This document shows, piece after piece, positions 1 through 64,000 of a stretch of 64,000 nt of DNA (positions are counted from its first letter, which is position 1; each line of letters starts with the position of its first letter). Both the position numbers and the translations under genes were made by a program. Under the pieces are notes generated by a model, which was not told the origin of the DNA, ran no database searches, and saw only the letters and a list, made by a program, of their open reading frames with translations. Origin of the DNA: Acidobacteriota bacterium (GTDB lineage Bacteria; Acidobacteriota; UBA6911; RPQK01; JAPXNP01); assembly GCA_037388505.1 (NCBI GenBank), contig JARRKC010000006.1:4046-68045 (forward strand), read 5' to 3'.

Positions 1-875
1 TCATATTCCATAAGGAAACAGAGGGTCCAGCCCACGGCGGCGTCGACGTGGATCTGGGGCATGGGCATGTCATATTTGGCCGCCTTCTCCTCTGTCGTCT
101 TACGGACGCCCTCGACATCGTCGACGCCGAATGCATCGGTCGTACCGAAAGTGGAAATGATGAAAGCGACCTTGACGCCGGAAGCGTAGAGCTCATCCAG
201 CTTTGCGGCCAGGAGATCCAGACGGATGGCACAATTCTCGTCGGTCGGGATCGCGTGCAGGTTGTCGGTTCCCATCCCCAGCCAGCTCGCCAGCGTCGTG
301 TTCGAGTAGTGAGCGGCCCTGGAAACGATCCCGGCCAGTTTCTCTCCACCGAGCCCGGCCCGCAGGGCCGCAGGATAAACCTTCTCGATGCCGATCTTGC
401 CGGCGTACAAGTTGGAAATGGTCCCTCCTGCTGTAAAGACTCCCCAGGGAGATTCGATGTGGTAGAAGAGCAGGTTGGCCAGCGAGGTGATCGCCTTGAC
501 CTCCAGCTCGTTGGAGCGTTGACTGTAGGTGTCGACGCACAGATTCGGGTTCTTCAGCAGGCAAGCCAGCACACCGACGAGGGAGGCGAAGTTGGCCGGC
601 CCTTTCACATTTTCGAGGTGAAGCTTGGAGTACCAGCCGTCCGTTCCCCAAAAGAAGGGGAAAATGGCGTCTCGAGCATCCTTTAGATTTCCTGGCAGGG
701 TATTGATCTCGGGGTTGGCCTGAGCCGTCTCGTAGTTCTGAGACATGGTCTTGGCCGGCGGAACGGTTTCCTCGGCTTCCATGGCGCTGAGAAGCTCCTC
801 GAAGATTCGCAGGAGCTCGGCCTTGTCGCAGGAGAAGAAGATCTCGTTCAGTCGCTTCAGGTCCGGTTTCTGCAT
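1..875 (-). CDS. PLP-dependent group II decarboxylase (GAD/DDC family), runs off the window's left edge
   Basis: Not in the ORF track. Manual translation from ATG at 875 (MQKPDLKRLNEIFF...) is open to position 1 and contains GVFTAGGTISN, AHYS, TFGTTDAFGVD and IHVDAA, typical of pyridoxal-dependent decarboxylases. Confidence 0.88.
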   Translation of the reverse strand, partial: MQKPDLKRLNEIFFSCDKAELLRIFEELLSAMEAEETVPPAKTMSQNYETAQANPEINTLPGNLKDARDAIFPFFWGTDGWYSKLHLENVKGPANFASLVGVLACLLKNPNLCVDTYSQRSNELEVKAITSLANLLFYHIESPWGVFTAGGTISNLYAGKIGIEKVYPAALRAGLGGEKLAGIVSRAAHYSNTTLASWLGMGTDNLHAIPTDENCAIRLDLLAAKLDELYASGVKVAFIISTFGTTDAFGVDDVEGVRKTTEEKAAKYDMPMPQIHVDAAVGWTLCFLMEY

Positions 876-1046
876 AAGCTTCGCAGATGCCCCCCCTTCT
901 ATTGAACCGATCGACTGGAATCCAGAGTATCAGACTCGCTGAAGCACCGAAAGGCTCGGCCAGTTGGCGCAGTCTCGAGAGGAGGCCGTCAATTCAGACT
1001 GAACAAGTGGCCATCGAGCCGCGTAAGTATTGAGGACGGACTGGAG

Positions 1047-1268
1047 ATGGGGGAAGAGACGAAGATGACTCTGAGTGTGGGGCAGAAACTTGGGTTCGGC
1101 AGTGTGTTGGCCGTTCTAGGAGGGGTGGGGATGGTGCTGGCACCACTGCTCGGCTGGACCGACTTCGGAAAGCCCTGGGATTTCATGTTGGGTTTCGTGA
1201 TAGGGGTGTGCGCGGGACTCGGTGTCGGACTGGCCATCCTCGGCTTGATCGAGCGCAGGTCAGTCTGA
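1047..1268 (+). CDS. small two-TM hypothetical membrane protein
   Basis: Two Gly-rich hydrophobic segments. GGAG/GAAG purine tracts precede the possible ATGs at 1047 and 1065. Confidence 0.65.
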   Translation: MGEETKMTLSVGQKLGFGSVLAVLGGVGMVLAPLLGWTDFGKPWDFMLGFVIGVCAGLGVGLAILGLIERRSV

Positions 1269-1317
1269 GGCCGTCGCACTTGCGATCCCACCTTGGATAC
1301 CCCGAGTCGAGATCGAG

Positions 1318-2547
1318 TCAGTTCCTGAGGACGCGGTCCGACCAGCGGAGTGCTTCCCGATAGAGCGTCGGAAGCGCTGATTCGCGGAGGTTGGCCCTGC
1401 GACACAGGGGAGCCAGACGAAGCCAGTCACCTCGCTCATACGCCGTGGTCAACTCGAGCAGATTGTGCAGCGAGTTGCCCTCGCCACAGAGCGCGGCCTT
1501 CAACTCCGAGGAAATGGGAAGCGGCTCGACTGCCAACTCCATGGAAACGTCCAGCATGGCGTCGAGCGTGGAAAGGGCGCCCAGAAGGAAATGATCGAGT
1601 TCAGAGTGGTCTTCCTCGGCCTCACCCCCGGCCAGCTCACAGAATCTGCCGCGGCAGCTGGATGTCACGGCCAGCTCATAAGGTTTGTCCCGCGCCATCT
1701 CAGCCAGTGCGACCAGTGAAACCCATCTTCGAATGTTGCTCTCCCCCAGTAGCACCAATGCGTGTTTGACCGACTGTACACGCCCAGCCCAGGGATAGGC
1801 AGCCGCATTGATGTACTTCAGGAGCTTCGTCGTCAAGGCCACATCGCTCTTGACGATTTCTTCCATGCGCCGGTAGTCGATCGACGGGTCCTGGAAGGTC
1901 TTCATCAGCTTGAGATGAGCGAGCTTGGATTCCGAGATTCGGGTGCTCCGCAGGACCTCAGGCATGCTGAAGAAGTAGCCCTGAAAGAGATCGAAACCGC
2001 GCAGCCTGGCGTCGGTGAGCTGATCGTGAGTCTCGACCTTCTCCGCGAGAAGCGTGGTGGACCGCCCGGCCGCCAATCGGACCGACCGCAGGATGTCGGC
2101 GATTCTCTGCCGATCCAAACCCAACAGGTCGACCTTGACGATATCCATCAGCGGAATCAGGGGGGCAAAGGCGTTACTCCCAGTGAAGTCGTCGAGTGCA
2201 AAGCGGTAGCCCAGCTTCTTGAGTGAACGGACGCTTTCGAGCACTTCGCCATCCGGCACGACGTCCTCGAGAATCTCGATCACGACCTGCCCGGGAGGCA
2301 TCATAGAGGGTGTACCGTCCAGCAGCAGATCGCGACTGAAGTTGATGTACGCAGGCATACCCGCCGTCAGTTCCTGGATCCCGATATCCAGATAGCTTGC
2401 CGATAGTACATGTCCGGTCGCACTTCGGCCGTCGGTAACTCGGGCAACGTTCTCCTGGCTCCTGCGAAAGAGCAACTCATATCCCTGCACACGGCGTGAC
2501 CGGTCAAAGATCGGCTGGCGGGCGACGAAGATGGTGGTGTCTTCCAT
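1318..2547 (-). CDS. EAL + HDOD domain protein (YuxH/PdeH-like c-di-GMP signalling protein)
   Basis: ARQPIFD, YELLFR, IEILE, ALDDF, AEKVET and QGYFF motifs, followed by an HDOD-like helical region (DVALTTKLLKYIN...FLLGALSTLD). Confidence 0.92.
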   Translation of the reverse strand: MEDTTIFVARQPIFDRSRRVQGYELLFRRSQENVARVTDGRSATGHVLSASYLDIGIQELTAGMPAYINFSRDLLLDGTPSMMPPGQVVIEILEDVVPDGEVLESVRSLKKLGYRFALDDFTGSNAFAPLIPLMDIVKVDLLGLDRQRIADILRSVRLAAGRSTTLLAEKVETHDQLTDARLRGFDLFQGYFFSMPEVLRSTRISESKLAHLKLMKTFQDPSIDYRRMEEIVKSDVALTTKLLKYINAAAYPWAGRVQSVKHALVLLGESNIRRWVSLVALAEMARDKPYELAVTSSCRGRFCELAGGEAEEDHSELDHFLLGALSTLDAMLDVSMELAVEPLPISSELKAALCGEGNSLHNLLELTTAYERGDWLRLAPLCRRANLRESALPTLYREALRWSDRVLRN

Positions 2548-2836
2548 ATAGCTACGCTTTCAATAGGAGAAATTCTACTCCTAAATGCATAGTCTAAGAT
2601 CGTGTATGGTTCAATTTTCATCAGTACTTCCTTTTGCAGAGGAAGAATTCTGTTGCAGCTGCGACAGAAATCGGTACGAGCAACCCCTCCGTGGACTTTC
2701 TGCGGAGTGCTGCGTGAGATTCTCACACTACGAGACCGGGGCTCCTGTGTCCCGGTGCCTACTTCCGATTCAAGCATGCTCCTTTTCCACTCCCGGAAAT
2801 CGAGAGTTTGGAGTATGTTGCCCATGAGACGAAGCC

Positions 2837-3313
2837 ATGCAAGCCAAATACAAACATACGAACCTCGTGGCACGGGATTGGAGGAAGCTTTCCTCCTTTT
2901 ACGAGCAGGTCTTTGGATGCAGGAGGTGGGGTCCTGAGCGGTCCCTCGAGGGGCCTGAACTCTCGCTTGGAACGGGTGTGCCGGGTGCGGCTCTTGCGGG
3001 TGCACATCTGCTTCTTCCGGGGTGCGCGAGCGACGGTCCGACGCTGGAGATCTTTCAGTTTTCCGTCAGTGAGCCCCACCTTCCCCCGAAGGCGAACCGT
3101 GAGGGGTTCGGTCACATTGCCTTCGAAGTTGAGTCGATGGAAGAATCGGTAAAGAGCGTGTTGGGTCACGGAGGAGCATTGGTCGGCGAGGTCTCTTCGG
3201 TGAGAGTGAAAGGCGCCGGGACCGTGCATTTCGTGTATCTGGCGGACCCGGAGGGAAATATCATCGAACTTCAGTCCTGGGAAGGTGCCGGCAACAGGAG
3301 GGATGCGAAATGA
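2837..3313 (+). CDS. VOC/glyoxalase family protein
   Basis: HTNLVARD...FYEQVFG, LEIFQF, GHIAFEV and YLADPEGNIIELQ. Confidence 0.9.
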   Translation: MQAKYKHTNLVARDWRKLSSFYEQVFGCRRWGPERSLEGPELSLGTGVPGAALAGAHLLLPGCASDGPTLEIFQFSVSEPHLPPKANREGFGHIAFEVESMEESVKSVLGHGGALVGEVSSVRVKGAGTVHFVYLADPEGNIIELQSWEGAGNRRDAK

Positions 3314-3882
3314 TGGATCGTAAGGAGTTCGTCCAGAAGTCGTTGAAGCTCGGTTTGTGCTCGGGGGCGCTGGTTGCATTGGGGGGAGCCGCCGAATCGG
3401 CTTCGGAGACGATGCAGGAGCCTGCAGGTGATCTGGCGCGAGTAACACAGGAGAAGGAGTTCATTCAGAACTGGTTGACGGATCTTCTGGACACCATCGA
3501 GGCGGAATTGGACCGAAAGACCGCGGAGCAGCTGATCGCAGGATGCGGGCGAGGCTGCTATCGGCGCCACGAGTTCAAGCAGAACATCGCAAGAGATGGA
3601 AAGGGAGACATCAACAAACTGATCGAGGCCTATAAGCGGAACTTCGAAATCTGGCGTGACGGGGATGAAGTGCACATCCGCTACGGTCAGGTGTCGAACC
3701 GCTGTTACTGTCCTGCGGCGAACTATCGGCCCCCCAAGCCGAACGACCTCCACTGCGAGTGCACTCGAGCGACGCATCAGACGATCTTCGAAACCGCTCT
3801 GGGTCGACCCATTCGGGTCGAGGTGCTCGAGTCCCTTCGCCGGGGGGGCAAGACCTGTCATTTTCTGGTCCATCTGACCTGA
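3310..3882 (+). CDS. Cys-rich hypothetical protein (DUF6144/V4R-like) with Tat-like N-terminus
   Basis: ATGA overlap with the VOC gene. DRKEFV + hydrophobic stretch; CGRGC, CYCP, HCECT and ESLRRGGKTCHF. Confidence 0.75.
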   Translation: MMDRKEFVQKSLKLGLCSGALVALGGAAESASETMQEPAGDLARVTQEKEFIQNWLTDLLDTIEAELDRKTAEQLIAGCGRGCYRRHEFKQNIARDGKGDINKLIEAYKRNFEIWRDGDEVHIRYGQVSNRCYCPAANYRPPKPNDLHCECTRATHQTIFETALGRPIRVEVLESLRRGGKTCHFLVHLT

Positions 3883-3983
3883 GACAGGGTGAATCGACGA
3901 GGCTGTGTTGCTGGATTTGACCCGTTGGAGTCTCGAAGGGTAATCTCTTCTTCAAGTCCAAAACAGCCTCTCGGAGATTCGCC

Positions 3984-4457
3984 ATGAAACGAATTGTGTG
4001 CCTGGTGGCAGTCCTGTCTTTCGGTCTCGTGTATTCAACCCTGACCGCCCAGGGCGAGCAAGACGACGAGCGACAGATTCGTGAGCTGACCTCGGAATTC
4101 TGCGCTGCGATCGTCAAGGGCGATCTGTCCATCCTGGACCGCGTCTTCGATCCAGGTGCCTCCAACGTCTACTACGACATCAATGAAGGACCACTCATCG
4201 GGCTCCCTCGCCTGAAGAGAGTCTGGGGCGCGGCAACTCGAAGCGGCCGCCTCACCAGCTTCGAATTCGGGGACGATTTGCGCGTTGACGTCGACGCTGA
4301 CCAGGCATTGGAGACGGGAACCTGGACTCAGACTCAAATGCAGCCGGACGGGACGGCCCGTCATATACGCGGTCGCGCCACCATCCTTTGGCATAGAACG
4401 GATGACGGGTGGAGAGTCTACCATTATCACGCCTCCGTCACTCCTCGCCGAAACTGA
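3984..4457 (+). CDS. secreted NTF2/SnoaL-like (DUF4440-type) protein
   Basis: Signal peptide; C-terminal GRATILWHRTDDGWRVYHYHAS pattern. Confidence 0.85.
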   Translation: MKRIVCLVAVLSFGLVYSTLTAQGEQDDERQIRELTSEFCAAIVKGDLSILDRVFDPGASNVYYDINEGPLIGLPRLKRVWGAATRSGRLTSFEFGDDLRVDVDADQALETGTWTQTQMQPDGTARHIRGRATILWHRTDDGWRVYHYHASVTPRRN

Positions 4458-4628
4458 CGACCCGACCGAGCAATCTCGGAAGTGGGGCATATCGCGCGGG
4501 CCCGGTCGGTCCGCGAGCCCTTCCGCGCACGCGTGAAGGCGCCCCGGACTGTATTCTTTCGCCTCAAAGCGGTAACATCGTCTCGGAATGAATGTTGCTT
4601 GTTACCTCTGCATCTTGAGGAGGATGCC

Positions 4629-5582
4629 ATGAGATTCTCGCGCGTCGCCACGATCGTATCCTTTGTTCTGGCTTTGTCTTTGCCCGGAGTGATCCGAGCG
4701 CAGCAAAGCCCAACCTATGCGGATGAATATGCGCTGTATCAGCAGGCGAGTCAGGCGACTGACGTGGCCAAGCGCAACCAGCTCGTGCTCAAGTTCGTTT
4801 CGACCTATTCGAAGTCTGAACTGGACCCGAATATCTCCTACCTGTACGCGACCTACCTCACGGGTCTGCGAGATCAGGGCAAGTGGGATCAGGTCGTATC
4901 GGAAGCCGAGAAGTTCCTGCAGTATCGGCCGGGGGATTCCCGCGTTGCGGCTCTGGCCGTCGAGGCTTACAGCAAGCTTGGCCAGACACAGAAGCTGATC
5001 AAGTTCGGGACCAGTCTCTACAGCAAAGCCCCCAGCGGAGCGACCGCTTATCTTGTGGCGAAGGCTTATCAGTCGATCAACGACACAGTCAACTTCAAGA
5101 AGTGGGCCGAGCGGACGCTGCAGCACTCCCCGGATGCCGTGGACATGGCGGTCGCGTTGATGACGATCACCTGGCGGGAGGGCGACCTCAATAAGACTGC
5201 GGAATACGGAGAGAAGGTTCTGGCGGCCCTCAAAGGCAAGAATGATCCCCAGACTGCCGGGTTGAAGGCCTACGCGTATCGGGCCCTGGGTCAGAAGGCG
5301 TTCCTCGCCAATGACACGACTGAAGCTCAGAAGAATTTCGCTCAGGCCGCAGAGCTCGATCCGATGAACGATTTCGCGCATATGCAGCTTGGATACTGCT
5401 ACTGGCGGCAGGGGAAGACCATCGACGCGATCAACGCCTTTGCCAAAGCGGTTGCCATCAACGGTTCGAGTGCCCGTGATGCTCGCAAGGAGCTCTACAA
5501 CCTCCTGAAGGCCCAGTACGGGGATACATCGAACGCCGCCAAGTTCATCGATGCGGCGAAGAAGGAACTGGGGATTTCCTAG
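4629..5582 (+). CDS. secreted tetratricopeptide repeat protein
   Basis: GAGGAGG RBS before ATG 4629. Signal peptide (VIRA/QQ) and TPR-like helices (AHMQLGYCYWRQGKTIDAINAFAKAVAIN). Confidence 0.85.
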   Translation: MRFSRVATIVSFVLALSLPGVIRAQQSPTYADEYALYQQASQATDVAKRNQLVLKFVSTYSKSELDPNISYLYATYLTGLRDQGKWDQVVSEAEKFLQYRPGDSRVAALAVEAYSKLGQTQKLIKFGTSLYSKAPSGATAYLVAKAYQSINDTVNFKKWAERTLQHSPDAVDMAVALMTITWREGDLNKTAEYGEKVLAALKGKNDPQTAGLKAYAYRALGQKAFLANDTTEAQKNFAQAAELDPMNDFAHMQLGYCYWRQGKTIDAINAFAKAVAINGSSARDARKELYNLLKAQYGDTSNAAKFIDAAKKELGIS

Positions 5583-5863
5583 GCGTTCGCACTTGGCCCT
5601 TTACGGGCATGCCGGCGAAACAGCATCGGCGGAGACTCACGCCACGAGATCAGGACGCGAAACCCGGGTGTGCGCTCCTCCCAGGTGATAGGTTGTTGCC
5701 GCCGAAGCAGACACGACGGGAGTGAGACGCCAAGGGCGTCGTTTCATCCGAGAGCTTTGGGCAGCCGCCCAAAGCAAGGCACCGCCCGAAAGACGCCCCG
5801 GGTTTCAGCAACACGCCCTCGCCGTTCGGTTTCCTCGCTCGAGTTGGAGGAAGTCGAAGGGAA

Positions 5864-5898
5864 GGTGCGACTTGCGAGGTACGAAGTGCGAACTACGG
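5864..5898. repeat. degenerate 7-nt tandem repeat
   Basis: GGTGCGA CTTGCGA GGTACGA AGTGCGA ACTACGG, intergenic. Confidence 0.5.
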
Positions 5899-5989
5899 GT
5901 CGAGCTCAACCGCGGCCTCGCGGGCGTTACCAGACTGCCCTGTGGCCTTTCATGAACAGACCCTTTCGTGGAAGAATCTCATCTCTCCG

Positions 5990-6913
5990 ATGAGTGAACC
6001 GGCTGTCTCTGCAGGGAAGCTGACTAAGTGCTTCGGCTCGTTCACAGCCGTCGATGCCATTGACTTCGCGATTCGGGCCGGCGAGTGTTTTGGATTTCTC
6101 GGTCCCAACGGAGCGGGCAAAACGAGCACCATGCGGATGATCTACGGCTTCTCGCCGGTCACCGACGGGGAGCTCAACGTCCTCGGATACGACGTGAAGA
6201 CCGAGATACGGTCGATCAAGTGCCGGCTGGGCGTCATACCGCAGGAGGACAATCTCGATCCCGATCTGAAGGTCCTACAAAACCTGATCGTCTACGCTCG
6301 CTACTTCGACATCAAGAAAGCGGCGGCCGTCGCGCGGGCTCATGAGGTGCTCGAGTTCGTTCAGCTCTGGGAGAGAAGGGAAGAGCACATCCGGTTCCTC
6401 TCGGGCGGCATGAAGCGCAGGTTGACGATCGGCCGCGCCTTGATGAATGAACCCGAGATTTTGATTGCCGATGAGCCGACTACCGGTCTGGACCCTCAGG
6501 CTCGCCATCTGGTCTGGCAGAAACTGCGGCAGCTTCAGTCCGAGGGCGTGACCCTGGTGCTGACCACCCATAACATGGACGAAGCGGCTCACCTGTGCGA
6601 CCGCGTGGCAATCATGGATCAAGGAAAGATCCTCGATATCGGAACGCCGTCGGAGTTGATCGACAAGTATGTCCTGCCCGAGGTGGTGGAAGTCCGTGTC
6701 GCCGTCGGGCGAATGGAGCCCCTCATAATGAAGCTCCAGCAGCTCTCACTCGAATTCGACGCTGTCGGCGACGTGGCCTACATCTACGCGCGTCAGGGCG
6801 GCGAATGGGAGACAGCGCTCTCCAGTGAACCGGGGGTCGACCGTCTCGTTCGTCGCCGGGCCAGCCTCGAAGACGTCTTTCTGAAGCTGACGGGTAGGGT
6901 CTTGAGGGACTAG
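5990..6913 (+). CDS. ABC-2 type exporter ATP-binding subunit (NodI-like)
   Basis: Walker A GPNGAGKT, LSGGMKRR signature, DEPTTGLDP and LTTH. Confidence 0.93.
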   Translation: MSEPAVSAGKLTKCFGSFTAVDAIDFAIRAGECFGFLGPNGAGKTSTMRMIYGFSPVTDGELNVLGYDVKTEIRSIKCRLGVIPQEDNLDPDLKVLQNLIVYARYFDIKKAAAVARAHEVLEFVQLWERREEHIRFLSGGMKRRLTIGRALMNEPEILIADEPTTGLDPQARHLVWQKLRQLQSEGVTLVLTTHNMDEAAHLCDRVAIMDQGKILDIGTPSELIDKYVLPEVVEVRVAVGRMEPLIMKLQQLSLEFDAVGDVAYIYARQGGEWETALSSEPGVDRLVRRRASLEDVFLKLTGRVLRD

Positions 6914-6917
6914 GCGA

Positions 6918-7703
6918 ATGAGTGTGTTGCGACTTCCGCTTCTGAAGGTCAGCTATCGGGCAGTGCGAGTATGGCAGCGCAACCTGAGCGTGTTGCTGCG
7001 TCTTTGGAAGACGGAAACCTGGCCCCCCTTCGTCGAACCGATTCTGTACGTGGTTGCATTGGGCCTGGGCCTGGGCGGCTATGTCAGCCGAATCGAGGGA
7101 TTGTCCTTCCTGCAGTTCCTTGCGCCGGCTTTCGTGGCGACCGCCGCGATGTTCGTGGCATCGTTCGAATGCCTCTTCGGCTCTTTCGTGCGCATGGAGT
7201 TTCAAAAGACTTTCGATGCCATCCTGGCCACGCCTGTGAACGTCGAGGAGGTGATTTCGGGGGAAATCCTCTGGGGCGGGAGTCGTGCCGTCTTCGCTTC
7301 CCTCGGTGTTCTGGTCATCCTGGCGTTCTTCGGACTGGTCCATTCCCCCTGGGCGCTCCTGACCCTTCCGGTCGCTTTCGCGGAAGGGTTGATGTTTGCC
7401 TCCCTTGCGATGATTTTTACGTCTGTGGCGCCCGCCATCGACAGCTTCAACTACTACATCACGCTTGGTTTGACGCCGATGTTTCTGTTCTCAGGCGTCT
7501 TCTTTCCGATCGACAGCCTTCCACGGGGGCTCCAGATCCTGGCCTGGTTCTCACCTCTGACTCATGCCGTGGCCATGCAGCGGGCGCTGGTGCTGGGGCA
7601 CTTGAACGGTCACCTGCTGTTCGATTTGCTCTGGATGCTGGTCGTCACGTTCATCGCGGCCAATATTGCCATTGACCTGATGGCCCGACGGATTATCAAG
7701 TAA
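6918..7703 (+). CDS. ABC-2 type exporter permease (NodJ-like)
   Basis: About 6 TM segments with FLAP, LATP, PMFLFSGVFFP and PLTHAV; 4 nt downstream of the ATPase gene. Confidence 0.92.
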   Translation: MSVLRLPLLKVSYRAVRVWQRNLSVLLRLWKTETWPPFVEPILYVVALGLGLGGYVSRIEGLSFLQFLAPAFVATAAMFVASFECLFGSFVRMEFQKTFDAILATPVNVEEVISGEILWGGSRAVFASLGVLVILAFFGLVHSPWALLTLPVAFAEGLMFASLAMIFTSVAPAIDSFNYYITLGLTPMFLFSGVFFPIDSLPRGLQILAWFSPLTHAVAMQRALVLGHLNGHLLFDLLWMLVVTFIAANIAIDLMARRIIK

Positions 7704-7821
7704 GGAAATGGAATGCGGAGGCCGGAGAAAAGGGAGGAGTGCGCGGGTTACGATCATGGCCCACTGAACTTTGGTACTGCGGCGTGAAGCACGTCCACTC
7801 GATCGCGTTTATAATTACGGG

Positions 7822-8052
7822 ATGCCGATATTCGAATACCGATGCCAGGATTGCGCCGCCGAATTCGAGAAGATCGTGTTTGGTCAGGAGAATCCCGCCG
7901 AGTGTCCACAGTGTGGCAGTGTGCACACGGAGAAGCTCTTGTCGAGCTTTGCCGCACATTCCAAGGGTGCCGGTCAGGCCGCACCCGAACCAGGTCCTTG
8001 CCCATGCGGCGCTGCAGAGCGCGGCATGTGTCAAATGATGTCTCGTCGGTGA
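7822..8052 (+). CDS. FmdB-family zinc ribbon protein
   Basis: MPIFEYRCQDC...FE...CPQCGS...KLLS. Confidence 0.88.
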   Translation: MPIFEYRCQDCAAEFEKIVFGQENPAECPQCGSVHTEKLLSSFAAHSKGAGQAAPEPGPCPCGAAERGMCQMMSRR

Positions 8053-8057
8053 CGAGG

Positions 8058-8080
8058 CCGGGGCTCGCAGAGGGCCCCGG
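8058..8080. terminator. GC-rich hairpin between convergent genes (possible terminator)
   Basis: CCGGGGCTC-GCAGA-GGGCCCCGG, a 9-bp stem with one G-U pair. No clear U tract. Confidence 0.3.
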
Positions 8081-8152
8081 GGCAGCGGTCTTCTGTCCCC
8101 GTTTGCCGTATCGCGCCCCGCTTTGAGACGACGGGTACGAATCAGCGTCCTG

Positions 8153-9094
8153 TCACTGCGCACCATCAGAGGAGAGATACTTCGAGATCTCGTTCCTCGA
8201 AATCTCGCCCGCCTTTTCGTCGTAAGGCAGTCCCTTTGTCGCGGCAACACGATCGATGAAACTCAGGCCAAGCGGGCCGACGTAGTTCTCTTCGGTGCTG
8301 TACGCAGGGTCCTTCAGAGCCTCCTCGACCGTCGTGAAGCTGTACCCGTCGTGTTCCAGCAAATCCAGGACGCCTTCAATGAAGTTGCCCGCCGCAAGGC
8401 CCAAGTGAAGTCGAAGAATTTGGGGGATCTGACGTCCGAACACCTCGTCGGATTGACTCTCCGAATAGCTGATGGCTTTCTGGAGACGGTCGAGGTAGAG
8501 CTTCTCGAGGCGGCTCGACCGATCGAGATCGGCGGTGTTGTCGAGGAAGAAGTCAAATTCATAGTCCGTGAACAAGACGGTTGCCGGAACCAGCACATAG
8601 CCGGCTCCACGGAGGCGTTGAGCAACCCCCTTCTTCTTCGACTCGGTGTTCCCCTCATGAAGCATGGGGAAACGAAAGTAGCGGACCAGCCAGCCGGAGA
8701 CATTGTGTGTGGCCCGCTTCGTGTACTTCTCGCCGTCCGCGACATGCGCAAGGAAGTCCGAAGCATCGAGTTCATTCAAATCGACATAGCCGAACGTTTC
8801 GTTGCCCAGCTTGTGACCCTGCTGCACCCAGTCGAGCAAGACGACGTAGGAACCAGGCTTCTGATCGAGCTTCTGCTCGACCACGAAACCCATCGCATGG
8901 ATCTTCCGGCCGGCCAGTGCGCGCAGGACCATGTTGCTCACCTCACGCGGTGTCCAGTAACCGAGAGGCTCCATGTAAGGAAGCTTGTCAAAGGTCAGGG
9001 CGATCTGTTTCGAGGCTGGAGCTGCAACTCCCACATTCCAGTAGAGCAGACTGAGAACACACAGGAACAGAGACCGGATGATTGTCTTCCTCAA
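8153..9094 (-). CDS. secreted polysaccharide deacetylase (CE4/NodB-like) family protein
   Basis: IALTFDKLP, GHKLGNET, YFRFPMLHEG, ILRLH and GYSFTTVEEAL. Start is uncertain (TTG 9094; the ORF extends to 9154). Confidence 0.82.
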   Translation of the reverse strand: MRKTIIRSLFLCVLSLLYWNVGVAAPASKQIALTFDKLPYMEPLGYWTPREVSNMVLRALAGRKIHAMGFVVEQKLDQKPGSYVVLLDWVQQGHKLGNETFGYVDLNELDASDFLAHVADGEKYTKRATHNVSGWLVRYFRFPMLHEGNTESKKKGVAQRLRGAGYVLVPATVLFTDYEFDFFLDNTADLDRSSRLEKLYLDRLQKAISYSESQSDEVFGRQIPQILRLHLGLAAGNFIEGVLDLLEHDGYSFTTVEEALKDPAYSTEENYVGPLGLSFIDRVAATKGLPYDEKAGEISRNEISKYLSSDGAQ

Positions 9095-9309
9095 ACGCTC
9101 AACACCACCTTCCCAACCGAGTCGACCGATCGCTCGGACATGACCAACATACACCAGTCCGGCGGGCTGGCGCCAAACCGGTGAGTGTGGTGTTTTTGGC
9201 TGGCATTCCCTATGATTGCTTGGTATATGATGAGTTTCGGCTCCAAAATCAGTAGCGCTGGTTCCTCAAGGACGGATTCGACGCTGAAAGACGGGGGAGC
9301 GAGATCAGC

Positions 9310-10266
9310 ATGACGAGAACCATCGTGTTTCTGTTTTTGTTGGGCCTCGGGACATTCGCCTGCACGGTGCAACAAGAGTCCGCGCAGGTCGCGAACACCA
9401 GTGGCGACGATTTTCTCGGGCAGTGGGATGTGACCGTCCAGGGGAAGGAGACGACCTATCCCTCCTGGTTCGAGATCACGCGACAGGACGATCAACTGAC
9501 CGGAAGATTCGTTGGACGCGTAGGCAGCGCCCGCCCCATCCAGATGCTCAAGGTCAACGGCAACCAGTTGACGTTCAGTCTTCCGGTTCAGTACGAATCG
9601 AACCCGGAAGATATCAGATTCGAAGGACAACTGGCGCAGGGGAAGATCGAAGGCACCACAAAGGCAGCCGACGGCTCGACTTTGACTTGGACTGCGGTGC
9701 CGGCCCCCTCACTGGAGCGCACCAGCCCTCCGAACTGGGGAGAGTCGATCGACCTTCTCTCGGGGAGCATCAGCGATCACTGGCACGCCCGCTCTCCGGA
9801 GGCACCCGATAACTGGACGCTTTCGGATGGCGTACTGGCCAGTTCGGCGACGGGCACCGACCTGGTCACCAACCAGAAGTTCGGAGACTTCAGGCTTCAC
9901 ATCGAGTTCAAATACCCAAAGGAAAGCAACAGCGGCATTTATCTTCGGGGGCGCTACGAAGTCCAAATCCTCGATGACCCCGGAGAGGAGCCGACCAGTG
10001 TTGGACTCGGGGGGCTCTATGGATTCCTGACGCCGACCGTCAAAGCCGGAAAGCCTGCCGGTGACTGGCAGACCTACGACATTACACTCGTCGGACGCCG
10101 CGTTACCGTCAATCTCAATGATCAGACCATCATCGCCGATGAGGAGATACCGGGAATCACCGGCGGCGCCTTGGATTCCGATGAAGGTGCGCCAGGGCCG
10201 ATCATGCTCCAGGGCGACCACGGCCCGATTTCATTCCGGAACATCGTTCTGACGCCGGCCCGATGA
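9310..10266 (+). CDS. DUF1080 / 3-keto-disaccharide hydrolase family lipoprotein
   Basis: Lipobox-like TFAC; FGDFRLHIEF, NSGIYLRGRYEVQILD, WQTYDIT and LQGDHGPISFRNI. Confidence 0.9.
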   Translation: MTRTIVFLFLLGLGTFACTVQQESAQVANTSGDDFLGQWDVTVQGKETTYPSWFEITRQDDQLTGRFVGRVGSARPIQMLKVNGNQLTFSLPVQYESNPEDIRFEGQLAQGKIEGTTKAADGSTLTWTAVPAPSLERTSPPNWGESIDLLSGSISDHWHARSPEAPDNWTLSDGVLASSATGTDLVTNQKFGDFRLHIEFKYPKESNSGIYLRGRYEVQILDDPGEEPTSVGLGGLYGFLTPTVKAGKPAGDWQTYDITLVGRRVTVNLNDQTIIADEEIPGITGGALDSDEGAPGPIMLQGDHGPISFRNIVLTPAR

Positions 10267-10309
10267 ATCGATGGATGTGCAAATGAGTAAGGAGTTTGGG
10301 GGGTACGAC

Positions 10310-10807
10310 ATGAAAAACAAGATTGGGATACTGTTCTTCGCGACGCTGCTGGTTCTCTTCCTCGCGGCTCCGGTCTTTGCGCAGGACCGTGCCACAATGT
10401 CGGCTCCGGTGATTCGTTCGTCCGCGGAACAAGTCGTAATCACCGTTCGGTTCGAGAAGCTGGCCCCTTCTCGCTCCTATCGGATCGGTCTGGGCGCTGC
10501 AGGAGACCAGGCGCCGCAAGCGACGACGACACTCACGACTAATGACAAGCCGGTACCGATCGAAGCGACGAACTTCACTCAGGGGAACACCAGCGGCTGG
10601 TGGAAGGTCGATCAGTTGAGCTGTATCGGCTACGTTGTCAGCGGTCCCGCAATCCCGGCGCAGGGCCAATCGCTTCTACTCCAGTTCAAGCTGCCGAAAG
10701 CGGCGGCCGACAAGTTCGACAAGCTGTACGTCTTTGTCTCCCGTGACTATGGTTCGCAGCGCTGGTACCTCGAAGACGGGACCGAAATCGACAAATCCGA
10801 TTGGTAA
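10310..10807 (+). CDS. secreted hypothetical protein
   Basis: Signal peptide (MKNKIGILFF...VFA/Q), beta-rich mature region, operonic position. Confidence 0.75.
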   Translation: MKNKIGILFFATLLVLFLAAPVFAQDRATMSAPVIRSSAEQVVITVRFEKLAPSRSYRIGLGAAGDQAPQATTTLTTNDKPVPIEATNFTQGNTSGWWKVDQLSCIGYVVSGPAIPAQGQSLLLQFKLPKAAADKFDKLYVFVSRDYGSQRWYLEDGTEIDKSDW

Positions 10808-13353
10808 TCGAGACACTCCTCGACATCTTCCGGTGTTTCGAAGGCCTCGGAACACGCGAGGCGATTCGGTTCACCACGGACTATCGGAGTTCACTTTACT
10901 CGTATCGGGATCTGTGGCTTCACGCGGGGGCCTATGGTGGTTTCCTGTCGGCTCAAGGACTCAGGGAGGGACACCGGATACTTCTCTGGTCCGAGAACCG
11001 CCCCGAGTGGGTCTTTGCGTTCTGGGGAGCCATCTCACGAGGCATCCAGGTCGTTCCCGTCGATCCCGGCTCATCCCCGCAACTCGTGACCCGGCTGTCC
11101 AGCCAGTCGGACAGTCGGCTGATCCTGCTTGGACAGAACATGCCGGATCTGTCGGCTGATCTGCCGGCGCTGCGGCTGCCGCCTCCCTCCCAACTCGCCC
11201 CAGTCGCGCCTCCGTCGGGGCGGGCTTCTCCCGAAGACATCGCGGAGATCATCTTCACCTCGGGTGCCACCGGAACACCCAAGGGAATCCTCCATCGTCA
11301 CCGGAGTTTGACCTCGAACCTTGGACCCTTCGAAGCGGAATTCCACCGGTACCGTTACCTTGCCGCTCCCTTTCAACCAATTCGTATTCTGTGCCTGCTT
11401 CCACTGAGTCACCTGTTTGGCCAGGTCATGAGTCTCTTCATTCCACCGTTGCTGGGAGGGTCACTCGTTCTTGTCGACTCCCTGATTCCCGGCCATGTCG
11501 TCGAGCACCTCCGAACAGAGAGAGTGTCGGTACTCGTGACTGTCCCCAGGATCCTGGATCAAATTACGTCGTTCCTGCAGCTGGACCGGGAGAGAACGAC
11601 GTTTCAACCACGCTTCCATGGACTGCCCGGAATCGCGACTCGCTGGTGGCATTACCGGTCGATTCACCGCCGTCTTGGATGGAAATTCTGGTCCGTCGTC
11701 GTAGGCGGAGCTGCCTTGGCGCGGGAACTGGAAGATGCTTGGTCTCAGATAGGGGTCCTCGTCATCCAGGGATATGGCTTGACCGAGGCAGGCCCAATCA
11801 TCAGCGTCAACCACCCGTTCCACGCCCACCGAGGCTCGCTCGGTCACGTCCTCCAGGGACAAGAGATCCGGCTGAGCGAAAAGGGAGAGATCCAGGTTCG
11901 AGGCGGCAACGTGAGTCTGGAGTACCTGGAAGACGGGAAGCTGCGTAGAGCCGAGGTTGAGCACGAGTGGCTTCCGACCGGGGACATCGGAGAGCTGGAT
12001 GCCGAAGGGAATCTCTACTTCAAGGGCCGCAAGAAGGATGTGATCATCACCGCCGAGGGGCTCAATGTCTTTCCCGAGGACGTCGAATCGGCGCTGCTGG
12101 TCGATCCGGGTGTCCGAGAAGCCGCTGCGGTCGGGATCGACTCGGGCCGCGGAGAAGAAGTACACGCGGTTCTGGTTCTGCGGGACGCTTCAGTGGATCC
12201 TGAAAGTGTGATTCGGAGTGCCAATCTTCGCCTCGAGGGCTACCAGCGGATCCAGCACTGGTCCGTGTGGGAAGGTGACGAGCTTCCCCGAACACCCTCG
12301 ACCCTCAAACTGCGACGGCATGAGATCCGCGCGCAGATTGAGTCGGGTCGAGCTCCCTCTTCCCCGAGGGCTTCCTCGTATCGATCTACGGAGGAGATTC
12401 TTGCCCACCTCGCCTCTCGGCCTACCGACACGATTCACCCAGAGGATCGTCTCGAAGAGGATCTGGGATTCTCATCCCTTGATCGCATCGAGTTGCTGCA
12501 GGACCTGGAGCAGCTCTCCGGTCGCCGGCTGAATGAATCAGAGTTCTCCGGGCTCCACTCCGTGAGCGAGATCGAACGGTGGCTGCGAACGCCCGAGGAA
12601 GAGTCTGCGCAATTGGATCGTTCGTCCCGAGCTTCCGCCGCTTCCCGGCTTCGGATGCCGCGATGGGCCACTCGGGCTCCGGTTCGCCTCTTTCGGGCTG
12701 TGGCTCAACGGACCATGATCCTGCCGCTCTTGCGACACTACCTTCCTCTGACCGTAGTGGGTCTGAGCCGACTGGAAGCGCTGCAGGGAGCCTCTCTGAT
12801 CATGGCGGCAAACCATCAGAGTCACCTCGATACGGTGGCACTGCTCGCGGCACTTCCTCCCGTCTGGCGGAAACGTCTGGCACCGGCCATGCAGATGGAA
12901 CGTTTTGCCGCCCACTTCTCGCCTGCAGGTCGGCCGATTTCATCGAGAGTATCGGCGCACGGGCAGTATTTGCTGGCCTGTCTTCTCTTTAACACGTACC
13001 CGCTGCCGCAAAGTGGTGCCCGGTTTCGAACCGTCCTTCGCTATACGGGAGCGCTGCTGGATCGCGGATATTGCCCGCTGGTGTTCCCGGAAGGGCGCCG
13101 GACCGAAGACGGCCGCATTCATGAATTCCATGCCGGCGTAGCCTTGATGGCCAAGGAATTGAAGGTTCCGATTCTGCCGATCCGCATCGAGGGGCTGTTC
13201 GACGTGATGCCCCCGACAAGCAGTTGGCCAAAGCCCCGACCCGTCTGGATCGGTTTCGGCGATCTCCTGGAGCCGACGGTCGGCGAAACCCCCGAGGAGA
13301 TCGCTCGACAGCTGCGGGACCGGATTCTCGATCTGTACCCCAAACCGGCCTAG
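10801..13353 (+). CDS. multidomain AMP-dependent acyl ligase - acyl carrier - PlsC-type acyltransferase
   Basis: FTSGATGTPKG, GYGLTE, TGDIG and GRKKD; carrier motif LGFSSLDRIEL; acyltransferase NHQSHLD and FPEGRR. Confidence 0.9.
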   Translation: MVIETLLDIFRCFEGLGTREAIRFTTDYRSSLYSYRDLWLHAGAYGGFLSAQGLREGHRILLWSENRPEWVFAFWGAISRGIQVVPVDPGSSPQLVTRLSSQSDSRLILLGQNMPDLSADLPALRLPPPSQLAPVAPPSGRASPEDIAEIIFTSGATGTPKGILHRHRSLTSNLGPFEAEFHRYRYLAAPFQPIRILCLLPLSHLFGQVMSLFIPPLLGGSLVLVDSLIPGHVVEHLRTERVSVLVTVPRILDQITSFLQLDRERTTFQPRFHGLPGIATRWWHYRSIHRRLGWKFWSVVVGGAALARELEDAWSQIGVLVIQGYGLTEAGPIISVNHPFHAHRGSLGHVLQGQEIRLSEKGEIQVRGGNVSLEYLEDGKLRRAEVEHEWLPTGDIGELDAEGNLYFKGRKKDVIITAEGLNVFPEDVESALLVDPGVREAAAVGIDSGRGEEVHAVLVLRDASVDPESVIRSANLRLEGYQRIQHWSVWEGDELPRTPSTLKLRRHEIRAQIESGRAPSSPRASSYRSTEEILAHLASRPTDTIHPEDRLEEDLGFSSLDRIELLQDLEQLSGRRLNESEFSGLHSVSEIERWLRTPEEESAQLDRSSRASAASRLRMPRWATRAPVRLFRAVAQRTMILPLLRHYLPLTVVGLSRLEALQGASLIMAANHQSHLDTVALLAALPPVWRKRLAPAMQMERFAAHFSPAGRPISSRVSAHGQYLLACLLFNTYPLPQSGARFRTVLRYTGALLDRGYCPLVFPEGRRTEDGRIHEFHAGVALMAKELKVPILPIRIEGLFDVMPPTSSWPKPRPVWIGFGDLLEPTVGETPEEIARQLRDRILDLYPKPA

Positions 13354-14219
13354 AAGAGCAGTGTCGAGAGCTTGTTGCGATACTCGTCTGCCAGCGGGGC
13401 ACGGACTCCGATGATCTGGAAGACTTCGATCATCGCCTTGCGCGCGCCGTCATCCCTGAACTTACGATCCTTCTTCACGATCTCGAGCAGGTGTTCGAGG
13501 GCTTCCCTGTACTCCCCGGCATCGATGAGGCAAATGGCCAACTGATAGCGGCGCTCCACATCATCCGGTTCGTTCTTGTAGCTCTTCCGTACCGCTTTGA
13601 GCGGTCCAAATCCGAGGGCCTGCCTTCGGAACGACAGGATCGATCGCAATCGATCCACCTTTTCACCGATGCCGTCGGTCGGTATGACGCGGCTCAACAG
13701 GCGCTCCGCCTCGTCGAGATCGCCCTTGCGAAAGGCGACTTCGGCAAGTCCGACGGTGGCCAGTGGATTCTGGTCTTGTTCCACGAGAGCGCGCTTGAAG
13801 AGCTTCTCCGCCTCACCGATCATGCCGGCTTCGAGGCGGCGTTCTCCCTGCAGGATGATCTCGTCGGTCTCCGTCGTGCAGTGTTTCTGAATGAAAGTTC
13901 GAAGTTCGGGTTCGGGAAGAGCGCCGACGAATGCGTCGACTGGTTTCCCGTCTTTCATCATCACGACATACGGGATACTGCGGATCTGGAATGCCTGGGC
14001 CAGTTCGGGTGCACTCTCAGTGTCCACTCTGGCCAGAACAAAGGCACCATTGAACTCATCGGCGAGGCGTTCCAGCATCGGGCCGAGCATGCGGCAGGGC
14101 GCACACCAATCCGCCCAGAAGTCGACCAAAACCGGGACCTCTCTGGAGCGCTCAATGACCTGCTGGGGAAAGTCCTGCTCCGCGACATCTATCACCCATG
14201 AGGCACGTTTCGTCTGCAT
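13350..14219 (-). CDS. cnoX: thioredoxin-TPR chaperedoxin (YbbN/CnoX family)
   Basis: PVLVDFWADWCAPC, FVGALPE, and C-terminal TPRs ending YRNKLSTLLF. Confidence 0.88.
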   Translation of the reverse strand: MQTKRASWVIDVAEQDFPQQVIERSREVPVLVDFWADWCAPCRMLGPMLERLADEFNGAFVLARVDTESAPELAQAFQIRSIPYVVMMKDGKPVDAFVGALPEPELRTFIQKHCTTETDEIILQGERRLEAGMIGEAEKLFKRALVEQDQNPLATVGLAEVAFRKGDLDEAERLLSRVIPTDGIGEKVDRLRSILSFRRQALGFGPLKAVRKSYKNEPDDVERRYQLAICLIDAGEYREALEHLLEIVKKDRKFRDDGARKAMIEVFQIIGVRAPLADEYRNKLSTLLF

Positions 14220-14273
14220 AGGGTGATTATACAGGCTCGCGGTTTCGCTCCCGATCCGCCTCTCCCCGTTGGG

Positions 14274-14618
14274 CTAGGAAGCGGCCTGATCCAAGCCGAG
14301 TTCGAGATCCTGGGAGTCGATCTGGGAGCGAAAAAAGGGCATCAACTTGCGCACGAGTTCCTCTCGGGAAGCCTCAAATAGAAGGCCGTAGGCCTCGTCA
14401 GTTGAATAGATCACACGAGCCGGGATCTGCACATCCTCCGAGCCGGGATTCAGAGTGGCCACGAAGCGGGCATCGACGGCCGGGGACGCCCCCTGGGCCT
14501 CGACCTGTGCCCCGTTGAAGGACAGATTGACAACGCACCCCTCGAAGGTATGGCCAGCAATCGAGAATCGGCACGGAACGCTGCAGTCCCATCGATGGAA
14601 TCTTCTTCGCTCTTCCAC
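14274..14618 (-). CDS. stand-alone PilZ domain protein
   Basis: RRFHR (RxxxR) and NLSFNG (D/NxSxxG). GTG at 14618 is preceded by AAAGGAGGAGG. Confidence 0.85.
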   Translation of the reverse strand: MEERRRFHRWDCSVPCRFSIAGHTFEGCVVNLSFNGAQVEAQGASPAVDARFVATLNPGSEDVQIPARVIYSTDEAYGLLFEASREELVRKLMPFFRSQIDSQDLELGLDQAAS

Positions 14619-14809
14619 GCCTCCTCCTTTTCGAGAACGGACATCTGAGATTCGGTTCAAAGGATGATGATACGAAGGCTCGAGTCGGCATTTCCATGAC
14701 GGTGGTCACAAAAGAGGGACTTGATTGCGACTCGGCGGATCCGTAAAGTTCTTCGCAACCCCTGGCGGCGGTTCAGTCTCACCGGGGAGGCAAGGAGGAG
14801 AGCGGAGGA

Positions 14810-16564
14810 TTGAGTCCATATGCTGATGAGCGCCCGCGACACGTCATTCTGAAGCGTCTGGCTCTGTGGACGGCACCGCTGCTCTTGGTTGTCGTCTGTC
14901 TGCTGATATTCGACGCGCTCGATGCCTCCATCTCTCGCTCGGAGGCCTATCTCGATCTGCTCAACGGTCGAGTCGACGAAGCCCGGCACCGATGGACCGC
15001 ATTGCAGGATACGTACTGGTCGTCCAACGACGTCCCCGCCGGGTTGAGGATCTGTGATGCGCTGGAACCGGGCGCTCGAGTCTCTCGTATCAGCCCGGGG
15101 ATCCGCGCCGGCCTGCGCCAGTTCCCCCTGCGAGTCCTCTTGCACCGGGCGCTGGTCCACCGACACTATGAGGCCTGCCTGAGGCTGGCCGGTCTTGCCC
15201 AAGAGGCCCGGGTTCCCTTCGCCCCTCTGTATCGCGCGGCTGCCCTGCTGGAGCTCGGTCGTCCCGACGAGGCCAGGAGCGTTCTGTGTTCTACCACTGA
15301 GCCCTTTCGAGACGGGCCGTTGGGGCGTCGGATCGCCCGTGTCCTTTCCGCGCTAGCGGAAGATGCCCGCGCGATTCTCCAGGACCGCCGGGGTACCCCC
15401 ATCGGATGGATCACGACGAACGAGAAGATCCGGTTTCTGGATGGAATCGACACGGCGCTGCTCCCCGTCACGACCATTCAGTCCGCGATCGCGGAAGATC
15501 TTGCTCCGAGCGTTCGGTTGAGCCTGGATCTCGAGCTAAGCCAGATCGCCGCTCGAGCGCTGCGTGGTTATCGCGGTAGCATCGTCCTGCTCGATCCCGG
15601 CACGGGAGAGATCCTGGCGGCTGTGTCAGATCGCCGCTCTCGAAAGAGGATCGTCGACCCCGCCTTTCGCGAGCTGAGGGAGCCGGCGTCGATCGCGAAA
15701 CTGATCACCACAACGGCGGCCCTCAGAGCTGGTTTGGACGTGGATCGGGAAATCTCTAAAACGGTCTGTACAGGAGCAGAGAGGTTTGAGGGCGATTTCC
15801 TCTATTGCCCTTTCCCGGCGGGAAGGCTCAAAGGCTTGAACCAGGCCATGGCCATCAGCTGCAACATCGCGTTTGCGAATCTCGGCGTGGAAGTCGGTGC
15901 TCCGGGCTTGATCCGGGAGTTGTACCTCTTTGGGTTCGGTCGCCCCGGGAAATGGGGCATTCGGTTCGGCCGATTACTCCACAGGAGTTTCCGCGAACGT
16001 GCTCTTGCCGATCTTTCCATCGGTCTCGAGGAGACCGAGATCACGCCTTTGCATGCGGCCTTGATCGCGGCAGTCTTCGCCGGTGACGGACGCATGCCCG
16101 AGCCGACGCTCTTCTCAGCCCGAGACGGTCTGCTGGGAGTCTCGAGCCCCTACCCTGCCGCACCTGCGCTGGGTCACCCGATCGTGCAGCAGGAGTGGCT
16201 GCCGATCGTGAGAAACGCCATGCGTGCGGTGGTCGAGTGGGGCGGGACCGTCCATGGTGTGGAGCCGGGAGACTTCAAGGTCGCCATGAAGACAGGTACG
16301 GCCTCCGCACCGGGGTTGGGTTACCACACGAACTATATCGGCTTCGGACCGATTTCGGCACCAACGGTCGCTTTCTGCGTGCGCATCACCGGGCAGCGAA
16401 CCTCGAAGTCTGTACGTCAGGCCTCGATGAACGTCACCTACCGGCTGCTGCACTATCTTGCGAAACATCGCGACCTGCTTGGCAAATTGCCAGAGGAGCC
16501 TCGCCAGAACTGGATGAGTCTCATCGGTCTTACTGATCAGGACGCAGGAGACGAAACCAGCTAA
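14810..16564 (+). CDS. penicillin-binding transpeptidase domain protein with helical N-terminal extension
   Basis: N-terminal TM; GSIVLLDPGTGEILA, SIAK (SxxK), SCN (SxN) and KTG. Confidence 0.85.
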   Translation: MSPYADERPRHVILKRLALWTAPLLLVVVCLLIFDALDASISRSEAYLDLLNGRVDEARHRWTALQDTYWSSNDVPAGLRICDALEPGARVSRISPGIRAGLRQFPLRVLLHRALVHRHYEACLRLAGLAQEARVPFAPLYRAAALLELGRPDEARSVLCSTTEPFRDGPLGRRIARVLSALAEDARAILQDRRGTPIGWITTNEKIRFLDGIDTALLPVTTIQSAIAEDLAPSVRLSLDLELSQIAARALRGYRGSIVLLDPGTGEILAAVSDRRSRKRIVDPAFRELREPASIAKLITTTAALRAGLDVDREISKTVCTGAERFEGDFLYCPFPAGRLKGLNQAMAISCNIAFANLGVEVGAPGLIRELYLFGFGRPGKWGIRFGRLLHRSFRERALADLSIGLEETEITPLHAALIAAVFAGDGRMPEPTLFSARDGLLGVSSPYPAAPALGHPIVQQEWLPIVRNAMRAVVEWGGTVHGVEPGDFKVAMKTGTASAPGLGYHTNYIGFGPISAPTVAFCVRITGQRTSKSVRQASMNVTYRLLHYLAKHRDLLGKLPEEPRQNWMSLIGLTDQDAGDETS

Positions 16565-17238
16565 ACTTTGAATTCTTCGGCAGGTCCCTCCCTCTCGAGA
16601 CCCCCGTCACGGATCGAGATGACCCAGTCCGCCAGGCGCTTGACCTCGAAGAAGTCGTGCGCCACCAGAAGGGTCGGGATGCGCCACTCCCGAATCGCCC
16701 GGCGAATATAGTCCAAAACACGAGTCTTCAGCTCCTCGTCCAGACCGGTCAACGGTTCATCCAGCAGAAGGAGATCAGGGCTGCTGAGCAGGGCTCGGCC
16801 CAGCGCGACGCGTTGCCGCTCACCGCCGGAGAGATTTCGCGGATGCCGGGCCAGCAGACCGTTCAGTTCCAGGACCTCGACTACCCGCTCGAACGTCACC
16901 CGACCGTTCAGAGACCTTCGACGGCGTCTCTCTCCAAATCGGAGGTTTCCCTGGACCGAATAATGAGGGAACAGGAGTTGATCCTGAAAGACCATTCCGA
17001 CACCCCGCTGCTGCACCGGAACGAACAGGCCGGAGGCGGTATCGACGAGCACCCTGTCTGCGAGTTGTACGAAGCCCTCCCGGGGATGCTTCAATCCTGC
17101 AAGAATCTCGAGGATCGTGGTCTTGCCGCTGCCCGACGGCCCGAAAATCGCCGTCACCAACCGGGTGGTCCGAAAACTGAGATCGAGCCTGAAGCCACCA
17201 GGATAGAAGTGGGAAGCCCGGAAACTAAGCTGACTCAC
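16561..17238 (-). CDS. modC: molybdate ABC transporter ATP-binding protein
   Basis: GPSGSGKT, VFQDQLLFPH, LSGGERQRVALGRAL; follows modB. No C-terminal TOBE domain. Confidence 0.9.
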   Translation of the reverse strand: MSQLSFRASHFYPGGFRLDLSFRTTRLVTAIFGPSGSGKTTILEILAGLKHPREGFVQLADRVLVDTASGLFVPVQQRGVGMVFQDQLLFPHYSVQGNLRFGERRRRRSLNGRVTFERVVEVLELNGLLARHPRNLSGGERQRVALGRALLSSPDLLLLDEPLTGLDEELKTRVLDYIRRAIREWRIPTLLVAHDFFEVKRLADWVISIRDGGLEREGPAEEFKV

Positions 17239-17911
17239 GTCTCTGTCGCCTTCGTTCCAGAATCTCGCTCACCGCCAGGGTGAGGCACGCCAGAAGCACT
17301 GAGACCAAAACCAGCCGGCCGCTTCGCGAGACGCCGCCGGGGGTTTGGACCAGCGAGAAAACCGCCGTCGGAATGGTCTGGGTTCGTCCGGGGATGTTCC
17401 CGGCCAACATGATCGTGGCTCCAAATTCTCCCAGACTCCGAGCGAAGGCCAGCATCGATCCCGCCAGTACGCCCCGAAAAGCCAAAGGTAGACTGACGGA
17501 GAGGAAGGTATCAAGGGGGCCCGAGCCCAACGTACGCGCCACTCCTTCCAGACGCTCGTCCACACCCGAGAACGCAATGCGAATGGTCCTCACCATCAGT
17601 GGGAAACTCACCACTCCCGCCGCCAGCGCGGCGCCTATCCAGGAAAAGGCGATGTGGATGCCCAACCAATGTTCGAGCGGGCCGCCGAGCGCTCCCTGAC
17701 TCCCGAACAGAACGAGCAGGATGTAGCCGGTGACGACGGGTGGAAGGACGAGCGGAAGGTTAACGGCGGTCTCGATGAGCCATTTGCTGGGTCGCTTCCA
17801 TCGGGCAAGGAAATACCCAAGCGGTATCGCCAGGGGCAGGCTGGCCACAACCGCCCAGGTCGCCACCCAGAGGCTGAGCTCGATCGCTTCCCACTCTTCT
17901 GCCGTAAACAT
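17225..17911 (-). CDS. modB: molybdate ABC transporter permease
   Basis: LPLVLPPVVTG, FPLMVR and AFARSLGEFGATIMLAGNIPGRTQTIP. Confidence 0.95.
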   Translation of the reverse strand: MFTAEEWEAIELSLWVATWAVVASLPLAIPLGYFLARWKRPSKWLIETAVNLPLVLPPVVTGYILLVLFGSQGALGGPLEHWLGIHIAFSWIGAALAAGVVSFPLMVRTIRIAFSGVDERLEGVARTLGSGPLDTFLSVSLPLAFRGVLAGSMLAFARSLGEFGATIMLAGNIPGRTQTIPTAVFSLVQTPGGVSRSGRLVLVSVLLACLTLAVSEILERRRQRRESA

Positions 17912-17990
17912 CTGACCGACAATCTTTTCAGAACCCGGACGGGGAATGCAACGAGGACTCGAGTTCCAAGATTGAACTCCGAAGATCAGT

Positions 17991-18018
17991 TGAGAGCGGG
18001 AGAACCAGAGGACGGGAG
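17991..18018. repeat. 8-nt-unit dispersed repeat copy in the modA-modB gap
   Basis: Reverse complement CTCCCGTCCTCTGGTTCTCCCGCTCTCA closely matches 39950-39985. Confidence 0.65.
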
Positions 18019-18088
18019 TTGGGAGGCTTTTGCTTGCGTCGGTCTGAGCTTCCCGGTTTGTCTGACTCCTACCTTCTCCCATCCGGCC

Positions 18089-18892
18089 CTAAGACCCATT
18101 CGCCGGTTCGGTCTCCAGAGGCTGAAAGCCGTATTTCTCGAGGATCTTCATCGCACTGGGAGATGAAAAGAAACGGAACAGGTCCTCCGCCTTTGGCCTT
18201 GCCCGGCGAAGCAACACGAGGGGGTACCTGATGGGATCCGACAGGCCCGCAGGGAACACGCAGGCCACCCGGACCTTCGGGCTGATGGCCGCATCAGTTG
18301 CATAGACGAGTCCTGCATCGACTTCCCCGGTTTCGACGTAAACCAGGGCCTGACGGACATCGAAGGTGAACACCAGTTTCGGCTCGAGATCTTTCCAGAC
18401 GCCGAGTTTGGTCAGAGCCTGTCGCGCATAGATGCCGGCCGGCACCGAATCGGGCTGTCCTATGCTGATCCTGCGAACCTCAGAGGACAGGAGGTCCTCG
18501 GGCCGCTGGAGGACGAAGCTCGATTGTCCGGGGACTGCAACAACCAGGGAGTTCCCGACGAGATCCACCGCCTTTCCGGTGAAGCCCTTCTTTCGAAGTG
18601 CGTCCACCCACTGCCGATTGGCGGAGAGGTACACATCAGCGTCGGCCCCAGCCTGGATCTGTTGCGCCAGCGCTGCCGAGGAGGCGAAATTGCAGTAGAC
18701 CTGAATGCCCGATGACTTCCCGTACGACGCAGTGATTTCCTTCACGGCATCGGTTGTGCTCGCAGCTGCGAAGACCACCAGGGAATTCTCGTCGGAACGC
18801 TTGCAGGAGCTGAAGATGAACAGGCTCAGCATCCCGAGGCCCAACAGGACATATCGGACGGTCAAAGCTCGAGCCGGGCCATTGAAGTTCAT
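18089..18892 (-). CDS. modA: molybdate ABC transporter substrate-binding lipoprotein
   Basis: Lipobox FSSC; VFAAAS, FASSAALAQQI, ADVYLSAN, SVPAGIYA, DVRQAL and VYATDA. Confidence 0.95.
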   Translation of the reverse strand: MNFNGPARALTVRYVLLGLGMLSLFIFSSCKRSDENSLVVFAAASTTDAVKEITASYGKSSGIQVYCNFASSAALAQQIQAGADADVYLSANRQWVDALRKKGFTGKAVDLVGNSLVVAVPGQSSFVLQRPEDLLSSEVRRISIGQPDSVPAGIYARQALTKLGVWKDLEPKLVFTFDVRQALVYVETGEVDAGLVYATDAAISPKVRVACVFPAGLSDPIRYPLVLLRRARPKAEDLFRFFSSPSAMKILEKYGFQPLETEPANGS

Positions 18893-18893
18893 A

Positions 18894-19487
18894 TCATTGA
18901 ACGACCGGCATCTGGCCTTCGAGGATCCAGTACAAATGCCGCGCGGCCGCGGGATCCATCGAAACGAAGGACACCTTGAAGCCCTCTCTGTCTATGATCT
19001 CGCGAACGAGTCGGCTGACCACCTGGAACTGAAGCTTCCCCTTCCGCCAGAGCCGGGACACTCCCAGCCAGTCGCCCGGGTTCACGACCCAGATCGACCC
19101 ATCATCGAAGTACGCCACATAGGACTCCGGCATCTTGTCGACCCCGATGATCTGGTCGAGTGTCGAGACGTCGGCATTCGTGTCGCCCGCTTCTTCCGCG
19201 ACTTCTTCACTGTCAATGACGACATTCGGAACCGGCTTGACGGGCGTCAACGCTTCAACCTGAGAAACACCTGCCGGTTTGCCTCTGGAGATCTCGATGA
19301 TGTGGGCGGGAAAACGTTGGACTTTCCAGCCTCCGGCGAAAACCTCCAAGCCGTCGTTCGTGGTCTCGAGAAAGACTCCTCCTTGCTTCATGAGCTGGAG
19401 CCGAGCGGACAAGCGAGCCGGATCCGGCCCCTGTTCCGACGGAGCAGAAAACAAGCTCAACACGATCAATGCCAGCGCAAGACGCAT
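18894..19487 (-). CDS. secreted hypothetical protein, possibly a degenerate YkuD-fold protein
   Basis: Signal peptide. Layout parallels the adjacent L,D-transpeptidase but HG...HGC is absent. Confidence 0.65.
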   Translation of the reverse strand: MRLALALIVLSLFSAPSEQGPDPARLSARLQLMKQGGVFLETTNDGLEVFAGGWKVQRFPAHIIEISRGKPAGVSQVEALTPVKPVPNVVIDSEEVAEEAGDTNADVSTLDQIIGVDKMPESYVAYFDDGSIWVVNPGDWLGVSRLWRKGKLQFQVVSRLVREIIDREGFKVSFVSMDPAAARHLYWILEGQMPVVQ

Positions 19488-19501
19488 CGCAGACTTTCGG
19501 C

Positions 19502-20131
19502 CTAGTAGATGTAAACTCTTGTTCCGATCGGAGCGTTCCGAGCCAGGTACGCGAGTTCCTTGCGGCCCAGGCGGATGCATCCGTGGGTCACGTTCGTACC
19601 GAGGAGGCGTGTATAGAGCGTGCCGTGGATATAGTATCCGTGTCCGAGACCAAGGGCATATTCACCGAGGACGCCTCTCTCGAAGCGATCACTTTCGTTC
19701 TTCGGCACCGGTTCGCCCTCTTCGAGGTAGGCCCAATCCGGCTTCCTCCACCAGGGATTTCGAGTCTTGCTGCGAATCCGGAACTCCCCTCTGGGCGTTC
19801 GAAAGGTCCAGTGTTTTTCTCCCGAAACAAGTTGGACACCACTTCCGGTCGAGCAGACCGCCTCCATGAGCACCTTGTCTCCCCGGCGCAGGTACAGTCG
19901 ATTGCTGGCCGTATCGATCAGGATGAACAATCCGCGGGCTCGGCGTGCCGCAATCTTTCCCTCGAGCTTCCTGGCCGTGGGTAGGGAAGAATCGTCGACG
20001 GGAGGGGTCTGGAAGAGCTGGATGACAAGGGCGCCCAGCAACACAAATCCGATCAGGGCAAACGAAACCAGGACGAGGGTGGGCCAACGCCTCCGGCGTT
20101 CCGTGATCGCTGCTATTTCAGTGATTGACAT
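19502..20131 (-). CDS. L,D-transpeptidase (YkuD family, ErfK/YbiS-like)
   Basis: N-terminal TM; CSTG, TPRGEF, NPWW and YYIHGT...VTHGCIRL. Confidence 0.93.
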   Translation of the reverse strand: MSITEIAAITERRRRWPTLVLVSFALIGFVLLGALVIQLFQTPPVDDSSLPTARKLEGKIAARRARGLFILIDTASNRLYLRRGDKVLMEAVCSTGSGVQLVSGEKHWTFRTPRGEFRIRSKTRNPWWRKPDWAYLEEGEPVPKNESDRFERGVLGEYALGLGHGYYIHGTLYTRLLGTNVTHGCIRLGRKELAYLARNAPIGTRVYIY

Positions 20132-21180
20132 CTTCCTACAATGAAAACCGGCATTCCGACGTATGCGTCCCGATAGAGAAGGTCGATTTCCCTATTGGAG
20201 AGTGCAATGCAGCCGTCTGTCCAGTCCTGGCCTAGTCCCCCGTCGCCATGTATCTCGATCATACTGCCAATCCGTGCATCTGGGGGTAATTCCCCATCCT
20301 GTACGGCGCGCTCGAAATGAGCCTTGTCTTCCTCGTTGGGATAGTTCAGCAACAGAGCAAGATGAAAGCGAGTGTGCTTCCCTTTCTTCTTCTTCGTGAT
20401 CTTATACTCACCCTCAGGCGTTGCGCCGTCTCCCTGACTCAGTTTGTCGTTGAGACCGTTCCACCCCAAATCCACCGGGAACGCACGAACAGTCGATCCG
20501 TCCCGCAGCAGCAGGGCCCGTCGGCGGTACTTCTCAACGAGAAGTACCGACTCCCCGGTCTCCCGGGAAGACTCGATCGCCCTGTGGCACAAGCGTGACC
20601 AGACTCTGAGCAACCTGGGGTCCGAGAATCGGCCTTCCAGTTCCGCGAGTCGCTTCCGCACGTCCATACTCGATGTCTTCAATACATTGAGCACGGCCTC
20701 CGCAGAACGGTCGTCCCCTTCTTCTATGAGAAGCTGAAGCCGCGCAAGTTGCATTTTGAGCGTACGTATCGCCCCATCCGAGTCTTCCAGAAGGGGTTTC
20801 GGCCCGCCGTCCGAAAGGAGATTCTTCAGCAGCGACATTTCCAGACGAAGATGCTCGAGCTTCGTCTGCCTGGTGCTTTCCGCCTGACTGATCAGGGCCT
20901 CTCCGCTTTGCTCGAGCGCCCGAATGTCGTCGTTGAGCGCTTCGATTCGTTTGGGCGAGCGAAACAGCGGCAACCGACCCTCCAGCCGAACGAAATCGGT
21001 CTGAATGTCGAGGAAGTGTCGCTCGAATTCGGTGTATTGAGAGGGAGTGAAACGGTCCGCCTCGGCTGAGAGCAAGCGCATCCGCACACTTTTGAGATGG
21101 ACCCATCCCTCGACGGGCAGAGAATGACACGAGGAAAGGGAAATCAGGAGACACAGCCAGACCAGATGGCGCCAATTCAC
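20113..21180 (-). CDS. YkuD-family protein (YafK/DpaA-like catalytic domain) with N-terminal coiled-coil; probable lipoprotein
   Basis: LSSC lipobox; KLSQGDGATPEGEY, LNYPN and IEIHG...WTDGCIAL. Start is uncertain (GTG 21180; the ORF extends to 21366). Confidence 0.85.
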   Translation of the reverse strand: MNWRHLVWLCLLISLSSCHSLPVEGWVHLKSVRMRLLSAEADRFTPSQYTEFERHFLDIQTDFVRLEGRLPLFRSPKRIEALNDDIRALEQSGEALISQAESTRQTKLEHLRLEMSLLKNLLSDGGPKPLLEDSDGAIRTLKMQLARLQLLIEEGDDRSAEAVLNVLKTSSMDVRKRLAELEGRFSDPRLLRVWSRLCHRAIESSRETGESVLLVEKYRRRALLLRDGSTVRAFPVDLGWNGLNDKLSQGDGATPEGEYKITKKKKGKHTRFHLALLLNYPNEEDKAHFERAVQDGELPPDARIGSMIEIHGDGGLGQDWTDGCIALSNREIDLLYRDAYVGMPVFIVGRCQSLK

Positions 21181-21431
21181 CCGTGAATTCCTGACCGGAT
21201 GTTTTGTCTGTCGGCTTCGACTGCGCCAGGGAAGGGAGTGAAATGTCACTGTAGGAATGTGCCGAAACGCCTTGCGGGCTGCCGATCTCTTTCGAACGGC
21301 AGCCCCACTCTTGTCGCGGACGGGCTGGATGACGGACCAGATGGGCCGTTTAGAGAACTGGGTCAAGGATCACGAAATCCCAGATGGTTCCCTACGCCTT
21401 CGCATCCCGACCGCCGGCGAGTCTACGACAC

Positions 21432-22034
21432 TTATCGCCGTCCCCTTCTGGCCTTGATCGCTTCCTCGATCTGGGAGTTGACGGAGTCGGCTTTCGATTT
21501 CGCCGCCTGGATCTCAGTTTGCGCTTCCAGGTAGTCGCCGCTCTGCATATGCTGGCGCGCTTGGTCCAAAGAACTGCTGGCAGCATCCAGATCGGCCTTC
21601 ATCGCCTCCAAGTCAGCCTGGGTTCCCTTCCCTTTGGGTGCTTTCTCCAAGGCGGACTGGGCAGTGGCTAAAGCCTGTTCGGCATCGGCCAAATCCTGCT
21701 GATCCTGTTTCTGCACTTCGTCCTTTTTAGTCTGCGCATCCTGTGCAGCGGTTTTGAATTCCTGGGTCGCCTGGGCCAGCTGCGTCTTCACCGCATCGTA
21801 GTTCCGGAACGCAGAGAATTTGTTGTTTTCCGCGTTCATAGCGGTTTGCGCCTGATCCAGAGTTGACTGTGCCTTCTGAAACTCGTCGGGAACGTACTTC
21901 TCGGCCTGAGCGCTGGAAGCCTCATCCTTAGCCTGTTGAGCCGTATTCAACTCCTCGGTGGGCGCAGAAGCGCAACCCGCCAAAACGAGAATCGATCCGG
22001 CCAGTAGAAATAGCCCTGCTCCACGTCGATACAT
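21432..22034 (-). CDS. Ala/Gln-rich coiled-coil lipoprotein (DUF4398-like)
   Basis: GGGAGGT RBS; LAGC lipobox; AQAEKYVPDEF; Ala/Gln/Lys-rich helical sequence. Confidence 0.88.
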   Translation of the reverse strand: MYRRGAGLFLLAGSILVLAGCASAPTEELNTAQQAKDEASSAQAEKYVPDEFQKAQSTLDQAQTAMNAENNKFSAFRNYDAVKTQLAQATQEFKTAAQDAQTKKDEVQKQDQQDLADAEQALATAQSALEKAPKGKGTQADLEAMKADLDAASSSLDQARQHMQSGDYLEAQTEIQAAKSKADSVNSQIEEAIKARRGRR

Positions 22035-22335
22035 CTTGTTGCCTACCTCCCTTCCTGACGGGTAAGAACACACCGTCAGTCACACCGAAATGCACACGAC
22101 ATGCGGAATACCGTTGGCGATATTACGTCAAGTCACGTCTCGTATCAATAAGAGCTTACATTTACAGGGCCGCTCATGTGGAACCCGTCTCGAGCTGAGG
22201 AAGCGGGAGCCGGACGGTGGTCTTCCTCCGCGTCCGCCGGTATTGCTGCCTAGCGGTTGACTTGGAAGCTGCCGCATCGCAGGATGAAGGTACCGACCTA
22301 TCGTTCAATCTCGAACCTTCCGAAAGGTGACATCC

Positions 22336-23100
22336 ATGCGACTCGGCGTTTTGATGAGAGACGATCCGGAGGAAATGAATCGAGAGATCGTCCAGACAGT
22401 GGTGAATGTGCTGGAACATTCACTTCAAGAACGGTCCCGGGCTACAGTCTTCCTTGCCGGCGGTTCGACACCGCGGCCGATCTACGAACTCCTGGCGCGG
22501 GATTTCGGGCAAAAGCTCCCCTGGGAGAGGATTCGACTGTTCTGGGGCGATGAGCGCTGGGTGCAACCGGACGATCCCCTGAGCAATCAGCGCATGGCGC
22601 GCGAGACCCTCATCGCAAGGGTTCCGATTCCACCACGGAATGTGTTTCCGATTCCCACGGACGGAGCTCCGGAAGAGGCCGCGGCCCGGTACGACCGCCT
22701 CTTGAGAGAGCAGTTCGCCGAACCGGTTGCGCGTCCGGATCTGGTGCTGCTGGGTCTCGGACCCGAGGGGCATACGGCTTCGCTGTTCCCCCAATCCCCG
22801 GCCCTCTCGGACAAGAATCGCTGGGCCACTGCGGTCAGGGTTAATGCGGCCCCTCCTCAGAGACTCACCGTCACTCTCGGTTTCATCAACCGTGCCAGGC
22901 ACGTGTTCTTTCTGGTAGCGGGTGAGAAGAAGGCAGACATCGTTCGAAAGATCCTCGTCGAGGAGCCGACTGTCGAGCAATGTCCGGCTTCAGGCGTCCG
23001 GCCGACTGAGGGAGAACTGACGTGGTGGTTGGACGCCGCGTCCACTGCGAGACTTCCTCGCTTCTTCCGACCGAGCGGGAGGGAGCGAGTCAGCACGTGA
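22336..23100 (+). CDS. pgl: 6-phosphogluconolactonase
   Basis: LAGGSTP, FWGDERWV, DLVLLGLGPEGHTASLFP and GEKKA. Confidence 0.95.
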   Translation: MRLGVLMRDDPEEMNREIVQTVVNVLEHSLQERSRATVFLAGGSTPRPIYELLARDFGQKLPWERIRLFWGDERWVQPDDPLSNQRMARETLIARVPIPPRNVFPIPTDGAPEEAAARYDRLLREQFAEPVARPDLVLLGLGPEGHTASLFPQSPALSDKNRWATAVRVNAAPPQRLTVTLGFINRARHVFFLVAGEKKADIVRKILVEEPTVEQCPASGVRPTEGELTWWLDAASTARLPRFFRPSGRERVST

Positions 23101-23155
23101 ACGAGCGAGTGATGACGCATAGAAACAGGGCCGACTGAAAACCGAGTCTGCGCGC

Positions 23156-24052
23156 CTACCTCGCGAGGTCGTCGGATATGCTGTTCGTAGTCCGCAGTTC
23201 TGCGAGCATCGCTCTCAGGGAAGCCCTCCAGTGCTTCGCCGGGCGGCCCAGCAATCGCCAAGTCTCACTCGAATCCAGGACCGAAAAGTGAGGGCGTCGC
23301 GCTCGCGTCGGGAATTCGTTGCTCGATATCGGTCTCAGCTGAACCGGGCTATCGAGAAGACCACAGGTCAGGGCCTCCTCTTGAATCGCCACGGCAAAAT
23401 CGTACCAGGAAGCGACCCCTGCGTCCGACCAGTGGAGCACTCTCGGCGTCGACGGTGCTCCGACGAGTTTCCAAATCACTTCAGCCAGTGTTCGCGCCCA
23501 CGTCGGAGCTCCGACTTGGTCCGTAACGACCCGCAGTTCGTCGCCGCTGGCCATCCGTCCCAGGATCGTCTTCACGAAATTCCGGCCATGGATGGAATAA
23601 AGCCAGGACGTCCGTAGCACGGTCACCTGTTCGCCGAGACAGTCCAGGACGCGACCCTCTCCCTCCGCCTTGGATGCGCCGTAGACGCTGATCGGAGACG
23701 GAAGATCATCGGGGCGGTATGGGCGACCCCTCTCGCCATCGAAAATGAAGTCGGTGGACAGATGAATCAGCCGCCCACCACTTTCAGCGGACGCTTCCGC
23801 CACATTAGCAGCTCCGGAAGCGTTGACTGCGAACGCCAGTTCTCTCTCCGATTCTGCCTGGTCGACGGCCGTGTAGGCAGCGGCATTGACAATCACGTCG
23901 GGACGCAGATCGCGAACCAGGCTGCTGACACTCTCGGCGTCTCGGATATCGACCTCGGCCATGTCGCAGCCGGCGACACGCACATCGGTGGGGCAGGTCC
24001 GCAGAAGTTCGAAACCAAGCTGACCCTGCGAGCCGATCAGAAGTACATTCAT
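23156..24052 (-). CDS. rfbD: dTDP-4-dehydrorhamnose reductase
   Basis: GSQGQLG, NAAAYTAVD, HLSTDFIFDG, YGASK, RTSWLY, DQVGAPT and ARRP. Confidence 0.95.
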   Translation of the reverse strand: MNVLLIGSQGQLGFELLRTCPTDVRVAGCDMAEVDIRDAESVSSLVRDLRPDVIVNAAAYTAVDQAESERELAFAVNASGAANVAEASAESGGRLIHLSTDFIFDGERGRPYRPDDLPSPISVYGASKAEGEGRVLDCLGEQVTVLRTSWLYSIHGRNFVKTILGRMASGDELRVVTDQVGAPTWARTLAEVIWKLVGAPSTPRVLHWSDAGVASWYDFAVAIQEEALTCGLLDSPVQLRPISSNEFPTRARRPHFSVLDSSETWRLLGRPAKHWRASLRAMLAELRTTNSISDDLAR

Positions 24053-24087
24053 GAGAGTCTTTCTTCGTTTTTCAAAGAGTCCATCTC

Positions 24088-25155
24088 TCAAAGCCAGTTC
24101 CGTTTCCTAAAGTAGAGGATCATTACCAACGTAACGACCGCGAACACCCCCCAAAGAGCCGGATAGGCCCAATGCAGCCTCAGCTCCGGCATGTATTGGA
24201 AGTTCATGCCGTAGACTCCTGCGATGAACGTCAGCGGGATGAAAATGGTAGCGATAACGGTCAAAACCTTCATAACCTCGTTCATGCGGTTGCTCACCGC
24301 GGAGAGATAAATGTCGAGCAGACTGGAACTCGTGTCTCGGAGGGCTTCAACCGTGTCGAGGACCTGCACTGAATGATCATAGACGTCCCGGAAAAAGACC
24401 CGGACATCCGTATGGATGAGCGGATTTTCGTCACGCATTAGACTGTTCAGCGCTTCGCGAAGAGGCCAGATCGCCCGCCTCAAGGGCACGAGATCCGATT
24501 TGAGCTTCTGTACCTCGCGCAGGGTGTCCTGCTGAGCATCCCCAAAGACCGCGGCCTCGAGGCGCTCGGAGCGATCGTCCATCGTCTCGAGGACCACGAA
24601 GTAGTGGTCCACGACGGCATCGATCAGGGCGTAAAGGAGGTAATCGGGCCCCATCGAGCGGATTCGCTGATGACCGCTGCGCAGGCGGGTCCGAATCGGC
24701 TCAAAGACGTCGCCGGGCGCTTCCTGGAAGGACAGTACATAGCCTTCGCCGAGGACCAGGCTCACCTGCTCGGAGTGCAGCTCCGTTTGATCGTCTCCAA
24801 CCCGGAGCATCCGAAGCACGAAAAAGATGTGATTCGGGTAAACCTCCGCCTTTGGCCGGTGATCGGTGTTGAGGATATCTTCCAGCAATAGCGGGTGGAG
24901 ATGAAACCGCTCACCAAACTCCGCGATCAGGTTGGTGTCCTGCACCCCTTCGACGTTGATCCATGTTACAGAATCACTGCCGGCTCTACGGGCCAGCTCA
25001 TCGATCTGCTTCGTAACCTCTTCGCTCACGTGGTCGGGGCCGTAGTCGATGAGGGTCACGTGGGTCCGGACCGGACGCTCTTCTCCCACATAAACGAGCG
25101 TTCCAGGAGGTGACCCCGGACGGATGCGGCCTTTGAGCTTCCTCTTGCGCGCCAT
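24088..25155 (-). CDS. corA: magnesium/cobalt transporter CorA
   Basis: HPLLLEDI, RDVYDH, NEVMKVLT and GMNF...MPEL. Confidence 0.96.
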   Translation of the reverse strand: MARKRKLKGRIRPGSPPGTLVYVGEERPVRTHVTLIDYGPDHVSEEVTKQIDELARRAGSDSVTWINVEGVQDTNLIAEFGERFHLHPLLLEDILNTDHRPKAEVYPNHIFFVLRMLRVGDDQTELHSEQVSLVLGEGYVLSFQEAPGDVFEPIRTRLRSGHQRIRSMGPDYLLYALIDAVVDHYFVVLETMDDRSERLEAAVFGDAQQDTLREVQKLKSDLVPLRRAIWPLREALNSLMRDENPLIHTDVRVFFRDVYDHSVQVLDTVEALRDTSSSLLDIYLSAVSNRMNEVMKVLTVIATIFIPLTFIAGVYGMNFQYMPELRLHWAYPALWGVFAVVTLVMILYFRKRNWL

Positions 25156-25277
25156 CGATCGACTTACTCTCCACCCCATCGTTGCGTTCCTCCCTCACTT
25201 CTCATCTTCCCGAAAAGCGCGTTTTGCCCACAGTCTGCAGACCTCATGCGCTCGCTTCAGGAAGACCCTGTCGGACA

Positions 25278-25742
25278 TCACGACACGGCACTTTGAAGCA
25301 ACAATGCACCGCGATAATAACTGTAAAGCGCGACGAGCATCACGCAGTGGAAGAGGTCGTTATGGTTGAAGTTTTCCCGGATACCGACTTTCAGGGCCAG
25401 GAGAAGGGCGCCCGCGACCGAGATGGCCAATCCTGCCAACATCCAGCGACGTGCCGGGAACACTGTCGATGCCACCAGGCCCGAAATCATGAAGCCGGCT
25501 GCGGTTCCGATCAGTACCATTGACGCGTTCCACAGGAACGTGGACAGGCGCGGGGAGACAAAGGGCCGGAAACCGTGGAAGCTGCCCCCGACCAGCGCGC
25601 CTATGCCCAAGGCCAGGAATCCGAGCATCCAGAGTCTGCCTCCACTGGAGGGAGCCATCCGGTAGAGCCTCAGGCTGAAGAACAAACACTCAATCGTCAA
25701 CAGGTAGTCAGTCAAGGCGGTCGAGGGTTCGGCAATCCACAT
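25278..25742 (-). CDS. multi-TM membrane protein (DUF6962-like)
   Basis: EPSTALTDYLL, GGSFHG and FNHNDLFH; 5-6 hydrophobic segments. Confidence 0.72.
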   Translation of the reverse strand: MWIAEPSTALTDYLLTIECLFFSLRLYRMAPSSGGRLWMLGFLALGIGALVGGSFHGFRPFVSPRLSTFLWNASMVLIGTAAGFMISGLVASTVFPARRWMLAGLAISVAGALLLALKVGIRENFNHNDLFHCVMLVALYSYYRGALLLQSAVS

Positions 25743-25919
25743 CGATTTCGTCTTCTCTGCCGTGTGGCGGCTGACGCGAGGATATCCGCCCGCGCGGCAC
25801 GGCGCAAGCCCGGCCGGCGCTGCGGACCCTCGATAAGTGGAGCATGTCACTTCTGTGAGCGGAAGTTCCCGTGTACCCTATTGGACAGCAGCGGGGGGCG
25901 TTCCTCTGGATGTGCAACG

Positions 25920-27350
25920 ATGTCGATTGACTTCCGAATTCGGGATTTTTTCCATCCTCACACGATCTGGCAAATCCACCGGAGCCTCGAGCGCACCCAG
26001 TGGCTCCCCCCAGACGAGCTCGAGGAGTATCAAGAATCCCGCCTTGCCCGGGTCCTGGATCAGGCCTTTCGACAGGTTCCCTACTACCGCGATCTCCTCG
26101 GATCACTCGGTCTTCAGCGATCTGATTTTCGCTCGGCTGGGGACCTCCGGCATCTGCCGGTGCTCACGAAAGACACGGTGCAGAATCGGTCGGAGGCGCT
26201 GGTGGCTGCCAATGCTCCGCGCTATTCGCCAACCACTTACAACACCAGCGGAACCTCGGGAAAGCCGCTCCATTTCTATCTCGACCGTGGAGCCAACGCT
26301 CTTGAATTTGCCTACTACTGGCGACACTGGAGTTGGGGAGGATTCAAGCTGGGCAATCGCTTCGCGGAGTTGAACAGCCACTATTTTCTGAAGCGCCCAG
26401 CACTGGCCGATGCTCCGTTTCGCTACCAGCCGCACTTGCGACGCCTCTTGATGAACAGCGGCCAGATCTCCCGGGGGCGCACTCGGATCCTGGCCGATGC
26501 CATCCGCCGATATCGGCCCCGCTTTCTCAAGGGACTGGCTTCCGCCCTCTACTTTCTCGCACTGACCCTCCAGGAGGCGCACATCTCGGACATCCGGTTC
26601 GAGTGCGTGTTCTCGACCGGGGAGCTGGTCACCAAAATGCACCGCGGCCTGATCGAATCGGTCTTCGGATGCCGGCTGTTGGATTCGTACGGGCACATGG
26701 AGCGTACAGTGGCGATCTCAGAGTGTCCGCAGGGGGGCTATCACATCAATAGCGACTATGGCTTGATGCAGTTCGAGGATCTTCGCCCGAGCGAAGACGG
26801 AACCGGGACGCTCGCCCGCGTGATCGGCACGTCTCTGTACAACTTCGCGATGCCCTTGATCCGATACGACGTCGGCGACGAGGTCGAACTTCTGCCCGAT
26901 GAGCGGCGGTGTCCGTGCGGGCGAAGTCTCCCGCTGGTGGCCGCAATTCGCGGTCGTTGTCAGGACATCATCCTGACTCCGGAGGGGAACTACGTGACGG
27001 CGCTCTTCATCGTACCCGAGCTGGTTCGGGGCGTGAGGTTCATCCAGTTCGTACAGGACCGAGAGGACCAACTCGAGGTCCGACTGGTTCCGTCCCCCAT
27101 GTTCTCAGACGAGACGTCGCGGCACCTGCTGGTTCATACACGCCGTCTCGTCGGTGAGAGAATGCACGTCAGAGTCCGGATCGTTGAGGACGCGGACCTC
27201 ATCCGCGACCGGTCCGGCAAGGTCAGGAGCGTCATCGGTTATGACTGGACCGGGTCAGTGGCGGACGGCGGGACTGCCGTTGAGGAGCGCCGGAAGGATC
27301 CGGGACCCTCGGCCCGAATTGACAAGCCTTCGGACCAGCCGCAAGAATAA
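25920..27350 (+). CDS. phenylacetate-CoA ligase/CapK-like adenylate-forming enzyme
   Basis: VPYYR, LPVLTK, TSGTSGKP, DSYGHME, MPLIRYDVGD, CPCGR and SGKVR. Confidence 0.88.
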   Translation: MSIDFRIRDFFHPHTIWQIHRSLERTQWLPPDELEEYQESRLARVLDQAFRQVPYYRDLLGSLGLQRSDFRSAGDLRHLPVLTKDTVQNRSEALVAANAPRYSPTTYNTSGTSGKPLHFYLDRGANALEFAYYWRHWSWGGFKLGNRFAELNSHYFLKRPALADAPFRYQPHLRRLLMNSGQISRGRTRILADAIRRYRPRFLKGLASALYFLALTLQEAHISDIRFECVFSTGELVTKMHRGLIESVFGCRLLDSYGHMERTVAISECPQGGYHINSDYGLMQFEDLRPSEDGTGTLARVIGTSLYNFAMPLIRYDVGDEVELLPDERRCPCGRSLPLVAAIRGRCQDIILTPEGNYVTALFIVPELVRGVRFIQFVQDREDQLEVRLVPSPMFSDETSRHLLVHTRRLVGERMHVRVRIVEDADLIRDRSGKVRSVIGYDWTGSVADGGTAVEERRKDPGPSARIDKPSDQPQE

Positions 27351-27353
27351 CCA

Positions 27354-27650
27354 GTGCCCATGGACTCGGCACAAATCGAAGCAGCCATACGCCAGGTTTT
27401 GGTCGACGAGTTGAAACTGAAGTCCGCCGACGTGGCAGCACTTTCCGTGGATACGCCGCTCCTGGGACGGGGTCTGGGATTGGACTCGATGGAGGTGCTG
27501 ACTCTGACCACTGCGCTCGAGGAGCGCTTCTCGATCCAGGTGGCGGACGCAGAGCTGACTTCCGAGCTGTTTCGAAGTCTGAGTTCATTGATTGCGCTCA
27601 TCCGAGCCAAGACTGGCCCGCCGGAACCTGGCCCAGAGGGAATAGAGTGA
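27354..27650 (+). CDS. acyl carrier protein
   Basis: GLGLDSMEVL phosphopantetheine site; LEERFSI. Confidence 0.92.
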   Translation: MPMDSAQIEAAIRQVLVDELKLKSADVAALSVDTPLLGRGLGLDSMEVLTLTTALEERFSIQVADAELTSELFRSLSSLIALIRAKTGPPEPGPEGIE

Positions 27651-29119
27651 TGAAGACAATCGCCGACATTCTTCCCGAAGTCTCCGCCAGAGATCCGAAC
27701 CAAACCGCGCTGGTCGAAGGTGATACTCGTCTCTCCTACGGCGAGCTTTGTGCCAGGGCGCAGGCGCTGGGCCGGACGCTGCGAGAGCTGGGAATCGAGA
27801 CGGGAAGTCGGGTTGCACTTCTGCTGCCCAACGGCATCGATTTCGTTACGGCATATTTCGGAATCGCGGCTGCCGGGGCGATCATCGTCCCCTTGAATGA
27901 TGGCTATCAGGAGACCGAACTCGAGTACTTCACGCGGCTCTGCGACATCTCGCTGCTGGTCACTTCCAGACGTCACGAAGAATTGTGTCGGCGGGTCTTG
28001 GCCGGAGGTCGAAGCGAATGTCGCCCCTTCTTCATGGAGGGCTGGGTCTTTGAGCCAGGGAAGGGGACTCGCGCTGATGTGAACTGGGTCGATGCCGAGA
28101 ACCCGGTCATGTTCCAGTTTTCGTCCGGCTCGACGGGTACACCCAAGCGGATCGCCCGACGGCACCACAACCTCCTTTTCGAACTAGAGAGCTTCGTCAG
28201 GACTCTGGGGATCCGCACGGATGATCGTTTTTTGGGCGTAGCGCCCTTCTCACACGTGAACGGACTGATGCGCAGCATGATGACCTCGATGTTTGCGGGC
28301 GCCACGCTGTATCCCCTCGAGCGGTTCGAGAGGCAGCGGGTTGCCGAGGTCATCGAGCGCGAGCGGATCACGATCATGATCGCGGTGCCTTTCATGTTCG
28401 GCATGCTGGCGAAGAGCCGTTTCGATCCGGTTCCGGATTTCTCGACCCTGAGGCTCTGTGTCTCGGCAAGCGCTCCGATGCCGAAGAATCTCAATCTCCA
28501 ATTTCATGGCAAATTCGGACGTTTCGTTCGCCAACTCTACGGATCCACCGAGACGGGGACGATCAGCGTCAATCTGACGGACGATCCCTCGGATTCACTG
28601 GAGTCGGTGGGCTTGCCCATTCGCGGTGTTTCGGTCGATGTGCTGTCCGACTCAGGTGATTCCGTGCCGGCGGATGAGATGGGCGAGCTTGTGGTCCGCA
28701 GCCCTGCCGCGATTGCCGGGTACGAGGACCTGCCCGAGGTCAATCGGGAGAGTTTCCGTGACGGTTACTTCCTCACCGGCGACCTCGGTCGAAAGGATGC
28801 GTCGGGATACCTCTACCTGCTCGGACGCAAGAAATTCTTCATCAACAAGGGCGGCTACAAGATCAACCCACAGGAAATCGAGCAGCTGCTCGAGCAACAT
28901 CCTGCGGTCGAAGAGGTTGCCGTAGTCGGGGTTCCGACCCAGTTCGAAGACGAAAAGGTCAAGGCGGTCGTTGTCAAGAAAAGCGACGTCGGCACCGAGG
29001 AGTTGGTGGAATTCTGTCGGGGCAAGATCGCCGATTTCAAGATCCCGGCCACCATTGAGTTCCGGGACTCCCTTCCCAAGAGCTCGACCGGTAAGGTTCG
29101 CAAGAAGTTGTTGATCTGA
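27647..29119 (+). CDS. class I adenylate-forming (acyl-CoA/ACP ligase) enzyme
   Basis: FSSGSTGTPK, YGSTETG, TGDLG, GRKK and LPKSSTGKV. Confidence 0.93.
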   Translation: MMKTIADILPEVSARDPNQTALVEGDTRLSYGELCARAQALGRTLRELGIETGSRVALLLPNGIDFVTAYFGIAAAGAIIVPLNDGYQETELEYFTRLCDISLLVTSRRHEELCRRVLAGGRSECRPFFMEGWVFEPGKGTRADVNWVDAENPVMFQFSSGSTGTPKRIARRHHNLLFELESFVRTLGIRTDDRFLGVAPFSHVNGLMRSMMTSMFAGATLYPLERFERQRVAEVIERERITIMIAVPFMFGMLAKSRFDPVPDFSTLRLCVSASAPMPKNLNLQFHGKFGRFVRQLYGSTETGTISVNLTDDPSDSLESVGLPIRGVSVDVLSDSGDSVPADEMGELVVRSPAAIAGYEDLPEVNRESFRDGYFLTGDLGRKDASGYLYLLGRKKFFINKGGYKINPQEIEQLLEQHPAVEEVAVVGVPTQFEDEKVKAVVVKKSDVGTEELVEFCRGKIADFKIPATIEFRDSLPKSSTGKVRKKLLI

Positions 29120-29126
29120 GGCACCT

Positions 29127-30077
29127 GTGAGATTACCGGCACGCCCCGTAGATCTCTACTTTGCACTGGTCACAGCGCTCATGGAGTCCGTCAGGATGAC
29201 CGGGTCACTCACTCTCGGTCGACTCTTCAGCAAGGCGGCGGCAACAGCCGCATACGGGCTCTCTCCGGTCAGGCGCAGGCAGAAGGAAAGGGCGCTTGCG
29301 CTGGCCTTCGGTTCATTGGAGCGTCATGAAGCTCGGAGAATCGTTACCGGAAGTTTCCTCAACTTCTGGGAGGATCTGTTCCTGGAGCTCGGAGTCGAAC
29401 GCCCGGAACGAAAGGGCGGGGCCCTGCTCGAGGGGGAAGAACACCTCGATGCTGCGCTGGTGCGTGGGAACGGCGCCATTCTGTGGGAAAGCAATTCCTT
29501 CGGGAGGCGTGCGCTGGCCAAAGAGATCCTGGCGTCGCACGGCCATCGTCTCGTTCAGCTCCATATCGAGAACCATCTGGGCGGGCTGCACAACGACGGG
29601 CTCGATCGAAGTTGGTTGCGTGAGAAGGTCCTCAACCGATGCTGGGAGGCCCGTGAGATGGAGTACCTCGAGGAGATCATCAGGTTGCCTCGAGATGGTT
29701 CGCTGGCCTACGCCCGAACTCTGCGCCACCGACTTCGCGCCAACAAGATCATCTGCAGCGCCGCTGACGGAAACTGGGGCGAAAAGACCATGGCGACTCC
29801 CTTTCTGGGAGGTGTACGGCACTTCTCAACGGGGATGGTGAGCTTGTCACGACTCACCGGTGCTCCTCTGATGCCCCTTTTCTGCTACCGCGAAACGGAT
29901 GGCCGCTTTCGAGTCAGAATCGACCCTCCTCTGGCCCACCCGCCGCGAATCGAGCGAGAGGAGGCGACTCGGAGGACGCTGGCGGAGTTTGCACGACTGC
30001 TCGAGTCCTGCGTCAAGGACCATCCGGAGCAATATCATGCCTGGCATAATGTCCCGGGGGAACGCGGAAGGATTTGA
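29127..30077 (+). CDS. LpxL/HtrB-like lysophospholipid acyltransferase family protein, atypical active site
   Basis: EGEEHLDAALVRGNGAIL, AADG, PFLGG, TGAPLMP and VKDHPEQY. The canonical HxxxxE/D motif is absent. Confidence 0.78.
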   Translation: MRLPARPVDLYFALVTALMESVRMTGSLTLGRLFSKAAATAAYGLSPVRRRQKERALALAFGSLERHEARRIVTGSFLNFWEDLFLELGVERPERKGGALLEGEEHLDAALVRGNGAILWESNSFGRRALAKEILASHGHRLVQLHIENHLGGLHNDGLDRSWLREKVLNRCWEAREMEYLEEIIRLPRDGSLAYARTLRHRLRANKIICSAADGNWGEKTMATPFLGGVRHFSTGMVSLSRLTGAPLMPLFCYRETDGRFRVRIDPPLAHPPRIEREEATRRTLAEFARLLESCVKDHPEQYHAWHNVPGERGRI

Positions 30078-30103
30078 GATCCGACGCTTATCGGAAGGCA
30101 GGA

Positions 30104-30131
30104 AGTTCCGAGTTCCGAGTTCCGAGTTCCG
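30104..30131. repeat. perfect 7-nt tandem repeat (AGTTCCG)x4
   Basis: Directly visible. A related tract lies at 44611-44645. Confidence 0.9.
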
Positions 30132-30317
30132 GGGGTACAAACCGGGTACCGAGGAGGATACTGCTTGTCCCTGCCCCGATAGAACGGTTCTGTGGCAGGT
30201 GGTGCTTTGGCTCCAGAGTTCCGATCGTCGACTCCGTCCGACGAGCCCGGCAGGTTCGACCCGTTTCACCAAGACACTGTCGAGCCTCCAGCTCCCAGCT
30301 TTGAGCTCCCAAGGACC

Positions 30318-32213
30318 TTAGCTCTGCCAGGTTCGGAACCCGATGATTCCCCAGTACCCGAGATAGATCAGAATGGTCAAATACAGGGCGCTCACCACGA
30401 GGGAGAGGCTCCACAGGGCCTCTCCATGATGCGCTTTCCACTGCAATACTGTCACCGTGAGTGCGCCAGCGACGGCCACGGCAAACAAGATCGTCAGCAC
30501 GAAGAGCGAAACCGACCAGAAGTCGGCGACCCCGTAAGTCCGCACCAGAGGGCCCGGCAGCCAAAGCAGCGGCAAGATCCCGGCGGCAAGGCAGCCCAGT
30601 GCCAGGGTCGGAAAAAGGATCAGCCGCCAGCCCGGTCGGGAACCCCCGCGGCCAAACAGCGAGGAGATCAAGCGAACGAGAATCGCGATCACCCAGATGG
30701 CGGAGAAGATCAAAGCAAACACCGCCACAATGCGTTCCACCCAGACCCGAAGCCCGGAGGCCCTCACGTAGTTCCCCTGCAGGTACTCGCTGAAAGCCTG
30801 CATTCCCGCTCTGCCCGGCCCGGTGCGGAAGAACAGAACGGTCGGCAGCGGTTCTCCTTCGGCACGGAAGCGGCGATCCGTCACCGGGAAGAGCTCGACC
30901 GCAGGACCCTCGAGTCTGTCCACCTCGAGCTTCCCCACGGCGTTCTGGATGTAGAGTACTCCAGCGATGCGGTCCCAAAAACTCAACCAGGTCCAGCGGG
31001 GGGTGACCGGCCGGTAGTAGCCGCTGACCGCTGCGATCCGGTACTCCGGAAGATCAGAGAACAGGGGCTGAGGCTGCTTCAACCCGTCCGTGCAAAACTC
31101 GCTGAGCAAATGCTCGGCCGACTCAAAATCGCCACGACTTCCCCCGTTTATCATGAGTGCATAGCCGAGGCCATCGCCGGGCAGGTAGCGAAAACAAGCC
31201 CACCCGCCGTCGACACTGCCTGCGAAGCCGTAAAAGACGAACCCTCCGGAAAGAAAGGTCCGCAACCCAAAGCCATCTCCTACTCGCAAACCCTGCTGCG
31301 CTGAGATGGAAGTGGAGGGTGTCTCCATCCGCTCGATGGATGACTCGGGCAGCCACTGAGTGTCAGCGAGCCTTCCCCGATTGAGCAGGAGTCGCAAGAG
31401 CCGCTGAAGATCCCGGGCAGACGCGGTCAACCCGAGTACGGGCCAGAGATCCGCCCCGCCCGGTCGAAACACGGGCGAGCCCTCGGGCAGGTAGCCGACG
31501 GCGAGGTCATCCGGGAAAGATTCCCCGGGACCGTACCAGAAGGAGGCCCTGACGCCGAGCGGCTGGAAGACTTCGCGGGTCATCCAAGTCGCGTAATCCT
31601 GCGCGGAGGTCTGCGTCTCGAGTATACGAACCGCCAGCATCGCTCCCAGGGTAGAGGGCAGAGCGTAAAGACCCGGGCGCCAACGCGCGACCAACTCAGC
31701 TTCGTTTCTCTGCAGAGTGTCGAGAACAGATTTCGATGTCTCCTGCCGTAGAGCGTACTCCCAAAGGGGCATGTCCTGCAGGCCGGAGGTCTGTTCCATC
31801 AGGTTGTCCAGGCGGATTGGGCTCTCCTGCTTGTATGGATTGGTAATCGTCAAATCGGGGATGAGAGAGCCAACGTCGGCTTGGATATCAAGTTTCCCCG
31901 CCGCGGCGATGCGCAGCAACCCAAGGGCCAGGAACGTCTCCGCGATCTCGCCGACACGAAAACGAGTATCCGGTCCGACCCAGACGCCGCTTTGGAGGTT
32001 CGCCTTGCCCAGTGAGATGAACCGGTCCTCGCCCCTCGGGCCGACGAGGACGGCGCTCAGTCCCGGGACGGCACGAGAATTCAAGAGATCGTCCAGGCTT
32101 TCCGTGAGCTCAGTGACCCGTCTCGATGTGAAGGCAACCTGTGATGCGGCAAGGCCGGATGCGGTGAACAACGAACCGACGACGATCAGCACGATCAGGC
32201 AATTTCGACTCAT
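30318..32213 (-). CDS. beta-lactamase/serine hydrolase fold protein with C-terminal TMs; catalytic motifs degenerate
   Basis: VPGLSAV, DTRFRVGEIAETF, LMEQTSGL, VFQPLG and GLTASARDL. SxxK is replaced by ExxE. Confidence 0.82.
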   Translation of the reverse strand: MSRNCLIVLIVVGSLFTASGLAASQVAFTSRRVTELTESLDDLLNSRAVPGLSAVLVGPRGEDRFISLGKANLQSGVWVGPDTRFRVGEIAETFLALGLLRIAAAGKLDIQADVGSLIPDLTITNPYKQESPIRLDNLMEQTSGLQDMPLWEYALRQETSKSVLDTLQRNEAELVARWRPGLYALPSTLGAMLAVRILETQTSAQDYATWMTREVFQPLGVRASFWYGPGESFPDDLAVGYLPEGSPVFRPGGADLWPVLGLTASARDLQRLLRLLLNRGRLADTQWLPESSIERMETPSTSISAQQGLRVGDGFGLRTFLSGGFVFYGFAGSVDGGWACFRYLPGDGLGYALMINGGSRGDFESAEHLLSEFCTDGLKQPQPLFSDLPEYRIAAVSGYYRPVTPRWTWLSFWDRIAGVLYIQNAVGKLEVDRLEGPAVELFPVTDRRFRAEGEPLPTVLFFRTGPGRAGMQAFSEYLQGNYVRASGLRVWVERIVAVFALIFSAIWVIAILVRLISSLFGRGGSRPGWRLILFPTLALGCLAAGILPLLWLPGPLVRTYGVADFWSVSLFVLTILFAVAVAGALTVTVLQWKAHHGEALWSLSLVVSALYLTILIYLGYWGIIGFRTWQS

Positions 32214-32357
32214 GGGTGATGCCCACTCCACGTTGTCGGCGCCCTTTCAGGACTCTTCCCGAGAGGCGCACGCTAAGCTGAGTCTATGTGGCGTGTGTGC
32301 AACCGTCAACAAGCGAGACACGAGCACTGGGAGAGGGTCTCATGGGAGGCGGACGGT

Positions 32358-32600
32358 TCACCCCGTCCATTGCTCGGCCAGAGTGTCGGAAAACCCGAGA
32401 TGGTCCGGAGTCTCTTCTTCGAAGACCCGCGCAGAGGAGTTTTCCGCGAGGAAACTCCCGATCGCCTCGATGAGGTGTGCAGGGAACGGGTGCCCACACA
32501 ACAGGCAGGTGGGACAGAGCAGTTCGCCTGTCGAAGCGGTTCGATAACGCAGAACCGATCGGCAGTGTGGACACGGAACCAAGACCTCACGACCAGCCAT
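32358..32600 (-). CDS. small putative zinc-finger protein
   Basis: VPCPHC...CPTCLLCGHPF; fits the gap between two minus-strand genes. Confidence 0.5.
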   Translation of the reverse strand: MAGREVLVPCPHCRSVLRYRTASTGELLCPTCLLCGHPFPAHLIEAIGSFLAENSSARVFEEETPDHLGFSDTLAEQWTG

Positions 32601-32674
32601 GTATCGAGATTATAGACTAAGGGTGATGACACCAGCGTTGAGGGCCTGAATGGAGTCGGTTCCTGTGGCAGGCG

Positions 32675-33787
32675 CTACTCGACGGTCCGACCCAGACTTC
32701 CCAATGTCTTTGCGAGCTTGGTTTTCAATTCGGAGATCTCGCCGTAGCGCTCCGATGCCAGGACTTGGACTCCGGCTGGGGCGGGGTCGAGCGCCGCCGG
32801 AGCATCTTCGCCGACCAGAAGGACCGAAAACGCAGAGACGACTGCAGTCAGCTGTTCCAGGAGACGCGCACTGCTCTTTAGTCCCGTCGTGTCCAGGATC
32901 AGCATGCGGGATGCCCTCAAAAGCGGTCCGACGTTCCTTACCGGATCGACGCCTCCTCCGGGTCCGCCGCGTCGGTCCAGATCGCCGACGGCAGCTACGA
33001 ATCCGAGGTCTCCGACCAGCGAAGGAAACGCGTCACCCACCTCCTGCCGGGGTCCGCGAAAGCGTCCCAACACGAGGAGCACGCGCGATTCCGACGTCAT
33101 CGAGGCGAATGGTATCGGGCGTCGGCCGTACAGCAGGAGACTCATGCACTGCGCCGTCTCGAGATCGCCCACCCATATCGGCGGATCACTTCTGGGGGTG
33201 ATCATCAGCTTGGACTGAACAGAGGGTTCTCCTTCCAGTTTCCAGGCCGCAATGCCGTGCACCCAGCAAGAGGACAAGCGAGCCCCCTGGATACGGGTTC
33301 CAACCAGAGAGGCGGCGGTCAAGTCGGCTCCCTCCAAAAGCGCATCCGAGAGGTTCGCCTCGTGGAAGTTCGCACTCATCAGATGAGCCCCAGTCAGATC
33401 AGCACCGGACAAATCGGCCCCCATCAGCATGGCCCCTAAGAGATTGGCACCATTGAGACGCGCTGATTTCAGTCGAGTACCGAAGAGGAAGGCACCGAAG
33501 AAACTCGTACCGGTCAGATTCGCCTGATTCAGAACCGCACCCAGCAGGTCCGCCAGAATCAGTGTTGCCGATTCCAGATCGGCGGAATGCAGGGATGCGT
33601 GGCTCAATTGTGCTTTACTCAGATCAGCCCGTCGGAGATCCGCATTATCGAGAACGGCTCGCTCGAGATCAGCGTTGACAAGGCGCGCATCGCTGAGATC
33701 CGGTTTGATCTCAGGGTGCTGTCTCCTCCACTCGTTCCAGCCGTCTACGCCCTCGAGAAGCCTCTTGAGATGAGACGGATTTGCCAT
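32675..33787 (-). CDS. pentapeptide repeat protein with C-terminal alpha/beta domain
   Basis: MANPSHL...GVDGWNEWR N-terminus, many A(D/N)Lxx repeats, and C-terminal VLLVLGRF. Confidence 0.9.
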   Translation of the reverse strand: MANPSHLKRLLEGVDGWNEWRRQHPEIKPDLSDARLVNADLERAVLDNADLRRADLSKAQLSHASLHSADLESATLILADLLGAVLNQANLTGTSFFGAFLFGTRLKSARLNGANLLGAMLMGADLSGADLTGAHLMSANFHEANLSDALLEGADLTAASLVGTRIQGARLSSCWVHGIAAWKLEGEPSVQSKLMITPRSDPPIWVGDLETAQCMSLLLYGRRPIPFASMTSESRVLLVLGRFRGPRQEVGDAFPSLVGDLGFVAAVGDLDRRGGPGGGVDPVRNVGPLLRASRMLILDTTGLKSSARLLEQLTAVVSAFSVLLVGEDAPAALDPAPAGVQVLASERYGEISELKTKLAKTLGSLGRTVE

Positions 33788-33969
33788 GATCCTTAACCCC
33801 CGGCAAACAAGAGAACCCAGGCCCTGTCCGGCCCTCCTGTAGAGTACTGCGCTTCTCGACCCACCGCAATCGCGACGTCTCCCGCGATCCGCCGATCGAG
33901 GGGAGAGATTCCCAACCTGAGGGGTTATAATCGTTTCCATCGATTTGCCTGCAACTCGGGGAGGACCTA

Positions 33970-34299
33970 ATGGAAGAGAACTATACCTACGAAGAATTGA
34001 GTAAGAAGACGGTTGCGCAGCTTCGGGAACTCGCCTCCGGAATGGAGCACGAAGCTCTGCAAGGGTATACGCAACTGCACAAGGCCGATCTCCTTGCGAA
34101 GCTTTGTGAGGCGCTGGGCATCCCGATGCATGCTCAGCAGGATGTCAAAGGAATCAAGAAGACCGAGATCAAGGGCCAGATTCGCAAGCTCAAGCTCGAG
34201 CGTAACAAAGCGCTCGAAGCGAAGGATTCCAAGAAACTTCGAGAAGTTCGAGCGGAAATGAAGCTCCTCAAACGCCACCTCCGAAAGGCGGCTTCCTGA
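33970..34299 (+). CDS. small basic helical protein (Rho-N/HeH-like N-terminus)
   Basis: GGGAGGA RBS; ELSKKTVAQLRELA...LHKADLL; abuts pfkA (TGA-ATG). Confidence 0.8.
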   Translation: MEENYTYEELSKKTVAQLRELASGMEHEALQGYTQLHKADLLAKLCEALGIPMHAQQDVKGIKKTEIKGQIRKLKLERNKALEAKDSKKLREVRAEMKLLKRHLRKAAS

Positions 34300-35457
34300 A
34301 TGGCAAAGCACATCGGAATACTCACCGCGGGAGGGGACAGTCCTGGACTGAATGCCGCCATCCGCGGCGTCGGCAAGGCTGCAATCGGCGCATACGAGAT
34401 GGATGTCATCGGTTTCCGCGACGGCTTTCGAGGGCTGATGCAGAACAGGATCATGCGGCTGGACAGCGCCGCTCTCTCCGGCATCATCACCCGGGGCGGC
34501 ACTATCCTGGGGGCAAGCCGCGACAAGCCTCACAAGATGCCGGTGGGAAACCGTCTCCTGGACATGACCGATGTGATGGTGACCACCTACGAAAAACACC
34601 ATCTCGATGTGCTCGTCTGTCTGGGTGGAGGAGGCACACACAAGAATGCCCTGCGACTGAAGGACAAAGGACTCAAGATCGTCACTCTGCCCAAGACAAT
34701 CGACAACGACCTGGCCATGACGGATGTGTCGTTCGGATTCGACACTGCTCTGGGTATCGCGACGGAAGCGATCGATCGCCTGCACAGTACGGCTCACAGC
34801 CATCACCGGATCATCGTGGTCGAGATCATGGGCCACCGGTCGGGATGGCTGGCCTTGGGGAGCGGTATCGCCGGCGGGGCGGACGTCATCCTGATTCCTG
34901 AGATTCCCTACGACATCAACGCCGTGGCGACGGCGATCCGAAGCCGAAGCAGCCAAGGTAAGCAATTCAGCATCGTCGCCCTCTCCGAAGGTGCAATGTC
35001 CAGGGAAGATGCCGCCGCCCTTGAGAAAGTGGACGAGAAGAAGAAAAAGAAGGCGCACGACCAAAAAAAGAAGAGCAGGGGCGGGGCGGAAGAACCCGAC
35101 GAAGGCGAGGATGCCGATTCGGAGCTTGCCCATCTGGAACTGAGGCTGGCGAATCGAACCCTGTCGCTGTCCAAGCGACTGGAAGAACTGACGGGCCTGG
35201 AGAGCCGCGTAACCATCCTCGGCCACCTGCAGCGAGGGGGAACTCCATCGGCGGCGGATCGACTGCTGGCGACCCGGCTGGGTACGGCCTGTGCCCAGCT
35301 CATCCGCGACGATGTCCACGGTGTCATGGTAGCGGCCCGAGGTGAAGGTACTGAACCGGTTCCCCTGGAGGAAGTCGCCGGGAAGCGACACGAAGTACCT
35401 CTGGATCATCCGTGGATCCAATGTGCTCGGGACGTCGGGACCTGTCTCGGGGACTGA
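34300..35457 (+). CDS. pfkA: 6-phosphofructokinase
   Basis: [37 protein letters not shown] and DRLLATRLG. Confidence 0.95.
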
Positions 35458-35625
35458 GTCTCAGTTCCCGTTTGACTCCATCCTCCCGGTCTCATATGAT
35501 GGCTGATTGGGAAGGCGTAACCCCCTTCAACGCGCCCTGCAATCTCTCGACTTTCAGACATTAGACGCATGTCCCTCTAACCACGCCTTCCGTTTGAAGA
35601 TGGGTTCTATCCGGGGAGTAGTGTC

Positions 35626-36660
35626 GTGGCTGTCGTCCCATATGCTGCCGGTGCCGCGTTCCTTCGGGACGCTCTCGTGTGCGAAGACCATCCCCTCTAT
35701 GACTACCTCTCGAATACGGCAGCAACCGATGAAGGCGTCTCGTCCAGTGCTCCTCTCTTCGAACTGAGTCCCCTGGATCATGCCGGATCGGTCTTTGCCT
35801 GCCGTGATCTTCACTCTTCCGCCCGCATCGTGTGCAAGTTCTTTTCGGCGCGTTCCAACCTCCCGGCAGGGGAACCATTGCATCTGATGGACTACGAATT
35901 CCGGGCCTTGACCAGCGTCCGTTCGGCGGGATTCGAGCAAGCACCTTTCCGTGTCGTCCGTCCACTGGGCAAACGTGAATCGCTGGGTTGCCTGCTGGCT
36001 GAAGAGTATATTGCCGGGAAGGATCTCGATCACTTCATCGCACTCGCGGCGCACTTTGGGGGAACCGAAGAATTGATGGGAAAGCTCGACCTGCTGGCTC
36101 ATTTCTTTGCGAGCCTGCACGGGTCGACCGTCCGTTGTCGCCCGCACAACTTCTACCGAACTTGCCGCGATTTCCGAGCCTTGGTGCGATCCCTATCGAC
36201 TGTAGACGGAATTCCCGGGGATGAACTTTCTGAGCTTCGGCATCTTTGTGACAAGTGGGAGAATCGTAGCGAAATGTGGATCGACGGCTCGAGCCTGGTC
36301 CACGGTGATGCGACTCCGACGAATTTCATTTTCGACAGCCCCGGCAGTGTGACCGCTATCGATTTCGAGCGTTCTCATATCGGTGATCCCACCCATGACC
36401 TGGGCTTGCTGGTCGCCGAATTGAAACATCATTTCGCTCTGCGCATTCACCAGGCGGTGGCTGCCGAGCCATTCATATCCCGTTTCTTGCGATGCTATGG
36501 TTCCCATGCCGGTCTCGGGGAAGCCGGTTTCCGAGGTCTGACTTTTCGCAGTCGCTTCTACATGGCCATGGGTGAACTACGCATCGCCCGCAACCCATGG
36601 TTGCCCCTGGGACACCGTCTCTGGCTTATCTGCGAGGCTTGCCGCTGTCTTAGACTATGA
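35626..36660 (+). CDS. APH/choline kinase-like phosphotransferase
   Basis: VCKFF, LVHGDATPTNF, IDFE and DLG. Confidence 0.85.
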   Translation: MAVVPYAAGAAFLRDALVCEDHPLYDYLSNTAATDEGVSSSAPLFELSPLDHAGSVFACRDLHSSARIVCKFFSARSNLPAGEPLHLMDYEFRALTSVRSAGFEQAPFRVVRPLGKRESLGCLLAEEYIAGKDLDHFIALAAHFGGTEELMGKLDLLAHFFASLHGSTVRCRPHNFYRTCRDFRALVRSLSTVDGIPGDELSELRHLCDKWENRSEMWIDGSSLVHGDATPTNFIFDSPGSVTAIDFERSHIGDPTHDLGLLVAELKHHFALRIHQAVAAEPFISRFLRCYGSHAGLGEAGFRGLTFRSRFYMAMGELRIARNPWLPLGHRLWLICEACRCLRL

Positions 36661-36720
36661 GGCATGGAAGGAACGTGCTGGACGGACTGACCGCATATCC
36701 CCGGGAGAAGACCACGAGCT

Positions 36721-37446
36721 ATGGCCAATCTGACGACCATCCTCTTCGATATCTACGGCACCCTGATCGACATCCACACCAATGAACAACGGGACGACAT
36801 CTTCGAGACTCTCAGCCGATTTCTGGGATACCGGCGCCTCGTCATCTCGCCGACCGCTTTGAAGGAACTGTACTTCAGCGAGTTGCACCAGCAGTTTGCC
36901 CGGAGTCGGGAGCGATTCCCCGAAGTGGATGTCGCGCGGGCTTTCGAACGGGCGCTGAGCGACCAGAGTCGGAATGCCGACCGCTTCCTTACCGTACTCG
37001 TGACTCAGTTGTACCGATCGTTGAGCCGCGAGCGGTTTGGTCTGTTTCCGGACACGTTCTGGACACTGACCGAGTTCCGCAAGCGTTACCGGCTGGGGAT
37101 CGTAACCGATGCTCAGCGTCTGTTCAGTTGTCCGGAGTTGCGGATGCTTCGAATCGAAGACTTCTTCGACTCTATCGTGATCTCGTCGGACTATGGATTT
37201 CGCAAACCGGATCCCCGTCTGTTCCACATTGCTCTCGCCGCAATGGACGCCCGTCCCGAAGAATCCGCCTATATCGGCAACAAGTATGAGACGGACCTGC
37301 TTGGGGCCCATAGTGCCGGCCTTCGCCTGGCCGGGCTCATCCACCAGTCGGAGGAGGATCGGAAAGCCCTTGGGCCGGAGCCCCAACCCGATTTCGTCGT
37401 CGAGAATCTACGGGCGGCCTACGATTTCATCACGGCGAAAGACTGA
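36721..37446 (+). CDS. HAD-superfamily hydrolase
   Basis: FDIYGTL, VTDA, KPDPRLF and YIGN..ETDL.GA. Confidence 0.9.
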   Translation: MANLTTILFDIYGTLIDIHTNEQRDDIFETLSRFLGYRRLVISPTALKELYFSELHQQFARSRERFPEVDVARAFERALSDQSRNADRFLTVLVTQLYRSLSRERFGLFPDTFWTLTEFRKRYRLGIVTDAQRLFSCPELRMLRIEDFFDSIVISSDYGFRKPDPRLFHIALAAMDARPEESAYIGNKYETDLLGAHSAGLRLAGLIHQSEEDRKALGPEPQPDFVVENLRAAYDFITAKD

Positions 37447-37477
37447 GCAGATTGGGGAGTTGGGCTCTGGAGAGAAC

Positions 37478-37613
37478 CCGGTGTCCACATCGTTGACACC
37501 TCTGCCCTTTGACCTGGAATCGGATCGGAAACGTCGCACGGACGGGTTCCCCGCGTTCTCGCCTGCCCCTGCTACACCTCATCCGGAGACTCCGGTGTCC
37601 ACGACGTAGTCAC
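37478..37613. promoter_or_regulatory. two candidate enhancer (UAS) sites for a sigma54 activator
   Basis: GGTGTC-N9-GACACC palindrome at 37480-37500. A second site, GGTGTC-N9-GTCACT, begins at 37594. Both share CCGGTGTCCAC. Confidence 0.55.
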
Positions 37614-37671
37614 TCCGACTCGACCGCCGACGCCGCAAACCTTCCTTGGATCGAGCTGCTAATTGTCACAC

Positions 37672-37684
37672 AGTCAAAGCTTTA
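37672..37684 (+). promoter_or_regulatory. IHF-like site
   Basis: AGTCAAAGCTTTA is one mismatch from WATCAANNNNTTR and lies between the UAS and the -24/-12 element. Confidence 0.35.
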
Positions 37685-37721
37685 TCAGGATTCGAACGCC
37701 GGTGGAAAACTGCAGATCCCG

Positions 37722-37738
37722 CTGGCATATCGATTGCT
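37722..37738 (+). promoter_or_regulatory. sigma54 (-24/-12) promoter
   Basis: CTGGCATATCGATTGCT gives TGGCA...TTGC with exact GG-N10-GC spacing, about 60 nt upstream of ATG 37796. Confidence 0.75.
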
Positions 37739-37795
37739 TGGTATGGGGTGGATGAGTCGCGGAGTTCCACTTCCGCGGGAAGGAGATGATGCAGG

Positions 37796-38104
37796 ATGAC
37801 ACGCCCGATCCTGCCGGATGGTGCCGATGAAACGGCGCCTCAGGTAGCAGTGAGCCATCAAGCCCGTATCGTGGTTGGTGGGCTCGGCACGTTGAAGCGC
37901 ACGCTGTCTTTGATCGCAGAGCAGGTAGAACAACTGGAAAAACTGGACCTGATCGATGCGTCCGAGTCGGTGCGTCTACGCGACCTTGCCACGCAGGTAA
38001 CCGATCTCGTCACGCACTATCGGGAGGGCCGCTTTCTGAGCAACCTCAAATCCCTGATCGATCTGACGCGGGATGAACTTCGGGAAGGTCATCGGAAAAT
38101 CTGA
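37796..38104 (+). CDS. hypothetical helical protein
   Basis: GGAAGGAG RBS, upstream sigma54 promoter, amphipathic helices; converges on the bEBP gene. Confidence 0.7.
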   Translation: MTRPILPDGADETAPQVAVSHQARIVVGGLGTLKRTLSLIAEQVEQLEKLDLIDASESVRLRDLATQVTDLVTHYREGRFLSNLKSLIDLTRDELREGHRKI

Positions 38105-38106
38105 AA

Positions 38107-39624
38107 TCACTCGATGCCGTAGCGATGCATCTTTTTCAGCAGTCCCTGGCGACTCAAGCCGAGCCTTTTGGCCGCCTGCGCTCGATTCCGATCGCAGAAT
38201 TGGAGTGCTTCCCGGATCAACCGGCGCTCCAACTGCTCGACCGCCTCGTGAAGGCTCCTCGACTCGCTGTCGTCACCACGCAGAATCTCGGAGACATCTT
38301 CGGGGAGTACCACCTCGCGGCGGACCGTAACCGCCAGACGCTTCATCTCGTTTTCGAGCTCTCGGACATTGCCGGGCCAGTCGTGGCGGCCCAAGAGGTC
38401 GATGGCTTCGGGTGAGATCCGCTTGTCTGGCCGTCGTAACTCGCGGCAGGCTCGCTGGAGGAAGTGTTGCGCCAACAGGGGAATATCCTCGCGAATCTCC
38501 CGAAGGGCCGGTGTCCGAATGTGAATGACGTGAAGGCGGTAGTAGAGGTCGTCACGAAAGCGGCCCGAGGCGATCTCCTTCTCGAGATCACGGTGGGTCG
38601 CAGCCAGGATGCGGACGTCGACGGGAATTGGACGGCGGCCACCCACACGCTCCAGTACGCGCTCCTGAAGCACCCGCAGGATCTTGGCTTGTGCGGCCGG
38701 GCTCAGATCTCCGATTTCATCCAGAAAGAGCGTCCCGCCGTCTGCGGCCTCGAATCGCCCGATTCTCCGGTCCACTCCGGTGGCCACTCCCTTCTCGATC
38801 CCGAACAGCTCGGCCTCCACGAGGTTCTCGGGCAAAGCCGAGCAGTTCAGGGCAACGAATGGGCCTCCTGCGCGACCGCCCGAAAAATGGATGGCTCGGG
38901 CTACGAGTTCCTTTCCTGTGCCGCTCTCACCGGTGATAAGGACGTCGACCCGATTGTCGCGTAGCTCCTCGACCTTGCGGATCAACTGCTGTATGGGGCG
39001 GGTCATCCCAAGGATGTTTCGGGTCGAGAACTGTCCGCGAACCTCCTCGAGGAGCATGCGATTCTGTTTCTGGAGAGCATTCTTCTCCTTTTGCAGTTCG
39101 TCGAACTTCAGTGCCGTCTCCATGGCGAGCGAAGCGTGACCTCCCAGCTCAACCAGGATCTTCTGATCATTTTGGTGGAAACTCCCCGACCTCTTGTTCA
39201 GTACTTCGAAAACGCCGAGGACCCGACCGTCTCGCCCAAACAGTGGCACCGCAAGGATGCACCGGGTTCGATACCCGAGCCTGGCGTCGATCGAGGGGTT
39301 GAAACGGGCGTCGGAATACGCGTCCTGCACGACGACGGCACTTCCAGTCAGCGCAACCTCTCCGGCGATTCCCAGACGGGCATCGAAGCGCAGGTCCTCG
39401 TCCGTCCCGAGAGCGGCCCGCGACCAGAGCTCGCAACGGTCACGATCCAGAAAGAAGATGCTCGAGCGATCGCAATCCAACAGGCGGGCCGCTTCCCTGG
39501 CGATGACCTCGAGGAGCGCCGCAAGATCCTGCTCTCCATTGATTCGGCGGGTGGCCGCGAGCATCTCGACGAGTTCTTCCTCATTCCAGCCTTTGATGGG
39601 ACGCTCGTTTCGTTTACCGGTCAT
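38107..39624 (-). CDS. GAF - AAA+ - Fis HTH sigma54-type enhancer-binding protein
   Basis: GAF (DARF...TRCILAVPL...VLNK), GESGTGKE, ELFGIEKGVATGV, TLFLDEIG, FRDDLYYRL, WPGNVREL and NRAQAAKRLGLSR. Confidence 0.93.
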   Translation of the reverse strand: MTGKRNERPIKGWNEEELVEMLAATRRINGEQDLAALLEVIAREAARLLDCDRSSIFFLDRDRCELWSRAALGTDEDLRFDARLGIAGEVALTGSAVVVQDAYSDARFNPSIDARLGYRTRCILAVPLFGRDGRVLGVFEVLNKRSGSFHQNDQKILVELGGHASLAMETALKFDELQKEKNALQKQNRMLLEEVRGQFSTRNILGMTRPIQQLIRKVEELRDNRVDVLITGESGTGKELVARAIHFSGGRAGGPFVALNCSALPENLVEAELFGIEKGVATGVDRRIGRFEAADGGTLFLDEIGDLSPAAQAKILRVLQERVLERVGGRRPIPVDVRILAATHRDLEKEIASGRFRDDLYYRLHVIHIRTPALREIREDIPLLAQHFLQRACRELRRPDKRISPEAIDLLGRHDWPGNVRELENEMKRLAVTVRREVVLPEDVSEILRGDDSESRSLHEAVEQLERRLIREALQFCDRNRAQAAKRLGLSRQGLLKKMHRYGIE

Positions 39625-39788
39625 CCTGCCTACTCTAAAGGAAGACACTCTGGGCGTCACCTGCCGGGAAGGGTTTGAGATTTCTGCTTTTCGATTTCGA
39701 TTTGCGATTTGGAAGGCAGAAGGCGAGAGGTGAGAGCCAGTAACTCCAAAAGTGGAGTCGCGGTCATCAAGGCGTGGAGAAGCGATTT

Positions 39789-39869
39789 CACGCAAAGACC
39801 GCAAACATCGCCAAGAGCTCCAAAGCAAAGAAATCCTTGGCGTCCGTTGCGTTCTTGCGGCTCTGCGTG
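39789..39869. repeat. imperfect inverted repeat built from CGCAAAG-like units
   Basis: Left arm CACGCAAAGACCGCAAACATCGCCAAG; reverse complement of right arm CACGCAGAGCCGCAAGAACGCAACGGACGCCAAG. Confidence 0.55.
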
Positions 39870-39935
39870 GAGTCAGCTCTGACCGGCTTGGCATGTGGCC
39901 GAGCTTTCGGCAATCGAGGTGGCGCACATCTGCAA

Positions 39936-39985
39936 CCCGTCCTCCGGTTCTCCCGTCCTCCGGTTCTCCCGTTCTCCCGCTCTCA
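39936..39985. repeat. 8-nt-unit tandem repeat (CCCGTTCT-like x6)
   Basis: CCCGTCCT CCGGTTCT CCCGTCCT CCGGTTCT CCCGTTCT CCCGCTCT. Confidence 0.8.
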
Positions 39986-39995
39986 CTTCCCCCAA

Positions 39996-40130
39996 TCAAG
40001 GTTTGTCGGGCGGTTCATCATCGTTACGTTCTTTTTTCTCCAGCCTGAGCACCATCCAGAAGAAGCGGCCGGCGAAGAAAATCACAAGCGCCCAGATCAT
40101 GAGCATCAGGACCCAAGCCGTGGGAGTCAC
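39996..40130 (-). CDS. 44-aa single-TM protein, probable NSS transporter small subunit (MetS-like)
   Basis: GTG overlaps the transporter stop (GTGA); AGGAGG RBS; MTPTAWVLMLMIWALVIFFAGRFFWMVLRLEKKE... Confidence 0.7.
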   Translation of the reverse strand: MTPTAWVLMLMIWALVIFFAGRFFWMVLRLEKKERNDDEPPDKP

Positions 40131-41755
40131 GGGTTCGTAGACCTCCTTTTCCAGGCGATTCGAACCAGCAGTGCAAAGCCGACGAAAACCAGCGTCAGCA
40201 GAACTCTTGTCATGTCGATGATGAAGTCTCGGGTCGGCATGCCCTGAACGTTGAACCAGACATAATGGGCCTCCCCAGCGTGCATGACCCGACCCAGCAC
40301 ACTGTCGGGGGAGAGCCCCCAGCCATGACCTTCCAGAAGACTCGCGAAGGCAGTCGGCCACTCGCGCGAAGGCTTGAAAACAGCCCCGAGAAAGATCACC
40401 AGCAGGAAGGCCGGCGTGATGTAGCCGATGAGCACCCGAAATATGTGGGGAATTTTCAACTGAGCGCCGCGGTTGATCTCCGCCCAGCCGGTTTCCAAAG
40501 GAAAGATCCATGAGAATACGAAGGCTTCGGCCAGTGCAAAGATGACGAGCGAAAAGGTCCCTGCCCAGAAATCGAATTCGTCGAATGCGCCGGACGGGTA
40601 GAAGACGACACAGAAGAGTCCGAGCCCGGCGGCCGCCAGGCCGAAAGTCTGCGAGGCCCGGGCTGAGCGCAGGCCGAACTCGTCTTCCAGGAAGGTCACA
40701 ATGGGTTGTCCCATGGCCAGAGAGGAGGTGACCCCGGCAAAGAAGAGAAGGCCGAACCACATGGCTCCGGCCAGAGGTGCAAACCAGCCCCAATTGCCAA
40801 ACAGCATCGGGAGGGTCAGGAATCCGAGGGTGAAACCACTCCCGCTCGAGGTCGCTGCAGTCACAGCCGCAAGACCAAGGTAAGCGGTCGAAATGGGGAT
40901 GATGAGGGAGCCGCCCAGCACGACTTCGACGAATTCATTCAGCCAGCCCGCCGAGGCGGCATTCAAGGCGATGTCATCTTGCTCGCGAAGGTAAGAGGCG
41001 TAACAGTGAATCGAGCCCATGCCGAGAGAAAGGGTGAAGAAGATCTGCCCTGCTGCAGCCAACCAGGTACTGGGATTGAGAAAGCCGGCAGTTCGAGGTT
41101 GCCAGATGAAATTCAGACCCGCGAGTGGGCTCTCGACGACATGGAGGTCACCCGGCCCAAGCAAAAGACCCCGGATGACCAGGATGATGGCGAACATGAT
41201 CAGTAACGGCATTCCGATTCTGGCGGCTGCTTCGATCCCGCGGGTCAGCCCGCGAGAGAGGATCCAGGTGTTCATCACCAGGGTCAGGAGGAACCAGAAG
41301 ATCGCCTCGGCCGGCCAAGCCGCCAGCCCGCCGGGCGCAGTCCCGATGTAGTGGGAAAAGAACACGGACGCTTCGATATGGCCGAAGGTGCCCATCAGAG
41401 AGTGCCAGACGTAGGCAAGCGCCCAAGACTCGATATAGACGTAATAGGAGGCAATGCACAGATTGGTGAACAGACCAAAGACTCCGATGTATTTCAACCA
41501 GTGGCTCGAGCCCAGACGATCGAACATACCGGGCGTCGAATGATGGCCGAACTGTCCTCCATGCCGTCCAATCGCCCATTCCACCCAAAGCAAGGGGACT
41601 CCCATGACCACGAACGAGACCAGATAGGGGATGATGAACGCGCCTCCGCCGTTCTGAATCGCTTGCGCCGGAAAGCGGAGGAAGTTCCCCAGCCCGACCG
41701 CATTACCGGCCATGGCGAGGATCAGCCCGACGCGTGTTCCCCATCGCTGGGTCAT
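40127..41755 (-). CDS. sodium-dependent NSS/SNF family transporter
   Basis: AMAGNAVGLGNFLRFP, NGGGAFIIPY, WLAAAGQIFFTLSLG and LLFFAGVTSS. Confidence 0.95.
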   Translation of the reverse strand: MTQRWGTRVGLILAMAGNAVGLGNFLRFPAQAIQNGGGAFIIPYLVSFVVMGVPLLWVEWAIGRHGGQFGHHSTPGMFDRLGSSHWLKYIGVFGLFTNLCIASYYVYIESWALAYVWHSLMGTFGHIEASVFFSHYIGTAPGGLAAWPAEAIFWFLLTLVMNTWILSRGLTRGIEAAARIGMPLLIMFAIILVIRGLLLGPGDLHVVESPLAGLNFIWQPRTAGFLNPSTWLAAAGQIFFTLSLGMGSIHCYASYLREQDDIALNAASAGWLNEFVEVVLGGSLIIPISTAYLGLAAVTAATSSGSGFTLGFLTLPMLFGNWGWFAPLAGAMWFGLLFFAGVTSSLAMGQPIVTFLEDEFGLRSARASQTFGLAAAGLGLFCVVFYPSGAFDEFDFWAGTFSLVIFALAEAFVFSWIFPLETGWAEINRGAQLKIPHIFRVLIGYITPAFLLVIFLGAVFKPSREWPTAFASLLEGHGWGLSPDSVLGRVMHAGEAHYVWFNVQGMPTRDFIIDMTRVLLTLVFVGFALLVRIAWKRRSTNP

Positions 41756-41855
41756 GAATCAGTCAGCTCCAGTGGAGGGTTTGGTGGGATCCGCCTTCCC
41801 CGGCGGCCTTTGGGCGGGCGCCGTATCCCGGCGGGAAAGGCGGTTCGAAGCCGTG

Positions 41856-41960
41856 CTACGATTTCGGCTTCTTCTTCTCGGAACGCCGCAGGAAAATGAC
41901 CGCCACAACGGCGGCAACGATAAACAGCCAGGCGGCAATCTGATATCCAGAAAACTCCAT
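41856..41960 (-). CDS. 34-aa single-TM small protein
   Basis: Manual translation MEFSGYQIAAWLFIVAAVVAVIFLRRSEKKKPKS; GAAAGG upstream; positive-inside tail. Confidence 0.6.
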   Translation of the reverse strand: MEFSGYQIAAWLFIVAAVVAVIFLRRSEKKKPKS

Positions 41961-41989
41961 AATCCACACCTTTCGTGATAGATGTCATC

Positions 41990-42355
41990 TCAGCTCGTTC
42001 GTGAAAGGGACAAATACGCGAAAAGGTGGAGTGGCGGAGAGCGATCACAGTGGACCGCAAGAACGGCCGGAGCAAGCCCGACTCTCTCACTCTCGTCTGG
42101 ATTTCGTCGCGGAGGCTTCGGCTTTTCTGTCGACGGCTGAAAGTAGCCACCTGCCGACTGAAGGGGATTCTTGAACCGCACGGGAAGCCGCACGACGTCG
42201 AGGGCACTTTCGAGGATTGTCGGGCTTCCGGAGTCGACGAACACGGGGCGGAGCGGTCCCCATCGCATAACGGGCCCCACCGTCGCAACCGGGAACCCTC
42301 CCACCAGGAGAAGGGCCACAGAGATCAGAAGAAGCCGTTCAAACGTTTTCGGCAT
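41990..42355 (-). CDS. hypothetical protein with signal-like N-terminus
   Basis: MPKTFERLLLISVALLLVGG...; C-terminal RSPP. Confidence 0.4.
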   Translation of the reverse strand: MPKTFERLLLISVALLLVGGFPVATVGPVMRWGPLRPVFVDSGSPTILESALDVVRLPVRFKNPLQSAGGYFQPSTEKPKPPRRNPDESERVGLAPAVLAVHCDRSPPLHLFAYLSLSRTS

Positions 42356-42546
42356 TCGTGTCAGGCGCCTCCGATTATCCGGAGTGCTCCTCTTTGTACA
42401 CCAATATATCTCAGTCCTCGGGCCCATGTGCCGACCGGTCAGGGTTCCTGCTTGTCGAGGGAGGTAGTGACGCTCCCGCCGACGTTGCGGGGATCCACCC
42501 TTTCCCAAAGCGGAACTTCTGGACCACCGGCGCGCCCGGCTTCCAG

Positions 42547-43266
42547 TCAACCCGTCCTTCGTTCCGCAAGGCCCCGGAAGAATTCGACGATATCGAACTC
42601 CCCGAGGTCTGCGTAGACAGCGTCCGCCAGATGCAGGTCCTGCTCCGGTCTCTGAGGGCGCTGTAATCCCACGCAGAACATGGAGGCAGCCTTGGCTGCA
42701 GTCACACCGGCCGCGGAATCCTCGAAAACGAGGCAGGTCTCGGGCAGAACCCCCATTCGGGCCGCTGCCGTCAAATAACAGATCGGATCCGGCTTGCCGG
42801 GGTAGTAGTCTTCGGATCCAAGGAAGAATTGAAGCAAGTCATCGATTCCGAGCTCGTCGATACCTCGGATCACATCTTCACGCGGGGAACCCGAGATCAC
42901 GGCGACAGGGTACTTCTCCGCCAGACGTCGCAAAAGGTCCACGGAGCTCTTGATCGCGATGTCGCGCGATCGCTGGAGTTCCAGAAAAACCTTCCGGACA
43001 GCGATCTCCATATCCTCCATGCGCTCGTAGGCCCGCGGAAACATACGACGCACATCATTGAAGATATCTGTCCAGCCACGACCGTAGACCAGGTCCTGGC
43101 AGGCAGACGGAGATAACCACCAGCCGTCGCGCGCCAGTGCCAACTGCACGGCGTCGACGTAGAGGACCTCCGAGTCGAGCAGAGTGCCGTCCAGATCGAA
43201 GAAGATCGCCCGGATTTCGATCCCATGAATGTGGCCGCCAAGGCCGACAGGCTTCGAGTCATTCAT
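42547..43266 (-). CDS. HAD family phosphatase (beta-PGM/CbbY-like)
   Basis: FFDLDGTLLDSE, ISGS, GKPDP and VFEDSAAGV. Confidence 0.92.
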   Translation of the reverse strand: MNDSKPVGLGGHIHGIEIRAIFFDLDGTLLDSEVLYVDAVQLALARDGWWLSPSACQDLVYGRGWTDIFNDVRRMFPRAYERMEDMEIAVRKVFLELQRSRDIAIKSSVDLLRRLAEKYPVAVISGSPREDVIRGIDELGIDDLLQFFLGSEDYYPGKPDPICYLTAAARMGVLPETCLVFEDSAAGVTAAKAASMFCVGLQRPQRPEQDLHLADAVYADLGEFDIVEFFRGLAERRTG

Positions 43267-43419
43267 CTCGTAGTCTCCAGCAAACCCGGAGTCCGTGGCG
43301 CTTCCGAGTGTACCATGCCGTCATGTGATTGCAGTCATACCTACGTTTTCGGGCGAGATCGGATTACCCTTGTGTTTCAGCCCGCATGTCTTCAAGTGGG
43401 GTGCGAGAGGAGGTTCGGA

Positions 43420-44607
43420 ATGAGACGAGGGATGATCAGCCTGATGGTCGTGGTGTTCTGTGCCGGTCTGGCCTGGGCCCAGGCCCCCGGCGTCGATCTC
43501 ACGGAGCTTGCCAAGGTTCCAGACATGGGTCGCAGCAAGCGCGTGAGCAGCTATGACCGCTCGGGCGGCAACAACGATCGCTTGGAACACATTGCGAATG
43601 GAGAGCGGCGCACTCTGTTCGAGGTCGAAGGGGCGGGAGTCATCAACCATATCTGGGTCACGATCGCCCCGCCACCTCCTGAATTGAGTCGCAACGACAT
43701 CATCCTGCGCATGTACTGGGACAAGAATCCTGAGCCCTGCGTCGAGAGTCCGATTGGCCCCTTCTTTGGTCAAGGCTGGGATGAGAGTTACGACTTCGCT
43801 TCGTTGCCTCTGGCAGCCGGTCCTCGAGAGGGGCGTGCCATGGTGAGCTACTTCGCCATGCCTTTTTCCAACGGCGCCCGGATCGAGATCGAGAACCAGA
43901 CGGGGCGTGACATCGATGCCTTCTACTACTACGTTGACTACCTCGAGCTCGATGAACTGCCCGCGGACTATGGCCGCTTCCACGCCTGGTACCACCACGA
44001 ACTGACGAAAGCTCTGCCCGAGGGAGAGAATGAATGGTCCGTTTTGGGCCCTCAGGGTAAGAACACGACGGGGGATGCCAACTATCTGATTGCGGACATC
44101 GAGGGGAAAGGTCGCTTCGTAGGGGTCAACTACTACGTACAGTCGCCATCGCCCATGTGGTACGGCGAAGGGGACGACATGATCTTCATCGACGGAGAGT
44201 CCTGGCCTCCCTCACTGCACGGGACGGGCACCGAAGACTATTTCAACACGTCCTGGTCCCCGAACACGCTCTTTTCCCATCCCTATTACGGCTATGCACG
44301 AGTCAACCACGGTACAGGCTGGCTGGGCCGTACCCATGTCTATCGGTTCAACATTGCCGATCCTATTGTCTTCAACCGCTCGCTGCGCTTTACGATCGAA
44401 CATGGACATAACAACAATCTCACGCTCGACCTGGCTTCGGTGGCGTACTGGTATCAACGCGAGCCTCACAAGAAGTTCCCACCGCTGGCCAGCAAGGAGG
44501 AGCGGACCCCGAAGCCCCTCATCGGTGTCGTCGACATCCATCGTTGGAGGGACGCCTGGCGAAAGCAGCACGGCAGCGATCCCCAGCTTTGGGGGAACGA
44601 ACCGTAG
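43420..44607 (+). CDS. DUF2961 / glycoside hydrolase family 172 protein, secreted
   Basis: AGGAGG RBS, signal peptide, SSYDRSGGNND, HIWVT, YFAMPF, WYGEGDD, GTGTEDYF, IEHGH and SVAYWYQ. Confidence 0.92.
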   Translation: MRRGMISLMVVVFCAGLAWAQAPGVDLTELAKVPDMGRSKRVSSYDRSGGNNDRLEHIANGERRTLFEVEGAGVINHIWVTIAPPPPELSRNDIILRMYWDKNPEPCVESPIGPFFGQGWDESYDFASLPLAAGPREGRAMVSYFAMPFSNGARIEIENQTGRDIDAFYYYVDYLELDELPADYGRFHAWYHHELTKALPEGENEWSVLGPQGKNTTGDANYLIADIEGKGRFVGVNYYVQSPSPMWYGEGDDMIFIDGESWPPSLHGTGTEDYFNTSWSPNTLFSHPYYGYARVNHGTGWLGRTHVYRFNIADPIVFNRSLRFTIEHGHNNNLTLDLASVAYWYQREPHKKFPPLASKEERTPKPLIGVVDIHRWRDAWRKQHGSDPQLWGNEP

Positions 44608-44610
44608 GGC

Positions 44611-44645
44611 GTTTCGAGTTCCGAGTTCCGAGATCTGAGATTTAC
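44611..44645. repeat. degenerate 7-nt tandem repeat (GTTCCGA-like)
   Basis: GTTTCGA GTTCCGA GTTCCGA GATCTGA GATTTAC. Confidence 0.65.
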
Positions 44646-44828
44646 GATCTAGCCGGACGGAAACCGGGAGCGGACGTGGGATAGGCATCCTGGTTGGCCC
44701 TTGACCTGAGGCCGCTGCGCTACGAGCATTGTTTAGCTCAGGGAAGCGGGGGCGACGGTTGGGGAAGCATCCTTGCTTGCCCGAAGGCCGGGACCTCTCG
44801 AGCGTTGATCATTCTGAGTCCCGAAGTT

Positions 44829-44852
44829 GAACGGGAGAACGGGAGAACGGGA
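44829..44852. repeat. (GAACGGGA)x3, same 8-nt family as 39936-39985
   Basis: Directly visible immediately upstream of ATG 44860. Confidence 0.75.
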
Positions 44853-44859
44853 AGAGAGC

Positions 44860-46593
44860 ATGCGCGAACGGGGAGCCAACCGGACGACCAACCTCCTTCT
44901 CCTGGGAGTCGTGCTGGTGGGAGCGGCTCTCCGGATCTGGGGAGTCGGTTTTGGACTTCCCATCAAGTCGAGTCTCTATATCCGACCGGACGAGAGCCTT
45001 CTGGTCGAGCCCGGCCTCCATCTGTTCGAGCGTTGGGGCGACCCTCTCTTCTACGTCTACCCCGCCCTGGTGATCGAGATCGTGGCGGTCCTGTTCCAGC
45101 TTGTGTTCTGGACGGGTCGTGTCGGCGGACATGTATCGCAGGATCGGCTGCTGCAGGATTTCGCCGCAGCTCCTTCAGCCTATTTCCTTGCCACCCGGTG
45201 GATTTCGGTTCTAGCGGGAATCCTCACCGTGTACATCGTCTTCAGGTTGACCGAGCGTCTGTCGGGGAACCGCTTTGCCGCTCTGGCTGCCGCTCTTCTT
45301 TACGCAGTGTCCCCTCTGGCGGTCAGAGATGCGCACTTCGGTGTGACCGACAACGTCATGGTCCTTTTCCTGAGCGTCTCTCTTCTGGCCGGTATCACTT
45401 ACGTTTCGAGTGACGACGTTTCCGCCCGAAGTCCGGTTCCCATGGGAGCCTGGTTCGGGCTGGCTGCGGCAAGTAAATACACGGCCTTCCTCCTCGGCCC
45501 CCGCCTTCTGACTGCCGTCCTCTTCCGAGAAGGAAAGTCGCCTGCGCGCTGTCTTCGACGGCTTGCAGCCGTGACGCTGCTCCCGGCCGGCATCTTCCTT
45601 GCTCTCAATCCCTATGTGATTCCCAATCTCCGCTCGACCATCCACGAGTTGCTGGACATCCTTCGTATTTTCTATCTGTGGCAGCCGGGAGACCCTCCCT
45701 GGGCGCTTCGAGAAGCGATATTGCAGGTCTTGAGGCCTCTGCGTTTCGGCCCGGGAGGTCTGGCGGGTCTGGCCTTGTGTGGTCTCGGAGTTGGTTTGAG
45801 TCTACGCTCGAACCGTAAGGAACGCGCCGCCGCCATCCTACTTGCAGGTTATCTGGGTCTTCACGTTCTTGCCCTTATTCCCTTCCGTCACCTGGTTCCC
45901 TATCGATACCTGCTGCCGATTCTGCCCCTGATTGCCGTCTTCGCGGGATCCAGTCTCCCGCACCTGCTGCGAGCGACGCAGCGAATACCGGTTCGGGTGG
46001 GGGCGGCGGCGATTCTGCTGTTCTGTTTGACGACGACCTTCTACCGTTCCGCTCAGATCGATGCAGTCCTTGCCGCGACCGACACTCGGACTTTGGCCGG
46101 AGAATGGATCGAGAAAAGGGTCCCGACTGCGATGCCGGTAGTGATCCTGTGCCCACCCGAAGCTGAACCCCAGGTTTACGAGCACCGAGCCTCACTGATG
46201 CGAAGGACCGAGTATGTTCGTCGACGCTACGGCGAAGCAGCCGGGGAGTTCATCTCACGCCTGTACCTGGATCAGCTCGCCGATCGGCGCAGAGAGGCCA
46301 GCGGATGGCAGCTCTTTCGCTTTCCCGAGCTGTCCGAATGTCCGAACCGTGTGGTTGCGGTCGTCACCTGCGATCACCCGCTGCGGATGGGGCGGACGCC
46401 ACCCGATCAGTCCGAACGATGGCAAGGAAGGATTCTCGAGAGCGTGAGCTTCCAATCCTGTAAGGGAGCGGAGCAGGCTGCCTGGGACAGGATCGACGCT
46501 TTGTTCGTTCCTTTCACGCAACTGAGTAGGGTCGAACGCCCCGGACCGAACATCGAGATCCGTATCATCGACCGGGGAACGGATTTACCATAG
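44860..46593 (+). CDS. ArnT/PMT-like (GT39/GT83-type) GT-C membrane glycosyltransferase
   Basis: ALRIWG...RPDE loop, YPAL, AHFGVTD, GLAAASKY and RYLLPILP; more than 10 TMs. Confidence 0.85.
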   Translation: MRERGANRTTNLLLLGVVLVGAALRIWGVGFGLPIKSSLYIRPDESLLVEPGLHLFERWGDPLFYVYPALVIEIVAVLFQLVFWTGRVGGHVSQDRLLQDFAAAPSAYFLATRWISVLAGILTVYIVFRLTERLSGNRFAALAAALLYAVSPLAVRDAHFGVTDNVMVLFLSVSLLAGITYVSSDDVSARSPVPMGAWFGLAAASKYTAFLLGPRLLTAVLFREGKSPARCLRRLAAVTLLPAGIFLALNPYVIPNLRSTIHELLDILRIFYLWQPGDPPWALREAILQVLRPLRFGPGGLAGLALCGLGVGLSLRSNRKERAAAILLAGYLGLHVLALIPFRHLVPYRYLLPILPLIAVFAGSSLPHLLRATQRIPVRVGAAAILLFCLTTTFYRSAQIDAVLAATDTRTLAGEWIEKRVPTAMPVVILCPPEAEPQVYEHRASLMRRTEYVRRRYGEAAGEFISRLYLDQLADRRREASGWQLFRFPELSECPNRVVAVVTCDHPLRMGRTPPDQSERWQGRILESVSFQSCKGAEQAAWDRIDALFVPFTQLSRVERPGPNIEIRIIDRGTDLP

Positions 46594-46656
46594 GATTGAC
46601 CCGGTAGGTCTGGTAAGCCCACGTCGGGCCAGCCGAGAGTTTCACAGGAGCATGCC

Positions 46657-47415
46657 ATGAGCAGCGATCTTGATCACTCTCAGGGGGCGCAGGAGAACGT
46701 CAATCTCGGGAATCGGCCGACGCTGTCGGTCGTCATGCCTGTTCATAATGAGGCCATGTACCTGAAATCCACGCTCGAGAGCTGGATCACGATACTTCGG
46801 AGTTTGCAGGTTCCGTTTGAATTCCTTGCCTACGACGATGAATCGACGGACGGCAGTGGGGAGATTCTGGATCAAGGTTCCGAGAACTTCTCGGAGCTAC
46901 ATGTCGTGCATCAACCCCATCTCGGGCATGGGCCAACGATCCGAGACGGCTACGAAGCTGCGGCAGGTGAATGGATCCTGCAGACGGACTCCGACAAAGA
47001 AACTCCTCCGGGGGAGTTCGATCAGCTTTGGCCGCTGCGTGACAGCTATGATTTCGTAATCGGTCGGCGCGTCGGAAGAAAGCTCAAGTTCGGCCGCAAG
47101 ATCGTGACCGCATGCGCCCGACTGGGAGTTCGATTCTTTTACGGATCCGGCGTTCGAGACGTCAATTCCCCTTTTCGCCTGATGCGAGGAGAGTTCGTTC
47201 GATCGTCGCTGCCGTTGATCCCCAAGGATTCCTTTGCACCCAATCTGCACCTGACGGGACTGGCGATTCGTGGGAAATGGCGGGTCCGGGAAGTCCCCGT
47301 GATCTCGCAGAATCACCGGATCGCCAGTGTATCGAGACCGTTGCCGGTAACGTTCGGAAAGCTTCTCTCCCTTTTCGGTGAGCTCCGGACCGTGTCCCGA
47401 AGAGCCCGAACTTGA
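46657..47415 (+). CDS. GT2 polyprenol-phosphate glycosyltransferase (DPM1-like)
   Basis: LSVVMPVHNE, DDESTDGS, GHGPT, QTDSD and DVNSPFRL. Confidence 0.88.
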   Translation: MSSDLDHSQGAQENVNLGNRPTLSVVMPVHNEAMYLKSTLESWITILRSLQVPFEFLAYDDESTDGSGEILDQGSENFSELHVVHQPHLGHGPTIRDGYEAAAGEWILQTDSDKETPPGEFDQLWPLRDSYDFVIGRRVGRKLKFGRKIVTACARLGVRFFYGSGVRDVNSPFRLMRGEFVRSSLPLIPKDSFAPNLHLTGLAIRGKWRVREVPVISQNHRIASVSRPLPVTFGKLLSLFGELRTVSRRART

Positions 47416-47446
47416 TCGGTTCAAGCGGCACGAAGGGCGCCCTCGA

Positions 47447-49936
47447 TTACTGCCGACTACTCCGCACGCGATAGAGCACCGTATCTCCCTGTGTGAATAC
47501 TCGGTCCCAGAAGACGCCGGCGTCGGCCTCGAATTTGGCCAGGCCCTTTTCTCCGTAGACAGCTCGTTCCAGGTCGCCGACCATGATGAAGTCCACATCG
47601 TATCGTTCGAGCACCGGAAGAATGTCCTGGCTGCGCGTCGATGAGTAGAGTCTTCGGACGTCCGCTCGCCTCCTCCGTACCTCAGCCCGAAAGTCCCTCG
47701 CCTGGTGCTGCTGGATTTCGTGTCCAGGCCAACCCAGGATCGTGGGCAGGCCTGTGGCCGAGCTTACCCTTCCGCCCGGGCCATAGTCGTCAGTGACGGC
47801 TTCGGCCAGAGTCGGCGCTCCGCTGACCTTCTTCTGCAGCCAGTGAATCGCGGCAAGATCCGTCTTCATCCTCAGCGTCTTTCCCTGCCAGGGATAGCGG
47901 ACGTCTGCTAATGCGGCGAGCCCGTCGAGACCGAACCCGGAGGCCCCCTCGGTGCGGTCCAGCGCCCGAGCCCGAAAAGCCAGGACCGGGTACAATAAGG
48001 CCGCAGCCAGAACCACAGCCAAACCCACTTGCCATCCGTTTCCGATTCGCCGAGCAGCGTCTGCGCCCGTGTCGGAAGACAGCCGCACCAGACCTGCCGC
48101 GCACGACACGCTCCAGAGGCACCAGATCTCGAAGTAGAGCTTGAAGACGAGGTTCATCCTCCCGATGTCGCCGTTGAGCGCGAAGAACTCCGGGATCAGG
48201 GAAAGCAGACAGCCGACGACAAGCAATCCGGTGATTCTCCGCTCATCAATCGAGGGAGTTCTCACAAAGAGGACGAGCAGAGCCGCGGTCAACAGGGACA
48301 CCATCCAGACAGCGCCCGAGATCAGACCCATCTGTTCGAGCAGCGTCACCATGATCAGGACCAAGAGCCCGGTCCACACCCCTATGTACCTTGGGAGTTG
48401 ACGCCGCCCCGAACGACGGTCTCCGTCGGAAAGCCGGCTCCAAAGCCACCAAGCCATAGTGAGGACGAACAATCCGTGAATCCACAGAAAAGCCGCCAGT
48501 GACGTCCGGCTCCCCTCCCAGAGTCTCACCCCACCGATCGGTGATTCATAGACCAGAAGGTGCGGAGTGAGGACCACGACCGCAACCAGGAGCGACAATC
48601 CGGCTTCCATCCAGTTCCTCCGTGTCCATTCGAGACGGGGAAGAACGAAGACCGCACCGACGGTCAGCAAAACCGCCAGTGGTAGTTCCCACGGGTTGAT
48701 GAGAACCACGGTTCCCAGCACAGCCCCGGTGACCAACATCCTCGATGGCCCGTACGACCGATCACTCCGCCCTTGATCCCGACCCTTCCCCCCGACCAGC
48801 GTCAGGAGCAGAAAGAGAAGCGCCGGCAAGGCGATCAGATGTGGATGCAAATCCGCGAACAGCACGGAGAAGAGCGGGAACTCAGAGACAGGGGCCGCCT
48901 CGGAAGCAGGATGAGAGATGACTCGAGTTGCGCTCCAGTAGAGCGACGACTGGGAGTACGGCCACGCAGCCCCGCGGATGAGCCAGGCAAAGAAGCCCTG
49001 TGCGGTCTGCCAGAAGGGACCGATGAGAGGAACCGTCACGCCGCCCACCGTTTCTCCAAGCCTTCGGAAGCCGGAGACGATCAGCCTCGGCTCATAGAGG
49101 TTTCCAACACCCAGAAGAAGGACAGGGCCCCAGAGTGCCCGAACGAACGAGCGTTGCTGCACCTTTGGCCTGGTCTCCGGCTCGTCCTCGTTGGCCGTGG
49201 ACGTCAATGCTCCGACGACCAGCAGGGCCCCGACGGCTGCGAAGGCGCCGATCGTCGGAACGGCGAGATTGAAGCCGATGGAAACGGGGACACCGGTCAG
49301 CCGGATCAGAAGGGCGAAAGGAACATATCCGAAATAGTAATAGTTCAGGGCATAACCGGACAGCCATGGATCCGCCGGCGGAAAATGGGACGTCCGCACA
49401 ACGGCATTGAGGATGCCCAGTTCCATCGGCTTTTCCCCACCCGTCGACGCGCTGAGAAGATCCGGATTGAGACAGCGAGCCAGGAGCAGGAGACCGAATA
49501 CTCCCCAAAAGAGGAGTTCTCCACCTGCGATCCAGGTTCGATTCAATGCCGACAGACCGGTCTCGGAGCCGGAACCGTCGAGTGACAGAACCCAGGCCAG
49601 ACTGCTCAAGACAGCAAAGGCGATGAGCACGCCCCAGGGCCAGAATGCCACAACGCGTGTCGCGGCCAGAGCCCATCCTCCCCAGCTGACGAAGAAGAGT
49701 CCCGCCCAGCGCGCCAGGAACCAGCCCTGATCGGGCCATTCTCCGAACATTCGACGGAAGAGCGGGAAGGTGAACCAACCAAGGGCCACGACTGTCAGAC
49801 ACCACGCCAATGAAGAAAACAGTTCCCCGAACGCCGGAATCAGGCCCCAACCGGCTGTCCCGGAAAGGCCACTCGAAGCTCGAGCCAGAACAGTGGCGAG
49901 CAGCGCTGCTGCCGGAACGTACGGCCGACGTTTCAA
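47447..49936 (-). CDS. DUF2298 (YYY-type) polytopic membrane protein
   Basis: GGEKPME, FPPADPWLSG, NYYYFGY, SEFPLFS, DLHPH, RMNLVFKLY and TGLPTILGWPGHE. Confidence 0.9.
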   Translation of the reverse strand: MKRRPYVPAAALLATVLARASSGLSGTAGWGLIPAFGELFSSLAWCLTVVALGWFTFPLFRRMFGEWPDQGWFLARWAGLFFVSWGGWALAATRVVAFWPWGVLIAFAVLSSLAWVLSLDGSGSETGLSALNRTWIAGGELLFWGVFGLLLLARCLNPDLLSASTGGEKPMELGILNAVVRTSHFPPADPWLSGYALNYYYFGYVPFALLIRLTGVPVSIGFNLAVPTIGAFAAVGALLVVGALTSTANEDEPETRPKVQQRSFVRALWGPVLLLGVGNLYEPRLIVSGFRRLGETVGGVTVPLIGPFWQTAQGFFAWLIRGAAWPYSQSSLYWSATRVISHPASEAAPVSEFPLFSVLFADLHPHLIALPALLFLLLTLVGGKGRDQGRSDRSYGPSRMLVTGAVLGTVVLINPWELPLAVLLTVGAVFVLPRLEWTRRNWMEAGLSLLVAVVVLTPHLLVYESPIGGVRLWEGSRTSLAAFLWIHGLFVLTMAWWLWSRLSDGDRRSGRRQLPRYIGVWTGLLVLIMVTLLEQMGLISGAVWMVSLLTAALLVLFVRTPSIDERRITGLLVVGCLLSLIPEFFALNGDIGRMNLVFKLYFEIWCLWSVSCAAGLVRLSSDTGADAARRIGNGWQVGLAVVLAAALLYPVLAFRARALDRTEGASGFGLDGLAALADVRYPWQGKTLRMKTDLAAIHWLQKKVSGAPTLAEAVTDDYGPGGRVSSATGLPTILGWPGHEIQQHQARDFRAEVRRRRADVRRLYSSTRSQDILPVLERYDVDFIMVGDLERAVYGEKGLAKFEADAGVFWDRVFTQGDTVLYRVRSSRQ

Positions 49937-51993
49937 GGCCTTTTCCTTCCTGTACGATCCGGAGAGGAGCCTTCGGTTCCAGCAGTCCGCAACAGCAGGA
50001 GGACGGCTTGGGTCGGGGGGACCGAGAAACCCGGAAGGTCCCGGTAGTCACGTTCGTAGAACGCTCCCCAGAGGCCTCGCAAGAGGCTACGTCGAGGCAG
50101 CTGTGGCATCAACGAAGCCCATGTCAGGGCGTTGTAGCCTGCATCCGGCCAGCACAAATACGGATACTTCCGGACTTCGAACCGACCGTTCAGCATCTCC
50201 TGCTGTTGATCGGTCAGCGGAGCCTTTGCGAGGATGACACGGGCATCTGTCTCGAGCGCGTCGGACACTGATGTGGTCTGATCTACATCCGACCGATCCC
50301 GCAGATACCAGCGCAGTGGGTAAGCAGCATCGACACTGACGCGGATGACGGCGGCCGCGTCGAGCGACTCCAGCCGGACGAGCAATCCCCGCATCCCGGG
50401 ATCGGTGTGAGCAAACACGGCGGGTTCGATTGGGGACTCAGCGTGGACGAAATTCAACATCCAGCCGGTGCGCAGCCAGACGGCCGTTCCAACGATCAAG
50501 AATCCTGTCACCAGGACCCGGAGAGGCCACCGGCAGGATGACCAACCCTGGACGCCAACCAGGACCGCGGCTACGATGCCAATCGCTGTCCCCAGCCAGC
50601 CGGCGTTCACGGCCGTTCGATCGAGGACGCTCGAGATCTCGGCCCCCGTGTGCAAGAAGGAAACCCACGAAACGAACAGGAATGCCGGTACTGCCAGCAA
50701 ACCCGCATCTTCGACGGAGAATCGCCGAAGCGACTCGAACAAGCGTCGCAGGCCGTCTCCTCCCAACCAACAGACAGGAAGAACGACATGCACCGCAAGC
50801 CACGGCATCTTCTCTCCGGCCAGCGAATAGGCGATGAGCGAAGCACCGAGCCAGTACAGGCAGAACCACCAGAACCGCTCCTGCAGATCCGGCCCCTCGC
50901 TGACCTGACCGTCTCTGGGTTTCGTCCGATTGACTCTGGCGTGGAGGACCACGGATACCAAAGCCAGAAGGACCGGCACGAACTCGTAAAGACCGACCAG
51001 CATCAGATAGTAGAACCACGGCTGCCCCCCGCGTCCTACAGGTTGCTGCTCGAGCCAATAGCCGACGCTTCCGAAAAAGCCGCTCACCAGACCGGACGGG
51101 TTCTTCAGGAACGTCGAGAAATAGAGCGCCTCAATGCCCCAACCGAGGGCGGCGAGGCGAACCCAGAGCGAGAAGTCCAACAGGCTTCGTTCGGATCGGC
51201 GACGCGACCAGGTTGCGGCCAGACACACCGCAAGCACAGCGCACAGGGACACGCATCCGGCCGCTGCTTCGGGGGATGAGTGGATTCGATCGGCAAACGC
51301 ACTCAAGCCGGGTACGGTGAGCGCCAGCGGCGCGGCAAAGGGGAGGAAGAGCGTGATGTGAAGAATCGCCAACTCTGTTGCCGGAACCCGCGCGGACCCG
51401 GGCCGCCGGGCTGTCCAAGCCAGCCAGCAGGTCATAACGGCAGCGAAGATGAAAGCCACTTCCTTGGTGGTCACCGCCAGGCTCGAGACAATGACCAGCA
51501 CGTAGAGATCGGTCGGAGCGCTGCGTTCGAGATATCGAAAACACGCCCAGATCCAGAGCGTGCAGAGTACGGCGATATAGATGTCGTTTCGAAGATACCG
51601 GCTGTAGAAAAGCAGCAAGGGGCTGAAGGCCAGCAGGAAGGCCACAGTCAGGGCTCCAACGCGGCCGACCCAGCGTCGGAAGAGCAGCGGGAGCAACACG
51701 AGCCCAATTCCGGCCAAGGCCGGCACCAGTCGAGCCGTGTAGTCGGACGCGCCGATGAAGCGGAAGACCAGGGCATCCAGGTAGAAGAGGACCGGTCCGT
51801 GGCTGACGGGAGAATGAAAATACCCGCCGGTCTCAGCCAGCCTCCAGGAGAAGAAGGCATGGACGCCCTCATCGAAGCTCAGGAGACGGTCGCCGAGCCC
51901 TGCCAGGCGTACGGCTGCTGCTGTGGCGGCAAGGAGAACCCAGGTCGCTGTACCGCCTCGGGGAAGACCACGGGTCCGGATCCAATCCTTCAT
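49933..51993 (-). CDS. TIGR03663/Agl23-like GT-C-type membrane protein
   Basis: DEGVHA, HGP, ARLVPAL, YSRYLRND, TKE, YWLEQ, QPWFYY and EKMPWL. Confidence 0.87.
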   Translation of the reverse strand: MKDWIRTRGLPRGGTATWVLLAATAAAVRLAGLGDRLLSFDEGVHAFFSWRLAETGGYFHSPVSHGPVLFYLDALVFRFIGASDYTARLVPALAGIGLVLLPLLFRRWVGRVGALTVAFLLAFSPLLLFYSRYLRNDIYIAVLCTLWIWACFRYLERSAPTDLYVLVIVSSLAVTTKEVAFIFAAVMTCWLAWTARRPGSARVPATELAILHITLFLPFAAPLALTVPGLSAFADRIHSSPEAAAGCVSLCAVLAVCLAATWSRRRSERSLLDFSLWVRLAALGWGIEALYFSTFLKNPSGLVSGFFGSVGYWLEQQPVGRGGQPWFYYLMLVGLYEFVPVLLALVSVVLHARVNRTKPRDGQVSEGPDLQERFWWFCLYWLGASLIAYSLAGEKMPWLAVHVVLPVCWLGGDGLRRLFESLRRFSVEDAGLLAVPAFLFVSWVSFLHTGAEISSVLDRTAVNAGWLGTAIGIVAAVLVGVQGWSSCRWPLRVLVTGFLIVGTAVWLRTGWMLNFVHAESPIEPAVFAHTDPGMRGLLVRLESLDAAAVIRVSVDAAYPLRWYLRDRSDVDQTTSVSDALETDARVILAKAPLTDQQQEMLNGRFEVRKYPYLCWPDAGYNALTWASLMPQLPRRSLLRGLWGAFYERDYRDLPGFSVPPTQAVLLLLRTAGTEGSSPDRTGRKRP

Positions 51994-54485
51994 GGCGATC
52001 CTTCCTCCGGTCCGAGCGAACGGCGAGCACAGTCGTAGACCCGGCAGGGCCCGCTCCGGAAAAGGCATCGACAGCTCTCGTCGAAGATGGAAGACTCCTC
52101 GGGGAGCCCGAACAGTTTCCGCTCTCTCTCGCCGACGAAGACGAAACGAACGCCGAGTGCCCTCAGACTTCGTTCGAGCACCGTTGGAGTGCGCGCGGAA
52201 TAGGTCGTGTCCACGAGCGCAGCCCGCTCTTCGATCATCCGCTGTCGTTCTTCCCCGGAACGCCATTGCGACTCATGGTCGATCCAGCCCAGAGGAGTCG
52301 GGTGACCAGTCAGAACACTGACCCGGTTGGAGGCAGGGTCTTCCCGACGGCCCACCGATTCCAAGACCGCTGAGTGCGGCGGGAGATGAACGTCGATCCA
52401 GTGCAGCGTCGAATAGAGATCGGGGGCCTGGTCTCGGATCGACCTCAGTGCATCGAGGTCATGGACCTGCCAGCCGGATTGGCCGAGGCGGGAACTCGCA
52501 GCAGCCACTGGGTAGAGCAGGCTGCCGGCTGCAATCAGTAGAGCCGCCGTCCGCAGGTTTCGGAAGATACGTCCGTGCGGCCTCCAGCTGAGGCCGTAGG
52601 CCCCGGCCAACTCGATGAGGATCCAGGCCCCGTAGTGCAACTTGAAGACACTGTTGACTCGATTGCCGAAAGCGTCATGCAGGAACAGGAACTCCGGGAG
52701 AAGAAGCAGAGCGAGCCCCGCAAGAACGAGAATCAACACGAAGCCGAGGATCGGTCCGGTCGGGTCGTCTTCAACGACCGCTGCGCGAGCTCGGATTCTC
52801 GTCGAGCCGCCGCCAAGTGCGCGCAGCACGAGGTAGATGGAAGCCACAAGACCCAACGCAACGAACGGCTCTCTGCTCCAGCGGAGCAATGCTGTACTGT
52901 TCAGAGCCTGCGTCTCTCCACCCAGGCTGGATATCCAGTCGACGATCCGCTTACTGTGATGAGCCCAAAGGAGCGCTCCCCCCAGGTACACAGGAACGGC
53001 CGTCACAGCCAAGGCCAGCCAGCGACCCGGAATTCGCCGGCTCGAGGGCGGAAGCACCAAGAAGAAAAGCAGCGCAAGGCCCAACCATCCGGGCCCGACA
53101 GCTGCCACGAAATCCGCCGGGTACGTCGGAAAGAGAAGGTTGGGAAGCAGTCCGCGGACGTCGGCGTCGGAGGTAAGCAGATGGGGGGCAAAACAAAGGA
53201 ACGCCACGAGAGGGATGGCCACCAGATCGATCCCTAACGCCCGAAGTACCCGGGGAGAAACACTCCGATCAGGCGAGCCGCTGTCAATCGACCGAAGACC
53301 CGACCACAGCACGGACCCTCCGATCAGGAGCGTTCCTGCCACGATATCCCAACTGTTGATGGCCGCGAGCGCACCCAGCAGGAACCCCAGGACGACTCGG
53401 TCCCTAACCTTCAGTTCGCCGGCCGGCCGTCGGACGGTCTTGGATCCCGTGCGATCCGAGGCCAGAAAGACATTGAGCAGGACCAGGATCAGCAACACGA
53501 GTACAGGCGCGGATTGGAGGTGCGGATGATTGTCCCCCAAAATGAAGCTGAAGGCCGGAAACTCGGTGATCGCGGGCAGGGTCTGGCCCGAGAGACCGAT
53601 GTCTCGAATCGCTCGACTGCTCAACCACCACCAGTCGGAACGTGAACCGGCATACCGTACCAGATCGTAGATTGTACGGAAATTGCCGGCCAGGCAGACG
53701 AGCGCGACCGACAGTCCTCCTCCAACCACCCCCCGGCTCAGGAGCCAAGCCCCCTTGGAGGTCGATGAACCCTGGTAGGAAGATGTGTGGCTTCCGGCGG
53801 ACACCAGATTGTACCCAACTCCGAAACAAGCACAGCAGAGCAGCGCGAACAGCGACGCGAGCCCCAGGTTGTAAGTGAGAGTCGGAGAGATTCCTCCCAG
53901 CTTCCCGACGAAGACCTGCAGCCAGTAGCCAAAGTAGTAGTAGCTGACGGGAAGACCGGCCAGCCAGGCGTCCCGAGCAGGAAAGACCGGACTGTGGGCA
54001 ACGCTGTTCATGAACATCAGGTCGCTGGGTTGTTCGGTATGAGATGCAGTCGGCAGCATGGCCCGGAGAAACAGCAGAAAGGCAAACGCCAGCAGAAAGA
54101 CCACTTCGATGGTCACAACCAGACGGAGGTTGTGGAGGACCCAGCTCAATGGTGGATCTGCCGACTGCTGTCCGGATCTCTCCTGGGCGCCCAGGGTTCT
54201 CTTTCCGGTGTCAAGGAGGGTTGGCCCCCAGCCAAATGCCGCAACGGCCGCAAGGCAGAACCAGGCTGACGCGGGTCCGAATTGCCAAACGCCGTAGACC
54301 CATCCCGACCAACAGAGCCAACCCGACATGAGCAGTCCCGCCGACCGGGCCACGGAATACCCTCGATCCGGCAGATTCTTCGCATACCGGTAGAGGGTTG
54401 GCCAGACTGCCCACTGGCATGCGAGCAGGATCAGGTACCAGATGGCGACCTCCCCGATCGGAAAATCGGCGAGACCTCGACTCAA
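51990..54485 (-). CDS. DUF2298 (YYY-type) polytopic membrane protein, second paralog
   Basis: TEQPSD, FPARDAWLAG, SYYYFGY, TEFPAFS, GDNHPH, NSWD, RVNSVFKLHY and TPLGWIDHE. Confidence 0.88.
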   Translation of the reverse strand: MSRGLADFPIGEVAIWYLILLACQWAVWPTLYRYAKNLPDRGYSVARSAGLLMSGWLCWSGWVYGVWQFGPASAWFCLAAVAAFGWGPTLLDTGKRTLGAQERSGQQSADPPLSWVLHNLRLVVTIEVVFLLAFAFLLFLRAMLPTASHTEQPSDLMFMNSVAHSPVFPARDAWLAGLPVSYYYFGYWLQVFVGKLGGISPTLTYNLGLASLFALLCCACFGVGYNLVSAGSHTSSYQGSSTSKGAWLLSRGVVGGGLSVALVCLAGNFRTIYDLVRYAGSRSDWWWLSSRAIRDIGLSGQTLPAITEFPAFSFILGDNHPHLQSAPVLVLLILVLLNVFLASDRTGSKTVRRPAGELKVRDRVVLGFLLGALAAINSWDIVAGTLLIGGSVLWSGLRSIDSGSPDRSVSPRVLRALGIDLVAIPLVAFLCFAPHLLTSDADVRGLLPNLLFPTYPADFVAAVGPGWLGLALLFFLVLPPSSRRIPGRWLALAVTAVPVYLGGALLWAHHSKRIVDWISSLGGETQALNSTALLRWSREPFVALGLVASIYLVLRALGGGSTRIRARAAVVEDDPTGPILGFVLILVLAGLALLLLPEFLFLHDAFGNRVNSVFKLHYGAWILIELAGAYGLSWRPHGRIFRNLRTAALLIAAGSLLYPVAAASSRLGQSGWQVHDLDALRSIRDQAPDLYSTLHWIDVHLPPHSAVLESVGRREDPASNRVSVLTGHPTPLGWIDHESQWRSGEERQRMIEERAALVDTTYSARTPTVLERSLRALGVRFVFVGERERKLFGLPEESSIFDESCRCLFRSGPCRVYDCARRSLGPEEGSP

Positions 54486-55342
54486 GTCACACTCCTGCGG
54501 ATCGAAGACGACTCCCGTGCTCGAACCGGATCTGGAGGTTGATCTTCCTCGACGAGTCCCCGAACGAATTCAGCCGCCTCCTCGGGTTGTGACCACCACA
54601 GTCTCCAGGCCGAAGCCCCTTGCCAGAGCTCAGAGAGGCGTGAGAGATGAGAGGCCAGGAAGTCGGGATGGTTGGTCGAGCAGTTGGCCAGCCAGGCAAT
54701 CCCTTCCGCTCGTGACATTCTCCTGGAAGAACAGCGAATGCCGGGGACGAACTCCGGGAAGATCGCGTACCGGATCCGCGGACGGGAATCTTGCGGCGCC
54801 AAGAGGTTTCGGGGAGGTACGACGTACTGGATGCCCTTGCGAGAACTGCCGGCGATACGCCAGCCCGGCTTCCCGGCGACCAGACGCTCAGCCCCAAACC
54901 GAATTCGGAAGGGTTTCGGATAGGGAATGGCATGCCCGTCCAGATCAACGCCCACCGCTTCCTCCGACAGATAGGCGAATCCACCTGATGCTACGAGTGC
55001 AAGCGAAAGCGTGCTCTTTCCGCAATGACTCGGTCCTGCCAGCAGGACGACGGAATCGGTCCCCAGAGGAAGCAATGCCGCGCTGTGTAGAATCAGGCAG
55101 TCTCGTGCATCGGGGAGCAGCCGGTCATAGACGAAGGACTCGATGACGTCGAAGGCATCGAACGGCGAACCCACGGATTGCCGAAAATGATCAGGTCGTT
55201 GCAGGATCCAGCCCGTAGCTGAGGATTCGAGGAGGAACTCCGACGCGGTCTCCGCGTCGGTCTCGGGAAGGGTGCTCAGCAATTGATCGAGAATCCGCGC
55301 AGCGTCCGGACGGACGGCCCGGATTCGGACCGCCTTACTCAA
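54482..55342 (-). CDS. HPr kinase-related P-loop kinase
   Basis: LHSAAL, GPSHCGKST, YLSEE and PYPKP. Probable TTG start at 55342 overlapping the PqqD gene end (the ORF extends to 55528). Confidence 0.82.
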   Translation of the reverse strand: MSKAVRIRAVRPDAARILDQLLSTLPETDAETASEFLLESSATGWILQRPDHFRQSVGSPFDAFDVIESFVYDRLLPDARDCLILHSAALLPLGTDSVVLLAGPSHCGKSTLSLALVASGGFAYLSEEAVGVDLDGHAIPYPKPFRIRFGAERLVAGKPGWRIAGSSRKGIQYVVPPRNLLAPQDSRPRIRYAIFPEFVPGIRCSSRRMSRAEGIAWLANCSTNHPDFLASHLSRLSELWQGASAWRLWWSQPEEAAEFVRGLVEEDQPPDPVRARESSSIRRSVT

Positions 55343-55613
55343 GAAGGCCCTGGTCCAGCATCTCACCGAGGATTCTCGGGACTTCATGGTCACAATCGAA
55401 GGATCCCTCGGGAACGGCTTCCTTGAGCTCCTGCACGATCTCGCTGACCGAAGTCTTGCCGTCGCACAAATCGAACACGGCAGCAGCGGCAAGGTTGAGG
55501 ATGTGGACGCGGTCGGCGCCACAATCATAGAGAATCAACTGGTCGTCGACCACCTCCTCGACGACACCCTCAGGGACAGAGGGCATCCAAGCTTGCTCTT
55601 TACCGATCGCCAT
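55335..55613 (-). CDS. PqqD-family / RiPP recognition element (RRE) protein
   Basis: VDDQLILYD...VHILN.AAAAVFDLCDG..SVSEI...L..GLL, the typical PqqD pattern. Confidence 0.9.
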   Translation of the reverse strand: MAIGKEQAWMPSVPEGVVEEVVDDQLILYDCGADRVHILNLAAAAVFDLCDGKTSVSEIVQELKEAVPEGSFDCDHEVPRILGEMLDQGLLE

Positions 55614-55649
55614 ATCGCCGCGACGTTCGTAGCTCGAGGAACCGAATTG

Positions 55650-55823
55650 CTAGTCCGGAACAGGAGTCGGACCAGGCGTCGCTGTCGGAGTCGGTCCTCC
55701 GGACTGCGCCACCACTTTGCGGTCCGATAACGTCACCAGCAGGGGGGCGGAAAGGCCCACACCGATAGCGAGCCGCTTCACAAACCGCCGCCGATCTTTG
55801 CTCTCTCCGTCTTGATTCATCAT
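55650..55823 (-). CDS. putative RiPP-like precursor peptide (Tat-like leader, Thr/Pro-rich core)
   Basis: MMNQDGESKDRRRFVKRLAIGVGLSAPLLVTLSDRKVVA-QSGGPTPTATPGPTPVPD; ends 36 nt upstream of the RRE gene. Confidence 0.75.
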   Translation of the reverse strand: MMNQDGESKDRRRFVKRLAIGVGLSAPLLVTLSDRKVVAQSGGPTPTATPGPTPVPD

Positions 55824-55844
55824 AGGCTTCAGCTGCTGCAACAC

Positions 55845-55873
55845 TGTGTAGCATAGGTACTTCTGGGCGTCAA
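55845..55873 (-). promoter_or_regulatory. possible sigma70-type promoter for the precursor operon
   Basis: TTGACG-N17-TACACA with TG extension on the minus strand; weak -10. Confidence 0.3.
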
Positions 55874-55990
55874 TCCCAATTCGTCATTGCCATTCAAAAA
55901 GATGCAGGGATCATCGCGCCCTCGGAACTGCGTCGAAGACTCTGTTCGCTGCTTCTGGAAACGCAGGTATGTGGAAGCTAAACTGAGGCT

Positions 55991-64000: not shown

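Follow-up and report, generated by a model that had tools for sequence, protein, structure and literature searches.

A gene of 57 codons at 55650-55823 on the minus strand of the window (the whole 64,000-nucleotide stretch of Acidobacteriota DNA that was analysed) is real and under purifying selection, and the peptide that it encodes is probably the substrate of a divergent cassette resembling the HPr-rel-A system and the linear polyphosphorylated peptide (LPP) clusters, with a leader of the twin-arginine (Tat) type. The gene lies beside those for a PqqD-type protein, an HprK-related kinase and an NTP_transf_5 nucleotidyltransferase, a trio of chaperone, kinase and nucleotidyltransferase that NCBIfam lists as the HPr-rel-A system. 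The locus is most likely a divergent clade of this cassette and an undescribed relative of recently reported phosphorylated peptides. In the literature searched we found neither a named substrate for the HPr-rel-A system nor a description of twin-arginine leader peptides of such cassettes. Distinctive features of the present locus are its minimal (PT)n tail, its divergently transcribed nucleotidyltransferase, its translational coupling to DUF2298/PMT_2 genes and its restriction to a few uncultured Acidobacteriota. The genes concerned are as follows.

55991..57130, plus strand: NTP_transf_5 nucleotidyltransferase (PF14907, 3.6e-32), transcribed divergently from the peptide gene; at the same position in loci L017 and L018.
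55650..55823, minus strand: candidate precursor (substrate) peptide gene, 57 aa plus stop; orthologues found, purifying selection.
55335..55613, minus strand: PqqD-family RiPP recognition element (RRE), 92 aa (PF05402, 6e-9; TIGR04353, 22.1 bits against a cut-off of 35).
54482..55387, minus strand: HprK-related kinase, 301 aa from ATG 55387 (TIGR04352, 55.9 bits against a cut-off of 200).
51990..54485, minus strand: DUF2298 / chlor_Arch_YYY membrane protein, copy a; start codon and kinase stop share TTGA; present in all 4 genomes.
49933..51993, minus strand: PMT_2 / Agl23-like GT-C membrane protein; preceded by GGAGGAAGG, the ATG start and the DUF2298 stop share ATGA; present in loci L016-L018.
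47447..49936, minus strand: second membrane protein of the DUF2298 family; start codon and PMT_2 stop share TTGA.

Translated from the minus strand, 55650-55823 gives MMNQDGESKDRRRFVKRLAIGVGLSAPLLVTLSDRKVVAQSGGPTPTATPGPTPVPD followed by TAG. The longest open frame begins at GTG 55844, giving a form of 64 aa; however, only 8-11 residues precede KDRRRF in the homologues, so ATG 55823 or 55820 is the likely start, and the short N-termini of the homologues thus bear out the start chosen in an earlier note on this DNA. The sequence elements that the note had reported (DRRRFVK, LSAPLL, RK and V-V-A) are all present in the translated frame, and the 18-residue tail QSGGPTPTATPGPTPVPD has the composition claimed for it, with 1 Ser, 4 Thr and 6 Pro but neither Cys nor aromatic residues. 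It could be argued that an open frame of this size arose by chance in GC-rich DNA, as a strong Shine-Dalgarno site is missing ahead of ATG 55823 and the minus strand yielded no promoter-like site (nor was a terminator-like site found between the peptide and PqqD genes). However, over the 34-codon leader block (KDRRRF to AQSG), pairwise comparison of four genomes gave pN/pS values of 0.07-0.45 at a pS of 0.45-0.73, that is, despite near-saturated synonymous change; the stop after a tail of 12-19 residues is kept in 10 close homologues; and the sole variant in the gene, 55773 C>T, seen among two DNA runs with full coverage of the gene and one with partial coverage, reads from its codon as a synonymous Arg change. 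At the level of sequence evolution the idea of a spurious frame is thus already refuted, and we regard it as hardly credible. Searching 55300-56100 against Rfam gave no match, and a weak 12-nt repeat is present inside the tail coding region (55656-55681).

A six-frame search of 60 related Acidobacteriota genomes revealed clear orthologues (E <=1e-17) in three of them, two from the same genus (G001 and G002) and one from the same family (G005); the remaining rows of the search were noise, at E >0.01. Eight close members with E <=1e-18 and one weaker member were obtained by a profile search of 5.8 billion proteins, nine matches with E <=0.001 (three of them <=1e-10) came from a library of 1.8 billion representative proteins, and a search of genome contigs gave three loci, all in uncultured Acidobacteriota MAGs. 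The peptide clade is restricted to a few uncultured members of this phylum. Near-identical DNA occurs in metagenomes that, by their run labels, come from salt marsh, marsh and marine sediment in 16 studies, and four DNA runs showed the gene to be present in salt-marsh, marsh, marine-sediment and rhizosphere data. Scanning metagenomes with the peptide profile gave no relative, and scanning them with P0014 returned only ordinary signal peptides and did not recover the locus of P0014 itself. P0014 is a weak match that combines RRRFLK with Y-A-A-P-I-L, and P0016, P0021 and P0029 likewise bear the Tyr. No fusion of the peptide to PqqD or to other domains was found in this clade by a search at longer lengths, which gave only P0031 (133 aa), an over-called start of the same gene.

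The block made up of the NTP_transf_5 gene and, divergently, the genes for the peptide, PqqD, the HprK-like kinase, DUF2298, the PMT_2/Agl23-like protein and the second DUF2298 is kept in all four peptide-bearing genomes, which represent two genera; PF14907 itself was recovered in three of the four, the ORF at that position in L016 being without a Pfam match, although a homologous ORF of 348 aa lies there. The outer flanks differ in G005, where radical SAM and GH15 genes stand in place of the oxidoreductase and ABC genes. At the window locus a GT2 gene also lies nearby. Within the block the kinase gene overlaps the PqqD gene by 53 nt, and the successive TTGA, ATGA and TTGA overlaps that join kinase, DUF2298, PMT_2 and DUF2298 lie behind purine-rich sites resembling Shine-Dalgarno sequences. 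The P-loop G-K-S-T-L, one His and one Glu are invariant across 8 aligned kinases; compared with the PDB, the kinase gave no meaningful sequence match, only P-loop matches at E >0.04. For DUF2298 there was no second Pfam family at E up to 5 and no sequence relative in the PDB, and it was not called as a glycosyltransferase.

Analogous small genes accompany the canonical form of the cassette. A search with TIGR04352 placed 6 of 401 Acidobacteriota genomes over the cut-off, with kinases scoring 245-359 bits, and in all six a mini-ORF with an RR leader lies directly upstream of the PqqD gene and encodes a hydrophobic stretch that contains the Pro, an A-x-A-type site and a tail unrelated to the others. 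The Pro and its spacing to the cut are as in the window peptide (6/6). Four of the six canonical PqqD proteins were scanned against NCBIfam, and three pass TIGR04353 (54-69 bits), the one from G264 reaching 22.9 (<35); the canonical peptides match no NCBIfam family other than TAT_signal. All three enzyme types of the HPr-rel-A system are present at the window locus, but its enzymes are too divergent to reach the cut-offs (55.9 bits against 200 for the kinase and 22.1 against 35 for PqqD), its gene order is unlike the canonical one, and the canonical tails, of 17-51 aa, are mostly not P/T-rich. With the order peptide-PqqD-kinase kept in 4/4 genomes of the clade and an analogous peptide in 6/6 canonical genomes, the association of peptide and PqqD on which the earlier note depended was upheld.

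The organisation of the peptide itself was worked out from its alignment with the homologues and is given below.

55776..55796, minus strand: twin-arginine motif D-R-R-R-F-V-K, residues 10-16; RR in 17/17, matched by the TAT_signal HMM.
55728..55775, minus strand: hydrophobic region RLAIGVGLSAPLLVTL, residues 17-32; Pro in 17/17.
55737-55754, minus strand: L-S-A-P-L-L with the invariant Pro27, inside the hydrophobic region.
55707..55727, minus strand: c-region S-D-R-K-V-V-A, residues 33-39; basic residues and a predicted signal-peptidase-I site between V-V-A and Q.
55653..55706, minus strand: tail QSGGPTPTATPGPTPVPD, residues 40-57; Q-[S/T]-G start conserved, the rest P/T-rich and variable.

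The 17 aligned peptides consist of 11 close ones from the window's clade and the 6 canonical HPr-rel-A peptides, and should be read as two related groups, not as independent samples. RR is present in every one (17/17), in the form R-R-R-F-L-K in the orthologues as against D-R-R-R-F-V-K here, as is the Pro (17/17), with Leu, Val or Ile three residues before it (17/17) and Leu, Val, Ile or Met two residues after it (17/17). The RR and the Pro with its hydrophobic residue at +2 are therefore both kept, whereas the earlier note had named loss of RR or PxL in homologues as a refutation. From the Pro to position -1 of the predicted cut there are 12 residues in 15 peptides and 13 in the other two; position -3 is V, L or A in 17/17, position -1 is Ala in 14/17, a basic residue was found by inspection in every c-region (17/17), and Ser or Thr occupies +2 in 15/17. 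Outside these positions the two groups of peptides share almost nothing.

Ten close members have a tail rich in P, T, S, G and A, of 12-19 residues, that opens with Q/N-[S/T]-G/N and then diverges in both sequence and length. Counted over the 34-codon block, the leader is 91% identical to that of G002, 88% to that of G001 and 79% to that of G005, where the corresponding values are 74%, 76% and 42% for PqqD and 57%, 53% and 35% for the kinase. The leader is thus the best-conserved protein segment of the locus, and the tail varies. For ordinary signal peptides the reverse pattern is expected, the signal being less conserved than the mature part. This bears on the view that the gene encodes an ordinary small protein exported by Tat or Sec which happens to adjoin the cassette but is functionally unrelated to it. 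The generic signal features and the linker-like P/T-rich tail would fit such a view, but the signal part outconserves both the mature part and the neighbouring enzymes, and adjacency to the cassette is kept in 4/4 genomes of the clade and 6/6 canonical genomes with unrelated tails; this view is already disfavoured and, in our judgement, very unlikely.

That the leader is of the Tat type was suggested in the earlier note by the likeness of DRRRFVK to the consensus S/T-R-R-x-F-L-K, and the comparison agrees with this, RR being invariant in the alignment and the NCBIfam TAT_signal model (TIGR01409) giving 17.0 bits in a genome scan, against a cut-off of 16.7. The match is borderline, as the 64-aa form scored 16.3; in the genome scan the peptide ranks 17th of 37 TAT_signal matches and is the only one in an open frame of <170 aa. 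The uncharged h-region LAIGVGLSAPLLVTL is followed by S-D-R-K-V-V-A and the Q of the predicted mature end, which is the layout of a Tat-type signal. The genome contains tatC (222.8 bits; G000:C6:92229-92855, ~24 kb beyond the window) and two genes for signal peptidase I of the LepB type, on contigs C14 and C3; no archaeal-type SpI was over the cut-off anywhere in it. Against the Tat reading, a cargo of 18 residues would be unusually small. Tat is able to carry small, unstructured, hydrophilic cargo. Tat signals are also bound by cytoplasmic proofreading chaperones, and TorD, DmsD and NapD are signal-binding proteins of this kind that hold the Tat substrate until its cytoplasmic maturation is done. 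In the present case the proposed binder would have the PqqD/RRE fold, and maturation would consist of modification of the peptide and not of cofactor insertion, so the likeness is one of analogy only.

The notion that a leader with this double role would account for a missing protease and exporter stood in part. The conserved block encodes no lasso cyclase, B2 protease, signal peptidase or exporter, and TatC and the two LepB enzymes are encoded elsewhere; on the other hand, an ABC-2 transporter lies nearby in this genus. The latter is relevant to a second interpretation, in which the leader is a cytoplasmic RiPP leader that merely resembles a Tat signal, is recognised by the RRE alone, and belongs to a product that leaves by another route (for example the ABC-2 system) or stays in the cell. 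An invariant Pro at a fixed spacing is a feature of RRE-bound leaders and not of generic Tat signals, and the genes for an ABC ATPase and an amidohydrolase-fused ABC-2 permease, 2.6 kb away, are kept in two genomes of the same genus. However, the locus of the other genus (L017) lacks the ABC-2 genes, a leader peptidase is absent from the conserved block, and RRxF[LV]K, the uncharged h-region, the basic c-region and the A-x-A-type site are kept together in peptides that are otherwise dissimilar. We consider a purely cytoplasmic leader unlikely.

The proposal that LSAPLL echoes the YxxPxL motif through which lasso leaders bind the RRE was sustained for one half of the motif only. The Pro and a hydrophobic residue at Pro+2 are present in 17/17 peptides, but Tyr or Trp at Pro-3, which anchors leaders in lasso and LPP RREs, occurs in none (0/17), that position being Leu, Val or Ile throughout. 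The best solved relatives of the PqqD profile are the lasso RREs TbiB1 (1.9e-4) and TfuB1 (7.7e-3). When PqqD (10-row alignment) and the peptide (17-row alignment) were modelled together in silico, the median score was 0.39 (0.20, 0.46 and 0.39), with 0.01 for the best control, which lends weak support to binding. Of 157 solved complexes 116 reach this mark, as do 2 of 215 mismatched pairs, but only 18 of the 157 score <=0.60, and so do both mismatches. Contacts agreed between runs to at least 72%, with a partner pLDDT of at least 50. As RRE-leader complexes have already been solved, the model may owe its pass to likeness with known complexes. The reading of the leader as a hybrid Tat/RRE element is thus partly supported, by sequence comparison.

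The close coupling of the peptide gene to the membrane protein genes downstream raises a further alternative, namely that the peptide is never cleaved and is a membrane-anchored mini-protein, either a subunit of a DUF2298/PMT_2 complex or a lipid-proximal acceptor for it, which PqqD and the kinase regulate or load. The gene does share an operon, and translational coupling, with those of three large polytopic membrane proteins; no other part of the peptide is as well conserved as the hydrophobic segment, and the tail is very short. However, the hydrophobic core extends over only ~15 residues, Gly and Pro among them, a good V-x-A/A-x-A site is present at a fixed position, and no DUF2298 genes lie beside the canonical cassettes in the 3.5-kb loci examined, so that an uncleaved anchor appears distinctly unlikely. 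Among 12 related genomes having DUF2298, 8 have DUF2298/PMT_2 pairs without such a peptide, and no RR or PT mini-ORF was found within 1.5 kb in these 8. The membrane pair is therefore an independent module recruited here, and the operon coupling could be a local fusion.

PMT-family GT-C enzymes O-mannosylate Pro/Thr-rich segments of exported proteins, and here a PMT_2-family protein is co-operonic with a predicted exported segment of this composition. It is closest to TIGR03663 (Agl23-like), whose members are, to our knowledge, not established as protein O-mannosyltransferases. The suggestion in the earlier note that the tail is O-glycosylated nevertheless gains an argument from the translational coupling of the PMT_2/DUF2298 genes, the modification being predicted only. 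Its other suggestion for the tail, that the Thr-Pro repeats are kinase sites, fared less well, as the repeats are variable and the conserved Ser/Thr at +2 (15/17) is the more likely target. The N-terminal Gln that the predicted cut would expose might cyclise, as that note proposed. The +2 residue may itself be a generic feature of mature N-termini, because ordinary Sec signals (e.g. L075) can likewise have A-x-A and then Q-[S/T]-G.

In phosphorylated lasso peptides an RRE, an HprK-like kinase and an NTP transferase tailor a ribosomal peptide. The set of tailoring enzymes known from phosphorylated and phosphoglycosylated lasso peptides of the paeninodin type is thus the one found here, but lasso clusters have a cyclase and a B2 protease beside the RRE. 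Neither an Asn-synthase-like cyclase nor a transglutaminase-like B2 protease is present at the window locus, and a lasso peptide was rejected; the only adjacent cyclase/B2 pair of the genome is on another contig (G000:C4:267734-269922). Phosphorylation of a C-terminal Ser in the manner of paeninodin was also rejected, as the C-terminal residue is unconserved (D, G, S, D, G, D, V, A, P and P in the ten close members).

The published system closest to the window cassette is that of the Bacillota LPPs (Popov et al., Nat Commun 2026; PMC13381572). In that system the kinase LppK adds several phosphates to core Ser3 of LppA, cleavage by the peptidase after Thr-1 requires presentation of the leader by the RRE, and the leader carries the motif YxxPxVLxHQxIxFETxxS, with [Y/W]xxPx[L/V/I/F/A] as the RRE-binding part (PMC13381572). 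The discrete RRE, the HprK-like kinase and the NTP transferase have counterparts here, LppN presumably being the equivalent of the PF14907 protein; in both systems a conserved leader precedes a variable C-terminus, the distance from the leader Pro to the cut is 12 residues, and a hydroxyl residue is placed beside the cut (Ser3 in LppA, Ser/Thr at +2 here) (PMC13381572). The LPP leader is removed by an enzyme of the signal-peptidase-I type, as is predicted for the window peptide, and both loci lie among glycosylation genes (PMC13381572). There are also differences. LPP clusters contain a dedicated SpI-like (archaeal-type) peptidase and an MsbA-like ABC exporter, neither of which is in the window block, and the window leader has a twin-arginine motif and Leu, Val or Ile where LPPs have Tyr (PMC13381572). 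The main text describes LPPs as restricted to Bacillota, and the words Tat, twin-arginine and signal peptide are missing from it (PMC13381572); the window locus, unlike these, is from Acidobacteriota, has a P/T-rich tail of 12-19 residues and a divergently transcribed nucleotidyltransferase, and belongs to an operon that runs into DUF2298/PMT_2.

These comparisons suggest a pathway of four steps. In the cytoplasm, the PqqD-type RRE would dock on the hydrophobic [L/V/I]xxPx[L/V/I/M] segment of the leader, a step to which the geometry of the motif and the relatives of the RRE point. The RRE would then present the Q-[S/T]-G region to the HprK-like kinase, giving phospho- or polyphospho-Ser41, and the PF14907 nucleotidyltransferase might perhaps extend the group on Ser41; phosphorylation of this residue is likely by analogy with the action of LppK on Ser3, as described in the LPP report (PMC13381572). 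In the third step the twin-arginine leader would direct the modified peptide to Tat for export, and cleavage after V-V-A would fall to the housekeeping signal peptidase I (LepB), so that Tat and LepB would stand in for the two dedicated components, SpI-like peptidase and ABC exporter, of the LPP clusters in Bacillota. Outside the membrane, finally, the P/T-rich tail would be a plausible acceptor for the PMT_2/Agl23-like and DUF2298 proteins. Homology, motif conservation and operon structure are what suggest steps two to four, and the complete pathway is doubtful, even though the peptide is probably the substrate of the cassette. Its most specific form, a RiPP pathway with Tat as exporter in which the RRE serves as proofreading chaperone for a leader that unites RRE-binding site, twin-arginine signal and signal-peptidase-I substrate, Ser41 is phosphorylated (perhaps nucleotidylated or phosphoglycosylated), export follows modification and the (PT)n tail is O-glycosylated outside by PMT_2/DUF2298, we hold to be rather unlikely; if it is true, the pathway would supply the acidobacterial envelope or matrix with a mucin-like mini-glycopeptide.

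The only characterised relatives of the enzyme trio, those of the LPP report, are from Bacillota and have a dedicated peptidase and pump (PMC13381572). If the leader of the window peptide doubles as a twin-arginine signal, this would explain how such cassettes work without either. The operon link to membrane glycosylation genes also echoes a co-localisation of LPP and paeninodin clusters with polysaccharide loci that, in what that report describes, is unexplained. Since the predicted product has only 18 residues and the link is tight, the idea could be tested with a very small construct. If it holds, modification of the peptide would be tied to the one export route that is built for substrates matured in the cytoplasm.

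The reading frames of the PqqD protein and the HprK-related kinase were found to share 53 nt on the minus strand (window 55335-55387), given a kinase start at the conserved MKSRESS, and the same overlap was present in the orthologues. The peptide gene itself carries a short repetition, and variation in tail length could be driven by small duplications of this kind.

55656-55681: weak tandem repeat (12-nt unit, 2.2 copies, score 38) within the tail-coding part of the peptide gene

At the other end of the operon lie two further genes, which together with the three membrane-protein genes of the operon make up a five-gene membrane glycosylation island.

44827-47415, plus strand, convergent with the operon end: genes for a second PMT/PMT_2 protein and for a GT2 glycosyltransferase

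The flank beyond the divergent nucleotidyltransferase gene was compared between the same-genus genomes and G005, a genome from another genus of the family, in which different genes (locus L017) hold the position occupied in the window's genus by the oxidoreductase and ABC genes.

57167-58423, plus strand: Gfo/Idh/MocA oxidoreductase, directly after the nucleotidyltransferase gene
58442-60724 and 60526-61449, both minus strand: ABC-2 permease-amidohydrolase fusion and adjoining ABC ATPase (Pfam/NCBIfam)
L017:3385-4980 (G005), plus strand: radical SAM protein (531 aa) and a 120-aa ORF, just upstream of the nucleotidyltransferase gene

The oxidoreductase, which bears a twin-arginine signal of its own (GRREFMK), is kept at this place in the same-genus genomes only, and the ABC pair adjoins the cluster in both same-genus genomes but is absent there in G005. 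The amidohydrolase forms a C-terminal fusion to the permease, and its top NCBIfam match was Xaa-Pro dipeptidase (3.4e-29, under the cut-off); the position of a Pro-directed hydrolase beside the gene for a Pro-rich peptide could be fortuitous, or it could be meaningful.

Outside the window, the same genome holds a probable lasso-peptide B/C pair. No PqqD match was reported on its contig, C4, and the RRE of this pair may therefore be fused.

G000:C4:267734-269922: Transglut_core3 gene (76.5 bits) adjoining an Asn_synthase-like gene (101 bits)

Among the small proteins retrieved in profile searches with the peptide, P0013, P0019, P0020, P0022, P0025 and P0027 have an RR leader of like kind, but their tails are Cys-rich. 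Four weak profile matches (P0014, P0016, P0021 and P0029) are small proteins that carry both RR[RE]F[LI]K and an exact Y-x-x-P-x-[L/V/I] segment; the Pro of P0014 and P0029 is followed, at a distance of 12 residues, by an A-x-A|Q site. As judged from these motifs, the combination is a Tat-plus-YxxP hybrid in the literal sense.
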